Shown here: piece by piece, positions 1 through 64,000 of the stretch | Position numbering within the stretch: position 1 is the first letter of the stretch | Layout of the letters: every line of letters starts with the position of its first letter | IMG/VR virus record: IMGVR_UViG_3300041409_000458 | Strand: one strand, 5' to 3' | From: a virus | Lineage: Duplodnaviria > Heunggongvirae > Uroviricota > Caudoviricetes | DNA: 64,000 nt | The notes under the pieces: model-generated | What the model was told of the DNA's origin: nothing | Database searches by the model: none | Seen by the model: only the letters and a program-made list of their open reading frames with translations | Program-made: the position numbers and the translations under genes

Positions 1-152
1 TCTTAACGTATAATTCGAGTCCTTCTTTACCTTCTTTAAATGTAAAGTGGTCGTTAAATTTCTCCTTGAATGACTTTGCAAATTCTGCAACATTATCAAT
101 GTTACCATCGAATATGTGGTAATCAATTATTACTGGTTTCTTTTGTGCTCTC
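1..152 (-). CDS. hypothetical protein, partial (N-terminus at 152, continues past window start)
   Basis: Minus-strand open frame from ATG at 152 (MRAQKKPVIIDYHIFDGNIDNVAEFAKSFKEKFNDHF...) with no stop before position 1; protein-like composition. Confidence 0.35.
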
Positions 153-548
153 ATTTTCTTGTTTTATAGTGTTAACTAATAATCTTAAATCGTTATACAT
201 GGAAATTAATCCTGCACGGTCATCAAGTAATGCAGAGAAGAAAGGTTTTTTACTTTCCCAAGGTAATGGAATACCTCCATCATTAATTGCATCAAAAGGT
301 AAATCATTTTTCTCAAGAAATTCTGCAACATACCCTAAATCTTTGTAAGCTGTCCAGCATACAAGTTTACAATCAATTGATTTCAAATCCTTCAGTAGTT
401 GCTTTACCAGAGGATATGTGTGACCAGTCCCATGATAGTCATGAATGGTATCATCAAAATCATAAGCTACAGTAATACTACCATATCTTTTATACTCAGA
501 TAATAATCTATTAAAGTTTGCTGTTGGTTCTAAATATTTATCACTCAT
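123..548 (-). CDS. HAD-superfamily phosphatase, 5'(3')-deoxyribonucleotidase-like
   Basis: 141 aa; N-terminal motif AYDFDDTIHDY matches HAD motif I DxDx(T/V); size typical of phage deoxyribonucleotidases. Confidence 0.55.
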   Translation of the reverse strand: MSDKYLEPTANFNRLLSEYKRYGSITVAYDFDDTIHDYHGTGHTYPLVKQLLKDLKSIDCKLVCWTAYKDLGYVAEFLEKNDLPFDAINDGGIPLPWESKKPFFSALLDDRAGLISMYNDLRLLVNTIKQENESTKETSNN

Positions 549-1366
549 ATTACTTTATATTGTGTTACATAATCGGTTACCGGAATACTTCCTCCAATTC
601 CAAATTCGAAAGTATTCAAATCATGATGAGAATTCGTACAGTAAATATGGTCAATTATCTTATGAAGTTCTATAAATCCTTTAGAGAAAAGTCCATGACT
701 CACATAGAGATAAACTTTCCGAGCTTTGTGTTCTCTTAGAGCTTTCCCTAATAACTCAAAAGTGTAACCTCCATCACATAAATCATCTACAATCAGACAA
801 TCTTTTCCTTCTACATCGTGAGTGAACATTAAAGTAATTTTTCCGTCCTTATCACGATGTTTCATAGCTCCCATAACTGGGAGATTTAATTTCTCTCCAA
901 ATTCAAAAACTTTCTTATAAGCTCCTGCATCTGGAGATACTAGTAATATATCATCCAATCCCGGAGAAAGCTGTTCATCACACATTTTCTGACGTATATC
1001 TGCAACAGCTTTCACAACGAACTCAAGAGAGCTTCTTTTCTTCGAGTTATTAATCAAAGCCAAGGTAACGTCACTGTGAGGGTCAAAGACTTCAACTTTC
1101 CAGAAGTTACAGCTATTAATTACATCTGTAATAATTTTTAAGTCAAAAGATTGGTCTGGACCAAATCTTCTATCACTCCTCTGTCCAAACATACAAGGAA
1201 TAAATAAATCATAATTTTCATGCTTATTCTTTCCTATTTCTCCTATTGCTGCTAAGAACATTAAATCCTCATAAGAGTTTAGTCTTTGTCTTATTACATG
1301 ACTATTGTCACCTTGTACCCATTTGGCAGATATCTGACCGTCAGGAAATCGTATCCTTTCAAACAT
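545..1366 (-). CDS. ribose-phosphate pyrophosphokinase (PRPP synthetase)-like protein; possible ADP-ribose pyrophosphate synthetase analog
   Basis: 273 aa; PRPP-binding motif DCLIVDDLCDGGYTF (type I PRTase/Prs signature); start/stop overlap with neighbours. Confidence 0.65.
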   Translation of the reverse strand: MFERIRFPDGQISAKWVQGDNSHVIRQRLNSYEDLMFLAAIGEIGKNKHENYDLFIPCMFGQRSDRRFGPDQSFDLKIITDVINSCNFWKVEVFDPHSDVTLALINNSKKRSSLEFVVKAVADIRQKMCDEQLSPGLDDILLVSPDAGAYKKVFEFGEKLNLPVMGAMKHRDKDGKITLMFTHDVEGKDCLIVDDLCDGGYTFELLGKALREHKARKVYLYVSHGLFSKGFIELHKIIDHIYCTNSHHDLNTFEFGIGGSIPVTDYVTQYKVI

Positions 1367-1369
1367 AAT

Positions 1370-1969
1370 TTAATATTTTATAAATGATAAAATTACCCTT
1401 AATTTCTCTAATTGTTTATTTTTGTTAGCACAGTTCCAAACATGACTTTTTGCTAACTTGTAAAATTCTGCAAAATCTTTTACAGATTTCCATTCTTTAA
1501 CAAATTTATTAGAGGAAGAGTATTCATATACCTTTTTCGGTACATATTTTCTATTCCATTTTGAAACATCTCTCTTTACTCCTCTTTTACTATCAGATAT
1601 TTTTTTTCTTGTCTCTTCTGAATAAGTTTTAAGATGAGTATTATAGAATGCTATTTTTCTTTTTGCTTCTTCTGTATGCTTCCTTCCAGCACAATTACCT
1701 GCAATCTTACAGATGTTGTACTGAGAAGGAGTATTATCTATCCACCATTGCTCTCTTGGAATTAAATTTTCTTCAGTGTCAAGCTTCTCTAAAATGAGGA
1801 ACTCAAAATTAGATTCTCCATATTTATTCCATGAGTTTTGAAGATAGGAATTGTCATGATTTCCATTCCTTAACTTAGAAATATGATAGTTCTTCCGTCT
1901 GTTAAATTTAACAGCAGAGCCAATGTACCTTTTCAGGTTTATTTTGTTTAGTATAGAGTATATTACCAT
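1370..1969 (-). CDS. GIY-YIG homing endonuclease
   Basis: 199 aa; N-terminal IYSILNKINLKRYIGSA ... RRKNYH ... NSW..YGE..FEF matches GIY-YIG catalytic motif; basic C-terminal DNA-binding tail. Confidence 0.75.
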   Translation of the reverse strand: MVIYSILNKINLKRYIGSAVKFNRRKNYHISKLRNGNHDNSYLQNSWNKYGESNFEFLILEKLDTEENLIPREQWWIDNTPSQYNICKIAGNCAGRKHTEEAKRKIAFYNTHLKTYSEETRKKISDSKRGVKRDVSKWNRKYVPKKVYEYSSSNKFVKEWKSVKDFAEFYKLAKSHVWNCANKNKQLEKLRVILSFIKY

Positions 1970-2037
1970 AATACTAATATACTAAATTATCCCGACATCA
2001 CCAAATTTAATCCGGATATTTTATTCTTTCAAACATA

Positions 2038-2508
2038 TTAACATTGATTTAGCTTAAGCTCATCTCTTACTCTCATAAGAATGATACCTAATTGATTTTG
2101 CCCTACTCCTCTACAAACTCCCCAGTAAGTGTCATTCCACCAGTTTGTTTCTTCAAGGTATTTATCTCCCGTTTCAAGCAGTTTAACTGCTAATTCCGGA
2201 TTTCTGCAGAATTTATCTTTGAGAATGTTATACATTATTTGTAATTTGACTTCTTCCCAATCATGTCTTAAAGTAAGTTCTTTTCCAGCTCTTTTAGCTT
2301 TACCAGCTTCCATAATTTGGAAAGGTTCTCTTTCAACAAGGAATTTGGTCTTAGCTGCCTGAAAGGCTGCCTCACTGTTTTTGAATTCCATGTCTTCAAA
2401 TACAATAACACAAGGCCAAAAGTTACTTAGCCATCTGTTTTCTCCTGCAAATCCTTTTATAGATGTACCGTTATTGACGTATTCATCTGTGTTTTGGTCC
2501 CATTTCAT
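2038..2508 (-). CDS. NADAR (YbiA-like) domain protein
   Basis: 156 aa; FLSNF, SEAAFQAAK, MYNILKDKF..NPELAVKLLETGDKYLEE and YWGV..G.N.LG motifs characteristic of the NADAR/DUF1768 family. Confidence 0.7.
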   Translation of the reverse strand: MKWDQNTDEYVNNGTSIKGFAGENRWLSNFWPCVIVFEDMEFKNSEAAFQAAKTKFLVEREPFQIMEAGKAKRAGKELTLRHDWEEVKLQIMYNILKDKFCRNPELAVKLLETGDKYLEETNWWNDTYWGVCRGVGQNQLGIILMRVRDELKLNQC

Positions 2509-2509
2509 A

Positions 2510-2986
2510 TTATACTTTTTTATTGCTTTTTTGACCTAATTTAAAGAAATATTCAAACAATCCTTCAAAACGCTGGTATATCCAATTCCACAAATCTCCT
2601 AAGAGGTCAGAGATTGCCCAATATATTAAAGATATCGGCCAGATAAACCACCACCTAAATACATTACCTTTTAGCTCATTAATAGCCCTTGTGGTGTAAT
2701 AAGAGCTTGAATCGTCTGATTTTGTATTTCGTCCATAAAAATAAACCCGAATTACAGCATAAATGAAGCCTACTCCGAGATATGCAAAAACATTAATCCA
2801 AGTAACAAATCGGAGAAGAGGAATATTTCCCCAAAAATGATTTACCAGAACAAAAGCAACTACTGCAACGAATGCAATACTTCCTTCCTCAGCACCTTCT
2901 GACCAGAAGAATGCAATAATTAGTGCTGCAAGGAATATGCAGAACCATACAAAGCTACCAAAGATAGTCAAAGATAATAAATCCAT
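2510..2986 (-). CDS. membrane protein (multiple predicted TM helices)
   Basis: 158 aa; hydrophobic segments FVWFCIFLAALIIAFF, IAFVAVVAFVLV, VFAYLGVGFIYAVI. Confidence 0.4.
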   Translation of the reverse strand: MDLLSLTIFGSFVWFCIFLAALIIAFFWSEGAEEGSIAFVAVVAFVLVNHFWGNIPLLRFVTWINVFAYLGVGFIYAVIRVYFYGRNTKSDDSSSYYTTRAINELKGNVFRWWFIWPISLIYWAISDLLGDLWNWIYQRFEGLFEYFFKLGQKSNKKV

Positions 2987-3300
2987 TATTCGTAATTTTT
3001 AATTGTTACCTCTTCTGCAATTAGATAATACATAATTGCTTTCTGAGAATAGTATTCAGCAGTTATATCTGCTATTTTTTCAATTTGTTCCTTAGTACAA
3101 GCTATTCTCACAGGAATCATCCTTTCTTTAAAAAGTTCTCCTGCAGATGAAACCCATTGACCTTTGATAGGTGGTATTATTGTTAATCCACCTGTAATCT
3201 TCCTTACTTTCGAATCCCACACCTTGTGATATCTCGTTCGAAAGGGTTTTCCTTCATTACTTATTGTTGGAACTAATATTTCATAGAAGAGCATTTTCAT
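2986..3300 (-). CDS. hypothetical protein
   Basis: 104 aa ORF, stop-start overlap with flanking genes (operon-like packing). Confidence 0.35.
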   Translation of the reverse strand: MKMLFYEILVPTISNEGKPFRTRYHKVWDSKVRKITGGLTIIPPIKGQWVSSAGELFKERMIPVRIACTKEQIEKIADITAEYYSQKAIMYYLIAEEVTIKNYE

Positions 3301-3704
3301 TCACAGTGCTTTTTATAGTTTTCAAGATAACTTTTGATGTTATGCAAACCCACATCATTCATAGAATGAATAAAATACTTTGGAAGAGGTTTCTTGTGCT
3401 CCATACAATACTCAACCAGCCATTTGGCACAATCCAAACCTGTCATCTCTCTATTCTCCTGCTTATTATATGTTTCCCAATCCATTGTATCTATCACAGA
3501 ATAGTGCTCATCTGCCAAATCATGGTCAAATGCAATCCATTCAGGTAGTCCAGTATTGCTAATTAAGTTGACGAATTCCTTGTAATCCTTACACGTAATC
3601 CACTTCATATTAAGAAGCATATCAGCATAATCAGGATGCATATAAGAAGCTGCTACTTTCGGTGTACGAATGTCATCTAAAAATAAATTATAGGCCATTA
3701 TCAA
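3297..3704 (-). CDS. hypothetical protein
   Basis: 135 aa ORF, tightly packed with neighbours. Confidence 0.35.
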   Translation of the reverse strand: MIMAYNLFLDDIRTPKVAASYMHPDYADMLLNMKWITCKDYKEFVNLISNTGLPEWIAFDHDLADEHYSVIDTMDWETYNKQENREMTGLDCAKWLVEYCMEHKKPLPKYFIHSMNDVGLHNIKSYLENYKKHCE

Positions 3705-4251
3705 AAAGTTTAATCAAGTAATCTCTCATTTCAGGATACATATCGGCATTTACACTTTTGAGAAAGTGAGGGTTTTCCTCCTTATATTTCTCAACCATTC
3801 TGCTTTTAGTCAATTTTCCCCATTGAACATTTGCTATTCTATCACAAAGTTTTACAAAGGTAGCACCTTTTGTATTACGAATTCCTTCATAGTACTTTTC
3901 ATTTGCTTTTTCTGCTCTGTTTTTTCCTTTTTCATTAGAGACTGCATAAATAATATCTGCAACTTCCTGACCTAACATTTGTTTGATATCATTGTAGGAG
4001 CATCTGGCATCCTCATAAAGGTCATGTCCCCAACATGCATCTTCAATTGTTGAATGAGTAATATCTACTATTTGAAAAGAGTTGTGGTAGCAAGACTCTT
4101 CTGTTGTTATAAAATTCTTTGGTAAGAGATGTTTGAAATCATTATAGACCTGAACAACCATTCTCAAGTGCATCTCATATGGTAGGTATTTATCATAATA
4201 ATGATTTGTTTTTTGGTGTCGTTCAATACACCAGCTTTGTGCTGTTTGCAT
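3688..4251 (-). CDS. HD-domain phosphohydrolase-like protein
   Basis: 187 aa; H...HD motif (CYHNSFQ ... CWGHDLYED ... KLCDRIANV) resembles HD metal-dependent phosphohydrolases (e.g. 5'-deoxynucleotidase type). Confidence 0.4.
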   Translation of the reverse strand: MQTAQSWCIERHQKTNHYYDKYLPYEMHLRMVVQVYNDFKHLLPKNFITTEESCYHNSFQIVDITHSTIEDACWGHDLYEDARCSYNDIKQMLGQEVADIIYAVSNEKGKNRAEKANEKYYEGIRNTKGATFVKLCDRIANVQWGKLTKSRMVEKYKEENPHFLKSVNADMYPEMRDYLIKLFDNGL

Positions 4252-4407
4252 CTTATTTAGGTTTATAGTGTTTAAGAAAAACAGAAAGTAGAACTAGGAT
4301 TGTTCCAATTACTCCTGTTAATACTTGGTCCTTAGCTATTGCATAGCCAATAAGTACACCTCCAACACAGTCTCCTGTATCTTCAATGAATTCTAACCAA
4401 TTTGATT

Positions 4408-4809
4408 TCATGTTTGCTTTTTTAAATACTGTGAGAATTGAAAGAGAGCTTCAAATATAGCTTCTTTCTTATTTGGAAACCTATGCTGAGTTCCATTCCA
4501 GACAGATGGTGTAGATATTGTTCCGTTACTCTTTATTACAACATCAGTCTTAACGATGTATATAGGATGACCCCGAGCTTCAATCCACTCAAGAGCATAG
4601 AATTGCCAGTTAGCATCAGAGTCATATTTTGCATGACGACCAAGCGTTTCAAGGCATTCATCTTTATCTTTCATTCCACAGCACCAATCTCCTTCTATTA
4701 AAGGATTATATATTGTTCCCTTGTAATATGGTTGTTGAATTTCTAACCAAGGTTCCACCTTAGCTCCTAGCATTTCAGCTATGGCTAAGTTCTTTTCTTG
4801 TGTTGTCAT
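4408..4809 (-). CDS. phage ABA-sandwich-domain-like protein
   Basis: 133 aa; N-terminal NLAIAEMLGAKVEPW resembles the conserved start of phage ABA sandwich domain proteins. Confidence 0.3.
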   Translation of the reverse strand: MTTQEKNLAIAEMLGAKVEPWLEIQQPYYKGTIYNPLIEGDWCCGMKDKDECLETLGRHAKYDSDANWQFYALEWIEARGHPIYIVKTDVVIKSNGTISTPSVWNGTQHRFPNKKEAIFEALFQFSQYLKKQT

Positions 4810-4820
4810 ATTCTATTGAT

Positions 4821-5087
4821 TTAGGGGTGATTGAGTACATCTGCAACTAAATCATCTATGTGAACAGTTGTTCCACCAGATTTAGCAGCTTCAGATAATT
4901 CTTTAATTAGATATATCATATCTATTTCAAGAGGTATAACTTGTCCATTTTGACAATTTTCCTCAAGAGAGTTTTGAGCTTTCTTCAGATTATCAAAAAT
5001 AAGTGGCTCTCCACTTCCATCGTCTTTACAAACAATGGACAGATTACCATTGAAGTTATCAAGTTGTATGTATGTCATTATATTCAA
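4821..5087 (-). CDS. hypothetical protein
   Basis: 88 aa acidic ORF. Confidence 0.3.
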   Translation of the reverse strand: MNIMTYIQLDNFNGNLSIVCKDDGSGEPLIFDNLKKAQNSLEENCQNGQVIPLEIDMIYLIKELSEAAKSGGTTVHIDDLVADVLNHP

Positions 5088-5742
5088 TTTTAATTGGTGT
5101 TATTGTATTAGTTTCAGTATTAGTGATTTTAAATTGCCAACCTTGCTTTCCTCCTTTCATAGAACTTGCTATGTTATTGTACTCATACTCTAATTCTACA
5201 CTTATAGGTACTTTTTGTAGAGATTTGATATATGATTCTTCAAAATTTATAAAAGCTTTATCCCATGAATTAGTTACTGAACTAAGCATTGATTTGGCTC
5301 TTGCCCCAGCTTTAAAAGCTTTTCTTACATCAGCTTCTGTGTATTGTTTTTGATTATTTGTACCTTTTATCCAATTTGGCAATATTTCTAAATGAGTGTA
5401 TGGTTTACAAAAATTAATAGCATCTTGTTCATCTATAAAAGTACAAACATGTATTCTTGAATTAGCTTTTTCACCAGCTTTTGGATTGTATACCTCAAAT
5501 ACATGTATATCTGGTAATGGTTCTTCAATTAAAGGAACTCCTTCAATACGAATACCTATAGAAGCTATTACTTTAAAATCAATATTATTTAATAATTCAT
5601 AATCCATTGCTGGACCATAAACACATTCATTAACAATATTATAAAAATAATCACCTTTTTTAGCTTCTTTATCAACTACTACATATCCTCCATCTATAGG
5701 AATAATAGAGTCTTGTTTAAATATTTTTGTCATTTTTGCCAA
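5059..5742 (-). CDS. hypothetical protein
   Basis: 227 aa ORF, no recognisable motif. Confidence 0.35.
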   Translation of the reverse strand: MAKMTKIFKQDSIIPIDGGYVVVDKEAKKGDYFYNIVNECVYGPAMDYELLNNIDFKVIASIGIRIEGVPLIEEPLPDIHVFEVYNPKAGEKANSRIHVCTFIDEQDAINFCKPYTHLEILPNWIKGTNNQKQYTEADVRKAFKAGARAKSMLSSVTNSWDKAFINFEESYIKSLQKVPISVELEYEYNNIASSMKGGKQGWQFKITNTETNTITPIKIEYNDIHTT

Positions 5743-6209
5743 GTTTTATTATTGACAATAGATGATATATTAGCAGATGTTATATTAAATTGTTGTGCTA
5801 ATTTATATCCATTACCATATTTGTAATTTTGTTTTATATAGATTATATCCTCTAAAGATAATTTAGCATTAGGATTATGTCCTATACCTCTTTTGATATT
5901 ACCAGATTTTAGAGCATGTGCTATATTCTCCACACCTGTAGACCATTCTAGATTCCAATCATTATTATTTAGTTTATTGCTATCTAGATGGTTAATTTGT
6001 GGTTTATTAAAACGATTAGCAACAAAATGTTTTCCTACAAGCGTGTGAACTAAAACACTTTTACCTCTAAGTCGTATTTGATAATACCCACTTGTATTAA
6101 TACCAGCACTTAATATCTTCTTCTTTTTACTAATTAGGCTCTTTACCTTACCAGTATTACTAATCTGATATTCACCTTCATATCCCATTACATCTTTCCA
6201 AATTTCCAT
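5730..6209 (-). CDS. HNH homing endonuclease (NUMOD4 + HNH_3 type)
   Basis: 159 aa; W..V.GYEGEYQISNTGKV ... VHTLVGKHFV ... INHLDSNKLNNNDWNLEWST..EN matches the HNH_3 homing endonuclease signature. Confidence 0.7.
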   Translation of the reverse strand: MEIWKDVMGYEGEYQISNTGKVKSLISKKKKILSAGINTSGYYQIRLRGKSVLVHTLVGKHFVANRFNKPQINHLDSNKLNNNDWNLEWSTGVENIAHALKSGNIKRGIGHNPNAKLSLEDIIYIKQNYKYGNGYKLAQQFNITSANISSIVNNKTWQK

Positions 6210-6210
6210 G

Positions 6211-6423
6211 TTATTTTATATTTTCTAAACTATAAGCATTTAATATAGAATCTTTATCTATAGGTTGATAAGAATAACCATTAGAAGCATCTTTCCAATC
6301 TTTGGATTTCTCCAGTATAGCTTCAGCTTGTGCTTCTACATGAAGTTTAGCAAATTCTCTTGCCATACTACCATAATCATCCCACTCGCCAGACATTTCC
6401 ATTTCTTCCCAAGTTTGTATCAT
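6211..6423 (-). CDS. hypothetical small acidic protein
   Basis: 70 aa ORF. Confidence 0.3.
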   Translation of the reverse strand: MIQTWEEMEMSGEWDDYGSMAREFAKLHVEAQAEAILEKSKDWKDASNGYSYQPIDKDSILNAYSLENIK

Positions 6424-6692
6424 AGTAAGTCTTTTAATGCTTGTTTAGGCTCAAAATGATTTAAAGTTTCTGAACTATTACTACGGATTAGATATTCTAT
6501 AGCTTTTGCTTCTATATCTTCTTCATCGAGAGATATTTGTTTATGAGTTAGTATGTTTTCGAGGACTTCTGTAGCTGTATCCAGTTTATCCCAGCTACTG
6601 TTTCTTAATCGTCTTTCGACAGAATCCAGATATCTTCTGTTATTCTCTATCTCCTTCTTAAGGCTCTCTAGAGGTATTAATAAATGTGTCAT
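6420..6692 (-). CDS. hypothetical protein
   Basis: 90 aa ORF. Confidence 0.3.
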   Translation of the reverse strand: MTHLLIPLESLKKEIENNRRYLDSVERRLRNSSWDKLDTATEVLENILTHKQISLDEEDIEAKAIEYLIRSNSSETLNHFEPKQALKDLL

Positions 6693-7465
6693 TTGCTGAA
6701 TTTTGCCTCAAGAGCTTGTATGAGTTTTGACATATTACCATCATAGAAGCCTGAGCAGTTTATACAATTGATTTCCAACACTTTATACTCATCTTCAGAT
6801 AGACAAATATCTAATACGAAGGCATCTGCAGGACAATATAAATCACAAATTTGCTGAGCAAATATCTGAGCTTCCTGATTATTGTCCATGTTCAGGTAAT
6901 TAACTCTTCTACCAATTTTGTATTGACTAATTGTCACAGGTTTACCGTCAACAATCCAACAGCGTATCTCCTGTTGAATTTCCTTTAGAGGAGCTATGAG
7001 AATCTGTGTTTCTGCTGTTAAAGTTTGTTTAAGTGAGCTATCCTCAATTTCCTGACTCCATTCATTCCAGCTTTCATGGGTAAATATTTGTCCACTGAAT
7101 TGCTTCGTATCCTTTGTAGGACGAGCAAAGAACAAATGCGGATAATCTTCTGGAACTTTATCTCCAAAATTGATGACTTTACCATCAGAGTTAAGCATGT
7201 GATTGCCATAATGAGCTCCATAAACAGTCAAATCATGGTTTTCATTATACATTGAGCCCGGATACCAGTCATATTTCTTAGCTACAACAGCTAAATTTGT
7301 GGACCCGAAAGCCCAAACGTTTTTACGGTCCGTTTTGAACTCAAGTTCATCAGTAAATGGACGGAAGGGTATAACTTCATAGTCCATATTATATCTCTTC
7401 AAATGCTCTATTAGAGTATTGAAGTGGTGCTCTCTAAAGAGATTCTCTTGAATGATGTAATACAT
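6689..7465 (-). CDS. ATP-grasp fold enzyme
   Basis: 258 aa; C-terminal EIRCWIVDGKPVTISQYK ... FVLDICLSEDEYKVLEINCINCSGFYDG typical of ATP-grasp ATP-binding/catalytic lobes. Confidence 0.55.
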   Translation of the reverse strand: MYYIIQENLFREHHFNTLIEHLKRYNMDYEVIPFRPFTDELEFKTDRKNVWAFGSTNLAVVAKKYDWYPGSMYNENHDLTVYGAHYGNHMLNSDGKVINFGDKVPEDYPHLFFARPTKDTKQFSGQIFTHESWNEWSQEIEDSSLKQTLTAETQILIAPLKEIQQEIRCWIVDGKPVTISQYKIGRRVNYLNMDNNQEAQIFAQQICDLYCPADAFVLDICLSEDEYKVLEINCINCSGFYDGNMSKLIQALEAKFSK

Positions 7466-8020
7466 TACTTCTGTTTTTGTAGCTTCTTAATAAATTTTTC
7501 AGCATCAGATATAAGTTTTGCTGACTTTTTATCTTCAGCTATTTGAGCTTGCCTGTTGGCTTCATGCTTTTCGAGGTTTTCACCATTATAGATGTCCTCA
7601 GCTATTCTTTTACCTTCAGTGGAGTTTTCTGCTCTGTAGGCATTTGGAGATTTGTACTTCTTAGAACTTCTGCTTTCTCGTAAGTCTTGAACATAGGTTC
7701 CAGATACATGAAAGGAGCACCATTCTTTTTGTTCTTTAATCCATCCTTCCCAACCTCCCATTCGGTGTTTCCAAGTTATTCCTCTCATATTACTTGTTTT
7801 CTCCAAGCATATCACCATTTCTCATGGCAATAACCTCGGCTGTTGGATGATTACCTTTCATACCGCTAATAAGTATAGCAGCTTTAAGGAATTCTCTAGG
7901 ATTTTTCCTGTAAAACTTACTGTCTTTAGCCCATAAATTCTTCATCTGTGACCTGTGACAGTTGTCTCCTTTTGCCTTACCTGCTGTTGAGGAAGGTCTT
8001 TCTTTTCTACTTTTTGGCAT
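7465..8020 (-). pseudogene. possible disrupted HNH-AP2 homing endonuclease (two overlapping ORFs 7790..8020 and 7465..7818)
   Basis: Downstream ORF has AP2-like RGITWKHRMGGWEGWI motif; upstream basic ORF has degenerate H-N-N-like residues (CHRSQMKNLWAK); the pair overlaps in different frames. Confidence 0.3.
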
Positions 8021-8190
8021 AATATTTGGTTTAAATAAGAGAATTTGGCTCTATTTCACTGCCCCATTTCTGGGATTCTTTTCAAACCAAGAGAGCAGAC
8101 GTGACTATCACACGCTGTGGTCGGTCTTTCCAGTGCCCTTTACCTGCTCATGGTTCCATTTTCTCTTAAGGTTTAATTCACAAACCTAGT

Positions 8191-10242
8191 TTAAAATAAT
8201 GTTAATTGTTGTGTTCCTGAAAGTGACTCTACAAATGCTTTTGCCTTCTTACTCTTCTCAAGAGAGTCTATACGTTCTAAGACTTCCAGAATATACTGGT
8301 CATAATCAATATGATAGTTCTCTGATGTAAAAAACTTGTTAAAGTAGGTTATTAAAGGTTGTCCAAGTAAATTAGGAGCGTTGACATGATTATTCATTGC
8401 TTTTCCAAAGTTGTTATAGCCTCTTTTCCAAAGGACTGAGCCTTTAGTTGAAAGGAAATATCGTACTAATTTCTTATGTACTTTCTTTGTTACCCCTGTT
8501 TCATCACTCCATTGTTCTTCATAGTGCATTTTACCAGATGCTTTTTTAGCTATACAGAAATCAAAGATATTTTTATGCTCCCTAATAAAAGCTTCCGGAC
8601 TCTTTCCTTCTATAAAGTATGCCTCTAGAGCCAATGGAATAATTCTAGCAGATTTATTTTTGTTGATTTCAAATTCAGTCATGAATCTACCTTTCTTCTT
8701 AACACCTCCATCTTTCTTTTTGCCAATGTAGGAGTTAATAGAATCCTGCCATAAACCTTCAAAATCAACATATTCTAGCTTACCATTCTCAAAGTTTCCT
8801 ACCTGAGTTTCCCACTTAGCACAAATTTCATTGTACAAAGGCTCTTTATCCTTTGGAAACATAGTTACAATACCATCAGTGTTTCCACTAACTACTTGAA
8901 AACCAGCTTCTTCCATCATTTCAATGAGCATCAAAATCTCAATCTCATTGCCCATACAAACCCTCAGCAAACCTTCCGGGTATTCAAGGAATGAACCTTT
9001 CTGTCCTAGCTTACCAAAGAGACCACCATTATTACAAAGTTTAAGCATTTCCTGCAATCCCATCAAAGGTCTTGCTTCATCATGCTTACCCTCTGCTTTA
9101 AGTCTATTAGCTTCCTTTTTGTAAACTGACCTATTCTTTACATTCCTATCAGCAATCTTAATGATAGTAATCTTCAAGTGTGGAGGACAAACTGGTTCTT
9201 TAATGATGAAATTTGGATATTGACCACCAACGTCAGCATCTCTCAAGAGGTAGCCAATCAAAGCTTTGAGCTTTCTATTCTTCTCATTTGAGTGCAATCC
9301 TCCTTTAGCAACTGTGTAAACAGTATTTCCAATAGTAATAGGAAACTCCTGCTTTTCAGCTAATACAAAGGTTTCTCCAAGTTCTTTTATGAATTTCTTA
9401 AGCTTTGGAGTAGTAAATTTCATACTCTTAGGAAAGAACTCCTTAAACTTTTTACCATAAGGATAAACAACCTTCTTTGGGAAGATACTCTTCTCATCAG
9501 CTATTCTTTCCTCTTTGATATAGTTCAATTTGTTCCATTCTTCACCAATCTTAACGTCACTCCAATTCAAGCATTGCATACCTGTTTCTTTCTGAACATC
9601 AAAACGGTCCTGAATCTTGTTTTTACCTTTGTAATCCTTAAGCTCAGGTAGGTCAACATTTCCTAATATGAGATTAAATACTCCTTCAGTAACTTCTACG
9701 TCATTACGACGGTAATTCTGAATCAATTGCACATCTTCTTCTGTTAATCCCAGCCTTGTGTGATGAATTGGCATTTCTTCCACGTCCATGTTCAGTATAA
9801 AGGCACACCATTTCAATGATGTTCTTCTGGCCTCATTATCAAAGTGAAGGATTTTGAACACATCTAAAGGTGGAATTGTGAATTGGTGTTCTTTACAGGC
9901 TGGAAATAAGCCATAATTACTATCTTCAATTACCTTTTGAGCGTAATCAGAGATTTTCTTACAAATCTGGAGATTTTCCAAATCAAACCATTTCTGATGA
10001 TTATCAACTATATATTCCATGACCTGTTGGTCAAAGTTGATTCCGTTGAACGTAACTAAATAATCATATTCTCCAGAGGTGTAATGCTTAACGAACTCGA
10101 AAAGCTCATTCTTGTACTTTGACACTTGAAATTCGTGCCATTCTTTGGTATCTGGATTGTAGAAACCTGCGTCGAATAGTTCAACCATGGTCTCAATATC
10201 ACAAATACCAATCTTTTTGTCTGTGTTATGTGCAATTAACAT
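8191..10242 (-). CDS. family B DNA polymerase with 3'-5' exonuclease domain
   Basis: 683 aa; Exo I GICDIETMVE, Exo II FNGINFDQQVMEY; Pol motif A DADVGGQYPNFI (DxxSLYPS-like), motif B KLCNNGGLFGKLG (KxxxNSxYG-like), motif C VSGNTDGIV (YGDTDS-like). Confidence 0.8.
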   Translation of the reverse strand: MLIAHNTDKKIGICDIETMVELFDAGFYNPDTKEWHEFQVSKYKNELFEFVKHYTSGEYDYLVTFNGINFDQQVMEYIVDNHQKWFDLENLQICKKISDYAQKVIEDSNYGLFPACKEHQFTIPPLDVFKILHFDNEARRTSLKWCAFILNMDVEEMPIHHTRLGLTEEDVQLIQNYRRNDVEVTEGVFNLILGNVDLPELKDYKGKNKIQDRFDVQKETGMQCLNWSDVKIGEEWNKLNYIKEERIADEKSIFPKKVVYPYGKKFKEFFPKSMKFTTPKLKKFIKELGETFVLAEKQEFPITIGNTVYTVAKGGLHSNEKNRKLKALIGYLLRDADVGGQYPNFIIKEPVCPPHLKITIIKIADRNVKNRSVYKKEANRLKAEGKHDEARPLMGLQEMLKLCNNGGLFGKLGQKGSFLEYPEGLLRVCMGNEIEILMLIEMMEEAGFQVVSGNTDGIVTMFPKDKEPLYNEICAKWETQVGNFENGKLEYVDFEGLWQDSINSYIGKKKDGGVKKKGRFMTEFEINKNKSARIIPLALEAYFIEGKSPEAFIREHKNIFDFCIAKKASGKMHYEEQWSDETGVTKKVHKKLVRYFLSTKGSVLWKRGYNNFGKAMNNHVNAPNLLGQPLITYFNKFFTSENYHIDYDQYILEVLERIDSLEKSKKAKAFVESLSGTQQLTLF

Positions 10243-10296
10243 GTCTATGTGTTATCATGCTGATACAATATCGTACCCGAGGGCTGACAAGGCCAC

Positions 10297-10698
10297 TTAA
10301 GGAATATCTTCCGTTGATAATACTTTTTCTGCATAGTGATTATCAATATAGTTGTGAATTCTATATGTAATCTCCTCTCTATCATAAGAAACTCCTATTT
10401 CATTATGTGGATGGTCCTCAAACTCACAACTGTATTTTATGAAATAGTCAGAGATTGCTGTCCAAAACTCATGTATATAGAATTCTCTGAATTCACTTGG
10501 TATATCATTATATGATTTATCATGTAACTTGTTATTCTCTCTATACCATGATAATCCTGCTGCTGTTGGTCTCCATCTCTGAACTACCCTTCTAAAAGTC
10601 CATACCTTACAATTTCTATAGGTATGTTCCTCAACATCAAGAGGTTTTGCTGTACGAGATAAATATATCTCCGCAACATTTCTGAACTCTTCTGTCAT
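10297..10698 (-). CDS. hypothetical protein
   Basis: 133 aa ORF. Confidence 0.35.
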   Translation of the reverse strand: MTEEFRNVAEIYLSRTAKPLDVEEHTYRNCKVWTFRRVVQRWRPTAAGLSWYRENNKLHDKSYNDIPSEFREFYIHEFWTAISDYFIKYSCEFEDHPHNEIGVSYDREEITYRIHNYIDNHYAEKVLSTEDIP

Positions 10699-11045
10699 CT
10701 TCCATTAAAGTTAGGGGTTAAGTAATGACCTCCAGCATTAGAAGGACAGTTTAAATACTCACATACTTCTTCTCTAGTAAGTCTTTTGGCTTTATTCCAG
10801 TTATTTCGTTCCATTACGTCCATGCTTAAGCCATCTACTTTAGTCATATAAAACCCTTGCTCTTTTGAGTCGAATTTTATTATAGTACAAAAGTTGTCCA
10901 TTCTGGTAACAATAAGATTTGGAACTATATCTTTCGGTACCCATTTACGAGGAACTCTTTTGGTCACCTCAGCTGATGCTGGAATAAGTTTACCTATTAA
11001 AGGTAATACAAATAATCCAGCTAAAAAATTACGTCTATTCATATT
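10695..11045 (-). CDS. secreted protein with twin-arginine (Tat) signal peptide; start adjusted to internal Met
   Basis: Internal MNRRNFLAGLFVLPLIGKLIPASA has RRxFL Tat motif plus hydrophobic core and ASA-E cleavage site; using this Met removes the overlap with the upstream gene. Confidence 0.45.
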   Translation of the reverse strand, partial: NMNRRNFLAGLFVLPLIGKLIPASAEVTKRVPRKWVPKDIVPNLIVTRMDNFCTIIKFDSKEQGFYMTKVDGLSMDVMERNNWNKAKRLTREEVCEYLNCPSNAGGHYLTPNFNGR

Positions 11046-11052
11046 ATATAAT

Positions 11053-11679
11053 TTATAATAATAACAATCTATCAACTCCAAAAGCAAATCCGACTCCTCC
11101 TTTATATTCTCCTCCTCCACATACCTGTTTTTGAGCACCTAAGTTATTACAGCTTATTTCAAAGCCCTTTCCGTCCTTGTAGTAATCCAAACCTCTCTTT
11201 ACATCACTTCTAAGCTCAAATGAGCCCGGAATGCTCTTATAAAGGCTTACAGCTAAATCCTTCAGATATCCAAGGTAATCTTTTGTAGGGTTAAGTATTT
11301 CAACCCCTAATTGAGTAAATTGACGATATCTTCCAGATTGAGGTCGTTCTCCTCTGAAACATTCCTGAATGTAGAATAATTTGACGTCCTTTTTATGTTT
11401 GAAAGTTGTAGACGCAAGTTTTTGGACTATTGCCGTATATTCTGGAGCCAAACATATATCTCTTCCTCCTCTGTCTTGAAAATTGAACATGAGATTGTTG
11501 TTTTCCTCTCCTACTTTTCCTTTAAAGGTCTCCTGAAGCTGAATTATTGGAATCGACATTTCTGTGAATCCTTCCGTAATGAGTCTTTGAACTGATTGTT
11601 CAATAAAGTCTCGTTTTCTGTTGCCAAAGAGGATTCGGGTACCTTTATAGCAGGTTTCTTTGATTTCAATGTCTTTCAT
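11053..11679 (-). CDS. class II aminoacyl-tRNA synthetase-like core (HisRS/HisZ-like), lacks anticodon-binding domain
   Basis: YKGTRILFGNRKRDFIE ... FQDRGGRDICLAPEYTA (HisRS N-terminal pattern); motif 2 FRGERPQSGRYRQFTQLGVEI; motif 3 GGGEYKGGVGFAFGVDRL; only about 210 aa. Confidence 0.6.
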   Translation of the reverse strand: MKDIEIKETCYKGTRILFGNRKRDFIEQSVQRLITEGFTEMSIPIIQLQETFKGKVGEENNNLMFNFQDRGGRDICLAPEYTAIVQKLASTTFKHKKDVKLFYIQECFRGERPQSGRYRQFTQLGVEILNPTKDYLGYLKDLAVSLYKSIPGSFELRSDVKRGLDYYKDGKGFEISCNNLGAQKQVCGGGEYKGGVGFAFGVDRLLLL

Positions 11680-11681
11680 AG

Positions 11682-12068
11682 TTATTTTCTTTCTTCTGGT
11701 TGTCCACAATAAATGCAGGAATCTTGCTCTGTATCATCTTCATGATAGTCACATTTGCCATCTGGTGAGTCTCCATTGCAATCCCAACGGTCATCAATTT
11801 CTTCACGTAATCTTGTACCTGAGTAACCCTCAAGCTCAGGAACTTCTTTTAGAGGATATTTACCAAGATAATGAGGTTTAAAACTGTCTCTAGAGTGAAG
11901 TAGGATTGGGTCAGTATATAGAGAAGCAATATAATCAATACTTTGACTCCATTTTTCATTGCTTTTAGGGATATCCATCAATTTATGGATTATCACCCTT
12001 TCTCTGGTAAAGACATTACGTATCATTCTCACTCTATCCTGAAAGCTATAGGGATTTCTTTTATCCAT
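11682..12068 (-). CDS. hypothetical protein
   Basis: 128 aa ORF; Cys/His-rich C-terminus (CDYHEDD...CIYCGQPE). Confidence 0.35.
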   Translation of the reverse strand: MDKRNPYSFQDRVRMIRNVFTRERVIIHKLMDIPKSNEKWSQSIDYIASLYTDPILLHSRDSFKPHYLGKYPLKEVPELEGYSGTRLREEIDDRWDCNGDSPDGKCDYHEDDTEQDSCIYCGQPEERK

Positions 12069-12077
12069 AATTTCAAT

Positions 12078-12110
12078 TTAAAAAGGAGGTCCACGATTGT
12101 GAACCTCCTC
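12078..12110 (-). terminator. rho-independent terminator downstream of OMP gene
   Basis: Hairpin ggaggtccacgattgtgaacctcc with T-tract in minus sense (A-tract on plus). Confidence 0.5.
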
Positions 12111-12120
12111 ATTTAATAAT

Positions 12121-12594
12121 TTAGAAGCTAAAAGTAAGCCCCGATGTTGCAAAGGGAACACTTCCTGATGTGGTTGAACCTGTAAAGTAAAACCCACCAA
12201 GTCCAGCTGATAGCTGAAGGTTCTTGGCAATGTTATAACCAACTGAAGCTCCATACTCTGTCATGAAGTTCCTGCTGGTCCAAACAATTCCACCTCCCAG
12301 TGAGCCATTCACTGAAAAATTGCCACTTTCCCAAAGGGTAGGCGTAACTCTTACTGTGGTGTAACAATTCCCTTTTGACAGAGAAGTTGAGCCAACTGCT
12401 ACACCAAATTTCACTTTTTTCACCTTAATACCTAATTCCCCGGAAGCTAATGATTTGTTGTCAAAAGTGCCAGATGTTAATAAAGGTGAAACTGAAGCAG
12501 TTACGTACAATTGTGGTACGTCTAACTTCTTTGTTTGTGCCATTGCTGTCAATGACAAGCAAATAAGCGTTAATCCTACTAAAACCTTTTTCAT
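12121..12594 (-). CDS. outer-membrane beta-barrel protein (OmpA/OmpW-like small porin) with signal peptide
   Basis: 157 aa; signal peptide MKKVLVGLTLICLSLTAMAQ; alternating amphipathic beta-strands rich in G/S/T; C-terminal aromatic ...GLTFSF typical of OMP beta-barrels. Confidence 0.6.
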   Translation of the reverse strand: MKKVLVGLTLICLSLTAMAQTKKLDVPQLYVTASVSPLLTSGTFDNKSLASGELGIKVKKVKFGVAVGSTSLSKGNCYTTVRVTPTLWESGNFSVNGSLGGGIVWTSRNFMTEYGASVGYNIAKNLQLSAGLGGFYFTGSTTSGSVPFATSGLTFSF

Positions 12595-13047
12595 AAATAT
12601 TTATTTGTTTAAAGATTAGCACCCTCCTGTTAACTAAACCTAGTAGGATTCGCACCTAAATGGGTTGGGGTCACATAGTTATCCGAGCCTACCTCCACCA
12701 CAGCCACCCATTTCTGAGTGCGAATGATAACTACTTGCTGAGAACTCATTTGTGTTGTCTGTACTGTTGAATCTACTCCAAAGGAGCATACTATTCATTC
12801 ATAGCGTCTGTTCAGTCCTATCTTTCTCAAGGATAGCAACACATTTCGACTTTCATCGAATATTCTTATTTAGAGTCGTGTCAATGTTTTCCGACTATAG
12901 CTTTTAGTATTATTGTATTAAGAGGCTCGTTCTAATCCCAAAGGATTTAATCTCTATTACTCATACTCAGGTCAACTGTTACATGTGTCAAGAATTACTT
13001 CGGAATCACGTCATAACATATCTATCTATTGCTCCTGTTTAGCAAAT

Positions 13048-13359
13048 TTAGCCCTTTTCTATCAATCTTTTGGCTTTTGCCACAAAATATTTCCCAATTC
13101 CCATATTTTTAACAACATGGTCAGAAAGAGTTACTTTTGTTTTGATATCAAGGTTCTTTAAAGCCAACTTCCTACCTGTCTCTTTAGAGAAAGAATCTTC
13201 TCTGCTACAAACAGCTATTCCGAATGTTATTGTATCTCCCTCCAAGACACCAGCAACGGTGTAGCTTGGTTGGGTTTGTTTTCGTTCTCTACCAGTCATT
13301 TTCCGGTAGGATTTACGGTTTACATGATTATTAACATGTACATAAAGTGTGTTGCTCAT
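13048..13359 (-). CDS. hypothetical protein
   Basis: 103 aa basic ORF. Confidence 0.35.
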   Translation of the reverse strand: MSNTLYVHVNNHVNRKSYRKMTGRERKQTQPSYTVAGVLEGDTITFGIAVCSREDSFSKETGRKLALKNLDIKTKVTLSDHVVKNMGIGKYFVAKAKRLIEKG

Positions 13360-13540
13360 TATCTTAATTTTTGCTGTGATGCAATTATCAACTGTAGAGC
13401 CTCTTCTCTGGTAAAACCTTGAGCCATAAAGAAATCAAGCAGTTGCTTGGCATATTTTGCCTGCAGTTCTGCAATCCTTGGACTATCAGTAATACTTGAT
13501 AAAATCTCTGTTAGCATTTCAACGGTCTCATTCATAATAA

Positions 13541-14392
13541 TTAATTTGCAATTGACAATCTTGATTTCTTGTACTGTTCAATTAAGGCAGCACCTTCCTG
13601 AGCATTCAAGGTTCTCTCTGTTGAATTACTACTCATCTTAGGAAGAACATTTCTCCTAAAATCTTCAATATCAGCAGTATATGAATCAAGAGAAGCATCA
13701 ATTTGCTTCAATGACTCATTAAATGCTACCATCTCAGTAGAGTTTTTCATCCAATTTGAAGCATTGGCTGTAGCTTTAGCCATTTGCTTGTACAGTTCGT
13801 ACTCCTGAGCTTTGCCATCCAAGTTTATTTTGAGAATCTGTGTATCAGCTACTCTGTTTTCATAGTAGTCAATCAAATCTTTCTCCAGTTGCTCAGCAGC
13901 TAAAACCTTTGGTTCAATGTTCTTAAACTGTTGGTCAAGCATTTTCACTTTAACTTCCAGAACCCTCCTTTGAGTAGGATTAGTCTCCAGTTCATGGAGT
14001 TTTGAAGCTGTAGTAGCATCAGAAGCTATTGACTGAAGTGTTTTCTGAGATTGAATACGTGAAGCTGTTATGGCTTTAAGGTCCTGTGCCATTTTGTCAT
14101 TCTCACCTAAGAGGTAATTATAACCTTGCCAAAGATACCAAAGCTTATCAGAAGATATCATTTTCTTCGTCATATTCCATGATAATCGTTTGAATAGGCT
14201 CCAAAAAGCTTCATAACTATATATCAGGAAGAGCATCGGAACTGCAAGTGCTATAAGTATCCAAATGTTAGCAAATATTGTGATAAGTGGTGGTAAAAGG
14301 AACCACAGAATCACCAAAACAGCACCAACCATTAGAAGAGCTACACCTTTCTGAAACGGATTGGTTAAATCCGCTGATTTTACGTTTAGCAT
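13541..14392 (-). CDS. membrane protein with N-terminal TM helices and C-terminal coiled coil
   Basis: 283 aa; hydrophobic stretches VALLMVGAVLVILWFLLPPLITIFANIWILIALAVPMLFLIY followed by helical, charged region. Confidence 0.4.
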   Translation of the reverse strand: MLNVKSADLTNPFQKGVALLMVGAVLVILWFLLPPLITIFANIWILIALAVPMLFLIYSYEAFWSLFKRLSWNMTKKMISSDKLWYLWQGYNYLLGENDKMAQDLKAITASRIQSQKTLQSIASDATTASKLHELETNPTQRRVLEVKVKMLDQQFKNIEPKVLAAEQLEKDLIDYYENRVADTQILKINLDGKAQEYELYKQMAKATANASNWMKNSTEMVAFNESLKQIDASLDSYTADIEDFRRNVLPKMSSNSTERTLNAQEGAALIEQYKKSRLSIAN

Positions 14393-14396
14393 GTTA

Positions 14397-15374
14397 TTAG
14401 TTTAGATTTAATAAAAATCCAACGGTGAAGTTGGCATCCCAATCGAATATGAAGGTATTACATTTAGTTCCATCCTCCAATCCTCGGTAAATATTTAATC
14501 CTGAACGAAGTTTTACATCATCTCCGGCACTATAAAAATCAGAGGGTTTCAACAAAGTAAATCTTTCATTACCAGTTCTTACCTTACTCGCCAGTTGAAA
14601 GGGTACTCCTCCAATAATGAAGCAGTTTTCCCTTTTGGGTACAGGTATACTTTGTAATGCTTCTACAATTTCATTATATACATCTGCATCTTTCTTACCA
14701 TCCTGATAATATTTGGCACCTGAGCATTCAATTGTTCTGGATTTTCCGTTTTCATACCACGAAATTTTGGTATTTCCACTTCCAATATCAACCACAAAAG
14801 AATTATCAAAATAAGCCTTAGGTAAAAGTGCCTTTAGAGCGTATTTACCTTCTTGCTCTGGAGTAACTCGATTTACCACATAACCCATCTTTTCAATGGC
14901 AGAGGCTATCAGCTTTGTCTTCTCATTCTTAAGTGCTCCAGAGGACATTACAAAATGAATATTTCTCCCAGCAACCCCTTTGGTTGAGATAGAGGAGATA
15001 TAATCCTTCAATCCTTTTTTCACATCTTCTTCTGTTATAAAGCCTTCATAAGCAAGTGATTTTCCAAATTCCTTACTTACGAGTTCCCAATTCTTATTGG
15101 CATCCATATTGATAACGAAAGAATTGAAGCCGGAAGCTCCAACTTCAATAACACCTTTGTAGACACCGTTGATAGGTACTTCAGTGGTTACATTAATGGA
15201 AGAACCTTTTGGATTAGAGGCTGGTTCTGTAGTTGCTGTCCCGTCCTTTGTGCTCACGGTTTGTTCCGTTGGATGAGCTACTACTGGTTTCGGGTGCTTG
15301 TAATCATAGAACTTGTATCCTACAAGTCCTAGAAATATTATTCCTAATATAATAGGAAGGCTTTTCTTTGTCAT
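14397..15374 (-). CDS. membrane-anchored Ppx/GppA-like (actin-like ASKHA fold) phosphatase-family protein
   Basis: 325 aa; N-terminal TM anchor LPIILGIIFLGLVGYKF; IEVGASGFNSFVINM and VVDIGSGNTKIS resemble Ppx/GppA phosphate-binding motifs. Confidence 0.45.
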   Translation of the reverse strand: MTKKSLPIILGIIFLGLVGYKFYDYKHPKPVVAHPTEQTVSTKDGTATTEPASNPKGSSINVTTEVPINGVYKGVIEVGASGFNSFVINMDANKNWELVSKEFGKSLAYEGFITEEDVKKGLKDYISSISTKGVAGRNIHFVMSSGALKNEKTKLIASAIEKMGYVVNRVTPEQEGKYALKALLPKAYFDNSFVVDIGSGNTKISWYENGKSRTIECSGAKYYQDGKKDADVYNEIVEALQSIPVPKRENCFIIGGVPFQLASKVRTGNERFTLLKPSDFYSAGDDVKLRSGLNIYRGLEDGTKCNTFIFDWDANFTVGFLLNLN

Positions 15375-15625
15375 GTGTTTTCTAAATTAAATTGTTCAAG
15401 ATTTGCTCTCAATGTTTTATGAGCTATAGTTAATACAGCTGATATGAAAGCTTTTTCGGTTGGTTGTTCTTCGAATATGGCTTTTCTGACTCGGGCGTAC
15501 TTAAATTTACTGACACGATACATGTGAGTGGGCTTTACATAGCCACTTTTCTTAATGTAACAATTGAAGATTTTAACTTCATGAACACCGGGTTTTGCCG
15601 AGGCAATTAATCTGGGAGTCTTCAT
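15371..15625 (-). CDS. hypothetical protein
   Basis: 84 aa ORF. Confidence 0.3.
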   Translation of the reverse strand: MKTPRLIASAKPGVHEVKIFNCYIKKSGYVKPTHMYRVSKFKYARVRKAIFEEQPTEKAFISAVLTIAHKTLRANLEQFNLENT

Positions 15626-15656
15626 TCTTTTTTCAGTTTTAAGTGAGTCAAATTAG

Positions 15657-16103
15657 TTATTCTTTGTCCTTTGCCAACTCCTCCTTAGCACTCTTAAGTG
15701 CTTCAGCGTACCCTTCGTTCCTTACATCCCTTTCGGAGATAGTTTTCTTGAAATTGTTCACTGCTTCAGTAAACTCTTTCTTTTTCTGCTGTTCCTTTTG
15801 TTCCAGCTCTTTCTTAGCCTTACTCATTTCATCCATGAATAAGAAATACTTTTTGAGAAGGGTTTTTAGCTCTTCAAGAGCTTTCTTTTCAAATTCTTCC
15901 TGTTCATCTTTGAAAAGGAGAGCAACAACATTAGCTGTTCCCTCTGTTCCAAGACTCTTTCGAGGAAGTAAGGCTTCATCTCCTCCTAAGAGTGTTTTGA
16001 CAAAATCCAACGCAGCTGCATGATTTTTGGAAATTTTGTCCTTTTTGTCCTGTTCGGACTCTAGTTGTTGACCTTCTTTCAGGTCTTCGGTTGTGTCTGA
16101 CAT
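15657..16103 (-). CDS. hypothetical acidic coiled-coil protein
   Basis: 148 aa; K/E-rich helical composition. Confidence 0.35.
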   Translation of the reverse strand: MSDTTEDLKEGQQLESEQDKKDKISKNHAAALDFVKTLLGGDEALLPRKSLGTEGTANVVALLFKDEQEEFEKKALEELKTLLKKYFLFMDEMSKAKKELEQKEQQKKKEFTEAVNNFKKTISERDVRNEGYAEALKSAKEELAKDKE

Positions 16104-16112
16104 GTTATAGTT

Positions 16113-16568
16113 TTAAAATTTGATAGAATCAATTGCTGAGAATGATACAAAGAAGAATGGGTCAAATTCAAGCTTCTTTTCTGAATATCCCAGTTCCTTG
16201 TAGTCATTTGGGTTATATTTCAAGGATTCATAATTCATAAAACGTAACACTTCAGCTACTGTATTATAAATCTTATAATATTCTCCACTGGAAGACAGAA
16301 AAATACCTGAAATATATGCTTCTTCAGAGTCTACATTTACGACCATACCTCTGAATATCATATCAGCCTCTCTGTATCCAATTACCCCTCGTAGTAGACG
16401 GACAATCCAATTACGAGCTAATCCGGTTATTTCTGAATGAGAGAAGGTAAGTTGAATTTTACCTTTTTTGATACCTCTTGTCCATTCATAGAGATTTCTG
16501 TTAACATGAGTAATGGCTTCTCTAATACCATTAATCAGTGTCTCTTTCGAGACAATTTGTTGGTCCAT
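16113..16568 (-). CDS. hypothetical protein
   Basis: 151 aa ORF. Confidence 0.35.
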   Translation of the reverse strand: MDQQIVSKETLINGIREAITHVNRNLYEWTRGIKKGKIQLTFSHSEITGLARNWIVRLLRGVIGYREADMIFRGMVVNVDSEEAYISGIFLSSSGEYYKIYNTVAEVLRFMNYESLKYNPNDYKELGYSEKKLEFDPFFFVSFSAIDSIKF

Positions 16569-16571
16569 ATG

Positions 16572-16787
16572 TTAATTTTTACGGGTGTAGCTGACATTAA
16601 AACTGTCAACATAGGTAAATCTGTAACCTTTGAACTTCTTAAGGAAGTCAATTTTACCTCTACTCTTCTTGCCAATATCACCTTTTGATGCTGGTGGTAG
16701 TAATTCCTGAATTGTGTTTCCTACCACACGTAAATCGTGCTTTTTCCCTAGTTGTTCAACAACCAAATGTTCTGCATACTCTGCCAT
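16572..16787 (-). CDS. hypothetical protein
   Basis: 71 aa ORF. Confidence 0.3.
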   Translation of the reverse strand: MAEYAEHLVVEQLGKKHDLRVVGNTIQELLPPASKGDIGKKSRGKIDFLKKFKGYRFTYVDSFNVSYTRKN

Positions 16788-16807
16788 TCTGTTAATTTTT
16801 AAGTAAT

Positions 16808-16841
16808 AAAAAAGCCTCTACATTTCTGCAGAGGCTTTTTG
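16808..16841 (-). terminator. bidirectional rho-independent terminator
   Basis: aaaaaagcctctacatttctgcagaggcttttt: 6 bp GC-containing stem flanked by A-tract and T-tract. Confidence 0.5.
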
Positions 16842-17163
16842 TAAATACCCGATGTTACTCTGTAATTTCTTTTCTTATTAGAATCTTATCTTGGGCTCGT
16901 CTTTTTCCAGATGTTACCCTTTTCATCCATTTCTTTGCATGTTTGGCCCATTCTCCATTTAACTTGGAATTGGCTGCATGCCCTACTCTTAATTTTGACA
17001 TAATTATAAATGTTTGATTCATTTACCAATGTTGTCATTATTAGATTACCTCCATGAACCCTCTCAGGAACAGCTGGGATTTGCACCCGCATCACTGGCT
17101 TGGCAAGCTCTTAGTGAGGTTAACTTATCTCTAATAAGTTTGAGACACATCCTTATTCCCGGA

Positions 17164-17439
17164 TTAGGATTTAGTTAGTAAATAATCTTCTTTCTTGGTC
17201 TTTTTCTTGAAATTGTACCCTCGTGCAACTCGAGCATTGTATAGCTCTTTTACATCTCTCCTCTTTTGTTTGTAAGCATTGAGTTCCCAATGTGTTTCAG
17301 CATTTAAGCCGAAGATTTTATCGAAGAGTCTTTGCTTTTCCTCTAGAGTGAAACTGTCTATGTTTCTTTTGTAAAGGGTTATTCTTATCTGATTGTACAC
17401 TCTGGTTTTCATAGCTAGAGTTTTATTTGCTACTGACAT
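17164..17439 (-). CDS. hypothetical basic protein
   Basis: 91 aa ORF. Confidence 0.3.
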   Translation of the reverse strand: MSVANKTLAMKTRVYNQIRITLYKRNIDSFTLEEKQRLFDKIFGLNAETHWELNAYKQKRRDVKELYNARVARGYNFKKKTKKEDYLLTKS

Positions 17440-17444
17440 GTTAA

Positions 17445-17747
17445 TTAGTTTTTATCTTTAAGTAATAGTGGTATTTTACGTACCAACTTTTGGGTTAATG
17501 ATGATGGCTCAATAGCCACTGCTGTAATCTGATTGCCAATATCTGGCTCTCTAAATACAGTGTAACACAGTTGATTTCGTTCACAATTTGCAATCAATAA
17601 ACGAAGCTGGGCTTCATTTTGAACTTCCAACTGAACTAAAGTGTTACTTTCATTAAACCAAGGACTCGCTCGTCCCGGATGCTCAAAGATAAAATTAATT
17701 GCTGCATGACAGCTTTGTACAGACTTATACCCGTCTGCAAGGTCCAT
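17445..17747 (-). CDS. peptidyl-tRNA hydrolase, PTH2 family
   Basis: 100 aa; GYKSVQSCHAAINF (PTH2 GK..AQCSHAA motif) and TVFREPDIGNQITAVAIEPSSL (DAG.T.I..GS.TVLAIGP-like). Confidence 0.6.
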   Translation of the reverse strand: MDLADGYKSVQSCHAAINFIFEHPGRASPWFNESNTLVQLEVQNEAQLRLLIANCERNQLCYTVFREPDIGNQITAVAIEPSSLTQKLVRKIPLLLKDKN

Positions 17748-17829
17748 TCTAGTGACTGTGACAAGTTTACCTTGTCTCTACATCAAATCTATGTCTTTCA
17801 TATTTGTAAATACCATGTTTTGTCATGGT

Positions 17830-17905
17830 TGGAGCTCCCTCTATGATTCGAACATAGGGTCCCTTCCTTTGCGGGGAAGTGCTTTACCAACTCAGCTAAG
17901 GGAGC
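17830..17905 (-). tRNA. tRNA, anticodon GCA (Cys-like) with atypical C32-C33 anticodon loop; CCA encoded
   Basis: Hand-folded cloverleaf: acceptor GCTCCCT/AGGGAGC, D-loop AGTTGGTA, anticodon stem CTTCC/GGAAG with loop CCGCAAA, T-arm CTATG-TTCGAAT-CATAG, 3' T-CCA. Confidence 0.55.
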
Positions 17906-17911
17906 TTCTTA

Positions 17912-18130
17912 TTATTTGATTTTTGCTACTATTCCGGATTCATCCTCAACTATCTCTAAAGTGCCTCTAAATTGGAGAGCTCCTTTGGTGTGTGGAGAAT
18001 CAGGAGTTTCTTTTGTTGAAAAACCAACTTCTGAATCTAGGTGGTTTACATAAAATGTCTGACCTTTTGTCTTAACAATCCACTGAGGAATTGTTGAATC
18101 TTCGTTGTGCTTCTTGTTAAAGTGGAACAC
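17912..18130 (-). CDS. hypothetical protein
   Basis: 72 aa ORF. Confidence 0.3.
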   Translation of the reverse strand: MFHFNKKHNEDSTIPQWIVKTKGQTFYVNHLDSEVGFSTKETPDSPHTKGALQFRGTLEIVEDESGIVAKIK

Positions 18131-18183
18131 AATTCTTTCTGTTTGTTCATTTTTGAATATCTAGCTCATATTTAATCTTTTAG

Positions 18184-18255
18184 TGCAGATAAAGAGAATC
18201 GAACTCTTGACAAAAGCTTTTAGAGAGCCATGTTCTACCCCTGAACTATATCTGC
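18184..18255 (-). tRNA. suppressor-like tRNA with anticodon CUA (amber-reading)
   Basis: Hand-folded: acceptor GCAGATA/TATCTGC (7 bp), D-arm GTTC-AGGGGTA-GAAC, anticodon loop CTCTAAA (C32 U33 CUA A37 A38), T-arm AAGAG-TTCGATT-CTCTT; anticodon stem has only 3 WC + 1 GU pairs. Confidence 0.55.
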
Positions 18256-18461
18256 AGGTAATTTAATTATTCCAGCATGTAATTTCCTGTGACAATTTGC
18301 ACATAAGATTATACACTTATTAATTTCTTCTTCAACTTTTAATAGTGAACCTTTATTGTGACCCTGACTCATTAAAAATTTCTTATCTCTAAGATGATGG
18401 TAATCCAGACATACTTTTTCAGATTCATTACATAAAATACAGAATGTTTTAGAGTCTTGAA

Positions 18462-18650
18462 TTAGCTTTTTAAGTGATTGCCTTTTTTCTCATTCCTCTT
18501 ATAAAAAGCTGGTTTATTTTTGTAGTAATGTTTTCTTTTATATTCTCTTTGACATAAGCTACAAACTGTGTGCTTTATTCCTTTAGCTTTATTTTCATAA
18601 ACAAAATCATCTTCTTTTTTGATTACTTTACATTTTATACATTGTTTCAT
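18462..18650 (-). CDS. small Cys-rich (zinc-ribbon-like) protein
   Basis: 62 aa; CIKC ... CSLC pairs. Confidence 0.3.
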   Translation of the reverse strand: MKQCIKCKVIKKEDDFVYENKAKGIKHTVCSLCQREYKRKHYYKNKPAFYKRNEKKGNHLKS

Positions 18651-18826
18651 GATACAATATACAAATAAATCTCTAAATAATCAAAGATTTATTTTAGAGA
18701 TTATAGAGAAAACGAAGGTCTACTATGAATTCCCTTTCATAATAAAGATAAAGACTTTCATCTTATTACAACGTTAATGCATTGTTAAAAAAGGAGCCTG
18801 ACCATTCAGAAACTCCCTAAACCTAG

Positions 18827-19615
18827 CTATTTCAAAGTGTCATACTTGCTAACAGGCAGATTTTCTCTTCTTGTAGCAAATACTTCCACTGTTTTATCAC
18901 TGGTAAATCCGTATTTGTAATCAACATGTGGTCGTCTGAGGAAGACGTTATAAAAGTTATTAGGATAAATATCCAGCAACGTATTATTAACATTTGCCAA
19001 CTGCTGACATTCAACCTCTAGCTGATAGTAACCTTCTCTCTGAGTCTCTACATAATTGGACAGGTCCTTCCACATACTTGTAAACTCCTCAAAAGGAATA
19101 ACTTTCTGTTCAGATAACCATTTCCATGCCAATTGAGCACCATCCTTTTTGTTATCCATTACAATGGTAGTAATTTGCCTGAACTGGTCAAAATTGATGA
19201 AGGATATCTCTTTTTTTTGATAGTAGCTTTTGCACATCTTATCGAAATACACACCTCTTTGTTGACTCTTTTGAGTGAAAGCATTATATGAAACAACACT
19301 CTCATTAAACATTTTCTTAGGACCATTTACTGGCACCAAGGCTGCAATGAATATAATGATAAGCCATATTCTGAACCATTTAAAGGCAGGTAAGATATTA
19401 TCTTCCGCTTTGGCTAAATCATCGTCTACTGCATAGGCAAATGTTAAGATAATCATTGCAAGACTGGTTAAGCCCAATATCCAGCACATTCCATCGCCAA
19501 GGTTGAAAGTTTGAACTACGAGGTAAGACGTCGTAGGCATTAATAATAAAGTTAAAATGAATAACTTCAGATAATTTTTGTTCATGTTTTTTGGTTTTTT
19601 AGTTAACCCTCCCAT
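18827..19615 (-). CDS. membrane protein
   Basis: 262 aa; several hydrophobic helices (LFILTLLLMPTTSYLVV, ILGLTSLAMIILTFAYAV, IWLIIIFIAALV). Confidence 0.4.
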   Translation of the reverse strand: MGGLTKKPKNMNKNYLKLFILTLLLMPTTSYLVVQTFNLGDGMCWILGLTSLAMIILTFAYAVDDDLAKAEDNILPAFKWFRIWLIIIFIAALVPVNGPKKMFNESVVSYNAFTQKSQQRGVYFDKMCKSYYQKKEISFINFDQFRQITTIVMDNKKDGAQLAWKWLSEQKVIPFEEFTSMWKDLSNYVETQREGYYQLEVECQQLANVNNTLLDIYPNNFYNVFLRRPHVDYKYGFTSDKTVEVFATRRENLPVSKYDTLK

Positions 19616-20220
19616 TTTAAGGAAGAAAGTGAGTTATTTTTATACAATCTGTAGACTTTTCCATAGTCTATCTTTAACTTTTCAGCTATTCTCCTAAGAG
19701 AATAAGATATACCATTTCTTTGTATACATATTGTATTTGAGCGATTTGCTGCTTGTTCATTTAATTCAATCCACTTACAATTCTCCTTGTAATAACCTTT
19801 CTCAATTTCCAACCTCTCAATTGATGAGGTTTGAGTAGGTAATTCTCCCATATCTTCCAAGAAATTCTCAAAAGACATCCACCTTTCACAAACTGTAATT
19901 CCTTTACCTCCATAGTACTTATAGTTCTGCGTAGCTGGGTTATAGCAACGCTTTTTCATATCACACCATATACTATATATCTTGGAATTTCTCATTCCAT
20001 GAGTTTTAGCTGGTGGATTTTCTATACTTATGCATCCACATGATGCTATTTTTCCACTCTTTAAATGGTCTAATCTAACAGTCTTACTATTACCACAATC
20101 ACATAAACACTTATAGTAATTCTGATAAGCATTGTTTTTGTGTGAAAATTCGATAATAGTAAGTCTGTTAAATTTATCTCCTAGTTTAATTGTCTTTTTC
20201 ATGATGTGAAGATACAACAA
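19603..20220 (-). CDS. putative HNH-like homing endonuclease / zinc-binding phage nuclease
   Basis: 205 aa; Cys cluster CLCDCG...SCGC and RCYNPATQNYKYYGGKGITVCERWMSFENFLEDMG, a pattern common in phage HNH-type endonucleases. Confidence 0.4.
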   Translation of the reverse strand: MLYLHIMKKTIKLGDKFNRLTIIEFSHKNNAYQNYYKCLCDCGNSKTVRLDHLKSGKIASCGCISIENPPAKTHGMRNSKIYSIWCDMKKRCYNPATQNYKYYGGKGITVCERWMSFENFLEDMGELPTQTSSIERLEIEKGYYKENCKWIELNEQAANRSNTICIQRNGISYSLRRIAEKLKIDYGKVYRLYKNNSLSSLKWEG

Positions 20221-20249
20221 TTAATTGATATTACCAAATAAAAGAGTAT

Positions 20250-21500
20250 TTAGTCACGCCACTCGATTGCTGGGCAATTGTTTTTGAGCATCTGTACCAC
20301 AAAGATACCAGCATTCCTGATACTTTTACAGAATTTGGATATAATTTCATAGATGAAAGAGAGTACATTAAGTACTGGGTCTAAGATATACTTGTCTATA
20401 AAAGCCTTTCTTTTTAATCTCCTTTGTTTTCTTAAGTTTCGTACCTCAGCCTCTTTAGTCCAACTATATTCCTTTTTTGGAAAATAATTATAAAATGTAA
20501 GAACTTTTGGCCAGTGAAATTTTGATGATGCTATCTTAAGAATGAGTTCACGGACAAAGAATACTAATAATAAAAAGACAGCTATAATAAGTAGTACTAG
20601 TCCAACTTTACCAAGTATATTTCCCATATCAACATAAGTTGTATGTTTTACACTAGTAAATCCTTCATAAGACCAATAGATAAATTGCCAAACATAGTAT
20701 AAAGCTACTAAAACAGCTGCACTTCCGAGAGTATAAGCTAAAAATGCTGTGATTGGTTTTGTCATCTTAAGAATATGATTAATCCGGGCTTTATTAGCAC
20801 GTAATCTTGCAGCTTCAGCTTCAATTTGAGCTTGTTTCTTCTCCTTTTCATACTTCCGTAAAACAACTTCAAAGCTTCCATCACTCAAGAGAGCTTCAGT
20901 ATCATCACCTTTATAAAAGGATAGAAATTGTTTTTTCTTCTCTTCCAAATATTGAGCAGCTTTTATTCTAGCTTCTTCAGCTTCTTTTATCCATTCATCA
21001 TCAGCTAGCTTTTCTGCAACCTTATGAACTTTGTGTGATATATCTCTCCAATCGTCATAACGCCATTGTCTCAGTTTCTGTGTTATTCTTTCATAGGCTG
21101 ATTCTTGCTTATTTTTGAGTTCAAGCAACTTTTCCGGATGTGCTTTATAATATGCACTCCATTTATCCCAGATTGCTTTTTCTTTCCGTCTTTTTATCTC
21201 TTGTTTGGCTTCCCAACGTATTTCTCTCTTTTTATTACCTTCTTCAATCCATATCATAATGGACTTATATACAGGTTTTAGAGCCATACCTAATCCAATG
21301 TATACAAGTTTTAGGATATATTTAAGTAACCTAAAACCTTCTTTAATTGGGGCCACGAAGAGGATGGCAAAGTGATTGAAGACAGATAACCACCAGTACG
21401 GACACATGTGACTAAAGTCAGTGGGGTCCAGCTTCCATAAGTATCTCATCAATTTTGCGTGATAAGAGCTTTTCTTTAAAACAAAGACGTCTTTAAACAT
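20250..21500 (-). CDS. membrane protein with K/E/W-rich coiled-coil region
   Basis: 416 aa; TM segments near residues 35-60, 235-260, 285-310; long charged helical middle. Confidence 0.4.
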   Translation of the reverse strand: MFKDVFVLKKSSYHAKLMRYLWKLDPTDFSHMCPYWWLSVFNHFAILFVAPIKEGFRLLKYILKLVYIGLGMALKPVYKSIMIWIEEGNKKREIRWEAKQEIKRRKEKAIWDKWSAYYKAHPEKLLELKNKQESAYERITQKLRQWRYDDWRDISHKVHKVAEKLADDEWIKEAEEARIKAAQYLEEKKKQFLSFYKGDDTEALLSDGSFEVVLRKYEKEKKQAQIEAEAARLRANKARINHILKMTKPITAFLAYTLGSAAVLVALYYVWQFIYWSYEGFTSVKHTTYVDMGNILGKVGLVLLIIAVFLLLVFFVRELILKIASSKFHWPKVLTFYNYFPKKEYSWTKEAEVRNLRKQRRLKRKAFIDKYILDPVLNVLSFIYEIISKFCKSIRNAGIFVVQMLKNNCPAIEWRD

Positions 21501-21514
21501 AGCGTTTGATTTAA

Positions 21515-21700
21515 TTATGATTCATTTTTGTCCTTCAGCGTAATAATTATATTGTCTGAATTAGGGACAGTTTCTATTGTTGCAAGTCCTCCAACGAACA
21601 ATTCACTAAAGAATTGTCTTTCAAGTGTATTAGTTGGCTCTATTATTAATTTTAGCTCCTTTTTACCCTTTGTAGATGAGTTGCACATGGTATAATCCAT
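21515..21700 (-). CDS. hypothetical protein
   Basis: 61 aa ORF. Confidence 0.25.
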   Translation of the reverse strand: MDYTMCNSSTKGKKELKLIIEPTNTLERQFFSELFVGGLATIETVPNSDNIIITLKDKNES

Positions 21701-21896
21701 ATTACTCTTTTTTAGTTAACATAAAGATGAATTCTGCTCTTACATGCTTTGCCCATTTTTCACAATAACTATAAGCTTCTTTTATACTCAACTTAAGACC
21801 TCGTGCAATGTAATTTAGAGTCTTATCATGATTATCATCAATATAATCATAAATTTCTGCTGCTTTCTTCTCATCCATGATTTTGATTTGAAGTAA

Positions 21897-21930
21897 TAAA
21901 AAAAGGGCTCCTCATTTCTGAAGAGCCCTG
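21897..21930 (-). terminator. rho-independent terminator after 21952..23841 gene
   Basis: aaaaaaagggctcctcatttctgaagagccctg hairpin with T-tract in minus sense. Confidence 0.5.
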
Positions 21931-21951
21931 TTATAGTTGGTCTGAAAAGCC

Positions 21952-23841
21952 TTAAATTGTGTTCTTTCTCACCAGTTCATATCTGTTTGACCTGTGGAAT
22001 GATTGCAATGGTGTATAAACATCCATTACATCCATATCCTTAAAGTTTGTTAACAGTTGCTCAATCTGAGCTGGATTTGGTGGAACAAACATGAAATTGT
22101 CAATACCTGAGAATCTGTCAGCCTTAGCTGAAGATGCCCCGGCAACATCAATGGCGATGATAAATGGTCTGAAGCCAAAGTATTTCTCACATCTCTTCAT
22201 AAAGTCATTGATTGAGCTCTCTGGAGAAGGCATGTTATTCCAGTTTCCATCGGAAATGATGGTCCAAACAGGGAAATGCTGTAATTGTTCAGTCATTGTT
22301 AAATCTCCCTGCAATTGCTGGTTCAGGTATTCCGGAATAGAACTAATATTCGTACCGTTTCCTGTCTGTACAGCATGACTAAACTCTCTTATTCTCTTGA
22401 GGTTATCAAGGAAATGAAGATTTGGGTCCAGTAATGGCTGACTTACCTTCTGTGCAGTTGTACGCAGAATTGAATTACCTGTTAAAGGAGCTCTGGCTGT
22501 CATTGTATTATACAACCTTGCATGACTTGAATAAAATCCAAGTAATGACCTTCCTTCTTCAGATGGGTTCTTTGTAAGACAGATTGTAGCCATGAAAGCA
22601 GCAAAATCAAAGGCTGTAATACCATTGGTTTTGTAAGTAGTCATTGAACGTGAATCATCCACAAACACCAGATTGTTGAATTCCAGCTTAATCTTATCAA
22701 GGAATGGCTGTAGTTTTAACTTATCAACAGTTCCAAGGATTATTTCTGTGAATAATTTCTCAAATTCAACAGCACCAACAGTAACTTTAGCTTCTTTCTT
22801 CAGCTTTACCACGTTTTCCTTTTCTTCTTCAGTAGCTGTTCCCTGACGAACCTTTTCTTCTACTACACGTACCTCGGTCTGCTTTGCTTCCTTAAACTTC
22901 TCCCAAGCTAAGAACCAGTTACCAATATCACCCCATTTCTCCTTGCACTTGTTATCCTTATCCAGAACCCTGCAACGAACTCTATAACGAGCAGTTGCTG
23001 GCAGTTTGTCAAGAAATAACAGGAAACTATCCTTATCAAATTCTCTCACCTTACCTGAGGCAAACATTACACTTTCCAGTTCACCAATGTATTCCTTTCT
23101 CCAGTTAATGTAACCAGTGAATTCAACATGTGTTGTTTTCTTCACATATGGCAGATTGGCTTTATCACACACCAATTTCAGGAAGTGTTGTTTTGCACCC
23201 ATGTTTGCTTTCGTTTCCAGAAGCATGGTTTTGTGATTCTTCCTCTTACTTAACCTTGGTCTTGTAAGGAATTTTGCCAACAGATGCTTATCAGAAGGAT
23301 TTCTTCTTTTAATAACACCTGCACAAAAGTCAGCAAGGTCATTCAGATATTCATCTGTACCATCAAAACTGGAAGTAACTGATACAACTTTCTTGGTCTT
23401 TTTGGTTGTTTTTACCCTGTTCTTAAGTAATGTATCAAATGAAGTAAATTCATTGAACAAGTTTGCAAACAGGAACTTCTTGAATTGTGGATAGTTCGTC
23501 TTTTTAAGCCATTCGAAGGCTAACAGAAATGGTTCCCTTTGTGATGAACCACCACTATCCGTTTTCACTCCTTTAAAGATATTGTGCTGACGAGCAGTAA
23601 TATCTCCAATAGAGAATAATAAGGAGAAGAACATCTCTCTTCCTTCTTTACTTTTCTGAGCTTCAGCCCAGCTTCTGTCGAGCATACCTTGGTTGATTGT
23701 CCCTTTCGAGGCATTCTGATAGAACTCGAGAGTGTTTCTCATTCCGTAGAATGGATTGTCTGTCTTTTTGTTCACTTGAACTGCTAAATTTGCCATGTTG
23801 ATGGTTTTGTAGGACACTTTTTCCTTTTGATTAACATTCAA
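21952..23841 (-). CDS. large protein with C-terminal von Willebrand factor A (vWA) domain
   Basis: 629 aa; MIDAS-like LVFVDDSRSMTT (DxSxS) and downstream WTIISDGNWN (DG motif). Confidence 0.5.
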   Translation of the reverse strand: MNVNQKEKVSYKTINMANLAVQVNKKTDNPFYGMRNTLEFYQNASKGTINQGMLDRSWAEAQKSKEGREMFFSLLFSIGDITARQHNIFKGVKTDSGGSSQREPFLLAFEWLKKTNYPQFKKFLFANLFNEFTSFDTLLKNRVKTTKKTKKVVSVTSSFDGTDEYLNDLADFCAGVIKRRNPSDKHLLAKFLTRPRLSKRKNHKTMLLETKANMGAKQHFLKLVCDKANLPYVKKTTHVEFTGYINWRKEYIGELESVMFASGKVREFDKDSFLLFLDKLPATARYRVRCRVLDKDNKCKEKWGDIGNWFLAWEKFKEAKQTEVRVVEEKVRQGTATEEEKENVVKLKKEAKVTVGAVEFEKLFTEIILGTVDKLKLQPFLDKIKLEFNNLVFVDDSRSMTTYKTNGITAFDFAAFMATICLTKNPSEEGRSLLGFYSSHARLYNTMTARAPLTGNSILRTTAQKVSQPLLDPNLHFLDNLKRIREFSHAVQTGNGTNISSIPEYLNQQLQGDLTMTEQLQHFPVWTIISDGNWNNMPSPESSINDFMKRCEKYFGFRPFIIAIDVAGASSAKADRFSGIDNFMFVPPNPAQIEQLLTNFKDMDVMDVYTPLQSFHRSNRYELVRKNTI

Positions 23842-23865
23842 ATGCTGGAATACCAGCTTTAATTT

Positions 23866-23884
23866 GATTGTAAGTGTCCAAAGT
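23866..23884 (-). promoter_or_regulatory. instance of recurring motif (minus sense TTAAG..ACTTACAA), here 25 nt upstream of the vWA gene start and just 3' of a tRNA
   Basis: Plus strand ttgattgtaagtgtccaaag; the same core ttgtaagt recurs about 10 times between 23.8 and 26.8 kb. Confidence 0.4.
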
Positions 23885-23893
23885 TAATAATTG

Positions 23894-23967
23894 TGTAGAA
23901 GGTAGGAGTCGAACCTACGACTTCTGATACCGGGTATCAGCACTCTAGCCAACTGAGTTACTTCTAC
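23894..23967 (-). tRNA. tRNA with canonical cloverleaf but atypical anticodon loop ACCCGGU (possible CCG, Arg-like)
   Basis: Acceptor GTAGAAG/CTTCTAC, D-arm ACTC-AGTTGGCTA-GAGT, anticodon stem CTGAT/ATCAG, T-arm GTAGG-TTCGACT-CCTAC, discriminator A; no U33. Confidence 0.55.
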
Positions 23968-23968
23968 A

Positions 23969-24026
23969 TGGTGAGGAACAGGTCTGAATCTTTCAAGCTT
24001 TCGCCAGCTAACTCAGTTGTTCCTCA
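23969..24026 (-). ncRNA. tRNA-like minihelix ending in CCA (9 bp helix TGAGGAACA/TGTTCCTCA + CCA) immediately 5' of the 23894..23967 tRNA
   Basis: Minus sense TGAGGAACA-N37-TGTTCCTCA-CCA-T followed directly by the tRNA 5' end; internal CTGA..TCAG helix and GCGAAAGC GNRA hairpin; no D or T loop. Confidence 0.35.
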
Positions 24027-24267
24027 TTTAAAGATACTTGGTTTTGTTGACATTATCATAAAATGTTGCGTCTACCAATTTCGCCACCCCACCATTTACT
24101 CAACAGTTACTCCTTTTGAGAGACTGAAGAGTTAATCACATACAAAGGGAACGTATCGTACGAGCCGTTCATGTCTACGTACAGTATTCGGGTATGTGAG
24201 CCCATTGTGGTGGGGCTAGGAATCGAACCTAGAAGTACCCTTTCGGGAGATTGTCTAGTAAGTATCT
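24027..24267 (-). tRNA. candidate circularly permuted / two-piece type II (Leu-like) tRNA gene
   Basis: In minus sense the 3' half (variable hairpin CCCGAAAGGG, T-arm CTAGG-TTCGATT-CCTAG, acceptor CCCCACC) at 24208..24245 lies upstream of the 5' half (GGTGGGG-TG-GCGAAATTGGTAGACGC-A-ACATT-TTATGAT-AATGT) at 24050..24093; 114 nt linker; flanked by inverted repeats agatactt (24260..24267 / 24031..24039). Confidence 0.4.
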
Positions 24268-24335
24268 TAATATTTTGCTAAGCACTATTTGGTCATTGTT
24301 GCAAAATGGTGTCCCACTGAAGGAACTTGATTTGT

Positions 24336-24352
24336 TTGTAAGTGCTTAAAAG
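24336..24352 (-). promoter_or_regulatory. recurring ttgtaagtgcttaaaag motif instance
   Basis: Plus tttgtaagtgcttaaaag; same motif family as 23866, 24659, 24794, 25906, 26716. Confidence 0.35.
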
Positions 24353-24355
24353 TTT

Positions 24356-24541
24356 TTACATATGTTGTCCTAATTCCTTATACGCTTCAGCTAATGCATT
24401 AATCGCTTCACGTATTTTTTGTTTGGCTTTAGGAATATTCTTAACTGCTTTGTTTTTGGCTACATAATCTTCAAGGTTGTTAGTTATGATAGAAGTTCTA
24501 TCCATAGCTTCATGAAGGTAACCTTTGTCTACTTTTGCCAT
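24356..24541 (-). CDS. hypothetical small protein embedded in tRNA array
   Basis: 61 aa ORF MAKVDKGYLHEAMDRTSII...; helical, K-rich. Confidence 0.3.
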   Translation of the reverse strand: MAKVDKGYLHEAMDRTSIITNNLEDYVAKNKAVKNIPKAKQKIREAINALAEAYKELGQHM

Positions 24542-24576
24542 TGGTTTTATTTTAAAAATGAAAGACGCTTATCATA

Positions 24577-24647
24577 TTACAATTGTGGGAATTGAACCCA
24601 CGAGTTTTTATCCAGATTAAAATGCAGAACCACTCTGCAAATTGTTA
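24577..24647 (-). tRNA. tRNA-like element with anticodon CUG (Gln-like) but poorly paired acceptor stem
   Basis: D-arm GCAG-AGTGGTT-CTGC, anticodon stem TTTTA/TAAAA with loop ATCTGGA (U33, CUG), T-arm GTGGG-TTCAATT-CCCAC; 5' TAACAAT vs 3' AATTGTA pairs at only 4 of 7 positions. Confidence 0.4.
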
Positions 24648-24670
24648 GATTGATTTGATTGTAAGTGTCT

Positions 24671-24810
24671 TAATAAATTGAGGATACTTATTTTTTGATT
24701 TCGTGAAAAGAAATTGCACTACCAACTATGCTACCCCTCCATTAACCGACGTGAAACTTGCGGAGGGGGCTGGATTCGAACCAACGTATATTTTGATGGT
24801 CTTGTAAGTA
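24671..24810 (-). tRNA. candidate circularly permuted / two-piece tRNA gene (anticodon UUC)
   Basis: Minus sense order: leader AGGATACTT (24799..24807) - T-arm GTTGG-TTCGAAT-CCAGC (24762..24778) - acceptor 3' CCCCTCC-G (24754..24761) - 20 nt linker - acceptor 5' GGAGGGG (24727..24733) - TA - D-arm GCAT-AGTTGGTA-GTGC - A - anticodon arm ATTTC-TTTTCAC-GAAAT (24691..24707) - trailer AAGTATCCT (24674..24682); acceptor halves perfectly complementary (7/7); leader/trailer 9 bp complementary. Confidence 0.45.
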
Positions 24811-25059
24811 TCCTAAAAAGGTGATATAGTTAGGGGACCCTCTTATCAGGAGGACCTGCCAGCTTATGAGGCCAACAGTTAAAATTTTATTATAAGTAGC
24901 AACTCCAGACCATCTGGATTTTCGACTACTACCGGAGACTCCCCTCGTATGTTATCTACTCCGTGGCTTGTGAAGCTTCGGGAGCGTATTTAATATTTTT
25001 ACTATAGCTTCATTCTTTGCATGAATGTGTGCTGGTAGAAAATGTGATTTTGCAAGATA

Positions 25060-25551
25060 CTATTTATGCTGTAACCAGCTACCATAATCCAAATTTCCTC
25101 TCTTCTTGTTACACTTCTTACATGCTGTAAGTAGGTTTGATGGATGACTTGCACCTCCTGATTCCCATGTGATAATATGGTCTACAGTCAAAGGTACATT
25201 ATCTATTCCACAATACCTACAACAATAATTATCCCTACGGAATACTTGCCATGAAATCTTTTGGTCAATTTGTCTCTGACCTTTACGAAGCAGTTTTCCT
25301 TCTTCGCCTTCAATGTTACACTTGTCAAGCTGGTCTTGTAAAGTATACCATTGCTCAGATGTTGGTGTGATTATAATCAACTCACCTTTCACTTTCTCTA
25401 GAGGTAAATTGACAAGGTAAACCTCATCATCCTTACCCTCCATCAAAAGACCTTTTATTTGAATATCATTACCCCATGAGAGTAATGGGATTTCGTTAAA
25501 CCCTAGAACTTTCGTCATAAGAGTAATTTTAAATGTTAAAAAAGAAGTCAC
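25060..25551 (-). CDS. HNH endonuclease
   Basis: 163 aa; C-terminal CRYCGIDNVPLTVDHIITWESGGASHPSNLLTACKKCNKKRGN is a canonical HNH motif. Confidence 0.7.
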   Translation of the reverse strand: MTSFLTFKITLMTKVLGFNEIPLLSWGNDIQIKGLLMEGKDDEVYLVNLPLEKVKGELIIITPTSEQWYTLQDQLDKCNIEGEEGKLLRKGQRQIDQKISWQVFRRDNYCCRYCGIDNVPLTVDHIITWESGGASHPSNLLTACKKCNKKRGNLDYGSWLQHK

Positions 25552-25658
25552 TAAATCAATACGACAAATTGGTGGGCCGAAACCCTAAGTGTTAGTAAGT
25601 GACTTATAATCTTCAATGTAGCGGAGTGTTTAAGTTTCCGTGCCAATTGAGATATTTG

Positions 25659-25767
25659 TGGGGGAGATAGGAGTTGAACCTATTATCTGTACATTGTAAG
25701 TGTATTGCTTTAACCTTTGAATTTCTTATAAGTAACAAACTATTACTTTTTCTTTAGCTTCTCCCCC
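25659..25767 (-). ncRNA. tRNA-like element: 7 bp acceptor (GGGGGAG/CTCCCCC) and T-arm (ATAGG-TTCAACT-CCTAT) enclosing a 75 nt insert without recognisable D/anticodon arms
   Basis: Perfect 7 bp G-rich acceptor complementarity 100 nt apart; canonical T-loop; insert contains the recurring ACTTACAA motif (25693..25715). Confidence 0.3.
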
Positions 25768-25803
25768 TATTTTACCATTTTTCTAAACGGTACCAAAATA
25801 AAA

Positions 25804-25919
25804 GCTACTAATTTTTTTGTCAAATTACAAGTTTGATGCTCAACCGCTGAGCCAAGATTCCAATGAAGGATTCTATTGGATTCGAACCAATGTTATTTTA
25901 ATTTTCTTGTAAGTAGCTT
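25804..25919 (-). tRNA. candidate circularly permuted / two-piece tRNA gene (anticodon UGU, Thr-like)
   Basis: Minus sense order: leader AAGCTACTT (25911..25919) - T-arm ATTGG-TTCGAAT-CCAAT (25875..25891) - acceptor 3' AGAATCC-T (25867..25874) - 5 nt linker - acceptor 5' GGAATCT (25855..25861; 6/7 complementary) - TG - D-arm GCTC-AGCGGTT-GAGC - A - anticodon arm TCAAA-CTTGTAA-TTTGA (25820..25836) - trailer TAGTAGCT (25804..25811; 8 bp complementary to leader). Confidence 0.45.
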
Positions 25920-26044
25920 AAAAGTTTGATGTAGCACCCTCATAAAGAAAGGGGTCATGTTGACTTACTCTTCCCACAATGCTACCACATCGTTTACCAC
26001 CGCACAACCATCCGTAGTAAACTAGGCTCCTCCGCTAAGAGCAA

Positions 26045-26569
26045 TTATGAGGGTGCTTCATCTTTAATTATTTTATAACCATAATGTTCAAGTACTTCCT
26101 TGCAAGTATCTATGAATTCCTTATCGGTTAAATTGTGTTTCATCTTGTTTATCGTAGCATCAGATAACCCTAAATTTCCAAGCGAATTATCTCCACCTCT
26201 TGATACAGGAATAATATGGTCAAAGTGGTAAGACCTAGAGTCATTAATATCTATTTTGCGTCCAGATAGATAGCAGGTATAGTTATCTCCTATCTTCTCT
26301 CTGAGCTCTTCTAATGTAAACAGAGGAAGGGCTTTTCCCTTCTTATTTGGAAGACCTCTTCTTGCAAACTGAGATTTTTTACAATAGAATTGTTCTCTTT
26401 TCCTAACTAAGGTACTCTTTCCTCGACTTGTTTTTGTTCTCTGCCGTGTCTTTTGCTTCTGTCCTTGTCCACAATGGTAAGAAATATTTCCCTTCGAACA
26501 CCCAACAATTGCTTGGATTTCATCGTAGGATTTTCCTTCTGCTCTTAAACTTAATATTTGCTCTTTCAT
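26045..26569 (-). CDS. HNH endonuclease with N-terminal helix-turn-helix
   Basis: 174 aa; HFDHIIPVSRGGDNSLGNLGL...N..K HNH motif; N-terminal LSLRAEGKSYDEIQAIVGCSKGNISYH HTH. Confidence 0.7.
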   Translation of the reverse strand: MKEQILSLRAEGKSYDEIQAIVGCSKGNISYHCGQGQKQKTRQRTKTSRGKSTLVRKREQFYCKKSQFARRGLPNKKGKALPLFTLEELREKIGDNYTCYLSGRKIDINDSRSYHFDHIIPVSRGGDNSLGNLGLSDATINKMKHNLTDKEFIDTCKEVLEHYGYKIIKDEAPS

Positions 26570-26639
26570 AATTAGTAGTTCAATACAAATGTATGGAAAA
26601 TGTATTGAACTACCAAATTTATTTTCAAAGAAACTTTAA

Positions 26640-26709
26640 TCACAATGTGAGAGTTGAACTCACTACCCTTTTGTTTGAAAAAATGCTCTACCAAGTGAGC
26701 TAATTGTAT
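26640..26709 (-). tRNA. tRNA-like element (canonical D- and T-arms, weak acceptor and ambiguous anticodon loop, possibly CAA)
   Basis: D-arm GCTC-ACTTGGTAG-AGC, T-arm GTGAG-TTCAACT-CTCAC; 5' ATACAAT vs 3' ATTGTGA pairs at 5 of 7 positions plus one GU wobble; anticodon region TTTTTTCAAACAAAAGG ambiguous; preceded by motif at 26716..26735. Confidence 0.35.
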
Positions 26710-26715
26710 AAGTTG

Positions 26716-26735
26716 TTTTGTAAGTTTCTTAATAC
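26716..26735 (-). promoter_or_regulatory. recurring ttttgtaagtttcttaatac motif upstream (minus sense) of tRNA-like element and HNH gene
   Basis: Same ttgtaagt..cttaa core as other instances. Confidence 0.35.
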
Positions 26736-26739
26736 TTTG

Positions 26740-27183
26740 TTATACTTCTACAGCTAATGGGCCAGCAGCAATTTTATCTTCCAGTTCCTTGATACGTGCT
26801 TCTGGTGTCATTGTTTCCTTTTTAAGGGTATCTAGTTGAGCTTTTAGTTCCTTCACTGTTGCTTTTGTATTAGCATCTTCTTCAGTCTTTCTTTTGAAAC
26901 CAATCAAAAGATTGATGAGTTCCTGCATTTTCTTCAAGCCATCAGCTTTCCTTTGTTGGTAATCAGTTAAACTCCATTCATCCAAATTCTCAATGGATGC
27001 AATTTCGTTTTTGATGTTTCCATGAATTCGGCTCAGGGTTCCAATGTTCACATTATGAAATAAATCATAAATGTTGTTTGTGGTTCCAGTGCTTCCTTTG
27101 AATGTTGCTCCACTTATCAGGGCTTCTCCTGCAAGTGCCATGAGCTTATCTCTGTGCTCTTTTGTGAAATTAATTGTTGCCAT
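26740..27183 (-). CDS. hypothetical protein (C-terminal coiled coil)
   Basis: 147 aa ORF. Confidence 0.35.
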   Translation of the reverse strand: MATINFTKEHRDKLMALAGEALISGATFKGSTGTTNNIYDLFHNVNIGTLSRIHGNIKNEIASIENLDEWSLTDYQQRKADGLKKMQELINLLIGFKRKTEEDANTKATVKELKAQLDTLKKETMTPEARIKELEDKIAAGPLAVEV

Positions 27184-27240
27184 GTTTTTATTTTTAGCAA
27201 AGATAGGAATAAAGTTTAGAATATTCCTATCTTTAAATTG

Positions 27241-27714
27241 TTAATAATATGTTAATCCATACTTTTTGTAATGAGATTGGTCTTGTGCTAAAGGAAAATG
27301 TTGTTCTCTTATAGTTTCAAACCGTTCTGGATTCAGTTCTTCATAGGGGAATTTAAAACCGGGCCTTTGGTCCATACAAGTTATGTGAAGGTTCTTTGGA
27401 TGATTAAAGGAGAATGTATTATCACATTGAATGGCATAATTTAAGAGTCCAGTATCAATTTCTCCATATCTGAATACTCCTTGCCAATTCCCTGTTGTAT
27501 TAATTTCCTCTTGAGTGTTAACTAATGCTACGTGATTTTCGATAACGGTATTTTCACTTGACATCCACCCATTACCATGCCCAATAGATATACCTGCATC
27601 CTGAAAAGGATAACCTACCCTTTTGAGAGCTCTGGTAATAGCACAATCACAAGAATCCTCATAATTCGTGGTTCTTATATCCTCTGCAAGGATAGTTCCT
27701 TTTATTTGTCCCAT
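27241..27714 (-). CDS. hypothetical protein
   Basis: 157 aa ORF. Confidence 0.35.
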   Translation of the reverse strand: MGQIKGTILAEDIRTTNYEDSCDCAITRALKRVGYPFQDAGISIGHGNGWMSSENTVIENHVALVNTQEEINTTGNWQGVFRYGEIDTGLLNYAIQCDNTFSFNHPKNLHITCMDQRPGFKFPYEELNPERFETIREQHFPLAQDQSHYKKYGLTYY

Positions 27715-27732
27715 TTTAGTTACTTAAAAGTT

Positions 27733-27764
27733 AAAAATAGGGGTTACCCAAATTGAGCAACCCC
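27733..27764 (-). terminator. terminator-like hairpin in 180 nt intergenic region
   Basis: ggggttacccaaattgagcaacccc stem-loop with T-tract in minus sense (TATTTTT). Confidence 0.35.
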
Positions 27765-27892
27765 TCGAGTTCATTTGTGGAATTCTGCCGAGGTCATCCA
27801 CTGAATCTTGTAGTTTTTCTGTAGCAGACTCCCAAGCCTTAAACCTGAGAGTCCTAAGCAATCTGTACAAAGAGTTTAAACATAGTATTACA

Positions 27893-28417
27893 TTAAGGAA
27901 TTATTAATACGAAGTCGAAAAATGCCAGCATTAAAGCTGTAATTGCCTTTTTCTTCCTTGATTGAATATCATATCTGTAGTTAAATTCTACATCCATCTG
28001 AAGCTCTTCCTCAGCTCTGATGTTTAACCAGTCATTATTTGCTATTCCAAGTAACTGGAATCTGTCACCATCACGATACCACCATCTTCCTGTTGTAGAG
28101 GCATTATCAATCTCCCTCTGAGTAGGAATACTTCCACTCAAGGATATAAACGTAGCCACGTTAAGAAATCGTTCCAGATTACTCTGAAATTGCTCCTTAG
28201 TTCTACCTGTAATTCTTACCTCTAACTTCTGAGCTGCAGTTGGCATTCCAGTTATCCGGACATATACAGAAGGGCGTCCTCCGGAATGTTCCTCCAATTC
28301 TTCCTGTGCTTTCCTATTTTGCTCAGCATCCTGCTCATCGTAAGTGGTATAAAGAAAATCAGGTCTGTCCCTCGAAAGGACTACATAAAGTGTTTTCATA
28401 TTAAGTTTATTTCCCAA
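27893..28417 (-). CDS. hypothetical protein
   Basis: 174 aa ORF. Confidence 0.35.
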   Translation of the reverse strand: MGNKLNMKTLYVVLSRDRPDFLYTTYDEQDAEQNRKAQEELEEHSGGRPSVYVRITGMPTAAQKLEVRITGRTKEQFQSNLERFLNVATFISLSGSIPTQREIDNASTTGRWWYRDGDRFQLLGIANNDWLNIRAEEELQMDVEFNYRYDIQSRKKKAITALMLAFFDFVLIIP

Positions 28418-28968
28418 AGTTTAAGATAATCGGTTCGTGCATCTTCCTTAGTAAATTTACCTTTATCAATTATAACGCACAGGTTATTAGCCATGTTTCT
28501 AAGCGTGTTACTTTTATAAGGATAATCATACTCAAAACAGTTTCCTTCATAGATATTTTCCATATCTTCTAATTCCTCCTGAGTAAAAGGTTTAGCTGCT
28601 CCTTTACTACCATCTGAAGTGCCTACATCAGTTGGAGATATGGTGTTACCAATCCTGATTTTGCTTATCATTAACATTCCTCTTTCACACACTTCACAGG
28701 TTTGAGGTAAGTTTTCGAGGAGATTTTTCTGGAAATTTTTAGGATTAAGTGATTTAATGGCTAAATTATTAAGTTCCCAATTAACCCAGTAACCATTTCG
28801 GAAGGTTTCACCTTTATGGTGACCTCCAGCAGGTCTTATCCTGTCCTTTATAATCAAGTTCAAAGCATCAAGTGCTATCTCCCTTCTTTTATTTCTTGGA
28901 GTGAGGGTTTGATAAAGAGTATTCTTCTTAGAAGTTATACCCTTTAATTGTGTTTTATATGGAATCAT
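28396..28968 (-). CDS. hypothetical protein
   Basis: 190 aa ORF. Confidence 0.35.
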   Translation of the reverse strand: MIPYKTQLKGITSKKNTLYQTLTPRNKRREIALDALNLIIKDRIRPAGGHHKGETFRNGYWVNWELNNLAIKSLNPKNFQKNLLENLPQTCEVCERGMLMISKIRIGNTISPTDVGTSDGSKGAAKPFTQEELEDMENIYEGNCFEYDYPYKSNTLRNMANNLCVIIDKGKFTKEDARTDYLKLWEINLI

Positions 28969-29042
28969 TGCTTTTAATTTTAAAAACTCTCCTTTGAGCT
29001 GAATAGAAATTCGACTCTCTAGAGAGAAAGATGAAAGGTAAT

Positions 29043-29504
29043 TTAAACCAGTTCTGTATCCTTTACTTCAGCATAAGTTTTTGCAAACTCATCCTTTTGA
29101 ATACGGTAGGCTTCAGTAATTTCCTTGTTCGGAGATACCAGCATATCCCCTTCTTCAATCAGCATACCTTCCGGGCTGTTCCATGATGCAGGTGCTTCAA
29201 ATCTTTGAGTTTCACCTGTATAAGGAATTCCCCAACATTCTCTTTTGGCTTTTGCAGTTTTTTCGTCAACAATATCATACCTTTTTACAAAGGTTTCAGC
29301 TTTTACCACATACTGCTCACCTGCCAAACCTGTCAAAATGTAATCACCGGGTTTTGCTGTGTTCGAAACTTCTTCTTTCCCATTCAGAGTTGTTTTAACA
29401 TCTTCTTCAGTCTCAACGAGCCTGTAGGAAAATATACCGGACTTTTTGTAATGAACGGGACTGCCTGCCAGTAATAAGGCAATCATTTGCGATTGTGTTT
29501 GCAT
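29043..29504 (-). CDS. hypothetical protein
   Basis: 153 aa ORF. Confidence 0.35.
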   Translation of the reverse strand: MQTQSQMIALLLAGSPVHYKKSGIFSYRLVETEEDVKTTLNGKEEVSNTAKPGDYILTGLAGEQYVVKAETFVKRYDIVDEKTAKAKRECWGIPYTGETQRFEAPASWNSPEGMLIEEGDMLVSPNKEITEAYRIQKDEFAKTYAEVKDTELV

Positions 29505-29637
29505 ATATTGATTTGTTTTTTACGAGGAACGAACAGGCATTTTTCTACCAAATTCACGGGTTCGTACAGTGGGTAAACCACCTTTTTTGCTTGAAAACCT
29601 TGGGTCAGGAGTCGAAACAAAGATAGTATCAATTAAG

Positions 29638-29898
29638 TCATCTGTTAACATTCCTACGAGTCTTCCCCTCTTTTTTGGAACCTTGTCCCAAAGATTTGTT
29701 TCTGGTTGATGCGTTCTTTTCATTGAAATATTTTTTAAACTGTTTTTCGTATGCTTGTTTGTAAGTTTTTCGACCTTGCATCAGCTCTTTTAGTGCTGTT
29801 TCTTCTGCCAAACTTTTACTGTATATCCTAGAATCATCAGATTGTGAATAATACCAGTCATGATTGGCTAATCTCGTCTTAAATTCTTTTAAATTCAT
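29638..29898 (-). CDS. hypothetical basic protein
   Basis: 86 aa ORF; preferred over overlapping 29520..29723 ORF. Confidence 0.3.
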   Translation of the reverse strand: MNLKEFKTRLANHDWYYSQSDDSRIYSKSLAEETALKELMQGRKTYKQAYEKQFKKYFNEKNASTRNKSLGQGSKKEGKTRRNVNR

Positions 29899-30791
29899 CG
29901 TACAAATCCAATTTTATCCCTTTTCTTACTGTAAGATTTGATATCCATGATTTTATCAACACAGAATTGCTTAATAATATCTAAAGTTTGACCTTTTAGT
30001 TCATTTGCAAATGTGTCAATATCATCATCTGAGAAGTTATTTTTTAACATACCTTTAATGATAGTTTTAACATCCTCTACTCCCTGAATACCTTCAATAT
30101 TAAGACAATATTTGAATCTGGAAGGTCTATCTTTAATAGCTTCTGGGATATCGGCAATGTAATTAGTAGTTGAAAAGAATATACAGTTATCAATGCTCAT
30201 ATTACCATCCAAGGCCGTTTTCAGAAAGGCTTCTTGTCTGTTCTCTATAAGCTCATCGAATTCCTCAAAAATAACAACAATTGGAGTTTCCTGTACTCTT
30301 CTTACATCCATAACCACATCCCAACATTTGCTAATATTTGCAGTTAAACACTCCATATAGAAAATGATAGCACCTTGCTCTTCAATTAATCTCTTACAAT
30401 AATGTTTTATAATAGTAGATTTCCCTGTGCCTTCTTTTCCATATAATAAGACACCTACTTTATGGTAAAAACCAAGTTCAGTCATTTCATTAATAACTCT
30501 CTTCTCAAAGAATGACGTAATTAAATCATCTATCTTTTCTTTATCGGGGAAATCATGAATTTTCACCATTTCTTTGTCTCTATTTACTTTTAAGACAACT
30601 CTGCTACTTGGATATGCTTCTAACCAAGATAGCTTGTAAGAACCAGACTCCAGCTTTTTAACACTTTTGATAGTATCAAATACTGAGAATGATACCTCAC
30701 CATTTTCCAAGTAATGGAAAGATTTTAGGTCAGTTGTTGTCATATTAACAGAAATCATATTTTGAATCATATTCTGGGCGAACAATGCCAT
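29895..30791 (-). CDS. AAA+ family ATPase
   Basis: 298 aa; Walker A GVLLYGKEGTGKST, Walker B-like VVIFEEFDEL. Confidence 0.6.
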   Translation of the reverse strand: MALFAQNMIQNMISVNMTTTDLKSFHYLENGEVSFSVFDTIKSVKKLESGSYKLSWLEAYPSSRVVLKVNRDKEMVKIHDFPDKEKIDDLITSFFEKRVINEMTELGFYHKVGVLLYGKEGTGKSTIIKHYCKRLIEEQGAIIFYMECLTANISKCWDVVMDVRRVQETPIVVIFEEFDELIENRQEAFLKTALDGNMSIDNCIFFSTTNYIADIPEAIKDRPSRFKYCLNIEGIQGVEDVKTIIKGMLKNNFSDDDIDTFANELKGQTLDIIKQFCVDKIMDIKSYSKKRDKIGFVR

Positions 30792-31074
30792 CAGCTCCTA
30801 CCCAACCGAGAAATCCCCTTTGCTCCTGTCTTTTAAAATCAGGAAAGAAGCATTCTAAAATATCAGCATCTGTATATTTAGATTTTACAATGTACCGTAA
30901 ATATGCTCCTCCACACGTAATACCTAAACTTTTACATTTACTATAAGGTTGCAAAAAGCTTCCATAAGGAGTTGCCTTCAGTTCATCATAGATTTTCTTG
31001 AAGATTTCTTCGGATACATTAAAAGAGACTTTATCAAACCTTCCTTTGATGGCTTCCTGTAATTGTTTTAGCAT
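30745..31074 (-). CDS. hypothetical protein
   Basis: 109 aa ORF. Confidence 0.3.
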   Translation of the reverse strand: MLKQLQEAIKGRFDKVSFNVSEEIFKKIYDELKATPYGSFLQPYSKCKSLGITCGGAYLRYIVKSKYTDADILECFFPDFKRQEQRGFLGWVGADGIVRPEYDSKYDFC

Positions 31075-31083
31075 AATTAAAAT

Positions 31084-31482
31084 TTAAGTGTCAAAATTTT
31101 GTTGTCTTGTTACCTCGTGAGGTGATATTTCAAGGATTTTACGGAAATCTACATGAGGATTAAAGAGGATAACATTATCAAACATAAATCCTTCCATAAC
31201 CTCGTGATGTACAACAGCTTGTGCAGCAGCCCAAGCTTTTTTAACTATTTCATCATCAGTCATATGCTCAGAAAGGTAATATTTTCCACCTCTCCACTCT
31301 TTTATTTCTCCCGTTTTTGAACATGGTGCATGATAGAACCATTGAAGATATAATCTTTTACCATATTTCTTATCCTCCTGAACTGAAAGGAAGAATATTT
31401 GTCCGAACACGCTGAATGATATATGTGATGTTAGTTCTTTAACAGATTCTATTGTTTGCATGATATTTGTTTTAAAATCCAT
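31084..31482 (-). CDS. hypothetical protein
   Basis: 132 aa ORF. Confidence 0.35.
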   Translation of the reverse strand: MDFKTNIMQTIESVKELTSHISFSVFGQIFFLSVQEDKKYGKRLYLQWFYHAPCSKTGEIKEWRGGKYYLSEHMTDDEIVKKAWAAAQAVVHHEVMEGFMFDNVILFNPHVDFRKILEISPHEVTRQQNFDT

Positions 31483-31531
31483 TGGGTGAGGAATTTCTCC
31501 CTCACCCTTTAGATTTGCTTGCCTGCTAAAA

Positions 31532-32455
31532 TTATTGCTTCATTAAATATGAAGTTCCACTTCCTAATATGGTTGAAGGGACACGGGGGACATTATCACC
31601 TGCATTAGACCATTTAATATATTCCACATATGTTGGTGATAATTCCTTGGTCTTCAATTCGATAACCTTAGCATCTGCTAAAGCATTAATCACTTTTTCT
31701 GCTGAATCACCACGGGCATTTGCCATCTTTGTTTGAGCATCAGCTATAGCTGTTATTTTTTGTAATTCAGCCTTCTGAGCATTCTGAACAGCATTAGTTT
31801 TATCTATGATAACTTGTTTAAGCTCTGGAGGTGCTACAGTTCCGGGATTTATCTGTGTAACATAGAAATATGCTGACAGTTCCCTATTTAGTTCATTCTC
31901 AACGGCTTTATTGTAACCTGCCTTATTATTAAAGATACTATCAATAGGATAATAGTTACTGGCATTATTCAATGAAAGCATTGTAGCTGTCTTGAGGTAA
32001 TTTTCCTCTAGAGAGCTAAAGTTAGTACCTTTCAAGAGGTGTATGTACAAATCAGCCACTCTTTCCGGCTTTAATGCATAGTTAAATGAAGGAGTTACAT
32101 CCATTGGGAATCCTCCTTTACATGTAACTGAGAAAGCTGCATAAGCTACGTGATTTTGCCTGATTGGATATTCTACGATATCACTAAACCAAGCATTGTA
32201 GAATACCCAGCCTTTTACCGGGACAGCAACGGGAATACCTTTATTGTTTCCTGCTCTATCAATTTTTAAACCTACTGAACCCGCATCAATTCTTTCTACC
32301 TTAATTGGTTCAAAGCAGAATACCAAAATGGCCAAAAGTGCAACTACAAATGCTCTGACCTTATATTTGGTCTCGTCATAGTTTGAAATTCTAAGTACGC
32401 CCAGAGGGCCACCAATTAATAGCACTACTAAGAGTGCAAAACCTAAACCCATCAT
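31532..32455 (-). CDS. SPFH (band 7/prohibitin-like) domain membrane protein
   Basis: 307 aa; N-terminal TM helix; central beta-rich region followed by long helical A/Q/K-rich segment (QNAQKAELQKITAIADAQTKMANARGD...) typical of SPFH proteins. Confidence 0.45.
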   Translation of the reverse strand: MMGLGFALLVVLLIGGPLGVLRISNYDETKYKVRAFVVALLAILVFCFEPIKVERIDAGSVGLKIDRAGNNKGIPVAVPVKGWVFYNAWFSDIVEYPIRQNHVAYAAFSVTCKGGFPMDVTPSFNYALKPERVADLYIHLLKGTNFSSLEENYLKTATMLSLNNASNYYPIDSIFNNKAGYNKAVENELNRELSAYFYVTQINPGTVAPPELKQVIIDKTNAVQNAQKAELQKITAIADAQTKMANARGDSAEKVINALADAKVIELKTKELSPTYVEYIKWSNAGDNVPRVPSTILGSGTSYLMKQ

Positions 32456-32605
32456 AATTTTGTCTTTTTAATTGTAAAGTAAATAACTGCTATCAGTATA
32501 ACAGCAGCACCTACAAAAGCTAAAGTATTAGCCATTGTAGCAAGCCATCCTGCAAATGACAATAGTGCCAATATCAGGATAAAAGTTAACAAATTCTTTG
32601 TCATA
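32456..32605 (-). CDS. small membrane protein (49 aa, below ORF-track cutoff)
   Basis: Minus-strand ORF MTKNLLTFILILALLSFAGWLATMANTLAFVGAAVILIAVIYFTIKKTK, two TM helices, directly upstream of SPFH gene. Confidence 0.3.
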
Positions 32606-32909
32606 TAATTAAATTGAAAAGCTCCCACCACAAGGATGGGAGCAGTTTGCCCCGTTGTAGCTAGGGGCGAATCTCATTAGGCAGCTGCTCTTAGGCGGCT
32701 ACCAAACATGTTGTATACATTGTTATGTATGTTTCTGATAATCTCTTTTTGCTACTATCCTGCTGTCAAAACCGGTCACCCCCACCACATCGACCCTAAA
32801 GTCAATGTAGTTCATTGTGCCACAGCTCTTTGACGAAGATGTGGTGGAGGTGCCGAGAATCGCAAAAAGTAAATTTGTTACTCTCCACTATTTTATGTAT
32901 ATTTGATAC

Positions 32910-33422
32910 ATGAAAACAATAGAATGTATATGTAATAACTGTAATAAGTCTTTTACAAAACCACTAAAGGAACATACGAGGTCCCAAAAAGTAGGGAGGT
33001 CTTCATTTTGCTCCTTGGCTTGTGCTAGTAAATTCAACCCAAATAGATTTGGAGGGAAAGTAGGTAATAGAATTCCACCTAGAAATCCCACTAATCCATT
33101 CAAGTATTATCTAAGAAATATAATGAGGAGACATCATAAATGGGATGTCACTCTTGAGTACCTAAAGCAAATCTGGGATGAGCAAGAAGGAATATGTCCT
33201 TATACTAAAATTAAACTTGTTCTAAATACACATAGTCATAGAAATACTGACATACGATTTACTGCCTCTTTAGACAGAATTAATTCTTCAATAGGTTATA
33301 TTAAAGGAAATGTTCAATTTGTCTCAATGGCAATAAATTATATGAAATCTTCTATGTCTCATAGTGATACTACAGAATTCTTACAAATTATAACAAAGAA
33401 CTTGAATCCACTACTTTCATAA
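32910..33422 (+). CDS. HNH_3-type homing endonuclease, free-standing on the opposite strand
   Basis: 170 aa; N-terminal Cys cluster CICNNC...CSLAC; C-terminal CPYTKIKLVL ... ASLDRINSSIGYIKGNVQFVSMAIN matches the HNH_3 motif; lone plus-strand gene in minus-strand block. Confidence 0.55.
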   Translation: MKTIECICNNCNKSFTKPLKEHTRSQKVGRSSFCSLACASKFNPNRFGGKVGNRIPPRNPTNPFKYYLRNIMRRHHKWDVTLEYLKQIWDEQEGICPYTKIKLVLNTHSHRNTDIRFTASLDRINSSIGYIKGNVQFVSMAINYMKSSMSHSDTTEFLQIITKNLNPLLS

Positions 33423-33682
33423 TGGCGTGGACTATATCTTCACCCGTTCTGGGTGTTGGATGCTCTGGGCTCACCGTAGTGTCCCTAGTCTCTGAACCTT
33501 CCTCAATCTTCCCTGAGGCTCGGCTGCTGATTGCCTACGTCTTTACGTTTAGGGTTCCAGCAATTCTTCCAATTTTTTCATCTGTATTCCTACAAAGCGA
33601 GTCCGATTTTATTCAACTCGGGTCCAAACAGGTGTCTTTCAAAAAATCAATCCTTACGAACTTTGGGCGATTACCATTTATT

Positions 33683-33982
33683 TTAAGCTCTTCTGGCAGG
33701 ACTACTCCTATGTTTTATAGGAGATTGTGGTCCACCGGGCTCTTTTATTACTTCTTTCTTAGGTACCGGTAATACATAAGGTTTTGAACCTTTAATTACT
33801 TCCAAACGATTTTCATCTATCTGTCTGGCTTCTCTTGGTTCACCTTTTTCATCTAAATCCTCAGGTTGGACACCATATTGGTTACAACCAGTAAGATATT
33901 GAGCTCTGTATGATATTACACCTTTAAAACCTGTTAAGGTATCTTTGACCTTTGTTCCAAGGTCGAACTTAAATTCACTCAT
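33683..33982 (-). CDS. hypothetical protein
   Basis: 99 aa ORF. Confidence 0.3.
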   Translation of the reverse strand: MSEFKFDLGTKVKDTLTGFKGVISYRAQYLTGCNQYGVQPEDLDEKGEPREARQIDENRLEVIKGSKPYVLPVPKKEVIKEPGGPQSPIKHRSSPARRA

Positions 33983-34296
33983 AATTTTTCTTTGTTTTGT
34001 AAAGTTACTAAATATTCCTGAATTTCAAAATCTACAAGCTCAAATTTTATGGTATGAGGTCCACTTACCTTCTCAAAAGTGCCACTCTTGAGGTAATTGA
34101 TGAGGGTTTCCTTTCTATACCACTTCGACCCGTGAATACTTGTATGAACAAATGCCTTGCTTTTTGAATTCAGGACGTAATGACCAGAAGGTAAATGTAC
34201 GGCTTTCCAATAGCGATAATATACTTTTGGTTTCATTTCTTCTTCTTTTTCTTTTTCTTTTTTTAGGGAAAACAGTGAATCCGGGATTAACTCCAA
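33979..34296 (-). CDS. hypothetical protein
   Basis: 105 aa ORF. Confidence 0.3.
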   Translation of the reverse strand: MELIPDSLFSLKKEKEKEEEMKPKVYYRYWKAVHLPSGHYVLNSKSKAFVHTSIHGSKWYRKETLINYLKSGTFEKVSGPHTIKFELVDFEIQEYLVTLQNKEKL

Positions 34297-34373
34297 CTCT
34301 TATTGGAATTCCAAGCTCTTTCTCTTCCCTTACAAGAACTGCAACTGAATATCTATTGAACATATTAATGTTT

Positions 34374-34670
34374 TTACAGGTTTAACAGAATTTTCATTTT
34401 ATTAATCCGGAGCTCAAAGAGTTTAACTACAGTTTCCAACGATTCCTTAATGGGAGTATTATACCAATACTGTGTATTATGTTCACAGTTACCTTTTATC
34501 CAAGATTCATCACGAATAATGGTGTTAAATTTGTCCTCTGCACATTTACATATACCAAAAGCAGTATTTGTCTCAAAGAGAATATCGGTAATGCTCTTAC
34601 CTTCATCAGCTAAGATTCTTGCCAATGTATCCTCATAATGAGGTATTAAAAGGGCTAAAATTTGTTTCAT
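34374..34670 (-). CDS. hypothetical protein
   Basis: 98 aa ORF. Confidence 0.3.
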   Translation of the reverse strand: MKQILALLIPHYEDTLARILADEGKSITDILFETNTAFGICKCAEDKFNTIIRDESWIKGNCEHNTQYWYNTPIKESLETVVKLFELRINKMKILLNL

Positions 34671-34672
34671 AT

Positions 34673-34924
34673 TTATTGTTTAATGATTGTTGTATCCTTT
34701 TGAAGGTACTCAATGATTTCATCCTTGGTAAAGCTTTTCACTTTATCCATGAATTCATCCTTCTTTGTTTGTACCCCCAACTCTTTTTTGGTTTCCGTAC
34801 CCAAATCGTTCAGCTCTGCATTAAGCTTTAGATGCAAATATTTTGTTAAATCTGCAGGTAAAGCCCTTGATGAGCTATCTGATGTAATAAATGAGCCAAC
34901 TGAACCACCTGCAATGATTAACAT
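34673..34924 (-). CDS. hypothetical protein
   Basis: 83 aa ORF. Confidence 0.3.
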   Translation of the reverse strand: MLIIAGGSVGSFITSDSSSRALPADLTKYLHLKLNAELNDLGTETKKELGVQTKKDEFMDKVKSFTKDEIIEYLQKDTTIIKQ

Positions 34925-34951
34925 GCAATCCTTCTTCGAGGGTATAAATAC

Positions 34952-35218
34952 TCAAAGTGAAGATGCTATAAAGCAAGTGATAATACTCGCAGTAAATATT
35001 CTTTTCCAAGCTTTTAACCAAACCATCCATTCATTATATGGAGTAGATTGATTTTCAGGTGTGCCTTGTCTGGCAGCATCTGAAACATTAGTTGTTGAAA
35101 TAAAATACCCAACTATAGAGGCTATTAAACCTATTAGAGTAAGGATTGCTATAGTTCCAAAGACCAGTTTTACTGAGTCTGCTATTGACATCCAGTAAAA
35201 TACTTTATACCAATTCAT
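34952..35218 (-). CDS. small membrane protein
   Basis: 88 aa; two hydrophobic helices. Confidence 0.3.
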   Translation of the reverse strand: MNWYKVFYWMSIADSVKLVFGTIAILTLIGLIASIVGYFISTTNVSDAARQGTPENQSTPYNEWMVWLKAWKRIFTASIITCFIASSL

Positions 35219-35292
35219 AGTTATTATTTAAAAGTTTAATAAAAGGAGGAGGACCGTCTTAAAACGAATGCCAACGACCCCCTCCAGTTTCT

Positions 35293-35748
35293 TTATGCTT
35301 TACGGTACATTCTTACAGCCGTGTTGTTTCCAGCAATATTGGTAAAACCAAATTTATGCCGGGGAAATCTTTGAGTTGCAACTTCCATTGCAGCTACTTT
35401 ATCAGCTCTGTGAATATTCAAAGCATATCTTCCAACTTCCATCTTCCTCATGCTCGGAACCAGTTTCTCCATATTTGCTATCCTTAAAGCCTTATCATTC
35501 CTTGCGGAAATGATTATATCTTCAAGGATATACAGGACTACACCTTGTGGTTTTGATACCGGTTTATTCTTACCTAAGGGTCTTTCCTTCTTTTTCAAAC
35601 GGTAGTTCCAAATTGCATATAATTTGGGATATGTTGTACCCCATTGCTTTGCCAAGGCTTCAAGTTTAACTTTAGAGCCTTCGTCTCTCTTAATTACATC
35701 AAGATACGTTCCTTGCGTTTTGGAAAGCTTAAATGTTTGTTTTGACAT
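35293..35748 (-). CDS. hypothetical protein
   Basis: 151 aa ORF. Confidence 0.35.
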   Translation of the reverse strand: MSKQTFKLSKTQGTYLDVIKRDEGSKVKLEALAKQWGTTYPKLYAIWNYRLKKKERPLGKNKPVSKPQGVVLYILEDIIISARNDKALRIANMEKLVPSMRKMEVGRYALNIHRADKVAAMEVATQRFPRHKFGFTNIAGNNTAVRMYRKA

Positions 35749-35771
35749 TGTTTTAATTTATGGTTAGATAA

Positions 35772-36038
35772 TTAGGTGACGGGGTTGGTATTTATTGTCC
35801 TTGCAATTGCTTCAGGGTCAGGATTGTCTCTCAATTTGGCTATATCTTCAACCAAATCTGCACTGCTGTAATGCCCTTCTAGATTATGTGTGATATCACG
35901 GTTTAAATCAAATAGAGCAGAATATCCAGCTCTGATATCTGGATTATTTAATGCCTCTTGAGAGGCTTTAGCAAGAGGGCAATTCTTATCATCAAAGTAA
36001 TTTGCCCCAAGATGCTTTTTACGTATTATTATTTCCAT
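35772..36038 (-). CDS. hypothetical protein (start moved to internal Met downstream of terminator hairpin)
   Basis: ORF-track start at 36074 is a GTG inside a hairpin/T-tract; MEIIIRKKHLG at 36038 is a more plausible start. Confidence 0.3.
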   Translation of the reverse strand: MEIIIRKKHLGANYFDDKNCPLAKASQEALNNPDIRAGYSALFDLNRDITHNLEGHYSSADLVEDIAKLRDNPDPEAIARTINTNPVT

Positions 36039-36055
36039 GATTGTTATTTTAAAGT

Positions 36056-36100
36056 TAAAAAATGCATCCTTCACTGTTTCTCAAACCAGTAGAAGGATGC
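36056..36100 (-). terminator. rho-independent terminator
   Basis: gcatccttcactgtttctcaaaccagtagaaggatgc (9 bp stem) followed by T-tract in minus sense. Confidence 0.45.
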
Positions 36101-36378
36101 ATCAAGAGAATTCAGTGAGCATTCAAACACCATTCTGTTTACACTGTCACCGTGGTTCAACCACATAGAGCCTGAGAGCCCTATCCCCATCTTTCCTAAC
36201 TTCTCAGGGTCAGTTATATGGGCTTTTGTGTGTCACAACTATTTAAAACATCTATACTTGGGTTTTCTGCACCTACAGATTTACTCCGGAGTAGACTAGC
36301 GAGCTCCAATATTCGTACACCGATTAACCAAGAGCAACCAAGGACAGCGGAATACTTCCATCTTACAGGATATAGATA

Positions 36379-36663
36379 TTAATCTTCTTTATTTCTCTCT
36401 TTCCATTCTTCATAAGCTTTCAGAAATGGAACGTATGCTATTTTAGCATCTTCACCAAATTCTGCAATCATCCAGTTTTTCTGTTCCTCCTGACTCTTTG
36501 CTCTTTCTGGATATTCTTCATCTAAAGGTGGGTATCTGGTAGCATTATATGGATTAGATACAGCTATATATGACATACTTGCCAGATACAAGGGATTTCT
36601 GTCTTTAAATTCTACCTGTAGGACAGTTCTTGCACTATCAGGTATTTCTATTACATGTTTCAT
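36379..36663 (-). CDS. hypothetical protein
   Basis: ORF 36379..36690; start trimmed to internal Met MKHVIE to avoid overlap with tRNA-like element. Confidence 0.3.
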   Translation of the reverse strand: MKHVIEIPDSARTVLQVEFKDRNPLYLASMSYIAVSNPYNATRYPPLDEEYPERAKSQEEQKNWMIAEFGEDAKIAYVPFLKAYEEWKERNKED

Positions 36664-36681
36664 TTTAGTTGATTTATTTTG

Positions 36682-36750
36682 TAGAGGCACCGAGATTCGA
36701 ACTCAGATTTCTCCCTCGCAGGAGCGTCCTAGCCATTAAACTATACCTCT
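36682..36750 (-). ncRNA. tRNA-like element lacking an anticodon loop (anticodon arm replaced by a GCGA tetraloop hairpin)
   Basis: Acceptor AGAGGTA/TGCCTCT (6 WC + 1 GU), D-arm GTTT-AATGGCTA-GGAC, T-arm CTGAG-TTCGAAT-CTCGG; middle arm CTCCT-GCGA-GGGAG is a 5 bp stem (4 WC + 1 GU) with GNRA tetraloop. Confidence 0.4.
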
Positions 36751-36808
36751 GTTTTAGAAGAAACCCCTCACTGCCAGCGCATATATTGGGGTTTCAACTA
36801 AAAAGTAT

Positions 36809-37171
36809 TTATCGTTCTTCAAATGAGAACAGGAATCTATGACCTTTTGAGCCATCCGGATAAGTATTTTGAGGATATGCTACTGGCATATCAAGCACAG
36901 GCATTACTCTCATTACCATGTGGAATTTCTCCCTATCCGCTAACTCAATATCATTTAACTTACTAAACCATGTAGCAGTTACAGTCTGTGCCTGTATTGC
37001 TAATGCATTCGGTTCGTTGATTTGCTTGAGTGCAGAAACAAGGTCAGTACAATCCTTAACCTTTATTATTGGGTCAAACATTGCTTCTATTACAACTCCA
37101 TCCTTGTCTTGGACTATTGTTGCGATTCCTACTTGTATTTTTATTTTCTTCTTTTCTATTATCGCTTCCAT
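36809..37171 (-). CDS. hypothetical protein
   Basis: 120 aa ORF. Confidence 0.3.
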   Translation of the reverse strand: MEAIIEKKKIKIQVGIATIVQDKDGVVIEAMFDPIIKVKDCTDLVSALKQINEPNALAIQAQTVTATWFSKLNDIELADREKFHMVMRVMPVLDMPVAYPQNTYPDGSKGHRFLFSFEER

Positions 37172-37176
37172 TCTTT

Positions 37177-38091
37177 TTAGTTTATAAAGTTATAGGGACG
37201 GTTATCTTTGTACTGTAGCTCATATCCAGCAGCAATTGCATCTTTCTTGTGGATTGTAACAAAATCTCCATTTTCCAATAATAATGCAGCGTGCCAAGGT
37301 GAATGTTTGGCTTTACCCTGTTTTGAAGGTATTAGCTGAAATGAGTACTTTGCTCCACTGTTGACAGAAGGATGCATTGATAAACGTATGTGTTGCTTAA
37401 ACTCCTGTCTCACAAGTCCTGAATAAGCTTCATTACGTAACATCATCTCTCTTGTCAAAGCTTTTGCTGCTTTCTGCCTTTGGTTATTCGAAGGATATTC
37501 TTTGATAGCTTCCTCTTGTTGCATGAATATTGTCATACCTTTGTACAAGTAATTCACATCATTATCAAATAATATTCTTCTCTGTAATTCCTCTGGAGAG
37601 ATTCCGAATTGGGCTACTATCTTCTCCCTGATGGTAGATTTAGTCAACTTCTTGCTATAGAAGTGAGTCATATCAAACCATGTCATTGGAGCAACTTTAC
37701 TCATATCTATTGACATTTCTTCATATTGTTCAACGGTCCTGTCTTCAATACTCAGAATATCATTAAAAATGAACCCATCAGAAACAATTGTCATATTTAC
37801 TCCCGGAGGATACAAAGCACGAATGCAAGCATCAAAGTTAGCAAAGTTTTGAAAGGCTACCTGCTCAGCCATATCTGGTAGAGTTCCTAATACTTTATCA
37901 CGGTCATTCTTGCTTTTCATAGGAAAACCAAGCATAACAAATGATATTGGAAGATTCTTTGAAATAAACCAAAGAATTTTCTCGTACAGAACAGCTTTAC
38001 CAGTTTGCTCATATTGGTCATCAGCCATTGGAGCCATCTTGAATGCTTCGAAAGCACTGAGAATAGCAGTAGTTAAAAGTATGTGTTCCAT
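37177..38091 (-). CDS. Dit1/PvcA-like (isonitrile-synthase family) protein, tentative
   Basis: 304 aa; segment ISFVMLGFPMKSKNDRDKVLGTLPDMAEQVAFQNF...LYPPGVNMTIVSDGFIFNDILSIEDRTVEQYEEM resembles the conserved FPFKSPN...LPD.gE...YpPG...SDG.vf.D..gv.D core of the Dit1/PvcA family; recalled from memory. Confidence 0.35.
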   Translation of the reverse strand: MEHILLTTAILSAFEAFKMAPMADDQYEQTGKAVLYEKILWFISKNLPISFVMLGFPMKSKNDRDKVLGTLPDMAEQVAFQNFANFDACIRALYPPGVNMTIVSDGFIFNDILSIEDRTVEQYEEMSIDMSKVAPMTWFDMTHFYSKKLTKSTIREKIVAQFGISPEELQRRILFDNDVNYLYKGMTIFMQQEEAIKEYPSNNQRQKAAKALTREMMLRNEAYSGLVRQEFKQHIRLSMHPSVNSGAKYSFQLIPSKQGKAKHSPWHAALLLENGDFVTIHKKDAIAAGYELQYKDNRPYNFIN

Positions 38092-38093
38092 AT

Positions 38094-38594
38094 TTAAGCT
38101 GTTTTAGAGGTTAAATATTCAACTTTCCTTCCTTCTACCTTCATCTCATTAAATGCATGAAAAGCATCACGTAAACGTGGGCTTAAATGCAATAGAATGG
38201 TACCATTCATTGGTTCAAACAAATCCAATAAACTATAACCATTTGGAGATGCTGCTATAGCCATGGTTTCTGGTCTTACCCCATGCTCCTTGTTGGTAAT
38301 TGGTCCAGATATTATCACAAAATGGTCTCCCATAGTTGTAACATTCTCCGAACGTACCATTAAGACTTCACCAATGCGTAAATAATTGGCCTCAAATGTG
38401 GTCAATTGCTTAACATCTTCGACAGTCATATAATTCACATCTTCAAAATACTGTGTTTTGAAAGATATCACTTTGTCATGAGCAAGAGGGTGCAAATCCG
38501 TCTTTTTGTCAGTAAACTGTCTCATGATACTAACTGGGAAGTGCATAGAGCCAAGTCCTCCCAGTTTTCCGAAATGCAGGTAATGTGTATGCAT
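38094..38594 (-). CDS. hypothetical protein (possible small cupin-like metalloenzyme)
   Basis: 166 aa; His-rich N-terminus MHTHYLHFG and HPLAHD motif; beta-rich. Confidence 0.25.
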   Translation of the reverse strand: MHTHYLHFGKLGGLGSMHFPVSIMRQFTDKKTDLHPLAHDKVISFKTQYFEDVNYMTVEDVKQLTTFEANYLRIGEVLMVRSENVTTMGDHFVIISGPITNKEHGVRPETMAIAASPNGYSLLDLFEPMNGTILLHLSPRLRDAFHAFNEMKVEGRKVEYLTSKTA

Positions 38595-38647
38595 AATAGG
38601 TTTTGTTTTACGTCCTCCTACAGACGCTTTTTAGTTGAAAATAGTAT

Positions 38648-39286
38648 TTAATTCTCCTTCAGATACATTTTATATGTCTTCCCGGTCTTTTTGCTCATTT
38701 TAACTACATATCTCTTCCCTTCATAAGTTTGATACACTCTATATACTAACCCTTTTGAGTCAGTATAAGTATACTTTGTTGGTATATCAGGCTTTTTAGC
38801 AGGTGTAACAGATATGTAATTACCAAGACTGTCTCTTTTTACATTCTGAGAGAAAGCTGGAAGAGATAACATTAGTACAAGCATTACAATCAAGGTTTTA
38901 ATTTGATTAAAGTATTTCTTGTATAATTTACCTGTATTACCATTAATTCTCCATATATATGTTCCTCCATCAGGACCTTCTATTAGATTATTTGGAGTAA
39001 CAGATTCAGTGTGAGAAGAAGCAACCTTAATATGAGTCAATCTTGGAGCTGCTACATACAGCTTATTTCTCATATCAATCGCTTTTTTACGAGTATACTC
39101 GTCTTCAGTTTGTATTTTTGCCAGAGGAATAGTTAAATTCTTTTGCATGGCATATATCGTTGTAATCATAATTTCTTTTTTAGTTGTGAAGAAAAAAGAG
39201 GAGAGCATAGAAATGCTCCCCGTTACCAAAACTAACTGCTTGTGAAAACGTATTTTAAGGTAAAGGAACCTCCTCCAAAGGCTCAA
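38648..39286 (-). CDS. membrane-anchored hypothetical protein
   Basis: 212 aa; N-terminal and central hydrophobic helices. Confidence 0.35.
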   Translation of the reverse strand: MSLWRRFLYLKIRFHKQLVLVTGSISMLSSFFFTTKKEIMITTIYAMQKNLTIPLAKIQTEDEYTRKKAIDMRNKLYVAAPRLTHIKVASSHTESVTPNNLIEGPDGGTYIWRINGNTGKLYKKYFNQIKTLIVMLVLMLSLPAFSQNVKRDSLGNYISVTPAKKPDIPTKYTYTDSKGLVYRVYQTYEGKRYVVKMSKKTGKTYKMYLKEN

Positions 39287-39482
39287 GGGCTATAATTTTA
39301 TAATTACGCCATTCTCCCAGTCTCAAGTTGTGCAGAAACCAACTTAAGTCATCATGCTTATTACCAGCATCATCAACCAAACCTTTAACTTCTACATCAA
39401 GTCCACCAAAGGTCTCTTCTGATGTAACAACACCTTTGTGTTCCTTACCATCAATTTCAATTGTGATTCTTTGTTTTTTCAT
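39255..39482 (-). CDS. hypothetical protein
   Basis: 75 aa ORF. Confidence 0.3.
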   Translation of the reverse strand: MKKQRITIEIDGKEHKGVVTSEETFGGLDVEVKGLVDDAGNKHDDLSWFLHNLRLGEWRNYKIIALEPLEEVPLP

Positions 39483-39498
39483 TTTTGTATTTTTTGAT

Positions 39499-40137
39499 TT
39501 AAGATACTATTTGAAATGCTCCCTGCAAAGTTTCTTCAAGATTACTGAAGGTTGTAATATCAATAAGTCCCAAATTCTTAATTTTAGGGGGATTTTGCCT
39601 GACTGCTGCAAAAAATACATCAATGTACTCTATATCGTTATATATATATGCACTTAACAATTCAGCTATTCCCCCAGTTCTTGGTATTGCTATAACAGGT
39701 ATTCCATTCTGTAATAACATAACAGCTTCATGAAGCGTACCAATCCCACCATTCATAACAATAGCAATATCAACCGATTTAGCTAAGAATTCTCTTCTTT
39801 CAGCCATATTATTACCTGCTGAAATTACCTGTATGGTCTTCTTTGTTAGCTTAGATACAATTTGATATGCTTCAGGTAAATGGTATGGAGTATTGATTAC
39901 CTCTTTATTCTTACCTATACTTTGAGTTTGTTTGGGAATGATACATTCAAAAGTGCCTTTTGAGGGTGTAAGACCAAATCCTGTAAATACATCAAGACCT
40001 ACTCCTTCTACTCCTCCGGTGATTAATACATCACCTTTTTTCATCATCTTTGCGATGATATTACCTACTCTTATACCCATTGACGAGTCATAAGAATAGT
40101 CAGGTACCTGAGCACCAATTACTACTATTCTACTCAT
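39499..40137 (-). CDS. LOG-family (SLOG / TIGR00730-like) Rossmann-fold nucleotide-binding protein
   Basis: Start placed at MSRIVVIGAQ; motif ERREFLAKSVDIAIVMNGGIGTLHEAVMLL matches the LOG-family PGGxGTxxE signature; N-terminal VVIGA...ITGGVEGVG Rossmann glycine loop. Confidence 0.55.
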   Translation of the reverse strand: MSRIVVIGAQVPDYSYDSSMGIRVGNIIAKMMKKGDVLITGGVEGVGLDVFTGFGLTPSKGTFECIIPKQTQSIGKNKEVINTPYHLPEAYQIVSKLTKKTIQVISAGNNMAERREFLAKSVDIAIVMNGGIGTLHEAVMLLQNGIPVIAIPRTGGIAELLSAYIYNDIEYIDVFFAAVRQNPPKIKNLGLIDITTFSNLEETLQGAFQIVS

Positions 40138-40927
40138 ATAAATGGAAATTTTCAGTTGAGGTAATTTGGTTAAGGTCATTCGGATTGTCATTGTAAATAC
40201 ATGAACCCCATATTTTCAGTGCTCCAAGACTACGAACATAATCCATAGCTTTTGTCATTGAAACACCGTATTGTACGCAGTCATCTATTACTAATACACT
40301 CTTGAGGTTAATAGATTGAGCTATTTCTTCAGCCTTGAAATCAAGAACTGTAACTCTGTCATCACTTCTACGCTTAGAATAGCGTATAAACTGTAGTTCA
40401 TTACCTGTAATACCAGCCAAAGCCATGGCAGGTTCAGATGCACTTGCTGCAATACCAATTATGGTATCATAGTTAACTGAATCACCAGCTTCTTGCAGGT
40501 AATATGCTACATTTGATGCTTCTACAAGGGAGCCAAAATTACCCCGGCTTTTGTAACGATAATCATCATCGTAATTTTTGAGTATTTGCAGAGATGGTAA
40601 CAGATTAGTAACAGTTTCAATTTTACCCTGTCCTAAATAGAAGGATGAGTAGAAATCAATACCAGTTCTAACTATTCTGTCATACAACTCTTCTATTGCA
40701 GGAATTGTGTGATTCTGCAAAAGGTCATATACTCCCTGAAATATACAATGCATAGCATGTCGTGCTTCATTCAGGTCTTTTATATTCTCAGCATAAATGA
40801 GTAGGTCAGTGAAGCTGCTGAAGGACTTGTTATAATAAACACCGTCCGTTGGAATCACGACCCTTGATTTTACAAGCATAAGCTTTCTTTTTAGGCGTTT
40901 GAAAAGTAGTTTTAGTTTTATTTTCAT
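40130..40927 (-). CDS. type I phosphoribosyltransferase-domain protein
   Basis: 265 aa; PRPP-binding motif SVLVIDDCVQYGVSMTKA in C-terminal half; about 130 aa N-terminal extension of unknown function. Confidence 0.55.
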   Translation of the reverse strand: MKIKLKLLFKRLKRKLMLVKSRVVIPTDGVYYNKSFSSFTDLLIYAENIKDLNEARHAMHCIFQGVYDLLQNHTIPAIEELYDRIVRTGIDFYSSFYLGQGKIETVTNLLPSLQILKNYDDDYRYKSRGNFGSLVEASNVAYYLQEAGDSVNYDTIIGIAASASEPAMALAGITGNELQFIRYSKRRSDDRVTVLDFKAEEIAQSINLKSVLVIDDCVQYGVSMTKAMDYVRSLGALKIWGSCIYNDNPNDLNQITSTENFHLYE

Positions 40928-41193
40928 TCAATTCTATTTAAAGAGAGTGTTACTTCATCACCAATCTTCACGTTCATCATATCAACATCAGAATATATCA
41001 TTGAGGTAGCAGATGTTTCAGATGTCATCTTTTCTGTAAACAACCCTGTTTTCATCATCCAACTTCTGTTTGTTATGTCCATTGAAGTCTCAGCCAATAA
41101 TCTGGCAAGAACTCTAGCACCCGGACAATCAAATGGATTCATCTTATTTCCTGTCAAGTCAGACGCAATTATTGTGGTTTTTACTGGGAACAT
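40924..41193 (-). CDS. hypothetical protein
   Basis: 89 aa ORF. Confidence 0.3.
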   Translation of the reverse strand: MFPVKTTIIASDLTGNKMNPFDCPGARVLARLLAETSMDITNRSWMMKTGLFTEKMTSETSATSMIYSDVDMMNVKIGDEVTLSLNRIE

Positions 41194-41546
41194 ATTACAT
41201 TGTTATTATAACGGTTAGTGTAATTGAAGTAAAAATCAATGATAATATCCCATATAATCTGTTCTTGTTAACATAACGATTATATAGAATAAATGCTAAT
41301 ATAGCTTGTGCAGATAGTAGTATTTTAATTAATATCATTGTTTTCTCTTTAGAGATTAAAAATAAACTCCCCATAGAAATGAGGTGTTTTCGCTTGACAT
41401 CACATCCCTGTGACCACCATTCGTCCAGTCCCCCAAACGAACAATTATTTATAGTAAATTCTGAGGATTATTAACTATGGTTTCCCGTGTCTTATCATCT
41501 CCAAAGGTCAATAATATAACCTTGAGTATTGCTCTGAATATTCTTT

Positions 41547-41822
41547 TCATGGTGTTAGCATTTTCTCCTCAAGCTCATCATATTCAGCTTTAGGGTATTT
41601 TAAATGGAGTATATCAAGTTGATAATCAAAGGAATCATCATTGCCTACATATTTGAGGACAGCATGAACGTACTCGCTTGGTTGAACTCCTTTGTATGGA
41701 CAAGTGGTCCATCTGCACTCATGTCCTGATTGAGGCACTTTAGAGCATCCAAATAGTAATAATACAAGTATTACTGCTATTGTAATGATATCTCCTGCTG
41801 TAAAAGTTTTTGTTATTTTCAT
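41547..41822 (-). CDS. lipoprotein
   Basis: 91 aa; signal peptide with lipobox LLLFGCS. Confidence 0.45.
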   Translation of the reverse strand: MKITKTFTAGDIITIAVILVLLLFGCSKVPQSGHECRWTTCPYKGVQPSEYVHAVLKYVGNDDSFDYQLDILHLKYPKAEYDELEEKMLTP

Positions 41823-41837
41823 CTCAATTTGATTTTA

Positions 41838-41876
41838 AAAAAGGAGCCAATAAATATTGACTCCTCTTCTTTTGTT
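41838..41876. terminator. bidirectional rho-independent terminator
   Basis: aaaaaaggagccaataaatattgactcctcttctttt: 9-10 bp stem flanked by A- and T-tracts. Confidence 0.5.
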
Positions 41877-41893
41877 AACCCCTAAAACTACTG

Positions 41894-42106
41894 TTAAACT
41901 TTTGGCCTCCAATGTGTCGGAGTATAATAAACTCTTGTCATATCACCATGTGCCCATATTCCTCCAACAACCATTAAATCTCTTGTGTTACGTACACCTT
42001 CAGTATCATCAATCTTGGTCTCAACTAACTGATAATCAATAGGTTGTTGGTCACTGAGCTTAATCCATTCAGGTAATATTGCAATTTTCCAATTACAATC
42101 CTCCAT
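41894..42106 (-). CDS. hypothetical protein
   Basis: 70 aa ORF. Confidence 0.25.
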   Translation of the reverse strand: MEDCNWKIAILPEWIKLSDQQPIDYQLVETKIDDTEGVRNTRDLMVVGGIWAHGDMTRVYYTPTHWRPKV

Positions 42107-42894
42107 GAATTTAATATATACATCCTCAGCGTATGTTCGGACCTAATAGGTAGAAGCTCCCAATACCGAGATTTAATCAACCCCTGTTCCTTCAAATAAG
42201 GATAATTCAAGGATTTCCAGCTCATTTGTTATGGCTGATGTTGCTGACAGTTCAAAGTAGATGTTCATTTTGGTATAGTTTTGGGATAAATAATCAGTTT
42301 AAAACCATTTGTAATAACCACAACCCTCTTATTAATCTTCCGAGAATTCCAATAAGGCTTAGGAACATCAACATATTCACTCCAACCAGAATGTGTCTTA
42401 TATCTGTATTGCCGGAAGTACTTGGCTTGATATATTACTGTCATATAATTCCATTTATAGTGTAGTTTTTATAATTACTATACATGTAACCAGAATAATA
42501 ATCACAGTTGATAAAGGATATAATGGTCCAAACCATGATATCAAACTAGCTAAAATAGCAATTCCCATTACTACACAAATAGATTTAATCCACTTACTAT
42601 TTAATATTCTCATGTTATTATGATTTAAGGATTGGTTATATTTTGTGGCTCAAAGCCGATGATTTATATTATAGCACTTTAGTTGAATCCCAAATAATAA
42701 CTCTCTCCTCACTATCCCAAACATGTGCCCAGTCATTCTCTATCTTCTTTATATTAGCCTTAGCACCAACAATAGCAGCTGAAACATTATTCCAACTACC
42801 AATAAAGTCATTCATTCCTCCCAAAGGATAGAAATTAGACCCTGCAAATATGAAATATCTCTCGTTCATAATGATAGATTATGTAACCATTCAG

Positions 42895-43254
42895 TCACAG
42901 ATTAGTAATAAGGTCAGCTCTTCCAAGATATGTTAAAGCTTCATTTTCACTCAATTCTTTATTATCAAGGACAAATACAACTTTTTCAAGATATATTGGA
43001 TTATCCAAGATATATAAGAGCTCATGACATGTCCAACTGTTGGTTGAACTATTAAAGGGAAACTTAATGCCATCTAATACAAAATAACACCTACTAAGAG
43101 CTAACTTAACAACTTCAAGAATCCCAGCTGTACCATTAACCAACTCAGCACTTAATACATCATTATCCCAAAAAGGATAAGTAGAAGCATTAAATCTCTT
43201 TTTTAACCCATATGAGTATATAGACATAAATAATCCAAGTATAATTGATTTCAT
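42895..43254 (-). CDS. secreted hypothetical protein
   Basis: 119 aa; N-terminal signal-peptide-like MKSIILGLFMSIYSYG. Confidence 0.3.
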   Translation of the reverse strand: MKSIILGLFMSIYSYGLKKRFNASTYPFWDNDVLSAELVNGTAGILEVVKLALSRCYFVLDGIKFPFNSSTNSWTCHELLYILDNPIYLEKVVFVLDNKELSENEALTYLGRADLITNL

Positions 43255-43714
43255 GTGATAGTATTATGTAGCCACTTGACTACAGATTAGTAATATATTC
43301 ACGACAAACGGATTTGAAATAATCATTACATTTTCCCTCCAGTCAATTGTTGAAAGGGAGAATAGTAACTCATCTCTCAGCTCTATTTCTTCAATTGTTT
43401 TGCAATAATAATCATTTTCAACTCAGATAACTCATTAGGAGTCAATCCTTTAGTGAGGTTTTGTAGTTTAACTGTCTGTTGGAGTTGAGCAGTTGTCTTA
43501 TCTTTGATGTACATGATTGAGTATTTAGTTTTGATTAAAGAAATGAGCAGCATAATACTGCCCATTTTTATTTCCGAGGTTTATATTTGTTGATTAACGA
43601 TAAATTACTAACGGTTGAATGTTGATATTTTCCGGGATTTAATAAATTGATATTCTTGATAACTTCTTGAGTGCCAATAGATTACAAGGATTATCTTCGT
43701 CTATCCCTAATTTG

Positions 43715-43786
43715 TGGTAAGAGTATGAATCGAACATACCCACAGAGCTTTTCAGACTCTTGCTCTACCTGCTGAGCTATCTTACC
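43715..43786 (-). tRNA. tRNA-Phe (GAA)
   Basis: Canonical cloverleaf: acceptor GGTAAGA/TCTTACC, D-arm GCTC-AGCAGGTA-GAGC, anticodon loop CTGAAAA (U33, GAA, A37), T-arm GTATG-TTCGATT-CATAC, discriminator A. Confidence 0.75.
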
Positions 43787-43928
43787 AGTTAAAAACTCTC
43801 TTGAGAACATGATACTTTGGCTGCTTATTGCACAACGGCTAATGCATATCATATTCTCAAGAGAGGTAAATAATAACACGTACTTCGGCTTGGGACCCGA
43901 AACTATTCGTTTCCCCCAAGCCTCGTAC

Positions 43929-43950
43929 GAAAAAAGGGGCTGAGCCCCTT
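43929..43950 (-). terminator. rho-independent terminator at end of minus-strand block
   Basis: aaaaaaggggctgagcccctt hairpin with T-tract in minus sense. Confidence 0.45.
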
Positions 43951-43952
43951 AA

Positions 43953-44402
43953 TTATGGTCCTACTACCACTTCAGTCTTAACCGCAGATTCCAGAGTATC
44001 AAAGGTGATACCAGATGGTTTACCAAATGAAATGTATTTAGCCCCTGTATAAGGATATTCTCCTTCAACATCACCTTCACCGAACTTGTTGCGAACATAA
44101 AACTCACCATCCAATAACCCATCAGGATTCTCATCCAGCTCTTCGCTGAAACCCCGGCTCATTGGAAATGCAACACGCTTGTCTTTGAATTCAAGCACCA
44201 GATTGGTTATCTCTGTGCCATCTTCCAATGCCTTCTTACCCACTGCAATGTCAATGAGCTTGCCATCATACTTAAGGTCAATGTCAACTAATGATTTACC
44301 ATCAAAGGATAAGAACTCCTTGATTGTCTCATCAGTTTGGTTGGCAAGGACATTCCTTTTGCCCCTTGCTTCTGCTCCCGGTTTTGCTTTAATTAAAGCC
44401 AT
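43953..44402 (-). CDS. hypothetical protein (last gene of minus-strand block)
   Basis: 149 aa acidic ORF. Confidence 0.4.
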   Translation of the reverse strand: MALIKAKPGAEARGKRNVLANQTDETIKEFLSFDGKSLVDIDLKYDGKLIDIAVGKKALEDGTEITNLVLEFKDKRVAFPMSRGFSEELDENPDGLLDGEFYVRNKFGEGDVEGEYPYTGAKYISFGKPSGITFDTLESAVKTEVVVGP

Positions 44403-44549
44403 AGTTGTAAAATTTAGTGTTTGAAATAATTTGATAGGGGGTACTCGGCATACCCTATTCCAAGTAGTTGTTTAAAGTGGAAGTGCTCTCCAGAATTCTG
44501 CTCATAAAAAATTTTACAAAAAAATTTTATACTAGATATTGTTAAAGCA

Positions 44550-44807
44550 TTGTTAACAAATGAAGAATTATTTGGAATAGGCAGAATGTCATCATATATT
44601 TGTGTCATGACATTCAGACAGTTAACAAATGATTTAATGCTACAGGGATGGAGGGCATATTACGTAGAGGATGTTGAGTCTCTGACTAGGGGGCACAAGT
44701 TAAATACGCTTGCTATACGGAATCTGATTGAGATTCAGGTATATGAGGGCAAGAACATTCTTTTCGTAAAGACGGTTCATCCACCAAAAACAGAAAGTAA
44801 TGGTTAA
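44550..44807 (+). CDS. hypothetical protein (first gene of plus-strand block)
   Basis: 85 aa ORF. Confidence 0.35.
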   Translation: MLTNEELFGIGRMSSYICVMTFRQLTNDLMLQGWRAYYVEDVESLTRGHKLNTLAIRNLIEIQVYEGKNILFVKTVHPPKTESNG

Positions 44808-45018
44808 AAAGTACATCAGCCAATCAGGCGTAACCATAGAGATTGGAGATTTCTATGGAGGAGGTCCAGATGAGCATGTTGTCTCTCTAGAGGAGAAAGA
44901 GAAGCAGCTTTATATCTCGACAAATCTTGACATTCATATTATTGACCTTAGAGCAGGGGATTATCTTGGTATGCAGGATGGTTCTGGCAAGTTAGTTAAA
45001 CCTAAAGAAAGTATATGA
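44800..45018 (+). CDS. hypothetical protein
   Basis: 72 aa ORF with start/stop overlap to neighbours. Confidence 0.35.
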   Translation: MVKKYISQSGVTIEIGDFYGGGPDEHVVSLEEKEKQLYISTNLDIHIIDLRAGDYLGMQDGSGKLVKPKESI

Positions 45019-45578
45019 ACGAAGTTTATACAGACTTAGAGAAGCAACCTTTTAAACAGGTAGTGGATGAGGTTGGGATAAAGGACCCAACTAAGCTTTT
45101 AAAGCTAGTTCCAAATAATCCAAGATATTTTACTCCTTCTCTAGAGGATATCAGGGTAGGATATGAATGTGAATGGTTACAAGACCCTGCATTTGAAAAA
45201 TGGATTCCTTTTACAGTAGCTTTGAGTAATATAGGATTATTACTAAAGAATGACCAATCTGGATTAAATTTCGGTATACGAGTTCCTTATCTCTCAAAAG
45301 AGCAGATAGAAGCAGAGGGTTGGGTTAAGCAGGATAATAACTTTAATGAAACTCAAAGGTTAGCTTGGATTCCAGATTATGAGTTGAAAACAGACTTTGG
45401 CTCCTTACGCTTGTACATCTCTAATAAGGACAAACCTTGGGAGAATATAACGATTGAAAAATATACAAAGTCAGATGTCAATGACGCATTTTCAATGTCC
45501 AGTAAATGGGTAGTTTACAGGGGGCAATGCAAAGACATAAACACATTTAGGTACATTTGTAAATTATTAAACATATAA
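45015..45578 (+). CDS. hypothetical protein carrying KDPTKLLKLVPNNPR motif shared with the putative major capsid protein C-terminus
   Basis: 187 aa; residues 21-37 GIKDPTKLLKLVPNNPR vs MCP C-terminus VKDPTKLLKLVPKNPR; nucleotide sequences differ at synonymous sites. Confidence 0.45.
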   Translation: MNEVYTDLEKQPFKQVVDEVGIKDPTKLLKLVPNNPRYFTPSLEDIRVGYECEWLQDPAFEKWIPFTVALSNIGLLLKNDQSGLNFGIRVPYLSKEQIEAEGWVKQDNNFNETQRLAWIPDYELKTDFGSLRLYISNKDKPWENITIEKYTKSDVNDAFSMSSKWVVYRGQCKDINTFRYICKLLNI

Positions 45579-45799
45579 GTGAAGAAACAACAGCAGTAGT
45601 TGAAGTTAAAAAAGATGCTCCTTCTCCAATCAAAGAGATTTGTGATGTTATTACAACTCTAGAAGATTTGCTGACGGCAGTTAAGCCCATGAAGAAGGAT
45701 GGGTTTCAGGAGGGAACAATTTGGATGCCAGCACTTTCGAGAGAAAGCCAGATTAAAATTGAAGAGAAGTTAATGTATTTTGTAGAAAAACTTAAATAA

Positions 45800-46468
45800 A
45801 TGAATATACACGTAAAAGACATACTAAAGAACAACCTTGGAATTCTTATTATAGGGATAGCATTCCTTATATTTTGGTTTGGTGGTTATGGGAAGAACAC
45901 AGGGAACCAGAAACCAGATACTCATGATACGGTTACAACGACTACACAGGTCCTGCAGCCTATGATTATCAATCCTCCTTACACACCTCAGCAGCAGGGG
46001 AACACAGTATTCCCAATTAATATCCCAGCACAATACAATGCTTCTGCAGATATAGCCAAATTGACAGCTCAGTATGAAGAATTAGTTAAGAATTTCTTGG
46101 CTTTAAAGAACTACAAGGACTCTATTACTCTAAAGGACACAGCTGGAAACAGGGTTGGAGTAGTTAATCTTGACCAAGTAGTATCAGAGAACACTCTAAA
46201 GTCTACACAGTCCTCATATCAGCTTTATTTTCCAAAGACAGTTACAACTATAACCAATACAATTTATCCTAAAATCAAGAATCAGTGGTTCTTGGGAGCT
46301 CAGGGTTCATCTACAGTTGGGAATCCGAATATAAATCTGGGATTGGGGTTATTATTAAAGAACAAGAAAGAAAACATCCTACAATTGGGTGTTGGATATA
46401 ACTTAACAAACAAACAACCTCAGGTATTTTTGGGTTATTACCAGAAGATACGCTTGGGTAAAAACTAA
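45800..46468 (+). CDS. membrane-anchored beta-rich protein
   Basis: 222 aa; N-terminal TM LGILIIGIAFLIFWFGG; G/N/T-rich C-terminus. Confidence 0.4.
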   Translation: MNIHVKDILKNNLGILIIGIAFLIFWFGGYGKNTGNQKPDTHDTVTTTTQVLQPMIINPPYTPQQQGNTVFPINIPAQYNASADIAKLTAQYEELVKNFLALKNYKDSITLKDTAGNRVGVVNLDQVVSENTLKSTQSSYQLYFPKTVTTITNTIYPKIKNQWFLGAQGSSTVGNPNINLGLGLLLKNKKENILQLGVGYNLTNKQPQVFLGYYQKIRLGKN

Positions 46469-46472
46469 AATT

Positions 46473-46910
46473 ATGTTAGAAGAACTATTTAAGTTTCCAG
46501 TTGTCATGGTTGATGGTGACAATGAAGAGAGAAAATTTAGGCAGAAGGCAAAGCTTGATGCATTGGGTATGAGTAATTCAGAGGAAGAGGATGAGGATTA
46601 TGATGTAATAGAAGTAGAGGCTGAGTATCCTTATTGGAATGTGGTAGGAATAGAAGACAGATGGTTACCAACTAGAAAATCCTTTACAAAAGCAATGGAG
46701 GGTAGATTTGAAGCTTGCCTTGTACGTTTTACACATGGTGTCTATACTGTACCTTGGACCAAGAAGAAGTTCAAAGCAGAGCTATTAAAGTTTGCTGAGG
46801 AATATAAAGCTGCAAACAAGGAAGAACAAATTGTCCCTAAGTTAGTTAAGATTAAAACTGTATCTAAGGAAGATTACGAAAAAATAGTGGGTGATGGAAC
46901 AGATAAATAA
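46473..46910 (+). CDS. hypothetical protein
   Basis: 145 aa ORF. Confidence 0.4.
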   Translation: MLEELFKFPVVMVDGDNEERKFRQKAKLDALGMSNSEEEDEDYDVIEVEAEYPYWNVVGIEDRWLPTRKSFTKAMEGRFEACLVRFTHGVYTVPWTKKKFKAELLKFAEEYKAANKEEQIVPKLVKIKTVSKEDYEKIVGDGTDK

Positions 46911-47445
46911 TTATTTTCATGTAACATATGAAAAAGAGGGATTGGATAGTACTAATCTGATTAACCAGATAGCCAAGAGTGGCTGGGTAGACAATGAGAT
47001 GACAATCATAAATTGTTCTCCGGATTATTCATCAAGGCTTACACAGATGGTGAATCACAAATTGTCCTATCTAAATGCCAATGAGACATTTGAGGTAATA
47101 GATTTACCAATGCCTTATCCTATAATGTTCCAGATTTGGGACACTCAGGAGAGGAAATTCATTCAGTTCGACAGATATCTGTTCGACTGGGTGAGGAAAT
47201 ATATCCTGCCAAATGGTAAGTACTTGTTCTTGGATAGTGGAACCTTAAGAGGTAAGAACTTCACGAAGGTTTATCAGGCTATTAAGGATAAGGTTGACAG
47301 GGATAAAATCAAGTTTGCATCACTTTACCTCGAGAGTGACAGCATATTCACACCTGATTTCTTCGTTCAGAAGTTTGACAAGGAGAAACAGGGAGGATTA
47401 TTATTTGAATGGGAAAACGTAAACAACCCGAATTGGGATTATTAA
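46891..47445 (+). CDS. hypothetical protein
   Basis: 184 aa ORF. Confidence 0.4.
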   Translation: MMEQINNYFHVTYEKEGLDSTNLINQIAKSGWVDNEMTIINCSPDYSSRLTQMVNHKLSYLNANETFEVIDLPMPYPIMFQIWDTQERKFIQFDRYLFDWVRKYILPNGKYLFLDSGTLRGKNFTKVYQAIKDKVDRDKIKFASLYLESDSIFTPDFFVQKFDKEKQGGLLFEWENVNNPNWDY

Positions 47446-47462
47446 TAAAACAAACAACAACA

Positions 47463-47789
47463 ATGGCAAAGCAAAATCAGGGTATTAACAATGTAGATAC
47501 CAAAGACATGGAACAAATGAGAACGAAAGTAGTAGAACAGGAGTTATCTGCTCGTTCATGGAAAGCTTACTACGAGAAGATGTATTATTCTCTGGAAGCA
47601 GAAAAGCTGGAGAAGCCTTATAAGGAGCTTCAGGAGAGAATGAATGAACGTATTAAGAAAGAGAAGGAAGAATACGAAGCATTCATTAAGAAGATGCAGG
47701 AAACTCTTAAGGATGTAAATGTTGACAATCCACTGGGTGAAGTAGCAATTGAGGAAAAAGAAACTACTCCAGTAATTCAAATGAACTAA
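47463..47789 (+). CDS. coiled-coil protein (start at Met preceded by conserved AACAACAACAATG motif)
   Basis: Internal MAKQNQ start sits behind the late-gene start motif; K/E-rich helical sequence. Confidence 0.35.
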   Translation: MAKQNQGINNVDTKDMEQMRTKVVEQELSARSWKAYYEKMYYSLEAEKLEKPYKELQERMNERIKKEKEEYEAFIKKMQETLKDVNVDNPLGEVAIEEKETTPVIQMN

Positions 47790-47791
47790 TT

Positions 47792-48241
47792 ATGCCAATA
47801 GATAAGAAATCACAACATGTTGGTAATCATGGTGGTGTGTACACTGACAATGATGGTCAAACCAAACAGTTTACCTATGTTGACCATGACAAGAAATCCA
47901 GAATATCTGCCCACATGTCCTCAAAAGAGTCTTTGGAGGAGTTAAAGAAGAAGTTAGATGAGTATACCCAAGATAGCATTGAATTTGTTCTACTCATGCC
48001 AGCTATTAATATAGTGGATGCATCAAGTGGTATATATAATCACCTTGTTAAAATGGAGGGTACAGAAGTAGTATGGATAGAAGAAGAGGTCAGAAAGCAC
48101 TTGACAGACAGTCCCAACAGTTTCTTACCAACTATGATATGGAGGAGAACAGTACCAGAAATTCATTGGTTTCATCCTGCGTGGATGAATAGTGAAAAGG
48201 ACTTTTTCAAAAAGGGAGAGTGGAAGAATTTACTCCCATAA
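47792..48241 (+). CDS. hypothetical protein
   Basis: 149 aa ORF. Confidence 0.4.
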   Translation: MPIDKKSQHVGNHGGVYTDNDGQTKQFTYVDHDKKSRISAHMSSKESLEELKKKLDEYTQDSIEFVLLMPAINIVDASSGIYNHLVKMEGTEVVWIEEEVRKHLTDSPNSFLPTMIWRRTVPEIHWFHPAWMNSEKDFFKKGEWKNLLP

Positions 48242-48249
48242 GTTATTTT

Positions 48250-48299
48250 AACTTTCCAAGTTTATAATTGAAATAAATTTGGAAAGTTAATTTATTTTT
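48250..48299 (+). terminator. rho-independent terminator
   Basis: aactttccaa-N19-ttggaaagtt 10 bp inverted repeat followed by aatttattttt. Confidence 0.45.
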
Positions 48300-48325
48300 A
48301 GTATATTATCTTTATAAAACCAACA

Positions 48326-48694
48326 ATGGTAATCAAATCATTTTTAGACAAGGTGTTATTGCCCGATAAGAGGGATGTTCTGAGGATACATTTGTATCTG
48401 AAGTTTTTGCAATATGGGGTTCATCCGTATGAGAATGACCTTAATATAGTAATAGAACTATATACATTTGGAGGATACACAAATTCTCAGAAGCAGGAGG
48501 AGTTCTTTGACTTATGTTTGGAGAAGAAGTACAAAAAGAGTAGGCAATCCATTAGGAATACCCTCTCGAAGTATACTAATCTAGGTGTATTTGAGAAACC
48601 AAGGAACACTTCGTTATCTGTTTCCTCTAAGTATATCCCTGCAATTGAATTTGATAGGTTACTACTACAGCACACGATAACACATGCAAACTAA
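48326..48694 (+). CDS. hypothetical protein
   Basis: 122 aa; preceded by ataaaaccaacaATG motif. Confidence 0.4.
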   Translation: MVIKSFLDKVLLPDKRDVLRIHLYLKFLQYGVHPYENDLNIVIELYTFGGYTNSQKQEEFFDLCLEKKYKKSRQSIRNTLSKYTNLGVFEKPRNTSLSVSSKYIPAIEFDRLLLQHTITHAN

Positions 48695-49106
48695 TCATCA
48701 GGATATATACTCGGCCTTGGCAAAAGAGAAGGATAAAAGTGAGCAAGTGTATAAAGATATTGGTTCATTCATTTTCCGTGAAACTGCAAGGATGCTCAAA
48801 GACCCTACATCTTTGATATTAAAGTTGAAAGGTGTAGGTTCTTGGCGTCTAAGAAAGAAGAGAATGGATATCATTATAAATGAATGTGCTGATAGAGGGT
48901 TAGTTCGTCCACGGGATGAGTTTCCTTCTGATGAATCTTACAACATTTACCTTGAAAAACATATTCAATACAATAACTTTAAGGAGAGATTGAAGGAATA
49001 TGACAAGTACATGACAATTAAGAAACAAATAAAAGAAAAAAGAAATGCGACTCAAGTATTATTGGAACCTAATTCAGGGGAAGACGAACGCTTTAAATCC
49101 AGCTAA
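48684..49106 (+). CDS. hypothetical protein
   Basis: 140 aa ORF. Confidence 0.4.
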   Translation: MQTNHQDIYSALAKEKDKSEQVYKDIGSFIFRETARMLKDPTSLILKLKGVGSWRLRKKRMDIIINECADRGLVRPRDEFPSDESYNIYLEKHIQYNNFKERLKEYDKYMTIKKQIKEKRNATQVLLEPNSGEDERFKSS

Positions 49107-49380
49107 GCTTAATTGGGAGAATATATATGCAGTAATTCAAAGCTGGGTACGTTCAATCTACACTAAGAAGCATATCAAAGAGCAAATAGCTTGGAGAAGG
49201 AAGCAGGTTGAGTTACTCTCTCCAGAGTGTATGAAACAGGGTCATTGTATTCAGTGTGGATGTGAGATTATGGGGAAGACTAAAGCTGATATGGGATGTG
49301 AAAATCCTCCTTATTGCTTTCCTGAGATGATGAACAAGAAAGATTGGAAAGATTTTAAGTTAACCCATCCATTATTATAA
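49045..49380 (+). CDS. hypothetical Cys-rich protein
   Basis: 111 aa; CIQCGCEIMG...GCENPPYC; overlaps upstream ORF by 62 nt so start uncertain. Confidence 0.3.
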   Translation: MRLKYYWNLIQGKTNALNPAKLNWENIYAVIQSWVRSIYTKKHIKEQIAWRRKQVELLSPECMKQGHCIQCGCEIMGKTKADMGCENPPYCFPEMMNKKDWKDFKLTHPLL

Positions 49381-49390
49381 AACCAACAAT

Positions 49391-49663
49391 ATGTTAGGAA
49401 GGAAAATAAAAACAGAATTAGAAGGTAAACGAGACCTTCTGTACAAAAAGCTCAAAGATTTGGATACTTCTCGTAATAGATTAGAATCAGACATTGAAGA
49501 GACTGTAGATAAGATAGCCAGAGAGGAAAGGAAGACTCTACAACCTAAGATGTATTACGATTTACTAGATGAGTATGTAACAGTAGAAGAGTTTATAGAG
49601 TATGAGGCATTTTTTAATCAAAGAATTCCAGATTTATCAACAGATTTAACTTCGATATGTTAA
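49391..49663 (+). CDS. hypothetical coiled-coil protein
   Basis: 90 aa; preceded by tataaaaccaacaatATG motif. Confidence 0.4.
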   Translation: MLGRKIKTELEGKRDLLYKKLKDLDTSRNRLESDIEETVDKIAREERKTLQPKMYYDLLDEYVTVEEFIEYEAFFNQRIPDLSTDLTSIC

Positions 49664-49959
49664 CAGCTAGTCCTACATCAATAAACCTTGGTAGTATTCC
49701 ATTCGGAAAACCACACAAGTTTCAGTTTACAGTTAAAAATGAAGGATGTGAACCTATACAAATAACAAAATTATGGGTTGGGTGCTCATCCTGCACTAAA
49801 GCTGAAGTTAAGAAAGCAATGCTCGCAGATGGAGAATGTACTACAGTAGATGTGACATTTACTCCCGGAAGTATTGGGATACAAAATAAGAATGTTCAAG
49901 TTCAATGGAATGAAGATAAAGTAATAAAGCTGTCATTTACAGCAGAATCATATGCATAA
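49657..49959 (+). CDS. DUF1573-like Ig-fold protein (Bacteroidota-typical)
   Basis: 100 aa; INLGSIPFGKPHKFQFTVKNEGCEPIQITKLWVGCSSCT...VDVTFTPGSIG...VQVQWNE matches the DUF1573 pattern. Confidence 0.5.
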   Translation: MLTASPTSINLGSIPFGKPHKFQFTVKNEGCEPIQITKLWVGCSSCTKAEVKKAMLADGECTTVDVTFTPGSIGIQNKNVQVQWNEDKVIKLSFTAESYA

Positions 49960-50752
49960 GGTAAAATTCATAGAGGAGAGCCATCAATACATTTCGGATG
50001 ATAATAGGGAATTAATCTCTGTGTCAGCCTTTACGGAACGCTTTAAGAATAAAGTGGACTGGAAAGCCGTTGCTACGAAGGTGGCAGCCAAGAAAACAAG
50101 ACAAGGAGAACCAACAACCACTGAGGAGGTCCTAGCTAAGTGGGAGAGAAAGAGGGATTTAGCTGCAGCTATTGGTACGAACTACCACAGCTTCAGAGAA
50201 ATGGATGCTCACGACACTCCCAACTTCTATGACATCAAATGTGATGTTGAATTTTGCCCTATTATTGAAAACAACAAATGGTCTATTCCCATTAATCAGT
50301 TGAAGAATAATACTGAGTATAGGGAATTGATGATATATGACATGGATTATATGATTTGTGGTCAGGCTGACAAGGTTATTGTGGTGAACAAAAAGATTAA
50401 TATCTGGGATTACAAGACAGATGCCAAGATTGATTTCAAAGCTTTCTCTTCTAAATGGGTGGAACCAGCTATGATGTTACATCCACTATCTCATCTAGAG
50501 GAATGTAATGCTAACATATACTCAATTAAGATGTCGATGTATATGTATCTTCTTTGGAAATCCAATAGGGGAATGCTCAAACCCGGAGATATTATCTTGG
50601 AGCACATTCATCTCCAGAGAGACCCTGATAATGATAATTTGCCCGTGCTGGACCAGAACAACAGACCTATCGTATTAAAAATTGAAAAGATAAAGCTTCC
50701 ATACAGAAAGAAAGAAGTGATGGATATGCTTGAAACATTAAAAACCAAGTAA
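49952..50752 (+). CDS. PD-(D/E)xK (RecB/Cas4-like) nuclease
   Basis: 266 aa; MICGQADKVIVVNKKINIWDYKTD carries the G.aD...(I/V)xDYKT nuclease motif. Confidence 0.5.
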   Translation: MHKVKFIEESHQYISDDNRELISVSAFTERFKNKVDWKAVATKVAAKKTRQGEPTTTEEVLAKWERKRDLAAAIGTNYHSFREMDAHDTPNFYDIKCDVEFCPIIENNKWSIPINQLKNNTEYRELMIYDMDYMICGQADKVIVVNKKINIWDYKTDAKIDFKAFSSKWVEPAMMLHPLSHLEECNANIYSIKMSMYMYLLWKSNRGMLKPGDIILEHIHLQRDPDNDNLPVLDQNNRPIVLKIEKIKLPYRKKEVMDMLETLKTK

Positions 50753-50982
50753 TGGAACATTACGAACGAAACCCTGATGACATGATATTTGAAGCAAACT
50801 CACCACTAATATTCGTAGGACAGAAGAAAGCTGAGTATCAGCCGGAACAGAAAATCTTTAAGATGCTAGATATTCCCAGATGTCTTGAAGAACCTATCAG
50901 AATGGACCTTGTAAACAAAGGGCTGAATCTGGATGACTATAAAATAACAGTTGAGGTAAAGATAACAGCAACAAAGCTATGA
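50752..50982 (+). CDS. hypothetical protein (possible small terminase-associated)
   Basis: 76 aa ORF immediately upstream of terminase. Confidence 0.3.
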   Translation: MEHYERNPDDMIFEANSPLIFVGQKKAEYQPEQKIFKMLDIPRCLEEPIRMDLVNKGLNLDDYKITVEVKITATKL

Positions 50983-51482
50983 TACCAAGAATATTAGAAT
51001 ATGAAGAAGGCAGGATTAAAGTAACAGCAGAGGCTTATGCCATACCAGAGATAAACAAAATTATCCAGAAGTATGATTATGAGAATTGTGAAGCGTATTT
51101 GACCTATGTTGCTTATTTATCATATCCTGATTCTCCTTATATTAATCTTCCGGAGAATGAAAGAACAGAGTCTGCTTTATTTGATGTGAAGGAGACCTTT
51201 GGAGAATTCGATGAAAATGATGCTTTAATACCTCCGGCAGTTGAAAAGCTACAGGGTTTATATAAATCTGCAGCTGTACTTGCAGCAGATGAAATGGAAC
51301 AGGAATTACACAGATGGAGAATATACCTCAGAGACACTCCAATGGGAGGAGAAATGAAAGACCGTATCTCTATAGTAGATAAATTCGAAAAAGTAGCAGC
51401 TTCCGCAGCCAATCTAAGAAAAATAGCCGATGATGAGATTGGAGGAGCTATGAAAGGTAATAATGAACTCGGTGCATATTAA
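50979..51482 (+). CDS. hypothetical protein (candidate terminase small subunit by position)
   Basis: 167 aa acidic ORF directly upstream of large terminase. Confidence 0.3.
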   Translation: MIPRILEYEEGRIKVTAEAYAIPEINKIIQKYDYENCEAYLTYVAYLSYPDSPYINLPENERTESALFDVKETFGEFDENDALIPPAVEKLQGLYKSAAVLAADEMEQELHRWRIYLRDTPMGGEMKDRISIVDKFEKVAASAANLRKIADDEIGGAMKGNNELGAY

Positions 51483-51484
51483 TT

Positions 51485-53761
51485 ATGTTTTGGAAATTTC
51501 CACTTAAAATACAGACGTATACCTCGGAGAACCAACAATGGGGAACTAGAATCTTTGAAACACCTGATGAATTTACTAATTATGTAGAGAGTCAGTTTAA
51601 GGAATCTCCAGAGCATTATAATTTGCATGATGTACAGAGCTTTCAGATAGAAGGTTTAAAGTACACTGTAGAAGATGAGAAATCTGGTAGACCAAACTTT
51701 GAGGGTGGAGTTTATACAAAAGCTCTTAAAGGTACACATCACAGAAAAAGATACTTTCAGAATGAGAAAGACAAGGTATTAAACGGAGTTATTGTAGATG
51801 AATTCTACATTCCTCCATTCTATTACTGGTATCTTAACTTCTGTCCTATCTATGATGCTGTTAAAAAGGTAACAAGACTCCCGGACGTGTGGGATGGTGA
51901 CTTGTGGTACATGCATTATTGTATGCTTGCCATATTAAAAGGAAGGCATATAGGTGGTGTAAAAGGAAGGCAGAAGGGTTATTCCTACAAGCACATGGCA
52001 ATTCTTTATTGGTCATACTGTTGGTTCGAAAGGTCCGTAAATACTATTGGTGCCTTTGATGAAAACTTAGTTAAGAAGAGTTGGAGATTCCTTGAAGGGT
52101 ATCGTAAGCACATAAATACAAAGACAGATTGGAAAAGAGGACCTGTTATCCCTAAAACTCTTGAGTGGCATGAGGTTACTATGGGTCAGGATAACAATAC
52201 TTATGGAAATCATGCAAAATTAAAAGGTGTAACCTTTAAACAAACACCATTTAATGATGTGGGTGGTGCTCAGACTTTCTTCAATTATGAAGAGCCGGGG
52301 GTATCTCCAACATTACTTGATACAATCGAAGCTACTCGACCTGCACTCGAAAGGGGTTCTCTGACAACAGGTATTATTATTGCCTGTGGTTCAGTGGGTG
52401 AACTGGATGATGCTGCTGGTATTAAAGCAATTTTCTATACTCCGGAGGATTATAACTTCCTGAGTGTCAAGAATATATGGGATAAGAATCCTGAAAGAGA
52501 AAGATGTTGCATATTTATCTCTGAAGCATACAATATGGATGGTGTGGATGATTTAACAGGTCAACCTTTCATGGATAAGAATGGTAACTCCAATGTCAAA
52601 TTGTCGTTAGAGTGGATAGCCAGAGTCGAAGAGAAGATTAAAAATTCTTCCAAAAGAGCTGACCTTAAGCAATTACAGTTATCTCAGAAGTGTATTTCTC
52701 CTGAACAAGCATTTGCTCAGAGAAAAATGTCAGAGTTCCCCGTGGAACTATTGAAAAAGCAACAGGAACGTATCAAGCTCAAAGAAGAAACCAATGCTTG
52801 GGAGTTCAAACCAAAGAAAGGTCTCTTTGCTGAAGGGGTGGATGGAAAGATTATACTTTCTGATTTCAGACTTCCGGAAGAGCACAGATATCCAATCAAT
52901 CCTGAGTGGGAAGACAAAAGAGGAGTTTGGACTATATATGAACCACCTGATGAGGATGCTGAATTCTTTACATATTTTGCCTGTGTCGATGCCATTGAGG
53001 TGGACCAGACAGACACATCTGCATCTATTGCTTCAGTGGATATATTCAAAACTTCAGTAGAGGTTACTTATAGAGATACAAATGGAAAGATATCAAAGCG
53101 TATAGAAGGCGATAAACTCGTTGCAACCTATAGGGGAAGGTTTGACACAGCCAGAAAGACAAACGAGCAGATATGGCTTGGTTTAAAGTTATACAATGCT
53201 TTTACCTATGCTGAGCGTAATAAGCCAAACTTTATCAATTACATGAGAGAAATAGGTAAGGCTGAAAAGTATTTGGCTAAGGAACAAGACGTTCCATTAT
53301 TCAAGGATTTGAATGTGAAGAGTGGAAATGGAGCAAATAACTCTAAGTTCGGTTTTCACAAGGGTGACAACACAGAGATATGGAAATATTTCAAGGCTTA
53401 TACCAAAGAGTATTTCCACACAGAATATAACAGAACCTCTTTTGAGGGTAAGGATGGTAACGAAAAGATAATAAAGTTATTCACAGGTATTGATAGGATT
53501 GATGATTATTGGCTACTTGAGGAATTTATAAGGTATGTGGAGGTGAAAGGAAAGATTGTAGGTAACTATGATAGACTGGTATCCTTTATGGGAGCTTTGT
53601 TTATCTGTAAGATATATCAACAGAATCGTTACATAAAAAGAAAATCAGAGATAGTTGAAGAAAAAAGGCCAGAATATAGGCCACCAAGGAGAACCGACAT
53701 GCTGGGGGGAACATTATACAAAACAATGGGTAAACCCCGTAAACCCCACTCAATGATATAA
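51485..53761 (+). CDS. terL: terminase large subunit
   Basis: 758 aa; deviant Walker A with terminase-typical RQ (GGVKGRQKGYS); acidic residues in C-terminal region consistent with RNase H-like nuclease domain; position upstream of portal. Confidence 0.65.
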   Translation: MFWKFPLKIQTYTSENQQWGTRIFETPDEFTNYVESQFKESPEHYNLHDVQSFQIEGLKYTVEDEKSGRPNFEGGVYTKALKGTHHRKRYFQNEKDKVLNGVIVDEFYIPPFYYWYLNFCPIYDAVKKVTRLPDVWDGDLWYMHYCMLAILKGRHIGGVKGRQKGYSYKHMAILYWSYCWFERSVNTIGAFDENLVKKSWRFLEGYRKHINTKTDWKRGPVIPKTLEWHEVTMGQDNNTYGNHAKLKGVTFKQTPFNDVGGAQTFFNYEEPGVSPTLLDTIEATRPALERGSLTTGIIIACGSVGELDDAAGIKAIFYTPEDYNFLSVKNIWDKNPERERCCIFISEAYNMDGVDDLTGQPFMDKNGNSNVKLSLEWIARVEEKIKNSSKRADLKQLQLSQKCISPEQAFAQRKMSEFPVELLKKQQERIKLKEETNAWEFKPKKGLFAEGVDGKIILSDFRLPEEHRYPINPEWEDKRGVWTIYEPPDEDAEFFTYFACVDAIEVDQTDTSASIASVDIFKTSVEVTYRDTNGKISKRIEGDKLVATYRGRFDTARKTNEQIWLGLKLYNAFTYAERNKPNFINYMREIGKAEKYLAKEQDVPLFKDLNVKSGNGANNSKFGFHKGDNTEIWKYFKAYTKEYFHTEYNRTSFEGKDGNEKIIKLFTGIDRIDDYWLLEEFIRYVEVKGKIVGNYDRLVSFMGALFICKIYQQNRYIKRKSEIVEEKRPEYRPPRRTDMLGGTLYKTMGKPRKPHSMI

Positions 53762-53763
53762 CT

Positions 53764-56544
53764 ATGGCAAAGACATTAATATGGGGCTCAGACCTCTACA
53801 AAGGATTCAAACTTGATAGAAACAAACTGTTAGGTGGTGCAATCGACGATATTCTCCCGTTCCAGATGCTCACTCTGGAGGAAAAAACAATTGACTGGAT
53901 TCAGGCAGTAGCTGACTACTATGAAGTAGCTGGCTGGAGAAATGTAGAGTTAAAAGCTCCGAAGATACAAAGGAACTATTGGATGAGATATGGTAAATTA
54001 AACCCATCTGATTACATTGACAATCCTACTGAGAATGATTATTATCAGGCTGTAGGCTGGATTGTTCCACCAGAATCACGTTCTCCATTACAACAGTTTT
54101 ATCCACTTGCTCCAAACTTCATAGACGTACTCCGTGGTGAATTCATCAAGAGAGACAACAAATGGAGTATTGATGCAATTGACCCTACTTCAGTGGCCGA
54201 GTCATTTGAAGACAAACGCTCCAACTTTGAAGAGATTGTATTACAGCAAGCAGCTATTGAAAAGCAACAAGCACTTGCTGAAATGGGATTGACCGAAGAA
54301 GTTGACCCTGAACAGTACCAGCAACAAATGGAACAGTTCATGCAGCAGATGAAGAATGTGGAAATGATTTCCCGTAACTTCCGTACAACTGGTGTTAAGT
54401 GGGCTCAAAAGGTCCTTGAGATACAGGATAAGAGATATAATCTGGCTGAGATAGAACCTGATGGTTTCGAGAGTGGATTAATTTGTGACAGAGAATTCTG
54501 GCACATTGACCTGATGGATGATGATTTCAAACTTGAACTATTGAATCCTAAGTGGTGTGATTACCACAAGGGTCCTAATATTAAGTACGTTTCCGATGGT
54601 GATTACTTCCTGTGGTTCGACTTCATGTCTGCTGGGGATATTGTAAATAAGTATGGAAGGAAGATGAAAGAAGAGGATATTCTTAAGTTAAAAGATATCT
54701 ACGTAAAAACTTCTAATATTATAGTTCCGGATTATCTAAAATCTCATCAAGGTTCATATTATGATTTATCTAAGCCTTGGCTGGAAGCAACTTCTCTTGA
54801 CCCTAAGATGAATGATGCTATGCTTGGTAAGGAATTGGCTTATAGTTATATGCGTTCTCCAAACTTTGACCATAATCAAGAGGTTGATATCCTTAACCCC
54901 GTTTGGGGAAGAAGGGTAACTGGTCATCCACAGATGTTCCGTGTAATGAGACTTTATTGGCGTTCTCTCAAAAGGATTGGATGGTTAACTAAGATTAACA
55001 GGGATGGTTCCGTTGAACAGCCAGACTGGGTTGATGAGAACTACAAAGTTACAATTGAGCCTCAGTATGACAAGTCTGTGGTTAAGGAAGAAACCAAAGA
55101 CAATCTTCTTTATGGAGAGCATATTGATTGGACATGGGTTCCGGAATGGAGACATGTTATGAAGATATCTCCAAACCAAAAACATACATTCTGGTTAAAT
55201 AATGCCAATACATTAGAATCTATATACATAGATGGTGGTCCTGTTAAGTTCCAATTCAAGGGTAGAACTAATCCATTTGATAGTTTACCTCCTGTTGAAG
55301 GATGTGAATATTCGTGGGTTAATACAGATACTCATGCATTTATGGACAGAATTAAACCTCTACAGATATTATATAATATTTGTATGAATCAGGTTCCAAA
55401 GAAATTCCTGAAGGATTATGGTAATAAGATTGCAGTTGATAGAAGAATCATAAACAATGGTAATCTTTCTACAAGTGGTCAGATTGACCAAGATGAAGCT
55501 TTTGAAGAATCACTTCGTGAATCTGACCTATTTAAGTATTCCGTATCGAGAGATGCAATGGAGGGAGCCGGACAGCCACACATGCCAGAGGTTATGAATT
55601 TATCTACTATTAACGAAGCCTCGTTATATTTCAATCTCGGCATGCAGATTAAGTGGGAAGCTGGTGAATTGATAGGTATTACTCGTAATCGTCTTGGACA
55701 GAATAAAGCATCTGAGACGGCAACTGGTATAAATCAAGCTATTGCTTACTCAGAAGCTCAGACTGAGAAATACTTTGAACAGCACTCAAACCTGATGCAG
55801 AGGGTTAGACAACGTATGTTGGATGCTGCCCAGTTCTACACCACATTTCAAGATGCCTCTAGAGCGACATACATGAACAGTAAAGATGAAACAGCTTTCG
55901 TTACAATCGAAGGTATGGATAATCTATTGCCTCACTATAACATCTTCTTAACAAGTAGAGCTAATGTGAGAGCAGCACTTCAAACTATTGCAGACTTCCT
56001 TAAGAATAATAACACATTGGAAATCAAGCCTTCAGCTCAAGTTCAGGCTTTAGTTGAACAGTCAGTTCCTAAGCTAATGGATTTAATCCGTCAGGGTGAA
56101 GTTGAAGCTGCAGAGAGAGAAGAAACTACAAGAGAACATGAGATGGCATTGGCTAAACAGCAGCAGGATGCTGAACAGGCTAAGATTGATGCTGAACATG
56201 CATTCAAATCTAAAGAAAATGCTCTTGATAGAGAGTCTGAAGAAGCACAGGCAGCATTAAGAGCCTTAGGAGGAAAAGAAAATACAGTTGCAGAAGACTT
56301 TCCAGAAGTTCAAGGTCAGCTGGATAACTACTTCCGTCAGCAGGAATTACATAATGCCACTCAGCATAATCATGATGCACTTCAACAGAAGCGTCAAGCT
56401 GACATGGATAAGAACTTAGTACAGAGAGAGAAGAATCAAATTGACCTCAAAAAGGCAAAGATTCAGGCAGATGCTTCAATCACTGTAGCAAGAGAAAATA
56501 AGACAGCAGCTGAATTAAAGAAGAAGGCGGCTAAGAAGAAATAA
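53764..56544 (+). CDS. portal protein
   Basis: 926 aa; size and position directly after terminase; long charged C-terminal coiled coil (AAEREETTREHEMALAKQQQDAEQAKIDAEH...) typical of large podovirus portals. Confidence 0.55.
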   Translation: MAKTLIWGSDLYKGFKLDRNKLLGGAIDDILPFQMLTLEEKTIDWIQAVADYYEVAGWRNVELKAPKIQRNYWMRYGKLNPSDYIDNPTENDYYQAVGWIVPPESRSPLQQFYPLAPNFIDVLRGEFIKRDNKWSIDAIDPTSVAESFEDKRSNFEEIVLQQAAIEKQQALAEMGLTEEVDPEQYQQQMEQFMQQMKNVEMISRNFRTTGVKWAQKVLEIQDKRYNLAEIEPDGFESGLICDREFWHIDLMDDDFKLELLNPKWCDYHKGPNIKYVSDGDYFLWFDFMSAGDIVNKYGRKMKEEDILKLKDIYVKTSNIIVPDYLKSHQGSYYDLSKPWLEATSLDPKMNDAMLGKELAYSYMRSPNFDHNQEVDILNPVWGRRVTGHPQMFRVMRLYWRSLKRIGWLTKINRDGSVEQPDWVDENYKVTIEPQYDKSVVKEETKDNLLYGEHIDWTWVPEWRHVMKISPNQKHTFWLNNANTLESIYIDGGPVKFQFKGRTNPFDSLPPVEGCEYSWVNTDTHAFMDRIKPLQILYNICMNQVPKKFLKDYGNKIAVDRRIINNGNLSTSGQIDQDEAFEESLRESDLFKYSVSRDAMEGAGQPHMPEVMNLSTINEASLYFNLGMQIKWEAGELIGITRNRLGQNKASETATGINQAIAYSEAQTEKYFEQHSNLMQRVRQRMLDAAQFYTTFQDASRATYMNSKDETAFVTIEGMDNLLPHYNIFLTSRANVRAALQTIADFLKNNNTLEIKPSAQVQALVEQSVPKLMDLIRQGEVEAAEREETTREHEMALAKQQQDAEQAKIDAEHAFKSKENALDRESEEAQAALRALGGKENTVAEDFPEVQGQLDNYFRQQELHNATQHNHDALQQKRQADMDKNLVQREKNQIDLKKAKIQADASITVARENKTAAELKKKAAKKK

Positions 56545-56648
56545 AAATTAGTAATATTGTCAAATTCTAATTAGCTATATTCACATTTATTTGGAAAATT
56601 AACTTAAAAGATTTATTATCAATTTATAGAACACTAAAAACCAACAAG

Positions 56649-57890
56649 ATGGACACAGAAGTACAGAACGTCAACCATGATGCGTTGATTGACCTTTTCC
56701 CCGGAATCGGTAACAATAATCCCTTAGGAGGGAAAGTAAATTTCGGAGGTTCACAGGACCAACCTGTAGATATCTTCGCAAGTAGCACGACGGATGATAC
56801 AACATTAGCTCCTTCTACGACAGATGATACCACATTGGCACCATCAACAACAGAAGAAACTACAGAATCAGCAACAGGAGAAACAACAATTCCACCAGAT
56901 GCTGACATTCTAGGAGCAGGAAAAGGACCACCTGAAGTTAAAACAAAGACAACTGCCCTGTCAGATTTACCTGCATATTACGAAGAACGTATCAAAAATG
57001 GTAAGTTCGTAGCAATACAAGAGGTGGATGACAAGGGAAATAAAGTAAATTTCATCCCTAAGACGGCTGAAGAATACGATGAGGTTCTGGAATTACAGAT
57101 TGATTATCGTGTTAATGAAGCCAAGAAGGACCTTGAGAAGAAATGGTTCGATTCAAAATCTCCAGCATGGAAGGCGATTAGTCAATATGCAGAGATGGTA
57201 GATGACCCAACTCAACTGATTCCTTTCCTTTCAGGAGTAAAGATGCTACAATCTGTAGCTGATTTGAATGAAGGAGAAATAGAAGGAGCTGAGGCCATTG
57301 TCCGCACAAGGATGGAACAGAGAGGTGACCCTGAAGAAGTAATTGCTTCTCAGATTGAAGCTCTTAAAACAACAGATAAATTACTTGCAACTGCTAAGCA
57401 GTATAAGCCAATCATTATTCAGCAGGAGCAGCAAGCTCTACAGCAGCAGATGAGACAGCAGCAGCAGTTACAGGAACAATACGTAAAAACTGTTAGTGAA
57501 GTTAGGAATAACGCAATAGCAGCTATAGAGAAGCCAATTTTTGGAAAGCAGGTTTTGAAGAAAGACGAGAAGTTTGCAATCTATGAGTTGATTGCTGAAC
57601 CCTCAGAAGAGGACAAAGGCTACGGAATCTACTCAGCAATAGATAGTCTGTTTGACAAGAAAGACTTTGAGACGTTGAAAGAGTTAGCATTCCTGATTGC
57701 AAAGAAGGAAGCTTTCTATAATTACCTTGGGACAACAGTACGAAATGATACTGTTGCTCAATTAACAAAGAAACTGATACTGGCTGGAGAGACCCATAAG
57801 GGTTCAGGAAATGACTTTGATGAAGATACGGACCGTCCAACAGTAACACGTAATCAATTTAATAAAAAGCCCTCATTTGGTAGAGGTTAA
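56649..57890 (+). CDS. acidic scaffold-like protein with tandem TTLAPSTTDD repeats and Q-rich coiled coil
   Basis: 413 aa; STTDDTTLAPSTTDDTTLAPSTTEETTE repeat; QQEQQALQQQMRQQQQLQEQ; located between portal and capsid gene; preceded by aaaaccaacaagATG motif. Confidence 0.4.
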   Translation: MDTEVQNVNHDALIDLFPGIGNNNPLGGKVNFGGSQDQPVDIFASSTTDDTTLAPSTTDDTTLAPSTTEETTESATGETTIPPDADILGAGKGPPEVKTKTTALSDLPAYYEERIKNGKFVAIQEVDDKGNKVNFIPKTAEEYDEVLELQIDYRVNEAKKDLEKKWFDSKSPAWKAISQYAEMVDDPTQLIPFLSGVKMLQSVADLNEGEIEGAEAIVRTRMEQRGDPEEVIASQIEALKTTDKLLATAKQYKPIIIQQEQQALQQQMRQQQQLQEQYVKTVSEVRNNAIAAIEKPIFGKQVLKKDEKFAIYELIAEPSEEDKGYGIYSAIDSLFDKKDFETLKELAFLIAKKEAFYNYLGTTVRNDTVAQLTKKLILAGETHKGSGNDFDEDTDRPTVTRNQFNKKPSFGRG

Positions 57891-57915
57891 TTTACCAGAG
57901 TAAAAACAAATATAT

Positions 57916-59625
57916 ATGCCAGAATTCATTCCCGGAACAGACACAAGAACGGGCTTAGGTACAATAGGTCACCCCGGTATTTTTATCGGTCAAGCACGTT
58001 CACTTGGTTTAAAAAACCATGTAGACATTCCTTATGTAACAGCTCTTGCACCACAACAGCCACTCGATTTTGGCGTATTAGATTTGTGGGCTTTAAGACA
58101 AAGGACTGACTCCCCATTATTAACATTAGCTATAGACAACGCTCAAGTTATCTATACTGATGCAGACTATTACACATTTGAGCTTCCGTCTGCTGCTGAT
58201 TCTACTACTCGTTTAGTTTCGGGTGGTCTTGACAAGGACAAGCAGGGTATGGATGGTGAAGAAATTCCATTTGTAGTTAGCAGACGTGACCTTGGTCCGG
58301 GCTCTATCTTCAAGTTTGACTTGACTTCACGTATCTCTTTCACTGTAGTTGACCGTCCTATCGAGCAGATGGGTGAGCACTATAAGGTGTGGGCAGTACT
58401 GAATACAAACGCACATGTTAAGTTTGTAACTAAAGCTGAGTTCCAGCCACAACGTCAGATTATCAAATTAGCTGATATGAGAGGTCTTGATTTCTCGTCT
58501 CACAAATCTGTATGGTCTATCAGTGGTGTGCCTTCTCTTGCTAAGTACAAGAACTACTTATCAAACATGATGCTACAGCAGTCTTATCGTGTAACATCAG
58601 GTGCTTGTGAGTATCTTAATACCAGCACAAGATTTGATGCTAAGCAGATTTCCATGATGGAGCAGACTGTATTACAGTTCTATCAAGTTCGTGGTATTGC
58701 TGACAACAAGGTAATTGACCTACGTAATCCAGAACATTACAAGTTATACTTCCAGAGATTACAGGAAGAAAAAATTAAGGGTAATGGTGAAGCTGCAATG
58801 GTAAACTTATTAGATAGTGTTGCTATCAATATGATGCAGAAGCAGAATAACGATATCATGATTTGGTCTGACCAGATTGATATCTTAAGAGATGGATATG
58901 ATACTCAGAGACTTGTTCCCGGTGTATGGTTCCAGCTTGATATGGCAGGTTTCAAGCATACTTATTCGCTTGACACCTTCTCTCTTGACACATTAACCGA
59001 TGCTATCAAGGACTTTGAATTTGGTAAAGTACCTTTAAGAGAGTCTATCTCTGACAATGTGTACATCATCAAGACAGGTCGTGGTGGTCAGGAATTAATC
59101 TACAAGGCATTTATGAAGAGTGGATTCCAGATTCCTGCACAGTTAAACAACGAACAGTTCAACTTCATTAGTGGTCCAAATGCTGCAAACCTGCAGTACA
59201 ATGCATCACGTTTCACATCCTTCCAGATACCAAACATTGGTTACATCAAGGTGGATTGGGAACCCGGCTTTGACCCAGTGAAGGCTGATGAGTTTGTTAA
59301 CCCAATTCTTGCAGGTGGTTACCGTCTATCTTCATACACAATGTTGATTGAAGATTACAACACATCAAGAGACAACATAGCTATCATCCGTAAGAATGGT
59401 ACTAAGATGAGAATGATTGTTGAGGCTGGTGATAACACTCACCCATTATTAAGGTCTTCTACAAACATCAATGGTCAGAACATTACCGTGTCTCAGGCTT
59501 CAGATGAGTTGACAGGTTATCAGGTTAAGTTTATTAGTAAGGCTGACACAGCGATTGTGAAAGACCCAACTAAGCTACTGAAACTGGTTCCGAAGAACCC
59601 AAGAACAGGAATAGCAGCCCTATAA
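57916..59625 (+). CDS. major capsid protein (putative)
   Basis: 569 aa; position after portal and scaffold; beta-rich; C-terminal KDPTKLLKLVPKNPR motif. Confidence 0.45.
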   Translation: MPEFIPGTDTRTGLGTIGHPGIFIGQARSLGLKNHVDIPYVTALAPQQPLDFGVLDLWALRQRTDSPLLTLAIDNAQVIYTDADYYTFELPSAADSTTRLVSGGLDKDKQGMDGEEIPFVVSRRDLGPGSIFKFDLTSRISFTVVDRPIEQMGEHYKVWAVLNTNAHVKFVTKAEFQPQRQIIKLADMRGLDFSSHKSVWSISGVPSLAKYKNYLSNMMLQQSYRVTSGACEYLNTSTRFDAKQISMMEQTVLQFYQVRGIADNKVIDLRNPEHYKLYFQRLQEEKIKGNGEAAMVNLLDSVAINMMQKQNNDIMIWSDQIDILRDGYDTQRLVPGVWFQLDMAGFKHTYSLDTFSLDTLTDAIKDFEFGKVPLRESISDNVYIIKTGRGGQELIYKAFMKSGFQIPAQLNNEQFNFISGPNAANLQYNASRFTSFQIPNIGYIKVDWEPGFDPVKADEFVNPILAGGYRLSSYTMLIEDYNTSRDNIAIIRKNGTKMRMIVEAGDNTHPLLRSSTNINGQNITVSQASDELTGYQVKFISKADTAIVKDPTKLLKLVPKNPRTGIAAL

Positions 59626-59732
59626 GGCTTAAAAATATAGGAGAGCCCGTAAGCTCTCTTGGCACTAAGAAGACGCCTCCCCGTGGCAGTGCTGGATATC
59701 CAACTAAGTCTCAAATCTAAAAAACCAACTAT

Positions 59733-60728
59733 ATGTCATTAAAATTCGCAATTAGAAACACGGCTGACAAAGCCAAGAAAGAGGGTGACCTCGTATTAAG
59801 GTACTCTGGAACTGGTGAACCTTTTGATAGAGCTGACGAAAGAGCTAACATAGCTGTAGAAACTGACTCTAGAGGAACTCCAATCAAATGGAGATTTGCT
59901 ACTGGTCTTGATGAAGCCAAAGTTGAATTCTATGATTGGCTTTCAGAAGATGAAAAACCGGTTGTAAGAGAGACAATCAAGTCTTTAAAACCTCTGATAA
60001 CAAGATATTACGGAGGAGAGAAGAATCTGAATGCTGAAAATTATGCCTTCTGGAAAGCCAGAAAGGATATAAACAATTTGAAAGTTACTCATGACACAAT
60101 TGATGTGTTCTATGATACAGATAAGCCAGAACATGCATTATTGTATTTATCTATTTTAGGTGGTGCTTTTGCAGGTGTGGTTGCTCCAAATAAAGATTGG
60201 GCAGAAAGATATCAGATTCCTCATTACTTAGCTCTTGAGATTGAGACTGGAGATTTTGGAGAAGAAGAAGACATCACACGTTCAGATGCTCATGGAGAGT
60301 TAGCTCTTCTGAGAAAAGAGTTTGGTAAAGATGCTTTATATATCCTTGCTTGGTGTATTCAATATGACACAAATGCATTTGGAGCTTACAGTTACTCTAC
60401 TGCAGAAAAGGATTTAATCAACTATCACATCAAATTTATTGATGGTAAGTTGCAGACAAAGAAAAAGAAGAACTGTCCTAAGACGTTCATTGAATATGCT
60501 GAGAAGTGGAGAACTCCACAAACAAGGCAATTACTTTACACAGAAGCTTATGTTAAGGCTGGAGAATACTTCAACTACATAAACCAGAGAGAGAAGAAAT
60601 TTGTTACCTCAGAAGGTACAATTCTTGGAAACACTGTAAAAGAAGCTGTGGAAAGTTTACAGAAGCCAAAGTTCAGAGTGGACTTTGATAATTTGAAGAA
60701 TGCCGTTGAGGCGAAATGGAAAGAATAA
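59733..60728 (+). CDS. structural/hypothetical protein
   Basis: 331 aa; preceded by aaaaaccaactatATG motif. Confidence 0.4.
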   Translation: MSLKFAIRNTADKAKKEGDLVLRYSGTGEPFDRADERANIAVETDSRGTPIKWRFATGLDEAKVEFYDWLSEDEKPVVRETIKSLKPLITRYYGGEKNLNAENYAFWKARKDINNLKVTHDTIDVFYDTDKPEHALLYLSILGGAFAGVVAPNKDWAERYQIPHYLALEIETGDFGEEEDITRSDAHGELALLRKEFGKDALYILAWCIQYDTNAFGAYSYSTAEKDLINYHIKFIDGKLQTKKKKNCPKTFIEYAEKWRTPQTRQLLYTEAYVKAGEYFNYINQREKKFVTSEGTILGNTVKEAVESLQKPKFRVDFDNLKNAVEAKWKE

Positions 60729-61387
60729 TGACTTTAACCCAAGCATCCACGAAGATTAACCTGAGAATGAATAAGAGTGATTCCTCTGATTATGACAATC
60801 TTTGGAATTATGTGAAGTCAGAAGCCCTTAATAAGGCAGTTACTGAGTGGGTGAGGAGACAATATAGAGGCAATAATCAAAGCCGAGAGGGAGATGAGGA
60901 ATCTACAACGAGAGTCGATGATTTACAGATTCTTCTCAAGAGAGACGGAATGACAATAAGAGATAAAGGGGTATATGTTGAGACTAATAAGTTACCATCA
61001 GATTACCTTTATTTCAAAAGACTCACTCCTTATGTAAGTAATGGCAATTGCAAAAGTATTGCAATCAAGTCTCACTTAAGAGAAGAAGCTAATGTAGATG
61101 ATTTATTACCTTTACTGCCTTCTTTCCAGTTTGAAGAAACATTTCACACACTAATAGGAAATAAAGCTCATGTTTACCACAATAAGAAATTTGATATTGA
61201 AAAGGTAGAGCTTACTTACTACAGGAAACCAATCACTTATGATTTTAAAAAGTTATCAACAGTGATGGAATTCAAAGATGATGAGTGTGATATTATTATA
61301 GATGAGGCTTGTAAGATTATAGCTTCAGATATTGAATCATTAAATGCAAAAGCTCTGGCACAAGAGAGAGCAGAGAATAATAATTAA
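60716..61387 (+). CDS. structural/hypothetical protein
   Basis: 223 aa ORF with overlapping start. Confidence 0.4.
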   Translation: MERIMTLTQASTKINLRMNKSDSSDYDNLWNYVKSEALNKAVTEWVRRQYRGNNQSREGDEESTTRVDDLQILLKRDGMTIRDKGVYVETNKLPSDYLYFKRLTPYVSNGNCKSIAIKSHLREEANVDDLLPLLPSFQFEETFHTLIGNKAHVYHNKKFDIEKVELTYYRKPITYDFKKLSTVMEFKDDECDIIIDEACKIIASDIESLNAKALAQERAENNN

Positions 61388-61409
61388 TAACAATTAACAA
61401 CACAGTTTT

Positions 61410-63674
61410 ATGGAAAACAACAGTTATCACGTACCTTTTTATGTAGTTACAGGAGGTATTGCAACAAGTGGTCATTCAGCAGACCTTACCGCAGGTAAAG
61501 TCGGTTTATTTGACCGTGCAACCTTTTCAGTTGCTACAGGCATTGGAAACGGAAAAGAATTTTTCTTTGCTCAGGGAGCCACTGGTGGCTTGGACTGGTA
61601 CGGACAACCCGTAAGAAACAGTCACAAATCTGCCTTCTTCTTTGGCAATGATGTGGAAGATATGTATCTTTCTCGTCCTCAAACTCTTGAGAATGAAGAG
61701 TGGGTAATCGGATTCAATGGTGGCCCAAGCTCTAAGAGCTTATCTTACGAAACAGGAGTTCCTCTTCGTATTAAGTTTTACTTCCATGGACAGCCTATAT
61801 ATCGTTTCTTTAACGGTCCAAAGGAATATGTAGTTTCTTACACTCCAAAAGCGGATTGTGAAGAACCATGTTCTGGCTCAGATTGTCCAGAAGGAATCAC
61901 AGACTGTCTGACTCATACTCAGGCACTCATTGACCTAATTAATGGTCATACAGAATTGCGTAAATTTGGTGTAACAGCTAAATTAGTAACTGCTGATTAC
62001 TCAGCAACAGCAACAAATATGACAAAGTATTGTTTAACACTTTGTGACAATGGAGATGCACAAGCACTTAACAGTGTTATTGCACAGGCTCCAGTTGGAA
62101 GTAAGGTAGTTAGAACAGTGAGAAATGGTTCAATGTCAACTTACCAGATTTGCATCAGTGATGATGACGATGCTCCAGAAGATTTTACTCAGGCAGGTGC
62201 TATTGACTTAGCAATTTGTGGAGAATGTCCAGCTGGTTCAACATTAACAGCAGCACATGATACTTATATTGTTAATCGTCCTTTAGCAGGTACAGAAGAT
62301 TTGAATGACCCAACTGCTCGTCAGACTTATGCTGACCTTGTTGGTACTTCTTATGAAACTGCAGGTACAATTACATTTAATGGTGCAACAGCCGTTGAAG
62401 TAGTAGCTGCCTCAGATGCAATCACACTGACTGCTCATGGATTATCAACAGGTACTAAGGTGAACTACACCGATGGTGGTGGTACACAGATTGTAGGTTT
62501 AACAGATACCAACGATTACTATGTAATCAAGGTAGATGATAATATTATCAAATTAGCTACAACAGCTGCTAATGCTTATGCAGGTACAGCTATTGCCATC
62601 TCTGATGGTGTTGGTGCTGCTCACACTTTAGCTCCAGTAATCACAGCTGTATTCGTTGGAAACAACGGTGCTACTGCCTCAGTTAAGCTGAGTGTTGGAG
62701 AGGGTGTAGTGTTAAGCCCAGTATTAGCAGATAGTGTAATCTTTGCTAACTCAGTAGGTGCTACTTGTATATTCGCAGATGCTACACCAGTTGAGTGGGA
62801 TGAATGTGGTGCAGGTATTTCTTCTTCAAGAAACCTACGTATCTCAAACATTAACCGTCTGGATTGTACAGGTGGAAACAGGTTAGCAGACCTTACTGCA
62901 GCATTAGCTGGAGTTGTAGGTATTGACTTAACAACACTTGCAGTGGTTGCAGGAACAGATTGTATGGATGACTATACAGTTACTCAGAATTCACAGGATT
63001 GCCTTGATGAAGGATGTTTAACAAGTAATGTAACATTTACATATGACACATTACCAGCATTTGAAAACCAGTCATGGGTAGTAGTACCTCCAACTGTAGT
63101 AGCAGATGAAACAAGAAAATGTGGTATCCGTGTAACAGCAGGATATATTGACCCTAAATTTGGTGATTGTTCGTTCAATCCAATGGATTACTACGAAACT
63201 GAGCCAATTAAGATGGAAATCTCAATGCTACAGGAAGATGGAGATGTATGTGACGTGGCAAACTGGCCTACAGTAGCACAGAGCAGAATTGGTAGAATCT
63301 CTCGTCAGAGTGGTGAATATGTAGTAAGGGAGTTAATCATGAAAACTGATGCTTACCTGAAACATGTAGACCAGTTCTCTCTAGAGCCAAGAATGAGAGA
63401 AGCATTTGATATGCAGTTGCTGTCAAGTGTAGATAAGAACGCTTATTACAACCTGTACTATGTAAGGTTCAGAGCTTCTTACGGAGTTAATGGCTTCAGA
63501 AAGAAATCAGTTCAGGAAACATTCACAGCAGTATTTGCCTTCAAGGAAGGTGATGCTTCAGCTGCAGCATTTGAAACTCAGGTTCTGAATGTTATCACAG
63601 CCAAATCAGGAGTTGTACTTCATATCAATGAAGCCAACGTAGGTGGAAGCAGTGGTATGCAGGGAATAGGGTAA
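61410..63674 (+). CDS. large structural protein with T/A/G-rich Ig-like central region (capsid auxiliary or tail-associated)
   Basis: 754 aa; central low-complexity beta region (TAAHDTYIV...GTKVNYTDGGGTQIVGLTDTNDYYVIKVDD...); strong terminator downstream. Confidence 0.4.
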   Translation: MENNSYHVPFYVVTGGIATSGHSADLTAGKVGLFDRATFSVATGIGNGKEFFFAQGATGGLDWYGQPVRNSHKSAFFFGNDVEDMYLSRPQTLENEEWVIGFNGGPSSKSLSYETGVPLRIKFYFHGQPIYRFFNGPKEYVVSYTPKADCEEPCSGSDCPEGITDCLTHTQALIDLINGHTELRKFGVTAKLVTADYSATATNMTKYCLTLCDNGDAQALNSVIAQAPVGSKVVRTVRNGSMSTYQICISDDDDAPEDFTQAGAIDLAICGECPAGSTLTAAHDTYIVNRPLAGTEDLNDPTARQTYADLVGTSYETAGTITFNGATAVEVVAASDAITLTAHGLSTGTKVNYTDGGGTQIVGLTDTNDYYVIKVDDNIIKLATTAANAYAGTAIAISDGVGAAHTLAPVITAVFVGNNGATASVKLSVGEGVVLSPVLADSVIFANSVGATCIFADATPVEWDECGAGISSSRNLRISNINRLDCTGGNRLADLTAALAGVVGIDLTTLAVVAGTDCMDDYTVTQNSQDCLDEGCLTSNVTFTYDTLPAFENQSWVVVPPTVVADETRKCGIRVTAGYIDPKFGDCSFNPMDYYETEPIKMEISMLQEDGDVCDVANWPTVAQSRIGRISRQSGEYVVRELIMKTDAYLKHVDQFSLEPRMREAFDMQLLSSVDKNAYYNLYYVRFRASYGVNGFRKKSVQETFTAVFAFKEGDASAAAFETQVLNVITAKSGVVLHINEANVGGSSGMQGIG

Positions 63675-63695
63675 TAAAACCCAAAAATAGTAGAA

Positions 63696-63738
63696 AAGGG
63701 TGGTAGGGCAGTGACTCTGCCACCCTTTTTCTTTTTTA
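63696..63738 (+). terminator. strong rho-independent terminator
   Basis: gggtggtagggcagtgactctgccaccc nested GC-rich hairpin followed by tttttcttttttaa. Confidence 0.6.
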
Positions 63739-63797
63739 ACGCTCAGAATTATTTTAATTTCTCACATTTTTTAACTATATTATACTGTGGCAAGTAA

Positions 63798-64000
63798 CGA
63801 ATTATATATGGAAGTTTCAGATGCTCCGAACCTAAAAGTTCTGAGAGTTTTTGATACGTCCCATTATTGTGATGATGATATCACTAATTACCTAATAGAG
63901 GTCCTGCCAGTAAATAAGGACAAATGGTTGACCTTTCATGTTAAGAAGGGATTCTCTTTATCCCTAAATTCATCTAGCTTAGGATACAAAAAGGTAGCTG
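63798..64000 (+). CDS. hypothetical protein, partial (continues past window end)
   Basis: ATG at 63798; MEVSDAPNLKVLRVFDTSHYCDDDITNYLIEVLPVNKDKW... open to end of window. Confidence 0.35.

What the first reader, a model, noticed from the sequence alone, without database searches (positions are those of the whole stretch)
17445..18255. Amber-suppressor-like tRNA(CUA) next to a PTH2 peptidyl-tRNA hydrolase, in a genome with apparently standard code
The 18184..18255 element folds into a cloverleaf with anticodon loop C-U-CUA-A-A. A Cys-like tRNA (17830..17905) and a PTH2-family hydrolase gene (17445..17747) are adjacent. Long late genes (terminase 758 aa, portal 926 aa) are uninterrupted in the standard code, so the phage does not appear to recode TAG itself. 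A suppressor tRNA could instead modulate host or phage stop-codon readthrough, or be a remnant of a recoded ancestor, as in some crAss-like lineages. PTH2 is unusual in phages and could rescue stalled peptidyl-tRNAs, for example against tRNA-targeting defences.
Basis: partly seen in the sequence, partly recalled or inferred. Interest (0 to 1): 0.6.

Follow-up and report, generated by a model that had tools for sequence, protein, structure and literature searches.

The report
Suppressor tRNA unlocks phage PTH2 gene
The amber-suppressor tRNA is real, and its targets sit beside it: the peptidyl-tRNA hydrolase gene and a small neighbouring gene each begin with an in-frame TAG stop that only this tRNA can read, an arrangement repeated in over a hundred unrelated phages with the tRNA's anticodon always matching the signal.

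Summary
All three elements are confirmed: tRNA(CUA) at 18184-18255(-), tRNA-Cys at 17830-17905(-), and a PTH2 hydrolase.

The gene starts at ATG 17799-17801 and carries an in-frame TAG at codon 8 (17778-17780). Strand beta1 of the PTH2 fold lies between that TAG and the annotated ATG.

A second gene, ORF85 (17912-18169), starts 14 nt after the tRNA as ATG-AGC-TAG. Its TAG aligns with Gln in the closest homologues.

No other gene in the 64 kb shows homology-supported in-frame TAG. The recoding is therefore gene-specific, not genome-wide.

Across 142 distinct PTH2 loci, 103 carry a recoding signal in a short leader, and the neighbouring tRNA always matches it:
- TAG with CUA (68 loci)
- TAA with UUA (2)
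- TGA with UCA (3)
- quadruplet TGA-A with an 8-nt-loop UUCA tRNA (8)

There are zero mismatches. Cultured phages Bxz1, Myrna, pT24 and fHe-Yen9-03 carry the leader stop.

Best reading: PTH2 and ORF85 are made only when the phage tRNA outcompetes host release factor. The purpose of this gate is inferred. I found no prior description.

The parts
18184..18255 (-). Amber-suppressor tRNA with anticodon CUA. The amino acid it carries is unknown, possibly Gln.
   Evidence: ARAGORN and Rfam RF00005 at 64 bits. Cloverleaf shown. Its nearest relatives among 236 tRNAs are other CUA tRNAs next to PTH2 genes in other phages.
17912..18169 (-). ORF85, a small all-beta protein of unknown function. It begins ATG(18167-18169)-AGC-TAG(18161-18163)-ATA, 14 nt after the tRNA's 3' end. 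It is the second client of the suppressor.
   Evidence: Translation. It has 316 homologues, mostly 85-86 aa, starting MKQIFK/MNQIFK, and the TAG aligns with Gln in the 8 closest. In the AF2 model (pLDDT 90), strand E2-6 spans the TAG position. The family lies directly after PTH2 in jumbo-phage loci, and in L066 it also has an MT[TAG]I leader.
17830..17905 (-). tRNA-Cys(GCA). It is a recurrent member of the same cassette in distant phages.
   Evidence: tRNA-Cys also flanks PTH2 in L040, L044, L045, L056, L064 and L065.
17812..17829 (-). Conserved 6-bp hairpin (ACCATG-ACAAAA-CATGGT) lying between the tRNA-Cys 3' end and the PTH2 leader.
   Evidence: In the alignment the stem covaries: L091 has GTCATG..CATGAC and L088 has ATCGTG..CACGAT. 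Its function is unknown and it was not folded or tested further.
17778..17801 (-). PTH2 leader: ATG AAA GAC ATA GAT TTG ATG TAG (MKDIDLM-stop). The programmed amber codon is at 17778-17780, followed by A.
   Evidence: Sequence. The leader is homologous to those of the closest relatives: L091 MKDGQATG[TGAA] and L085 MKKDIDVG[TGAA]. There is no ATG, GTG or TTG between the TAG and codon 19.
17445..17801 (-). Full-length PTH2-family peptidyl-tRNA hydrolase gene, 118 codons including the TAG.
   Evidence: Pfam PF01981 matches profile positions 2-110 when read through, at 35.6 bits. Homologues contain KLVTVTR upstream of the annotated Met. The AF2 model of a 71%-identical homologue has beta1 at LVTVTR. 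Foldseek top hits are archaeal Pth2, with 3erj at TM 0.82. A PDB profile search aligns the motifs that hold the catalytic Lys and Asp.
18235..18650 (-). Degenerate HNH homing-endonuclease gene in two out-of-frame pieces. Its 3' piece overlaps the 5' end of the tRNA.
   Evidence: A weak Pfam HNH hit of 15.9 bits, below the cut-off. A weak blastn match lies over an annotated HNH endonuclease in phage cr125_1.

Best explanation
The region is a recoding cassette. Its parts are a phage-encoded amber-suppressor tRNA and two client genes, PTH2 and ORF85. Each client opens with a short leader that ends in an in-frame UAG: codon 8 in PTH2 and codon 3 in ORF85.

A ribosome that starts on the leader meets the UAG. 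Either host release factor 1 ends translation after a 2-7 residue peptide, or the phage tRNA(CUA) inserts an amino acid and the full-length protein is made. Only the read-through PTH2 contains strand beta1 of the PTH2 fold, so functional hydrolase depends on the tRNA.

What is shown:
- the tRNA;
- the in-frame TAGs;
- homology across the TAGs;
- coding-type conservation downstream of them;
- conservation of the arrangement, with perfect signal-anticodon matching, across 142 loci.

What is inferred:
- Read-through actually happens in infected cells.
- The arrangement acts as a gate. It would set PTH2 output by the ratio of charged phage tRNA to host release factor. This is a delay or sensor, loosely like the in-frame UGA of prfB.
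- PTH2 then recycles peptidyl-tRNAs (or N-blocked aminoacyl-tRNAs) during infection.
For: Within the window:
- The TAG lies in frame between a leader ATG and beta1, with no alternative start codon.
- The Pfam match extends from profile position 15 to position 2 on read-through.
- beta1 is one of four strands of the core sheet, and the fold is PTH2.
- ORF85 shows the same design, and its homologues cover the post-TAG residues.
- TAG-preceded frames with a short ATG leader and no early start number 3 of 19, and two of these three are the two clients. The figures for TAA and TGA are 1 of 71 and 1 of 34.

Comparative:
- The pattern was found in 80 viral loci. It was then replicated in 80 independent metagenome loci.
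- After removing duplicates there are 142 loci. Leader TAG: 88 loci, CUA tRNA seen in 68. TAA: 2 loci, UUA in 2. TGA: 4 loci, UCA in 3. Quadruplet TGA-A in the -1 frame: 9 loci, 8-nt-loop UUCA tRNA in 7, plus L085. No locus has a mismatched pair.
- The recoding tRNA is the nearest tRNA to PTH2 in 15 of 18 tRNA-rich loci, and 145 of 146 lie on the same strand.
- The beta1 codons after the stop vary mostly at third positions. Entropy by codon position is 1.11, 0.54 and 1.58.
- 76 of 91 loci have no ATG, GTG or TTG before beta1, and the +4 base is a purine in 86 of 91.
- Flanking genes are not generally TAG-recoded. Making TAG a sense codon gains 0.05 in ORF coverage, against 0.06 for the TGA control; 3 of 50 loci are exceptions.

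Cultured phages with the leader stop: Bxz1 (M[TAG]V), Myrna, Tenacibaculum pT24 (MK[TAG]I) and Yersinia fHe-Yen9-03 (MSH[TAG]I). A CUA tRNA is seen nearby in the first three; none was found in the 2.5-kb flanks fetched for fHe-Yen9-03.
Against: - There is no expression, proteomic or charging data. Read-through is inferred from sequence alone.
- The amino acid inserted is unknown, and the tRNA does not resemble any isotype.
- Five window genes appear to end in TAG, so suppression must be partial or the resulting extensions tolerated.
- Only 64 kb of a roughly 170-kb genome was seen.
- In Bxz1 and Myrna a GTG follows the TAG directly, so an ordinary start is possible there.
- About a quarter of PTH2 loci have no leader signal. 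These include a high-GC clade flanked by UUCA tRNAs, and some PTH2 genes have no tRNA nearby (RAS14, XacN1 ORF364, Aeromonas CC2).
- The selective reason for gating PTH2 is not established.
- The loci are phylogenetically related, so the counts are not independent events.
Confidence: 0.75

Rival explanations
1. Ordinary genome-wide or block-wise TAG-to-Gln reassignment (genetic code 15), as in other crAss-like phages. On this view PTH2 and ORF85 are just two of many recoded genes, and the others lie outside the window.
For: The terminase is distantly crAss-like. The TAG in ORF85 aligns with Gln in its closest homologues. TAG is the rarest terminator, ending 5 of 103 genes. Three of the five TAG-ended genes have a back-up stop within 9 codons. 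Some related loci do look generally recoded: L093, L007, L057, and L052 with an internal TAG.
Against: No other coding-strand gene in the 64 kb is split by TAG, including terminase, portal and other late genes, which are the class usually recoded. Making TAG a sense codon adds no more ORF coverage than the TGA control, both here and in 47 of 50 related loci. The signal is specific in gene and position, at codons 2-10 of PTH2, in standard-code phages as distant as mycobacteriophages. It also occurs with ochre, opal and quadruplet signals.
Confidence: 0.12
2. Neutral ratchet or 'addiction'. Once a suppressor tRNA is present, TAG mutations at tolerant N-terminal positions drift to fixation and lock the tRNA in. 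On this view the stops have no regulatory role.
For: The stops sit in poorly conserved N-terminal leaders where any residue is tolerated. The suppressor tRNAs are of diverse origin, two of them with long variable arms. ORF85's TAG differs from the Gln codon of its relatives by one transition if that codon is CAG; the homologues' DNA was not examined.
Against: Drift would scatter TAGs over many genes. Instead the same gene family carries the signal in 103 of 142 distinct loci, using four different signals, each with its own matching tRNA. The context is strongly biased: M-x-stop in 58 of 91 loci, Thr or Lys before the stop, and a purine after it in 86 of 91. The quadruplet version requires a leader ORF in another frame, which a single drift mutation cannot produce.
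Confidence: 0.1
3. The TAGs are real stops. The leader is a mini upstream ORF, PTH2 starts at the annotated ATG 17747 (or reinitiates), and the tRNA(CUA) is an unrelated passenger in a tRNA island.
For: Gene callers choose the 100-aa ORF (P0001). The truncated ORF alone still passes the Pfam cut-off. In Bxz1 and Myrna a GTG follows the TAG.
Against: The truncated product lacks beta1. The beta1 codons upstream of the annotated ATG are under coding-type constraint. Most loci have no start codon after the stop. Reinitiation cannot explain why the stop type always matches the neighbouring anticodon, nor the frame-shifted quadruplet leaders.
Confidence: 0.03

Closest known systems
Stop-codon reassignment in phages (code 15 TAG-to-Gln, code 4) driven by phage suppressor tRNAs. 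Named from the abstracts in the list: bioRxiv 10.1101/2021.08.26.457843, PMC9523058 and PMC10879173. That recoded genes are mainly late genes, and any further citations, are from my own knowledge.
   Same: A phage-encoded tRNA(CUA) reads in-frame TAG in phage genes while the host uses the standard code. The lineage is crAss-like. A timing role has been proposed for such systems.
   Different: Here only two small non-structural genes next to the tRNA carry one TAG each, at the extreme 5' end, and late genes are untouched. The same client gene recurs across unrelated phages and with ochre, opal and quadruplet signals.
prfB (release factor 2) autoregulatory +1 frameshift at an early in-frame UGA (own knowledge; reviewed in PMC5009743).
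   Same: There is an early in-frame stop codon in a translation-factor gene, and output is set by competition between release factor and a recoding event. The quadruplet relatives also end up in the +1 frame at a UGA.
   Different: Recoding here is done by a dedicated co-encoded tRNA, not by P-site slippage. It is not shown that PTH2 acts on its own recoding site, so autoregulation is unproven.
PTH2 (Pfam PF01981) of jumbo phages and cluster C mycobacteriophages, proposed to clear peptidyl-tRNA during ribosome rescue or tRNA repair (PMC7824862; GenBank annotations).
   Same: The same protein family, and the same embedding in phage tRNA gene clusters.
   Different: Neither the dependence on a recoding tRNA nor the leader stop is mentioned in that paper. 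It has no occurrence of 'suppressor'.
Lambda bar minigenes and peptidyl-tRNA drop-off (own knowledge).
   Same: Two- to three-codon ORFs ending in a stop (M-T-stop, M-K-stop) are the class of sequence that releases short peptidyl-tRNAs needing Pth.
   Different: Here the mini-ORF is fused in frame to the hydrolase gene itself and is read through. No toxicity or drop-off was tested.
Engineered amber or quadruplet-codon gating with orthogonal tRNAs (for example PMC8481270 and PMC9094753, seen).
   Same: A gene is made conditional on a cognate suppressor. The 8-nt anticodon loop N-U-UUCA-A-N reading UGAA in relatives has the design used in synthetic quadruplet decoding.
   Different: These cassettes are natural, conserved and phage-borne. 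The window itself uses the triplet amber form.

Membership tests
tRNA (Rfam RF00005), amber-suppressor type | The covariance-model score reaches the gathering threshold over the full-length model. | tested here: met
   64.0 bits against 29, model positions 1-71.
tRNA (Rfam RF00005), amber-suppressor type | A 7-nt anticodon loop with U33, anticodon CUA and a purine at position 37. | tested here: met
   The loop is C-U-CUA-A-A. The top pair of the anticodon stem is a U-U mismatch.
tRNA (Rfam RF00005), amber-suppressor type | The tRNA is aminoacylated and used by the ribosome at UAG. | not testable with these tools
   Only indirect evidence is available: matched in-frame TAGs in the neighbouring genes and covariation across loci.
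PTH2 peptidyl-tRNA hydrolase (Pfam PF01981) | The HMM score is above the curated cut-off. | tested here: met
   32.8 bits for the truncated ORF and 35.6 bits when read through, against a cut-off of 23. There are 85 homologues, nearly all with a precomputed PF01981 hit.
PTH2 peptidyl-tRNA hydrolase (Pfam PF01981) | The alpha/beta PTH2 fold with a four-stranded sheet. | tested here: met
   AF2 model of the 71%-identical homologue P0012, pLDDT 90.7. Foldseek hits: 3erj TM 0.82, 1wn2 0.80, 1xty 0.75, human Bit1 0.77. The window protein itself was not modelled.
PTH2 peptidyl-tRNA hydrolase (Pfam PF01981) | Conserved catalytic Lys (G-K..Q..HA motif) and Asp (D-x-G..T motif). Residue roles are from my own knowledge of archaeal Pth2. 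| tested here: met
   The phage GYKAVQS-HAA and EPDIGN-ITA motifs align with these motifs in solved Pth2 chains. Q29, H32, A33, D87 and T93 are invariant; Lys26 is conserved in the consensus but is not listed among the invariant or nearly invariant columns. The phage family has a 4-residue deletion after the Asp.
PTH2 peptidyl-tRNA hydrolase (Pfam PF01981) | Hydrolyses peptidyl-tRNA. | not testable with these tools
   No assay was possible.
Code-15 (TAG-to-Gln) recoded phage | In-frame TAG in many genes, especially late or structural genes. | tested here: not met
   Only two genes in the 64 kb carry one, and terminase, portal and other long genes are intact. The rest of the genome was not seen.
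Code-15 (TAG-to-Gln) recoded phage | TAG is not used as a terminator. | tested here: not met
   5 of 103 crude gene calls end in TAG. Three of these have a back-up stop within 9 codons.
Code-15 (TAG-to-Gln) recoded phage | The phage encodes a tRNA(CUA). | tested here: met
Autoregulatory recoding of the prfB type | An early in-frame stop that must be bypassed to make the product. | tested here: met
   The stop is at codon 8 in the window and mostly at codon 3 elsewhere.
Autoregulatory recoding of the prfB type | The product itself controls the efficiency of the recoding event. | not testable with these tools
   There is no evidence either way. This reading rests on analogy only.

The most novel reading that the evidence does not exclude
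Phages across many lineages (crAss-like phages, jumbo phages and mycobacteriophages) carry a previously unrecognised translational switch. In it a dedicated recoding tRNA is the obligatory key for making a PTH2 hydrolase, and sometimes its partner ORF85. The key may be an amber, ochre or opal suppressor, or a natural quadruplet-decoding tRNA with anticodon UUCA. The leader stop would act as a sensor of the tRNA-to-release-factor balance. This would give standard-code phage suppressor tRNAs a defined client. It would also be a natural, conserved case of programmed quadruplet decoding.
Probability: 0.55. Interest if true: 0.9.

Novelty: new variant of a known kind. Interest (0 to 1): 0.85.

Why it matters
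Suppressor tRNAs turn up in phages that otherwise use the standard code, and their targets have been a puzzle. The authors of the XacN1 genome paper stated that they could find none (PMC5852040). This window, and more than 100 related loci, point to a specific and conserved client: the phage's own PTH2 gene.

If read-through is confirmed, four things follow.
- It defines a new, portable tRNA-gated expression switch in nature. The switch exists in amber, ochre, opal and quadruplet versions.
- It offers a plausible first step on the path to full stop-codon reassignment.
- It links phage tRNA islands functionally to peptidyl-tRNA recycling.
- It exposes systematic misannotation. PTH2 is called truncated, left unannotated, or given a later start, and CUA tRNAs are labelled 'tRNA-OTHER' or 'tRNA-Ser'.

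Several carriers are cultured, so the hypothesis can be tested directly.

Tried and rejected
1. My first alignment placed the PTH2 TAG opposite Gln (MQDNAKLV). This was wrong. The 'M' in those database proteins is a mis-called TTG start downstream of a TGA-A quadruplet.
2. A third candidate client, 16572-16820 (ATG-TAG followed 10 codons later by its own ATG), was rejected. Its homologues are 66-79 aa and start near its own ATG.
3. Assigning the tRNA an isotype by similarity failed. Its best matches are other suppressors, not Gln, Lys or Trp tRNAs, and the suppressor set is heterogeneous.
4. I looked for a hidden TGA-A leader in the high-GC 'plain' clade that is flanked by UUCA tRNAs. No consistent pattern emerged.
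5. I hoped the XacN1 puzzle would be solved by its PTH2. It is not. The XacN1 PTH2 domain lies in a fused 280-aa ORF364 with an ordinary start and no tRNA nearby.
6. ORF85 could not be given a function. It has no Pfam, PHROG or PDB fold match.
7. The gene interrupted by the group I intron at 33408-33624 could not be identified.
8. Seven full-text literature searches found nothing linking PTH2 to suppressor tRNAs, nor any report of natural phage quadruplet tRNAs. The library lacks most subscription-journal papers.
Full report
**Observation.**
ARAGORN finds seven tRNA-like genes in the window. They include tRNA-Cys(GCA) at 17830-17905(-) and a tRNA with anticodon CUA at 18183-18255(-). Rfam's tRNA covariance model scores these two at 63.4 and 64.0 bits against a gathering score of 29. 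The CUA tRNA has a regular cloverleaf with loop C-U-CUA-A-A. The ORF at 17445-17747(-) hits Pfam PTH2 (PF01981) at 32.8 bits against a cut-off of 23.

**The PTH2 gene is longer than annotated and contains a TAG.**
The 100-aa ORF matches only profile positions 15-110 of PF01981. Reading upstream on the minus strand gives ATG AAA GAC ATA GAT TTG ATG TAG AGA CAA GGT AAA CTT GTC ACA GTC ACT AGA ATG. In protein terms this is MKDIDLM-[TAG]-RQGKLVTVTR-M(annotated start).
- With the TAG read through, the Pfam match extends to profile positions 2-110.
- Homologues contain KLVTVTR at this place.
- An AlphaFold model of a 71%-identical homologue (pLDDT 90.7) puts LVTVTR in strand beta1 of a four-stranded sheet.
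- The model's best PDB matches are archaeal Pth2 enzymes and human Bit1, with TM scores of 0.75-0.82.
- A profile search against PDB sequences aligns the motifs that hold the catalytic Lys and Asp.
- There is no ATG, GTG or TTG between the TAG (17778-17780) and codon 19.

A standard-code product would therefore lack beta1.

**A second client sits next to the tRNA.**
Fourteen nucleotides after the tRNA's 3' end the minus strand reads ATG AGC TAG ATA TTC AAA.... This gives an 85-codon ORF at 17912-18169. Its family has 316 members, mostly 85-86 aa long, beginning MKQIFK, MNQIFK or MLQIFK. The TAG aligns with Gln in the eight closest members. In the AlphaFold model (pLDDT 90) the first strand spans that position. 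The family has no Pfam, PHROG or PDB fold match. It does lie directly downstream of PTH2 in jumbo-phage loci, and in L066 it also has an MT[TAG]I leader.

**The rest of the window uses the standard code.**
- No coding-strand gene is split by TAG into substantial pieces.
- A crude set of 103 gene calls ends in TAA 78 times, TGA 20 times and TAG 5 times.
- Frames preceded by TAG that have a short ATG leader and no early start number 3 of 19. The figures for TAA and TGA are 1 of 71 and 1 of 34.
- Two of those three TAG cases are PTH2 and ORF85. The third was rejected on homology.

**Comparative evidence.**
A scan of viral contigs with the PTH2 alignment returned 80 loci. Most had a CUA tRNA within 4 kb. 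Most also had an in-frame TAG two to five codons after an ATG, just before beta1, for example MT[TAG]I.KL.VTRRDL.

The window's closest relatives instead have a 2-8 codon leader in the -1 frame that ends in TGA-A. A four-base reading restores the PTH2 frame. Examples are L091 MKDGQATG[TGAA]LQGKLVVVTR, L085 MKKDIDVG[TGAA] and L088 MKQSVTGS[TGAA]. Directly upstream lies a tRNA with an 8-nt anticodon loop of the form N-U-UUCA-A-N. The window's leader MKDIDLM is homologous to these.

I then tested the pattern on an independent set of 80 metagenome loci, using an HMM-anchored classifier. After removing duplicates there were 142 loci:

| Leader signal | Distinct loci | Matching tRNA seen in the flanks |
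|---|---|---|
| TAG | 88 | CUA in 68 |
| TAA | 2 | UUA in 2 |
| TGA | 4 | UCA in 3 |
| Quadruplet TGA-A | 9 | 8-nt-loop UUCA in 7, plus L085 |

No locus paired a leader signal with a tRNA decoding a different signal. Two TAG loci showed only an odd, unassignable tRNA (L077, L098). A further 10 divergent loci carry an internal in-frame TAG 25-42 codons after the conserved Arg (25-27 in nine of them), and a CUA tRNA is seen downstream in four of them.

Supporting controls:
- The recoding tRNA is the nearest tRNA to PTH2 in 15 of 18 tRNA-rich loci, and 145 of 146 lie on the same strand.
- The beta1 codons after the stop vary mainly at third positions.
- 76 of 91 loci have no start codon before beta1. 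58 of 91 have the form M-x-stop. The base after the stop is a purine in 86 of 91.
- Making TAG a sense codon does not improve ORF coverage of the flanks more than the TGA control in 47 of 50 loci. The TAG is therefore gene-specific rather than part of a recoded genome.

**Cultured examples.**
- Mycobacteriophage Bxz1 reads ATG TAG GTG, with a CUA tRNA 0.66 kb downstream that is annotated 'tRNA-OTHER'.
- In Myrna the CUA tRNA is annotated tRNA-Ser.
- Tenacibaculum phage pT24 has MK[TAG]ITKN and an annotated tRNA-Sup. Its CDS is annotated as starting inside the PTH2 domain.
- Yersinia phage fHe-Yen9-03 has MSH[TAG]IDKT, and the gene is not annotated at all.

Counter-examples exist. RAS14, XacN1 ORF364 and Aeromonas CC2 have PTH2-like domains with ordinary starts and no tRNA nearby. 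A high-GC clade has plain starts but UUCA tRNAs 0.3-1.9 kb downstream whose target I could not find.

**Mechanism.**
Shown by sequence: the cassette's anatomy, homology across the stops, coding constraint, and signal-anticodon covariation.

Inferred: ribosomes starting on the leader either terminate through host release factor or are carried through by the phage tRNA. PTH2 and ORF85 would then be produced in proportion to the activity of the charged phage tRNA relative to release factor.

Every signal variant contains a stop codon, including the quadruplet. This argues that competition with release factor is part of the design. The closest analogy is the early UGA of prfB.

The role of PTH2 itself has been proposed before for jumbo phages (PMC7824862). 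That proposal is clearing peptidyl-tRNA from stalled or damaged translation. Pth can also detoxify tRNA-acetylating toxins (PMC9241777). Why PTH2 in particular is gated remains open.

**Rivals.**
- Ordinary code-15 recoding is disfavoured by the intact late genes, the TAG terminators and the gene-specific pattern. It cannot be excluded for the unseen 106 kb.
- A neutral ratchet explains tolerance of the stops, but not the repeated targeting of a single gene family with four signal types and a biased context.
- True stops with reinitiation cannot explain the covariation or the frame-shifted leaders.

**Novelty.**
Phage suppressor tRNAs, stop-codon reassignment and phage PTH2 are each known. I found no report of their linkage, of a leader stop in PTH2, or of natural phage UUCA quadruplet tRNAs. 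I class the window's element as a new variant of a known kind: programmed read-through by a co-encoded suppressor. It has high interest because it is widespread, testable in cultured phages, and gives standard-code suppressor tRNAs a client.

Noticed in passing
Loci L083 2853-2926, L088 2832-2905, L002 3858-3933, L001 3788-3859, L085 99-170, L092, L095, L097: Close relatives of the window's PTH2 use a quadruplet TGA-A at the end of a -1-frame leader. Each has an adjacent tRNA with an 8-nt anticodon loop (N-U-UUCA-A-N). This looks like natural programmed four-base decoding. ARAGORN reports these tRNAs as 'ttca' or 'tc'.
   Followed up: partly
window 33408-33624 (-): A group I intron (Rfam RF00028, 75 bits, full-length model). 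The interrupted gene could not be identified. The + strand ORF 32910-33422 has sub-threshold zinc-finger and endonuclease VII hits and may be a homing endonuclease.
   Followed up: partly
window 11053-11709 (-): A 218-aa ORF with a class II aminoacyl-tRNA synthetase core (Pfam tRNA-synt_His 58 bits, tRNA-synt_2b 33 bits) and no anticodon-binding domain. It could conceivably charge a phage tRNA. This was not examined.
   Followed up: no
window 36681-36750 (-), 24576-24647 (-), 26639-26709 (-): Three odd tRNA-like genes. One has a 6-nt anticodon loop ('cg'; Rfam 44 bits). A 'Gln(CUG)' has a mismatched acceptor stem (41.7 bits). A 'Leu(CAA)' lacks a long variable arm and does not reach Rfam's threshold.
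   Followed up: no
window 17812-17829 (-): A 6-bp hairpin with loop ACAAAA lies between the tRNA-Cys 3' end and the PTH2 leader. Its stem covaries in L091 and L088, so it may be a processing or regulatory element.
   Followed up: partly
window 18235-18650 (-): A broken HNH homing-endonuclease gene in two out-of-frame pieces. Its 3' end overlaps the first 21 nt of the tRNA(CUA) gene.
   Followed up: partly
Loci L014-L020, L022, L027, L032-L037, L039, L043, L049, L060, L062: A high-GC clade. PTH2 has an ordinary start (MATIKMGD), a conserved basic stretch is open in frame upstream, and an in-frame A-AAA-AAG heptamer is present. UUCA-loop tRNAs lie 0.3-1.9 kb downstream, and their target was not found.
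   Followed up: partly
Locus L003 3870-4020: An apparently normal tRNA-Gly(UCC) sits directly upstream of a leader ATG AAG CGG ATC TAA that is out of frame with PTH2, and no stop-quadruplet fits. A +1 shift at AAG-C-GGA is conceivable but speculative.
   Followed up: no
Loci L144, L149, L155-L158, L163, L165, L168, L170: A divergent PTH2 clade with ordinary starts but an internal in-frame TAG 25-42 codons after the conserved Arg (25-27 in nine of the ten). A CUA tRNA is seen downstream in four of the ten.
   Followed up: partly
GenBank records NC_004687 (Bxz1), NC_011273 (Myrna), LC168164 (pT24), LT960552 (fHe-Yen9-03): Annotation errors caused by the leader stop. CUA tRNAs are labelled tRNA-OTHER or tRNA-Ser. 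The pT24 CDS at this locus starts 87 nt inside the PTH2 domain. The fHe-Yen9-03 PTH2 gene is not annotated.
   Followed up: yes
window 18827-19615, 25060-25551, 32888-33103, 40130-40927, 43383-43565 (all -): Five genes end in TAG. With an active suppressor they would be extended by 6, 35, 54, 9 and 1 codons. Three have a back-up stop within 9 codons.
   Followed up: partly
Locus L091 about 1000-1150: In the window's closest relative the expected UUCA tRNA upstream of the leader looks interrupted or degenerate. Only the 3' half is recognisable, and neither Rfam nor ARAGORN finds a tRNA there.
   Followed up: partly

What the first reader, a model, noticed from the sequence alone, without database searches (positions are those of the whole stretch)
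23850..26740. Unusual tRNA array: noncanonical anticodon loops, CCA-terminated minihelix, tRNA-like elements with inserts, interleaved HNH endonucleases
Besides the permuted units, the array contains the following.
- A cloverleaf tRNA (23894..23967) whose anticodon loop ACCCGGU lacks U33.
- A 9 bp minihelix ending in CCA directly abutting that tRNA (23969..24026).
- A Gln(CUG)-like tRNA with a mismatched acceptor (24577..24647).
- A 109 nt element with a perfect 7 bp acceptor and T-arm but no D/anticodon arms (25659..25767).
- An anticodon-arm-like hairpin with loop CUGAUAA at about 24825..24850.
- A tRNA-like element at 26640..26709.

Two HNH endonuclease genes (25060..25551, 26045..26569) and a small ORF sit between RNA elements. 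Several loops have C at position 33, which is also seen in the Cys-like tRNA at 17830..17905. This may reflect decoding peculiarities or tRNA mimicry rather than error.
Basis: seen in the sequence. Interest (0 to 1): 0.6.

Follow-up and report, generated by a model that had tools for sequence, protein, structure and literature searches.

The report
Phage Ro60-like gene with tRNA-mimic RNAs
The odd "tRNA array" is a cluster of tRNAs and rearranged tRNA look-alikes, each clamped by the same short RNA helix, sitting just upstream of a Ro60-like RNA-binding protein gene in a crAss-like gut phage; it is most likely a viral version of the Ro60/Y-RNA system, which uses tRNA mimics.

Summary
Two items were misread.

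**The array.** It lies on the minus strand. It is built from eight units, each bracketed by a covarying 7-10 bp helix whose 5' strand carries UUAAG-NN-ACUUAC-AA. The cargo of a unit is one of three kinds:
- an ordinary tRNA;
- a circularly permuted tRNA-like RNA (T arm, closed acceptor stem, D arm, anticodon arm);
- a short hairpin.

**Corrections.** The 109-nt element is tRNA-Val(UAC) with a 33-41 nt D-loop insert that carries a closed copy of the helix. The CUGAUAA hairpin belongs to a conserved 112-nt element.

**Linkage.** In 46 independent crAss-like contigs, helix-paired units cluster around this gene: 133 on its strand and 3 on the other. There are none in controls. Units next to the gene match Rfam YrlA full-length (up to 49 bits, E 6e-8, below the curated threshold). 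In ΦcrAss001 related units lie beside the annotated TROVE gene.

**Verdict.** This is a divergent phage Ro60/Y-RNA locus with tRNA mimics, a new variant of a known kind. C33 in tRNA-Arg and the CCA minihelix are real but have no orthologs and remain unexplained.

The parts
26628..26732 (-). Unit 1. Helix 5' strand and motif UUAAGAAACUUAC (26720-26732); tRNA 26639-26709 (loop UUCAAAC, anticodon CAA, A1xA72 mismatch); helix 3' strand AAGUUUCUU (26628-26636).
   Evidence: Rfam tRNA 38.3 bits. ARAGORN structure. Exact complement 94 nt downstream. Orthologous units in L010, L012, L015 and L016 carry a UCA (opal-suppressor-type) anticodon; L009 carries CAA. Coordinates.
26045..26569 (-). HNH endonuclease gene 2 (174 aa). 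It is a lineage-specific insertion.
   Evidence: PHROG HNH families, E 4.3e-26. No counterpart in L009-L012, where the flanking RNA elements are adjacent.
25934..26056 (-). Structured RNA 'S', about 125 nt, with outer stem GCACCCUCAUAA/UUAUGAGGGUGC. Function unknown.
   Evidence: MFE -41.7 kcal/mol, z -2.45. The homologous stretch in L009 keeps the outer stem with a different sequence.
25802..25921 (-). Unit 2, a circularly permuted tRNA-like RNA. Order: motif, T arm plus acceptor 3' strand (25867-25891), 6-nt linker, acceptor 5' strand, D arm, anticodon arm CUUGUAA (25820-25861), helix 3' strand (25802-25811).
   Evidence: Rejoining the halves in silico gives ARAGORN tRNA-Thr(UGU). The L009 ortholog has a compensatory change in the anticodon stem. 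Coordinates.
25659..25767 (-). tRNA-Val(UAC) interrupted in the D loop by a 33-41 nt insert. The insert holds a closed copy of the helix (AAGUAA-UAGUUUG-UUACUU-AUAAG, 25725-25748).
   Evidence: 15 deletion variants restore an ARAGORN tRNA-Val. Orthologs with the same kind of D-loop insert occur in L010 (5160-5290) and L011 (6400-6500). The same design is seen in L007 7420-7950.
25545..25607 (-). Unit 3, short-cargo unit: motif AUAAGUCACUUAC, a small GC hairpin, then 3' strand AGUGACUU. It lies just upstream of HNH1.
   Evidence: Orthologs in L009, L010 and L011 have UUCG-type hairpins.
25060..25518 (-). HNH endonuclease gene 1 (152 aa from the ATG). It is conserved at this position in relatives.
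   Evidence: PHROG HNH families, E 4.6e-17. Pfam HNH genes sit at the same place in L009, L010 and L011.
24833..24944 (-). Element X, a conserved structured RNA. It has an outer stem GGGGA/UCCCC, a closed helix module (GUAGUAG...CUACUUAUAA), a variable hairpin with loop CUCAUAA, and a 5-bp arm with loop CUGAUAA (24838-24854). It has no T arm.
   Evidence: Six copies aligned across four phages. RNAalifold gives 23 pairs, 9 of them with double changes. The loop is CUGAUAA in 5 of 6 copies and CUCAUAA in 1.
24681..24816 (-). Unit 4, a permuted tRNA-like RNA. Order: motif UUAGGAUACUUAC, T arm plus acceptor 3' strand (24761-24785), 20-nt linker, 5' half with anticodon loop UUUUCAC (24698-24740), helix 3' strand AAGUAUCCU.
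   Evidence: Rfam YrlA hit at 24678-24814, 27 bits, E 0.0078. The rejoined halves give ARAGORN tRNA-Glu(UUC). Exact helix complement.
24562..24673 (-). Unit 5: motif UUAAGACACUUAC, tRNA-Gln(CUG) 24577-24646 with an A1xA72 mismatch, 3' strand AAGCGUCUU (one A.C mismatch).
   Evidence: Rfam tRNA 41.7 bits. ARAGORN structure. Orthologs with UUG (L009) and UGG (L010) anticodons sit in the same bracket.
24356..24541 (-). Small ORF (61 aa) with no family match.
   Evidence: It is not conserved in relatives.
24278..24349 (-). Unit 6, short-cargo unit: UUAAGCACUUAC ... AGUGCUUAG.
24031..24270 (-). Unit 7, a permuted class-II-like tRNA-like RNA. Order: motif; variable-arm hairpin, T arm and acceptor 3' strand (24208-24249); conserved 114-nt linker; 5' half with a Leu-type D arm and anticodon loop UUAUGAU (24050-24093); 3' strand AAGUAUCUU.
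   Evidence: The rejoined halves give an ARAGORN type-II tRNA with anticodon AUG. The linker is 94% identical over 73 nt in L009. Orthologous last units in L010, L011 and L012 keep the stem ACAUU/AAUGU but carry anticodons AUG, UUU and CUG.
23969..24026 (-). Rod-like hairpin ('minihelix') ending in ACCA, one base before tRNA-Arg. It contains GGCGAAAG, which matches the bacterial Y-RNA motif GNCGAAN0-1G.
   Evidence: z -4.9. Motif scan. No relatives in any fetched locus.
23894..23967 (-). tRNA-Arg(CCG) with C33. Its anticodon arm can also close into 7 bp with a 3-nt loop.
   Evidence: Rfam 56.1 bits. ARAGORN structure. No orthologs in IMG/VR or JGI metagenomes.
23812..23882 (-). Unit 8, short-cargo unit in the leader of the Ro60-like gene: UUUGGACACUUAC ... 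AAGUGUCC. It ends 15 nt before the ATG.
   Evidence: MFE -24.8 kcal/mol, z -4.4. A unit at the same place, about 35 nt upstream of the gene, is seen in most of 46 related loci.
21952..23796 (-). Gene for a 614-aa Ro60-like protein: helical N-terminal part plus a vWA domain with the MIDAS motif DDSRS.

Best explanation
The region is the non-coding RNA arm of a phage Ro60/Y-RNA-type system.

**Proposed mechanism.**
1. The 614-aa protein encoded directly downstream is a divergent Ro60-like protein: a helical part plus a vWA domain.
2. Each RNA unit in the array ends in a short terminal helix formed by its 5' and 3' flanks. The 5' strand and the bases after it are conserved (AAG-NN-ACUU|AC AA). 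This helix is proposed to be the protein's docking site, as the terminal stem is in Y RNAs.
3. The body of a unit is the effector module. It can be a YrlA-like tRNA mimic whose acceptor stem is closed by a linker (here still carrying a full anticodon arm), a complete tRNA, or a small hairpin.
4. In tRNA-Val and in element X the same helix is present as a closed hairpin inserted into the RNA.
5. Units with a 7-bp acceptor stem are expected to be cut by RNase P and given CCA, as shown for M. smegmatis YrlA. That would produce two-piece tRNA-like particles held together by the helix.
6. The complex would act early in infection on tRNA-related targets. Possible roles are tethering host exonuclease or tRNA-binding enzymes, or acting as decoys for anticodon-loop-directed host nucleases.

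**Shown:** the helix and its covariation; the tRNA-like anatomy; the Ro60 fold; the tight genomic linkage.

**Inferred:** protein binding to the helix; RNase P and CCA processing; the biological role.
For: **The helix is real.**
- 30 of 68 motif copies have an exact 8-nt reverse complement 12-330 nt downstream. Only 15 of 1020 arms with the two variable bases changed have one.
- Across 284 units, pairing is 95-99% Watson-Crick at G-N-N-A-C-U, with four pair types at both N positions.

**The helix is linked to the gene.**
- 46 IMG/VR loci were found through the protein alone. They carry 133 paired units on the gene's strand and 3 on the other. 40 of 46 loci have at least one, typically about 35 nt upstream of the gene and just after it.
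- Controls have none: the rest of this window (61 kb) and five other phage tRNA-array loci (46 kb).
- The converse also holds. All three phages found through the RNA pattern alone that hold several motif copies encode the protein. It lies next to the units in L003 and L007, and elsewhere on the same contig for L005.

**The protein has a Ro60 fold.**
- The top Foldseek PDB hit is Rsr.

**The RNAs resemble YrlA.**
- Full-length Rfam RF02553 matches lie within 70-100 nt of the gene end in relatives L041 (49 bits, E 6e-8), L035 (39 bits) and L048 (35 bits). Matches lie further downstream in L044 (46 bits) and L060 (45 bits).
- Window unit 4 scores 27 bits.
- Many relatives encode N-CCA directly after the acceptor 3' strand.

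**A cultured relative shows the same thing.** In ΦcrAss001 the 900-nt gene-free stretch next to the annotated TROVE gene gp96 holds five units. Each has a covarying helix followed by UUAC(U)UCAA. Two of these units sit inside tRNA-like genes.

**Precedents.**
- YrlA RNAs are encoded next to Ro60 genes, and M. smegmatis YrlA is cleaved by RNase P and receives CCA in vivo (PMC4201824).
- The phage phiLo Ro60 binds two Y-like RNAs encoded upstream of its gene (PMC12135203).
- The crAss001 TROVE gene is an early gene (PMC8375218).
Against: - No sequence-level membership. Pfam TROVE is not detected in any of 30 homologs; the only hit is weak VWA_2. A profile comparison with crAss001 gp96 aligns only the MIDAS stretch.
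- The best full-length structural matches among viral models are DUF2828/DUF7788/vWA proteins (TM 0.5-0.67), not annotated Ro60 proteins.
- The canonical Y-RNA motif GNCGAAN0-1G is absent from the units. All YrlA scores are below the Rfam threshold of 69 bits.
- The permuted units of this window keep complete, canonical anticodon arms. In relatives, 19 of 23 have U33 and 21 of 23 have a purine at 37, with many different anticodons. A pure mimic would not obviously need this, and it fits real decoding tRNAs better.
- Binding, processing and expression have not been observed.
Confidence: 0.6

Rival explanations
1. The units are true disrupted tRNA genes: circularly permuted, or interrupted in the D loop. 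The helix is a processing and joining signal. The flanks pair, an unknown nuclease cuts, and a ligase (for example host RtcB) joins the halves. Alternatively the two pieces stay clamped by the helix. RNase P and CCA addition then open the acceptor end, giving working decoding tRNAs that gene finders miss.
For: - The rejoined halves are recognised as tRNA-Glu, tRNA-Thr and a type-II tRNA. Removing the D-loop insert restores tRNA-Val.
- Anticodon loops are canonical and varied, including UCA in L059.
- Open (permuted) and closed (insert) forms of one helix coexist. This mirrors intron-containing and permuted tRNA genes of Cyanidioschyzon and archaea (my own knowledge of Soma et al. 2007).
- Several relatives encode CCA after the acceptor 3' strand.
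- Published reports note undetectable suppressor tRNAs in recoded crAss-like phages (PMC7886860, PMC12386605).
Against: - The helix is continuous, with no bulge-helix-bulge motif (sequence).
- The distances from the helix to the tRNA body vary: 7-13 nt on one side and 8-28 nt on the other. A helix-measuring cut would therefore not give a defined variable loop.
- No RNA ligase, RtcB or splicing endonuclease was found among about 30 window proteins.
- Many units carry no tRNA at all: 66 of 143 have cargo under 75 nt. Many permuted units lack an anticodon arm or close the acceptor stem with a tetraloop (L011 GAAA, L005 UUAU).
- This reading does not explain the linkage to the Ro60-like gene.
Confidence: 0.2
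2. The helix is only a processing or insulating stem. It would resemble the leader-trailer stems around rRNAs, letting each RNA fold on its own and be cut out of a long early transcript by a host double-strand-specific RNase. On this view the neighbouring protein is unrelated.
For: - The helix brackets very different cargos, including complete tRNAs.
- It is often followed by a U-rich run.
- All units share one strand with the flanking genes.
Against: - 7-10 bp is short for RNase III (my own knowledge).
- The conserved single-stranded AC-AA after the 5' strand, and the closed copies inside D loops and in element X, are not explained.
- The units are confined to the neighbourhood of one gene across 46 contigs and are absent from other tRNA arrays.
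Confidence: 0.1
3. The motif is a promoter, and its complement is part of a terminator. The permuted order is then a by-product of gene decay and shuffling by HNH endonucleases.
For: - The motif lies 10-14 nt upstream of mature tRNA 5' ends.
- TAGGATACTTACA is identical to the -10/start region of the T7 A1 promoter, as printed in 10.1101/2020.03.07.982082.
- HNH genes are interleaved with the RNA units.
Against: - The two variable bases, one of which falls at the position of the essential A-11 of a -10 element, change freely and covary with a partner up to 230 nt away.
- Closed copies sit inside tRNA D loops.
- The motif is absent from the other 61 kb of the window.
- Early crAss-like transcripts showed no common upstream motif in phi14:2 (10.1101/2020.03.07.982082).
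- The permuted design is conserved and under purifying selection across dozens of phages.
Confidence: 0.07

Closest known systems
YrlA-type bacterial Y RNAs with Ro60/Rsr (Rfam RF02553; Chen et al. 2014, PMC4201824)
   Same: - The 5' and 3' ends pair into a terminal stem.
- Between them lie a T arm, an acceptor-like stem closed by a loop, and a D arm.
- The RNAs are encoded next to a Ro60-type gene, and there are several per locus.
- Some have a 7-bp acceptor stem. In M. smegmatis such a stem is cut by RNase P and receives CCA.
- Full-length sub-threshold matches of the Rfam model occur in relatives.
   Different: - The conserved stem motif is AAG-NN-ACUUAC, not GNCGAAN0-1G.
- The units in this window keep a complete anticodon hairpin, and the RNA ends emerge in the variable region rather than at the anticodon stem.
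- The same helix also brackets whole tRNAs and sits as a hairpin inside D loops.
- Scores are 27-49 bits against a threshold of 69.
- The protein has no detectable TROVE sequence signature.
Thermus phage phiLo Ro60 with Yrl1/Yrl2 (PMC12135203; PDB 9L5Y)
   Same: - A phage-encoded Ro60-fold protein with Y-like RNAs encoded directly upstream of its gene.
   Different: - phiLo has two simple stem-bulge-stem RNAs with a CGAA motif and no tRNA-like module.
- Here there are eight bracketed units, most of them tRNA or tRNA-like, with a different motif.
Circularly permuted tRNA genes of Cyanidioschyzon merolae and some archaea (my own knowledge: Soma et al. 2007; Chan et al. 2011)
   Same: - The 3' half is encoded upstream of the 5' half and joined to it by a linker between the acceptor strands.
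- The flanks are complementary.
- Interrupted (insert-bearing) genes using the same signal coexist with the permuted ones.
   Different: - Those genes use a bulge-helix-bulge motif and the tRNA splicing endonuclease. Here the helix is continuous and no such enzyme is known in the Bacteroidota hosts that published work assigns to crAss-like phages (the host of this phage was not identified).
- The break lies in the variable region.
- Many units here carry no tRNA.
Phage tRNAs with anticodon-loop changes that escape host anticodon nucleases (PMC10264068)
   Same: Otherwise good phage tRNAs (Arg, 56 bits; Cys, 63 bits) carry non-canonical loop positions, here C33.
   Different: That work concerns other loop positions and other phages. 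No nuclease, target or ortholog is known here, so the link is only a lead.

Membership tests
tRNA (Rfam RF00005) | Contiguous cloverleaf scoring at or above the gathering score of 29 bits | tested here: met
   23894-23967 scores 56.1 bits, 24577-24646 scores 41.7, and 26639-26709 scores 38.3. Not met for the 109-nt element or for units 2, 4 and 7 as encoded. These are recognised only after in-silico deletion or re-ordering.
tRNA (Rfam RF00005) | 7-nt anticodon loop with U33 and a purine at 37 | tested here: not met
   tRNA-Arg 23894-23967 has the loop ACCCGGU (C33), and tRNA-Cys 17830-17905 has CCGCAAA (C33). The feature is met for the Gln tRNA, the CAA tRNA and the permuted units.
YrlA Y RNA (Rfam RF02553) | Score at or above the gathering score of 69 bits | tested here: not met
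   Window unit 4 scores 27 bits, E 0.0078. Relatives score 35-49 bits, E 5e-4 to 6e-8, with full-length model matches.
YrlA Y RNA (Rfam RF02553) | Terminal stem from the 5' and 3' ends enclosing a T arm, a closed acceptor-like stem and a D arm | tested here: met
   Units 2, 4 and 7. Helix covariation.
YrlA Y RNA (Rfam RF02553) | Conserved GNCGAAN0-1G near the 5' end (proposed Ro60 contact; PMC4201824) | tested here: not met
   None of the bracketed units has it. The only non-coding copy in the array is GGCGAAAG in the apical part of the minihelix.
YrlA Y RNA (Rfam RF02553) | Encoded next to a Ro60 ortholog | tested here: inconclusive
   The neighbouring gene has a Ro60 fold but no TROVE sequence signature. 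Linkage between units and gene is strong.
YrlA Y RNA (Rfam RF02553) | Bound by the Ro60 protein | not testable with these tools
   Needs EMSA or pull-down.
Ro60/TROVE protein | Pfam TROVE (PF05731) sequence match | tested here: not met
   No hit in the window protein or in 29 homologs. The only hit is weak VWA_2, in 5 of 30 sequences. A PDB profile search found nothing.
Ro60/TROVE protein | Helical-repeat domain followed by a vWA domain with MIDAS; overall fold like Ro60 | tested here: met
Circularly permuted tRNA genes (C. merolae type) | 3' half upstream of 5' half, joined by a linker between the acceptor strands | tested here: met
   Units 2, 4 and 7.
Circularly permuted tRNA genes (C. merolae type) | Bulge-helix-bulge motif at the junction of the flanks | tested here: not met
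   The helix is a continuous 7-10 bp with no 3-nt bulges.
Circularly permuted tRNA genes (C. merolae type) | Maturation through a circular intermediate to a contiguous tRNA | not testable with these tools
   Needs RNA sequencing of infected cells.
HNH homing endonuclease | HNH nuclease domain | tested here: met
   Both ORFs match. Pfam HNH is recorded on the L009-L011 counterparts of HNH1.

The most novel reading that the evidence does not exclude
The permuted and interrupted units are a hidden second tRNA repertoire. [quoted passage not shown] The Ro60-like protein would act as their assembly or protection factor. Rapid anticodon switching on one scaffold (UUU, GUU, GAU, GUC, UCA) would then be real decoding evolution. 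It could supply the 'missing' suppressor tRNAs of recoded crAss-like phages.
Probability: 0.18. Interest if true: 0.9.

Novelty: new variant of a known kind. Interest (0 to 1): 0.66.

Why it matters
- **A function for a known gene.** crAss-like phages are the most abundant viruses of the human gut. In ΦcrAss001 the early 'TROVE protein' has no assigned partner or role. This analysis assigns it, and a divergent 614-aa counterpart, a family of adjacent RNAs with a defined, testable docking helix.
- **Wider Y-RNA diversity.** It extends tRNA-mimicking Y RNAs to forms that keep full anticodon arms, to whole tRNAs, and to tRNAs with the helix inserted in the D loop.
- **Annotation.** tRNA finders see only a minority of the tRNA-like genes in these arrays.
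- **Testability.** ΦcrAss001 is cultured and carries related units, so binding, processing and knock-out tests can be done directly.
- **Possible role.** If the RNAs act against tRNA-directed host defences, this would be a new kind of viral counter-measure.

Tried and rejected
- **Promoter reading of the motif.** Rejected because the two variable bases covary with a distant partner, closed copies lie inside D loops, and the motif is absent from the rest of the window. The sigma-70 and terminator scan was uninformative.
- **Archaeal-type bulge-helix-bulge splicing.** The helix has no bulges.
- **Mobile-element terminal repeats or integron attC-like sites.** Rejected because the repeats differ between units while both sides change together.
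- **Known small ribozymes or other Rfam families.** No hits apart from tRNA and YrlA.
- **Search for a phage RNA ligase, RtcB or splicing nuclease.** Pfam scans of about 30 window proteins found none.
- **Close relatives.** There was no near DNA match in INPHARED phages. tblastn with the 614-aa protein found nothing there either. The single-protein scan of IMG/VR failed, and an exact-protein look-up failed.
- **Orthologs of tRNA-Arg(C33) and the minihelix.** None were found in IMG/VR, in JGI metagenomes (two scans) or in 60 fetched loci. Conservation of C33 could therefore not be tested.
- **phi14:2.** Its abundant early non-coding region has no such motif and no homolog of the protein.
- **HNH1 versus crAss001 gp99.** They are unrelated.
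- **AFDB fold search.** The library was unavailable.
- **The motif copy at 20164.** It lies inside an ORF and was judged to be chance.

Full report
**What is there.** Everything of interest lies on the minus strand. ARAGORN and Rfam find three ordinary tRNAs inside the flagged interval:
- 23894-23967, Arg(CCG), 56.1 bits;
- 24577-24646, Gln(CUG), 41.7 bits;
- 26639-26709, anticodon CAA, 38.3 bits.

The Arg tRNA really has the loop ACCCGGU with C33. tRNA-Cys at 17830-17905 also has C33, loop CCGCAAA. The Gln tRNA and the CAA tRNA both have an A1xA72 mismatch, which reading of L009 shows is kept there. The 58-nt hairpin 23969-24026 folds far better than shuffles (z -4.9) and ends in ACCA one base before tRNA-Arg. 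Both HNH ORFs are confirmed. The raw observations therefore largely hold.

**Two corrections.**
- The 109-nt element (25659-25767) is not armless. It has a D stem and an anticodon arm with loop CUUACAA. Deleting 33-41 nt from its D loop makes ARAGORN call tRNA-Val(UAC) in 15 variants. The insert contains a hairpin, AAGUAA-UAGUUUG-UUACUU, followed by AUAAG.
- The CUGAUAA hairpin lies at 24838-24854. It is one arm of a 112-nt element, X (24833-24944), present in six copies in the window, L009, L010 and L011. Nine of its pairs show double changes, some of them in the hairpin stem. The loop is CUGAUAA in five copies and CUCAUAA in one.

Eight places in the array carry UUAAG-NN-ACUUAC-(A/U)A. A ninth ACUUAC copy, at 25701, is simply the anticodon loop of tRNA-Val. 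Each of the eight has a reverse complement, AAGU-N'N'-CUU, 45-230 nt downstream, and the variable bases change together. The helix therefore brackets units:
- three ordinary or near-ordinary cargos: the CAA tRNA, the Gln tRNA, and short hairpin cargos upstream of HNH1, upstream of the next gene, and after the small ORF;
- three circularly permuted tRNA-like RNAs, units 2, 4 and 7.

In the permuted units the order is: motif, spacer, T arm, acceptor 3' strand, linker, acceptor 5' strand, D arm, anticodon arm, spacer, helix 3' strand. Joining the halves in silico gives ARAGORN tRNA-Thr(UGU), tRNA-Glu(UUC) and a type-II tRNA with anticodon AUG.

**Statistics for the helix.**
- 30 of 68 motif copies in eight loci have an exact 8-nt complement downstream, against 15 of 1020 for arms with altered NN.
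- In 284 units, the six core pairs are 95-99% Watson-Crick, with four pair types at each N position.
- G.U outnumbers A.C among single mismatches, 17 to 7. This is mild support for pairing in RNA of this strand.

**The neighbour.** The array ends 15 nt before a 614-aa gene (21952-23796) with no Pfam or PHROG match.
- An AlphaFold model built on 30 homologs (pLDDT 84) has a helical N-terminal part and a vWA domain with an invariant DxSxS.
- Foldseek's top PDB hit is Deinococcus Rsr (E 7.9e-6).
- Sequence methods do not see TROVE. The best full-length matches among viral models are unnamed vWA/DUF2828/DUF7788 proteins.

I therefore call the protein Ro60-like by fold, not a proven ortholog.

**Linkage.**
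- Relatives fetched through the protein (L009-L012, 68-87% identity) have the same array upstream of the gene. It includes orthologous permuted units with compensatory stem changes and changing anticodons.
- A profile scan of IMG/VR gave 46 loci with the gene at 42-64% identity, from contigs of about 90-105 kb and 165-183 kb. These hold 133 helix-paired units on the gene's strand and 3 on the other. 40 of 46 loci have at least one, typically about 35 nt upstream of the start and just past the stop.
- Controls have none: the other 61 kb of this window and five unrelated phage tRNA-array loci.
- Conversely, the three multi-motif phages found earlier through the RNA pattern alone all encode the protein.
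- Of 143 distinct exact units, 66 have short cargo, 48 start with a T loop (permuted type), 23 are ordinary tRNAs and 6 are other.

**Relation to Y RNAs.**
- Rfam's YrlA model matches window unit 4 weakly: 27 bits, E 0.008.
- It matches units beside the gene in relatives strongly and over its full length: 49, 46, 45, 39 and 35 bits, E 6e-8 to 5e-4. All are below the curated 69 bits.
- Those relatives have the exact YrlA layout, with no anticodon hairpin. Many encode N-CCA after the acceptor 3' strand.
- The literature supplies the framework. YrlA RNAs lie next to Ro60 genes and mimic tRNA, and the M. smegmatis YrlA, which has a 7-bp acceptor stem, is cut by RNase P and receives CCA in vivo (PMC4201824). 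Phage phiLo Ro60 binds two Y-like RNAs encoded upstream of its gene and assembles with host PNPase (PMC12135203).
- In ΦcrAss001 a TROVE-domain protein is an early gene (PMC8375218). The 900-nt gene-free stretch next to it contains five units with variable, complementary helices followed by UUAC(U)UCAA. Two of them lie inside tRNA-like genes, one of which is an unannotated 144-nt tRNA-model hit of 46.6 bits.

**Interpretation.** I conclude, at about 0.6 confidence, that this is a divergent Ro60/Y-RNA locus in which the bracket helix is the protein's docking site and the tRNA-like bodies are effector modules.

What is new relative to known Y RNAs:
- a different conserved motif; GNCGAA is absent;
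- full anticodon arms with canonical loops and fast anticodon turnover on one scaffold;
- whole tRNAs inside the bracket;
- closed copies of the helix inserted in D loops and in element X.

These same features keep alive the rival that the units mature into decoding tRNAs, spliced or two-piece. I put that at about 0.2. The arguments against it:
- the helix has no bulges;
- its distance to the tRNA body is variable;
- many units have no tRNA or have a tetraloop-closed acceptor stem;
- no ligase was found in the window.

A pure promoter/terminator reading and a protein-independent processing-stem reading are less likely. The reasons are given under the rival explanations.

**What remains unexplained.**
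- C33 in tRNA-Arg and tRNA-Cys. It is compatible with the idea that phage tRNAs alter anticodon loops to escape host nucleases (PMC10264068), but no ortholog exists to test conservation.
- The ACCA-ending minihelix. It has no relatives, but it carries one copy of the canonical Y-RNA motif GGCGAAAG, expected about once per 6 kb.
- Element X and the structured RNA at 25934-26056.
- The role of the conserved HNH1. HNH2 is a lineage-specific insertion whose last codons run into that structured RNA.

**Verdict.** It is best filed as a new variant of the Ro60/Y-RNA (YrlA) kind in Crassvirales, not as a set of aberrant tRNAs. It can be tested directly in ΦcrAss001.

Noticed in passing
window 25934-26056 (-), and L009 4615-4750: A structured RNA of about 125 nt whose long outer stem is kept with a different sequence in L009. 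The HNH2 ORF is inserted just 5' of it, and its last codons and stop lie in the stem. HNH2 is absent from L009-L012.
   Followed up: partly
L029 8470, L033 8418, L034 8376, L037 8485, L059 8524: One permuted scaffold (same D arm and same anticodon stem ATACA/TGTAT) carries the anticodons UUU, GUU, GAU, GUC and UCA in different phages. The UCA version is an opal-suppressor anticodon in a gene that tRNA finders miss.
   Followed up: partly
window 26639-26709; L009 4523-4598; L010 4793-4869; L012 7279-7352: The first tRNA of the array has anticodon UCA in L010, L012, L015 and L016, but CAA in the window and L009. The change comes from a 1-nt shift of the loop register. No in-frame TGA was seen in the window's terminase, portal or capsid genes.
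   Followed up: partly
window 24094-24207 (-): The 114-nt linker between the acceptor strands of unit 7 is itself conserved. It is 94% identical over 73 nt in L009, and its first 23 nt are identical in L010. It has an internal stem UCACAUAC/GUAUGUGA.
   Followed up: no
window 25060-25518 plus 24833-24944; L009, L010, L011 against L012: HNH1 and element X always occur together and are both missing from L012. They may be one inserted module.
   Followed up: no
window 36681-36750 (-): A tRNA (Rfam 44.3 bits) with a 6-nt anticodon loop; ARAGORN cannot assign an anticodon.
   Followed up: no
window 18183-18255 (-): An amber-suppressor-type tRNA (anticodon CUA), although the large structural genes in the window are intact under the standard code.
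   Followed up: no
window 33408-33624 (-): A group I intron (Rfam 75.2 bits).
   Followed up: no
window 11056-11679 (-): A 208-aa ORF matching the catalytic core of histidyl-tRNA synthetase (Pfam tRNA-synt_His, E 9e-16). Unit 7 and an L010 unit carry the unusual anticodon AUG, which would read the His codon CAU.
   Followed up: no
L003 4963-7971 (same contig as L052): The Ro60-like gene is split by an insert of about 1.2 kb between residues 516 and 517, possibly an intron or intein.
   Followed up: no
L062 (ΦcrAss001 MH675552) 6454-6597 (-): An unannotated 144-nt match to the tRNA model (46.6 bits). It has a large insert carrying UUACUUCAA and lies in the gene-free stretch beside the TROVE gene gp96.
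   Followed up: partly
L061 (phi14:2 NC_021806) 4031-4500: ARAGORN calls a tmRNA-like gene inside the gene-free region that was reported as an abundant, stable early non-coding transcript.
   Followed up: no
L014 1-105: In the 84%-identity relative, the position of tRNA-Arg is taken by a tRNA-like gene whose anticodon loop UAUUGCU also lacks U33.
   Followed up: no

What the first reader, a model, noticed from the sequence alone, without database searches (positions are those of the whole stretch)
23866..26735. Recurring 17-20 nt motif (minus sense TTAAG-NN-ACTTACAAG) associated with tRNA/tRNA-like units
The core ttgtaagt(a/g)(t/c)cttaa(a/t)a recurs about 10 times within 3 kb and essentially nowhere else in the window. 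Plus-strand instances start near 23866, 24255, 24336, 24659, 24794, 25592, 25693, 25906 and 26716. In minus sense it sits 14-25 nt upstream of the 3' halves of the permuted units, upstream of tRNA-like 5' ends, and 25 nt upstream of the vWA gene start. Inverted copies of it form the trailers of the permuted units. It may be a phage-specific promoter, an RNA processing signal, or the terminal inverted repeat of small mobile tRNA cassettes. It does not match the Bacteroides sigma-A -7 TAnnTTTG consensus.
Basis: seen in the sequence. Interest (0 to 1): 0.6.

Follow-up and report, generated by a model that had tools for sequence, protein, structure and literature searches.

The report
Closing-stem motif of phage Y-like RNAs
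The repeated 15-nt motif is one strand of a short conserved RNA stem that clamps each of eight tRNA-like or scrambled-tRNA modules encoded next to a phage gene whose predicted fold resembles the RNA-binding protein Ro60, so it looks like a new phage version of the Ro60/Y-RNA system rather than a promoter or a mobile-element end.

Summary
The motif is real. There are eight good copies, all in minus sense, between 23.8 and 26.8 kb, and none that is credible elsewhere in the 64 kb. Every copy has a complementary partner (A/U)AGU-N'N'-CUU 43-220 nt downstream, and the variable NN positions change in step with that partner. Motif and partner form an 8-9 bp RNA helix that closes a "unit". The unit payload is either a circularly permuted cloverleaf (T arm, acceptor hairpin, D arm, anticodon arm), a normal-order tRNA-like RNA with an A/U-only acceptor stem, or a small GC hairpin.

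The array lies directly upstream of a 614-aa gene. The last unit sits in that gene's 5' UTR. The predicted fold of the protein matches Ro60 best of all PDB folds.

Strict units lie within 3.5 kb of the homologous gene in 41 of 42 loci (155 sense-strand, 3 antisense). They can be upstream or downstream of it. Three permuted units give full-length but sub-threshold matches to Rfam YrlA.

Best reading: the motif is the protein-recognition and closing stem of Y-RNA-like tRNA mimics that serve a divergent phage Ro60-like protein. Promoter and inverted-repeat readings are not supported. Protein binding is inferred, not shown. It is a new variant of a known kind.

The parts
26628..26732 (-). Unit 1. 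5' arm AAGAAACUU at 26730-26722, followed by ACAA. The payload is a normal-order tRNA-like RNA (ARAGORN 'Leu-CAA', 26709-26639) with an A/U-only acceptor stem. 3' arm AAGUUUCUU at 26636-26628.
   Evidence: 9/9 Watson-Crick pairs; the MFE fold closes with this helix. Model R1 scores 28 bits.
25802..25921 (-). Unit 2. 5' arm AAGCUACUU at 25919-25911, followed by ACAA. The payload is a permuted cloverleaf: T arm, acceptor hairpin, D arm and an anticodon arm with loop CUUGUAA. 3' arm UAGUAGCUU at 25810-25802.
   Evidence: RNAalifold structure; 23 of 27 pairs show compensatory changes. It is a training sequence of R1, so its score is not independent.
25655..25712 (-). Orphan half unit. A degenerate motif AAUACACUUACAAU (25706-25693) is followed by a T arm and CUCCCCC-A-C. 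No 3' partner was found.
25545..25607 (-). Unit 3, small. 5' arm AAGUCACUU at 25605-25597, followed by ACUA. The 43-nt payload holds a GC hairpin. 3' arm UAGUGACUU at 25553-25545.
24681..24816 (-). Unit 4. 5' arm AGGAUACUU at 24814-24806, followed by ACAA. The payload is a permuted cloverleaf with acceptor strands CCCCUCC and GGAGGGG and anticodon loop UUUUCAC. 3' arm AAGUAUCCU at 24689-24681.
   Evidence: Rfam YrlA matches full length at 27 bits. R1 scores 89 bits, E 3e-17, and this unit was not in the training set.
24562..24673 (-). Unit 5. 5' arm AAGACACUU at 24671-24663, followed by ACAA. The payload is a normal-order tRNA-like RNA (ARAGORN 'Gln-CUG', 24647-24576) with acceptor stem ACAAUU/AAUUGU. 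3' arm AAGCGUCUU at 24570-24562 (8/9 pairs).
24279..24350 (-). Unit 6, small. 5' arm UAAGCACU(U), followed by ACAA, at 24348-24336. The 52-nt payload holds a GUUCC/GGGAC hairpin. 3' arm AGUGCUUA at 24287-24279.
24031..24270 (-). Unit 7. 5' arm AAGAUACUU at 24268-24260, followed by ACUA. The payload has a variable-arm-like hairpin, a T arm and CCCCACC-A-C, then a conserved insert of about 110 nt, then GGUGGGG, a D arm and an anticodon-like arm. 3' arm AAGUAUCUU at 24039-24031.
   Evidence: 9/9 Watson-Crick pairs; orthologues in L001 and L002.
23811..23882 (-). Unit 8, small, in the 5' UTR of the Ro60-like gene. 5' arm UGGACACUU at 23880-23872, followed by ACAA. The payload contains the inner hairpin GCUGG-UAUU-CCAGC. 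3' arm AAGUGUCCU at 23819-23811, 15 nt before the ATG.
   Evidence: A unit occupies this position in all 8 close genomes. In the distant clade the unit spans the start codon. R1 scores 29 bits.
21952..23796 (-). Gene for a 614-aa protein. The N-terminal ~370 residues are all-helical and the C-terminal part is a vWA domain with a DxSxS MIDAS motif. The fold is Ro60-like. This is the proposed partner of the motif helix.

Best explanation
The motif is not a DNA signal. It is the 5' strand, (A/U)(A/G)G-NN-ACUU, of an 8-9 bp RNA helix, together with the unpaired ACAA that follows it. Its partner, (A/U)AGU-N'N'-CU(U), lies 30-230 nt downstream. The helix clamps the two ends of a structured RNA module.

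The window holds eight such units in one orientation. They are most likely co-transcribed with the flanking genes. Their payloads are:
- circularly permuted cloverleaves (5' arm, spacer, T arm, acceptor hairpin, D arm, anticodon arm, 3' arm);
- normal-order tRNA-like RNAs with A/U-only acceptor stems;
- small GC hairpins.

This is the architecture of bacterial Y RNAs of the YrlA type. In those RNAs a stem made by the 5' and 3' ends carries the Ro60 site on its 5' strand, and the body is a permuted tRNA mimic.

I infer that the sequence-conserved inner end of the helix (ACUU/AAGU) plus the ACAA is the recognition site for the adjacent Ro60-like protein, and that the outer base pairs only need to pair. 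I also infer that the unit in the 5' UTR of that gene (spanning the start codon in the distant clade) gives feedback control.

Shown here: the motif, the helix and its covariation, the permuted cloverleaf, the genomic linkage to the gene, and the Ro60-like predicted fold.

Inferred: transcription as RNA, binding by the protein, autoregulation, and the downstream function (tethering or presenting tRNA-like modules).
For: 1. Helix. In 39 curated units from 8 genomes, 96% of cells are paired. There are 48 double-sided changes against 11.5 +/- 4.2 in shuffles (0 of 500 reach the observed value), and slid controls pair at only 35-55%. A 9/9 Watson-Crick partner within 300 nt is expected about 0.001 times per unit.

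2. Folding. The minimum-energy fold of every unit closes with this helix.

3. Independent structure prediction. RNAalifold on 24 permuted units predicts the closing helix, T arm, acceptor hairpin, D arm and anticodon arm. Of 27 pairs, 23 show compensatory changes.

4. Custom model. Model R1, built from those units, matches only inside 23809-26732 on the minus strand. It scores 89 bits on unit 4, which was not in the training set.

5. Rfam. YrlA (RF02553) aligns full length to three units, with its outer stem on our helix: 27, 28 and 22.5 bits. One unit (L005 1471) has the canonical YrlA topology.

7. Linkage. 41 of 42 loci have at least one sense-strand unit within 3.5 kb of the gene, with 155 sense units against 3 antisense. 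Arrays lie upstream in one clade and directly downstream in another, and one unit always sits at the gene start.

8. Converse test. An IMG/VR scan for motif plus T loop returned 85 loci; 84 re-matched the pattern when re-scanned, and 35 of these had a >=8/9 partner. Of those 35, 26 carry the gene within the fetched piece. Of the 49 without a partner, 4 carry it.

9. Strand. At internal helix positions G.U pairs outnumber A.C pairs 27 to 8, which points to sense-strand RNA.

10. Precedent. Y RNA genes lie within 4 kb of rsr on the same strand. YrlA has the order V, T arm, acceptor stem-loop, D arm. Ro60 contacts mainly the 5' strand (PMC4201824). A phage Ro60 binds two Y-like RNAs encoded upstream of its gene (PMC12135203).
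Against: - No sequence method links the protein to TROVE/Ro60. Pfam, PHROGs, a profile search of PDB sequences, and Pfam on 44 family members all find nothing.
- The motif differs from the known Ro60-site motifs GNCGAAN0-1G and GGUCCGA.
- The Rfam YrlA scores are far below the gathering score of 69.
- Partners were chosen as the best complement in a search window, which inflates the percentage paired.
- No expression or binding data exist.
- Some payloads look like working tRNAs, so a pure tRNA-maturation role for the helix is not excluded.
Confidence: 0.6

Rival explanations
1. The helix is a general processing or stability stem that does not depend on the Ro60-like protein. It would mark each tRNA or tRNA-like RNA in a polycistronic transcript for excision by a host or phage nuclease, or protect its ends from exonucleases, much as leader-trailer stems flank rRNAs. 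The permuted units would then be true permuted tRNA genes. They would mature either by cleavage and ligation through a circular intermediate, or by RNase P and 3' processing into two pieces held together by the helix.
For: - The helix flanks RNAs that ARAGORN and Rfam call tRNAs.
- Permuted units have canonical 7-nt anticodon loops (C/U-U-NNN-R-A) and G-starting acceptor 5' strands.
- Four of the 24 permuted units encode N-CCA right after the 3' acceptor strand (A3).
- Units are packed 9-11 nt apart, as in a processed polycistron.
- Relatives encode a CCA-adding-family enzyme and EF-Tu nearby.
Against: - The helix is a continuous 8-9 bp stem. That is too short for classical RNase III, and it has no bulge-helix-bulge (A2, A3).
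- No ligase or splicing endonuclease was seen among the neighbouring genes.
- About a third of the units carry only a small hairpin, and one sits in an mRNA leader.
- Other phage tRNAs in the window and in the loci lack the helix.
- Helix-flanked normal-order 'tRNAs' never start with G (0 of 31, against 56 of 89 outside units, p 4.5e-11).
- Strict sequence conservation of ACUUACAA/AAGU, tied to a single neighbouring gene, argues for a dedicated protein partner.
Confidence: 0.25
2. The motif is a phage-specific promoter, recognised as DNA by a phage RNA polymerase. Each copy would drive one small RNA or the Ro-like gene.
For: - It is a strand-specific 15-nt conserved sequence upstream of each small RNA and of one protein gene.
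- Phages related to Crassvirales (terminase about 27% identical) are known to encode their own RNA polymerases (own knowledge).
Against: - A promoter gives no reason for its variable positions to covary with a sequence 30-230 nt downstream.
- No conserved upstream element exists, and the first copy starts 8-20 nt after a stop codon.
- In the distant clade the partner arm lies inside the coding sequence.
- Copies are absent from the rest of the 64-kb window.
- The sigma-70-type scan shows no enrichment.
Confidence: 0.05
3. The motif and its complement are DNA-level inverted repeats. They could be the ends of small mobile tRNA cassettes, recombination sites, or targets of the two HNH endonucleases in the array.
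For: - Inverted repeats bracket discrete cassettes.
- Cassette content differs between relatives, and some units are nested inside others.
- Two HNH genes lie inside the array.
Against: - The arms differ between units but match within each unit. That is the signature of base pairing, not of a shared protein-binding end.
- The two arms are asymmetric: ACAA follows only the 5' arm (A2).
- The G.U over A.C bias points to sense-strand RNA.
- All copies share one orientation, the same as the Ro-like gene: 155 sense against 3 antisense.
- No transposase, integrase or target-site duplication was seen.
- The payload itself shows RNA covariation.
Confidence: 0.05

Closest known systems
Bacterial YrlA-type Y RNAs with Ro60/Rsr (Chen et al. 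2014, PMC4201824; Rfam RF02553)
   Same: - The genes are clustered within a few kb of a Ro60-type gene and on the same strand.
- The 5' and 3' ends pair into a stem, and the conserved sequence lies on the 5' strand next to an internal loop.
- The body is a circularly permuted tRNA mimic in the order V, T arm, acceptor stem-loop, D arm.
- Several RNAs occur per locus.
- M. smegmatis YrlA is cut by RNase P and receives CCA, which matches the G-starting acceptor strands and the NCCA loops seen here.
   Different: - The motif is AAG-NN-ACUU-ACAA rather than GNCGAAN0-1G.
- Both helix strands are conserved and covary.
- Most permuted units carry a complete anticodon arm with a 7-nt loop, and the clamp leaves from the variable-region position.
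- Some payloads are normal-order tRNA-like RNAs or bare hairpins.
- Arrays hold up to 8 units, sometimes nested.
- The scores are far below the Rfam gathering score.
- The protein is not recognisable as TROVE by sequence.
Thermus phage phiLo Ro60 with Yrl1 and Yrl2 (PMC12135203)
   Same: - It is a phage-encoded Ro60.
- The Y-like RNAs are encoded just upstream of its gene.
- The RNAs have a stem, bulge, stem design.
   Different: - phiLo Ro60 is a recognisable TROVE protein, and its RNAs carry the CGAA motif.
- It has two RNAs rather than an array.
- No tRNA or permuted-tRNA payload is described for them.
Permuted tRNA genes of Cyanidioschyzon merolae, and archaeal split or BHB-flanked RNAs (own knowledge: Soma et al. 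2007)
   Same: - The 3' half of a cloverleaf is encoded upstream of the 5' half.
- Leader and trailer are complementary.
   Different: - Those systems use a bulge-helix-bulge motif that is cut by the splicing endonuclease and then ligated through a circular intermediate.
- Here the helix is continuous and sequence-conserved, and no such enzymes were found.
- The same helix also closes payloads that are not permuted or are not tRNA-like.
Leader-trailer processing stems of bacterial rRNA and tRNA operons (RNase III sites; own knowledge)
   Same: Complementary sequences on both sides of a stable RNA within a polycistronic transcript.
   Different: - Those stems are long (about 20 bp or more) and are not conserved in sequence from one RNA to the next.
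- Here the stem is 8-9 bp, with an invariant core shared by all units and by all relatives.

Membership tests
YrlA / bacterial Y RNA (Rfam RF02553) | Encoded within about 4 kb of a Ro60 orthologue, on the same strand | tested here: met
   All 8 window units lie 15 nt to 2.9 kb upstream of the 614-aa gene on the same strand. 41 of 42 loci have at least one sense unit within 3.5 kb, with 155 sense against 3 antisense. Caveat: the gene is Ro60-like by predicted fold only.
YrlA / bacterial Y RNA (Rfam RF02553) | The 5' and 3' ends pair into a stem that closes the RNA | tested here: met
   An 8-9 bp helix is 96% paired and shows 48 double-sided changes against 11.5 in shuffles. MFE folds and RNAalifold both close with it. 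The true RNA ends were not mapped.
YrlA / bacterial Y RNA (Rfam RF02553) | Conserved 5'-strand motif GNCGAAN0-1G (the Ro60/Rsr contact) | tested here: not met
   The consensus here is (U)AAG-NN-ACUUACAA. No CGAA is present (A2; A3).
YrlA / bacterial Y RNA (Rfam RF02553) | tRNA-like domain in the permuted order V, T arm, acceptor stem-loop, D arm | tested here: met
   Met for the permuted units (window units 2, 4 and 7, and about 45 units in the loci). The Rfam alignment places the T, AS and D elements correctly. Not met for the normal-order and small units.
YrlA / bacterial Y RNA (Rfam RF02553) | Reaches the Rfam gathering score (69 bits) | tested here: not met
   Scores are 27, 28 and 22.5 bits. 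The gathering-threshold scan gave no hit.
YrlA / bacterial Y RNA (Rfam RF02553) | Bound by the Ro60 protein in vivo or in vitro | not testable with these tools
   Requires RIP, CLIP or EMSA.
Ro60 / TROVE proteins | TROVE domain detectable by sequence (Pfam PF05731) | tested here: not met
   No TROVE hit for the window protein, for the 34 aligned homologues, or for 10 distant members. A profile search against PDB sequences found nothing.
Ro60 / TROVE proteins | Helical-repeat N-terminal domain followed by a C-terminal vWA domain, with a Ro60-like overall fold | tested here: inconclusive
Ro60 / TROVE proteins | MIDAS motif DxSxS in the vWA domain | tested here: met
   The sequence reads VDDSRSM. 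D380, S382 and S384 are invariant in all 34 homologues.
Permuted tRNA genes processed through a BHB (C. merolae / archaeal type) | Leader and trailer form a bulge-helix-bulge (two 3-nt bulges around a 4-bp helix) | tested here: not met
   The helix is a continuous 8-9 bp stem with no bulges in 39 plus 24 aligned units.
Permuted tRNA genes processed through a BHB (C. merolae / archaeal type) | The 3' half is encoded upstream of the 5' half of one cloverleaf | tested here: met
   See the RNAalifold structure of A3 and units 2, 4 and 7.
Phage or host promoter | A DNA element that works without a downstream complement, with transcription starting at or after it | tested here: not met
   The variable positions covary with a downstream partner. 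There is no room for, and no conservation of, upstream elements. Sigma-70-like sites are not enriched. Transcription start sites were not mapped.
Terminal inverted repeats of a mobile element | Both ends match one consensus bound by an element-encoded transposase or recombinase, with the element's gene or target duplications present | tested here: not met
   The arms covary unit by unit and are asymmetric, with ACAA on one arm only (A2). G.U pairs outnumber A.C pairs 27 to 8. Only HNH ORFs lie nearby. All units share a single orientation.

The most novel reading that the evidence does not exclude
The permuted units may be more than inert mimics. In this reading, RNase P and CCA addition or trimming open the acceptor hairpin. 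That would fit the G-starting 5' strands, the N-x-C-A or NCCA loop starts, and the ...UCCCC-A-C class. The result would be a two-piece tRNA held together by the acceptor stem and by the motif helix, which leaves from the variable-arm position.

The Ro60-like protein would bind the helix and act as an assembly or protection platform.

Near-identical scaffolds differ only in the anticodon triplet (UUU, GUU, GAU, GUC, UCA). The phage could therefore be deploying swappable split tRNAs. They might decode during infection, including stop-codon suppression, or they might act as decoys or sponges for host anticodon nucleases.
Probability: 0.2. Interest if true: 0.85.

Novelty: new variant of a known kind. 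Interest (0 to 1): 0.62.

Why it matters
Ro60 and its Y RNAs are conserved from bacteria to humans, yet what the tRNA-like module of bacterial Y RNAs does is still unknown. This lineage could help in several ways:

- It is a widespread lineage of uncultured phages distantly related to Crassvirales. Its Ro60-like protein is missed by sequence methods.
- It carries arrays of up to eight Y-like RNAs with a new, very clean recognition motif.
- Their bodies range from bare hairpins to complete permuted cloverleaves with hypervariable anticodons.
- That gives a natural series of variants for asking what the tRNA-like module binds. It suggests that phages use the Ro60/Y-RNA platform to manage or imitate tRNAs during infection.
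- It shows that 'tRNA genes' and gaps in phage tRNA clusters can hide another class of RNA. For annotation, the helix-flanked 'tRNAs' (never G1, A/U-only acceptor stems) should not be counted as ordinary tRNAs.

Tried and rejected
- **Searches for close relatives.** DNA and protein searches against INPHARED phages found nothing for the region or for the 614-aa protein. A single-protein scan of IMG/VR found no close relative. The alignment-based scan did succeed.
- **Sequence annotation of the 614-aa protein.** Pfam and PHROGs gave nothing, and a profile search against PDB sequences gave nothing. Pfam on 34 homologues showed only weak VWA_2 in 6 of them. Pfam on 10 distant members gave nothing. 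A profile search of 1.84 billion representatives found only 196 clusters and no bridge to TROVE.
- **Promoter idea.** The sigma-70-type scan was not enriched, and the upstream 70 nt hold no conserved element.
- **Copies outside the cluster.** The 58605 copy was rejected as chance. The strict-scan hit at 29771 is inside an ORF with an 8/9 partner and was also judged chance.
- **Other tRNAs in the window.** Cys, the CUA suppressor, the one at 36.7 kb, Phe, and Arg at 23.9 kb have no flanking motif.
- **An Rfam tRNA hit.** The hit at L002 4049-4123 turned out to be the 5' half of a permuted unit plus a fortuitous 3' strand.
- **Acceptor-pairing statistics.** My first attempt used truncated ARAGORN sequences and was discarded. 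In the redo, only the G1 count and the GC-pair count are trusted.
- **Literature.** No paper on permuted tRNAs in phages, on Ro60 in crAss-like phages, or on DUF2828 function was found in the held library. The Burroughs-Aravind RNA-repair paper and two Wolin reviews were not held.
- **AFDB fold search.** It was unavailable.

Full report
**Observation**

All genes in 21.9-27.2 kb run on the minus strand. The pattern TTGTAAGTRYCTTAA with up to 2 mismatches occurs 8 times in the window against 1.42 expected (0 of 100 shuffles), and 7 of those lie in 23868-26732.

Read in minus sense, the motif is (U)UAAG-NN-ACUUACAA. Good copies lie at 26732-26718, 25921-25907, 25607-25593, 24816-24802, 24673-24659, 24350-24336, 24270-24256 and 23882-23868. 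A degenerate copy sits at about 25706-25693. The copy at 58605 lies inside an ORF on the other strand and has no partner, so I treat it as chance.

The exception is 24794, which should be 24802.

**The key feature: a partner for every copy**

Each copy has a complementary sequence (A/U)AGU-N'N'-CUU 43-220 nt downstream in minus sense. The two free positions change together with that partner:
- AAGAAACUU with AAGUUUCUU
- AAGCUACU with AGUAGCUU
- AGGAUACUU with AAGUAUCCU
- AAGAUACUU with AAGUAUCUU
- GGACACUU with AAGUGUCC

In 39 curated units from the window and seven related contigs, the 9-bp helix is 96% paired. It has 48 double-sided changes against 11.5 +/- 4.2 in column shuffles (0 of 500), and slid registers pair at only 35-55%. 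The partner was picked as the best complement within 330 nt, which inflates the percentage paired. Even so, a 9/9 Watson-Crick match in such a search is expected only about once per thousand units, and most units have one.

Invariant positions are the G of AAG, CUUA, an A of ACAA and, on the partner, AG. In more distant relatives only the inner end ACUU-ACAA / AAGU stays fixed, and the outer 4-5 pairs covary freely. At internal helix positions G.U pairs outnumber A.C pairs 27 to 8. This fits pairing in the sense-strand RNA.

**What the helix encloses**

Minimum-energy folds of all units close with this helix. The payloads fall into three kinds:

1. Circularly permuted cloverleaves. The order is 5' arm, ACAAG, spacer, T arm (GGUUCGAnUCC), a 7-bp acceptor hairpin with a 4-10 nt loop or a long insert, D arm, anticodon-like arm, CAAAAA, 3' arm. 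Window units 2, 4 and 7 are of this kind.
2. Normal-order tRNA-like RNAs that ARAGORN calls tRNA. Units 1 and 5 are of this kind.
3. Small GC hairpins, often with UUCG-type loops. Units 3, 6 and 8 are of this kind.

RNAalifold on 24 permuted units from 20 genomes independently recovers the closing helix and all four arms. Of 27 pairs, 23 show compensatory changes.

A covariance model built from them (R1) matches the window only between 23809 and 26732, on the minus strand. It scores 89 bits (E 3e-17) on unit 4, which was not used for training.

The helix-flanked normal-order 'tRNAs' are unusual. None of 31 starts with G, and their acceptor stems are almost purely A/U. By contrast, 56 of 89 tRNAs outside units in the same sequences start with G (Fisher p 4.5e-11). 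The other tRNAs of the window have no flanking motif.

**The neighbouring gene**

The array ends 15 nt before the ATG (23796) of a 614-aa ORF, and unit 8 lies in its leader.

The protein has no Pfam or PHROG hit, and a profile of 34 homologues finds nothing among PDB sequences. An AlphaFold2 model (pLDDT 84.5, pTM 0.78) shows an all-helical N-terminal part of about 370 residues and a C-terminal vWA domain. The MIDAS motif DxSxS is invariant.

**Linkage across genomes**

Homologues of the protein sit on contigs of 90-185 kb. In seven contigs at 54-87% identity, the motif array lies upstream of the gene on the same strand, with one small unit 60-85 nt before the ATG.

In 35 IMG/VR loci at 44-64% identity, units lie either upstream or, in the clade at 48-50% identity, directly after the stop codon. 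That clade also has one unit that spans the start codon, with its 3' arm AAGUAAC lying in codons 6-8.

With strict criteria, 41 of 42 loci have at least one sense-strand unit within 3.5 kb of the gene. The totals are 155 sense units against 3 antisense.

For the converse test, I scanned IMG/VR for ACTTACAA-N14-30-GGTTCGANTCC, which returned 85 loci. In the re-scan, 84 of them matched the pattern and 35 had a >=8/9 partner. Of those 35, 26 carry the gene inside the fetched piece, and several of the rest are short pieces of contigs known to carry it. Of the 49 without a partner, only 4 carry the gene, and those are near-miss real units. Units persist with homologues down to 35% identity.

**Comparison with what is known**

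Bacterial Y RNAs of the YrlA type are encoded within 4 kb of the Ro60 orthologue rsr, on the same strand. Their ends form a stem whose 5' strand carries the presumed Ro60 contact (GNCGAAN0-1G). Their body is a permuted tRNA mimic in the order V, T arm, acceptor stem-loop, D arm. M. smegmatis YrlA is cut by RNase P and receives CCA. YrlA-like sequences were reported in 22 phages (PMC4201824). A Thermus phage Ro60 binds two Y-like RNAs encoded upstream of its gene (PMC12135203).

The Rfam YrlA model aligns full length to three of the units, with its outer stem placed on our helix. The scores are only 22-28 bits against a gathering score of 69. One unit (L005 1471) has the canonical YrlA topology without an anticodon hairpin.

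**Best explanation**

The motif is the 5' strand, plus the adjoining ACAA, of the closing stem of Y-RNA-like tRNA mimics. The conserved core is probably the recognition site of the adjacent Ro60-like protein. The unit at the gene's own start probably provides feedback.

The RNA structure and the genomic linkage are shown. Transcription, binding and regulation are inferred.

**Rivals**

*A generic processing or stability stem, including true permuted-tRNA maturation.* This remains possible. The permuted units have canonical anticodon loops and G-starting acceptor strands, and four of the 24 encode NCCA in the acceptor loop. Against it, the stem is continuous, short and sequence-conserved. It has no bulge-helix-bulge. 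It also encloses non-tRNA hairpins and an mRNA leader. It is tied to one gene.

*A promoter.* This does not explain the covariation. There is no upstream conservation, and there is hardly any room: 8-20 nt after stop codons and 9-11 nt between units.

*DNA inverted repeats of mobile cassettes.* This does not fit the unit-specific covariation, the arm asymmetry, the single orientation, the G.U bias, or the lack of a transposase. Two HNH genes are simply inserted in the array.

**Context and novelty**

The phage has portal, terminase, capsid and DNA polymerase genes. Its terminase is about 27% identical to Crassvirales terminases. I found no paper in the held library that describes Ro60-like genes or Y-like RNAs in such phages.

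I rate this a new variant of a known kind (Ro60 with YrlA-type Y RNAs). It has a new recognition motif, arrays of up to eight units that are sometimes nested, two ways of attaching a tRNA-like body, and complete anticodon arms. On otherwise identical scaffolds the triplet varies (UUU, GUU, GAU, GUC, UCA).

The boldest reading that the evidence does not exclude is that the permuted units become two-piece tRNAs clamped by the helix. They would then serve as working tRNAs or as decoys.

Noticed in passing
window 33408-33624 (-): Group I catalytic intron (Rfam RF00028, 75 bits, E 3e-17), about 7 kb from the array. Its host gene was not examined.
   Followed up: no
window 18183-18255 (-): A tRNA with a CUA anticodon (ARAGORN 'Pyl'; Rfam tRNA 64 bits). 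It is an amber suppressor and suggests TAG recoding. Relatives carry UCA (opal) tRNA-like payloads inside motif units (L002 3793-3869, L003 6279-6352, L008, L009).
   Followed up: partly
window 25655-25780 (-): Orphan half unit. A degenerate motif at 25706-25693 is followed by a T arm and CUCCCCC-A-C, with no 3' partner. A matching GGGGGAG strand lies upstream at about 25776. This looks like a rearranged or decayed unit next to an HNH gene.
   Followed up: partly
window about 24095-24205 (-), inside unit 7; also L001 6598-6819 and L002 5541-5762: A conserved insert of about 110 nt sits in the acceptor loop of the long permuted unit (CAAUGGGCUCACAUACCCGAAUA ... GUAUGUGAU, a long hairpin). It has no Rfam match and its function is unknown.
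   Followed up: no
L035 7195-7445; L016 7347-7610; L020 7389-7588: Nested units: a complete motif-closed unit sits inside the acceptor loop of an outer permuted unit.
   Followed up: partly
Alignment A3: L020 7467-7589, L024 7415-7531, L025 7373-7492, L028 7482-7596, L035 7521-7638: Near-identical permuted scaffolds differ only in the anticodon triplet (UUU, GUU, GAU, GUC, UCA), within a canonical CU-NNN-AA loop.
   Followed up: partly
Alignment A3, columns 57-60 (acceptor hairpin loop); for example L002, L008, L028, L031: The loop that follows the 3' acceptor strand often starts N-x-C-A. It is exactly NCCA in 4 of the 24 units, against about 0.4 expected. This hints at processing to a CCA end, as in M. 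smegmatis YrlA.
   Followed up: partly
window 26709-26639 and 24647-24576; 31 cases in the loci: ARAGORN 'tRNAs' inside motif units never start with G and have A/U-only acceptor stems (for example ACAAUU/AAUUGU). tRNAs outside units look normal. Such calls would inflate phage tRNA counts.
   Followed up: yes
L005 1615-2805; L004 13956-14699; L001 2833-3966, L002 1863-3002, L003 4711-5796: Relatives carry several notable genes near the arrays. An EF-Tu gene lies between two units. There is a PolyA_pol/CCA-adding-family gene. There is also an adenylosuccinate-synthetase-like gene, which could be of the PurZ type.
   Followed up: no
window 26045-26569 (-) and 25060-25551 (-): Two HNH endonuclease ORFs are inserted between units of the array. 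The first also has an N-terminal helix-turn-helix.
   Followed up: partly
window 37177-38091 (-); also L004 2877-3776: A DIT1_PvcA (isocyanide-synthase-type) gene with Pfam E 7e-62, which is unusual in a phage.
   Followed up: no
window 23968-24030 (-), just upstream of tRNA-Arg 23967-23893: A strong hairpin (GAGGAACA...UGUUCCUC) lies between unit 7 and an unflanked tRNA-Arg(CCG). Its role is unknown.
   Followed up: no
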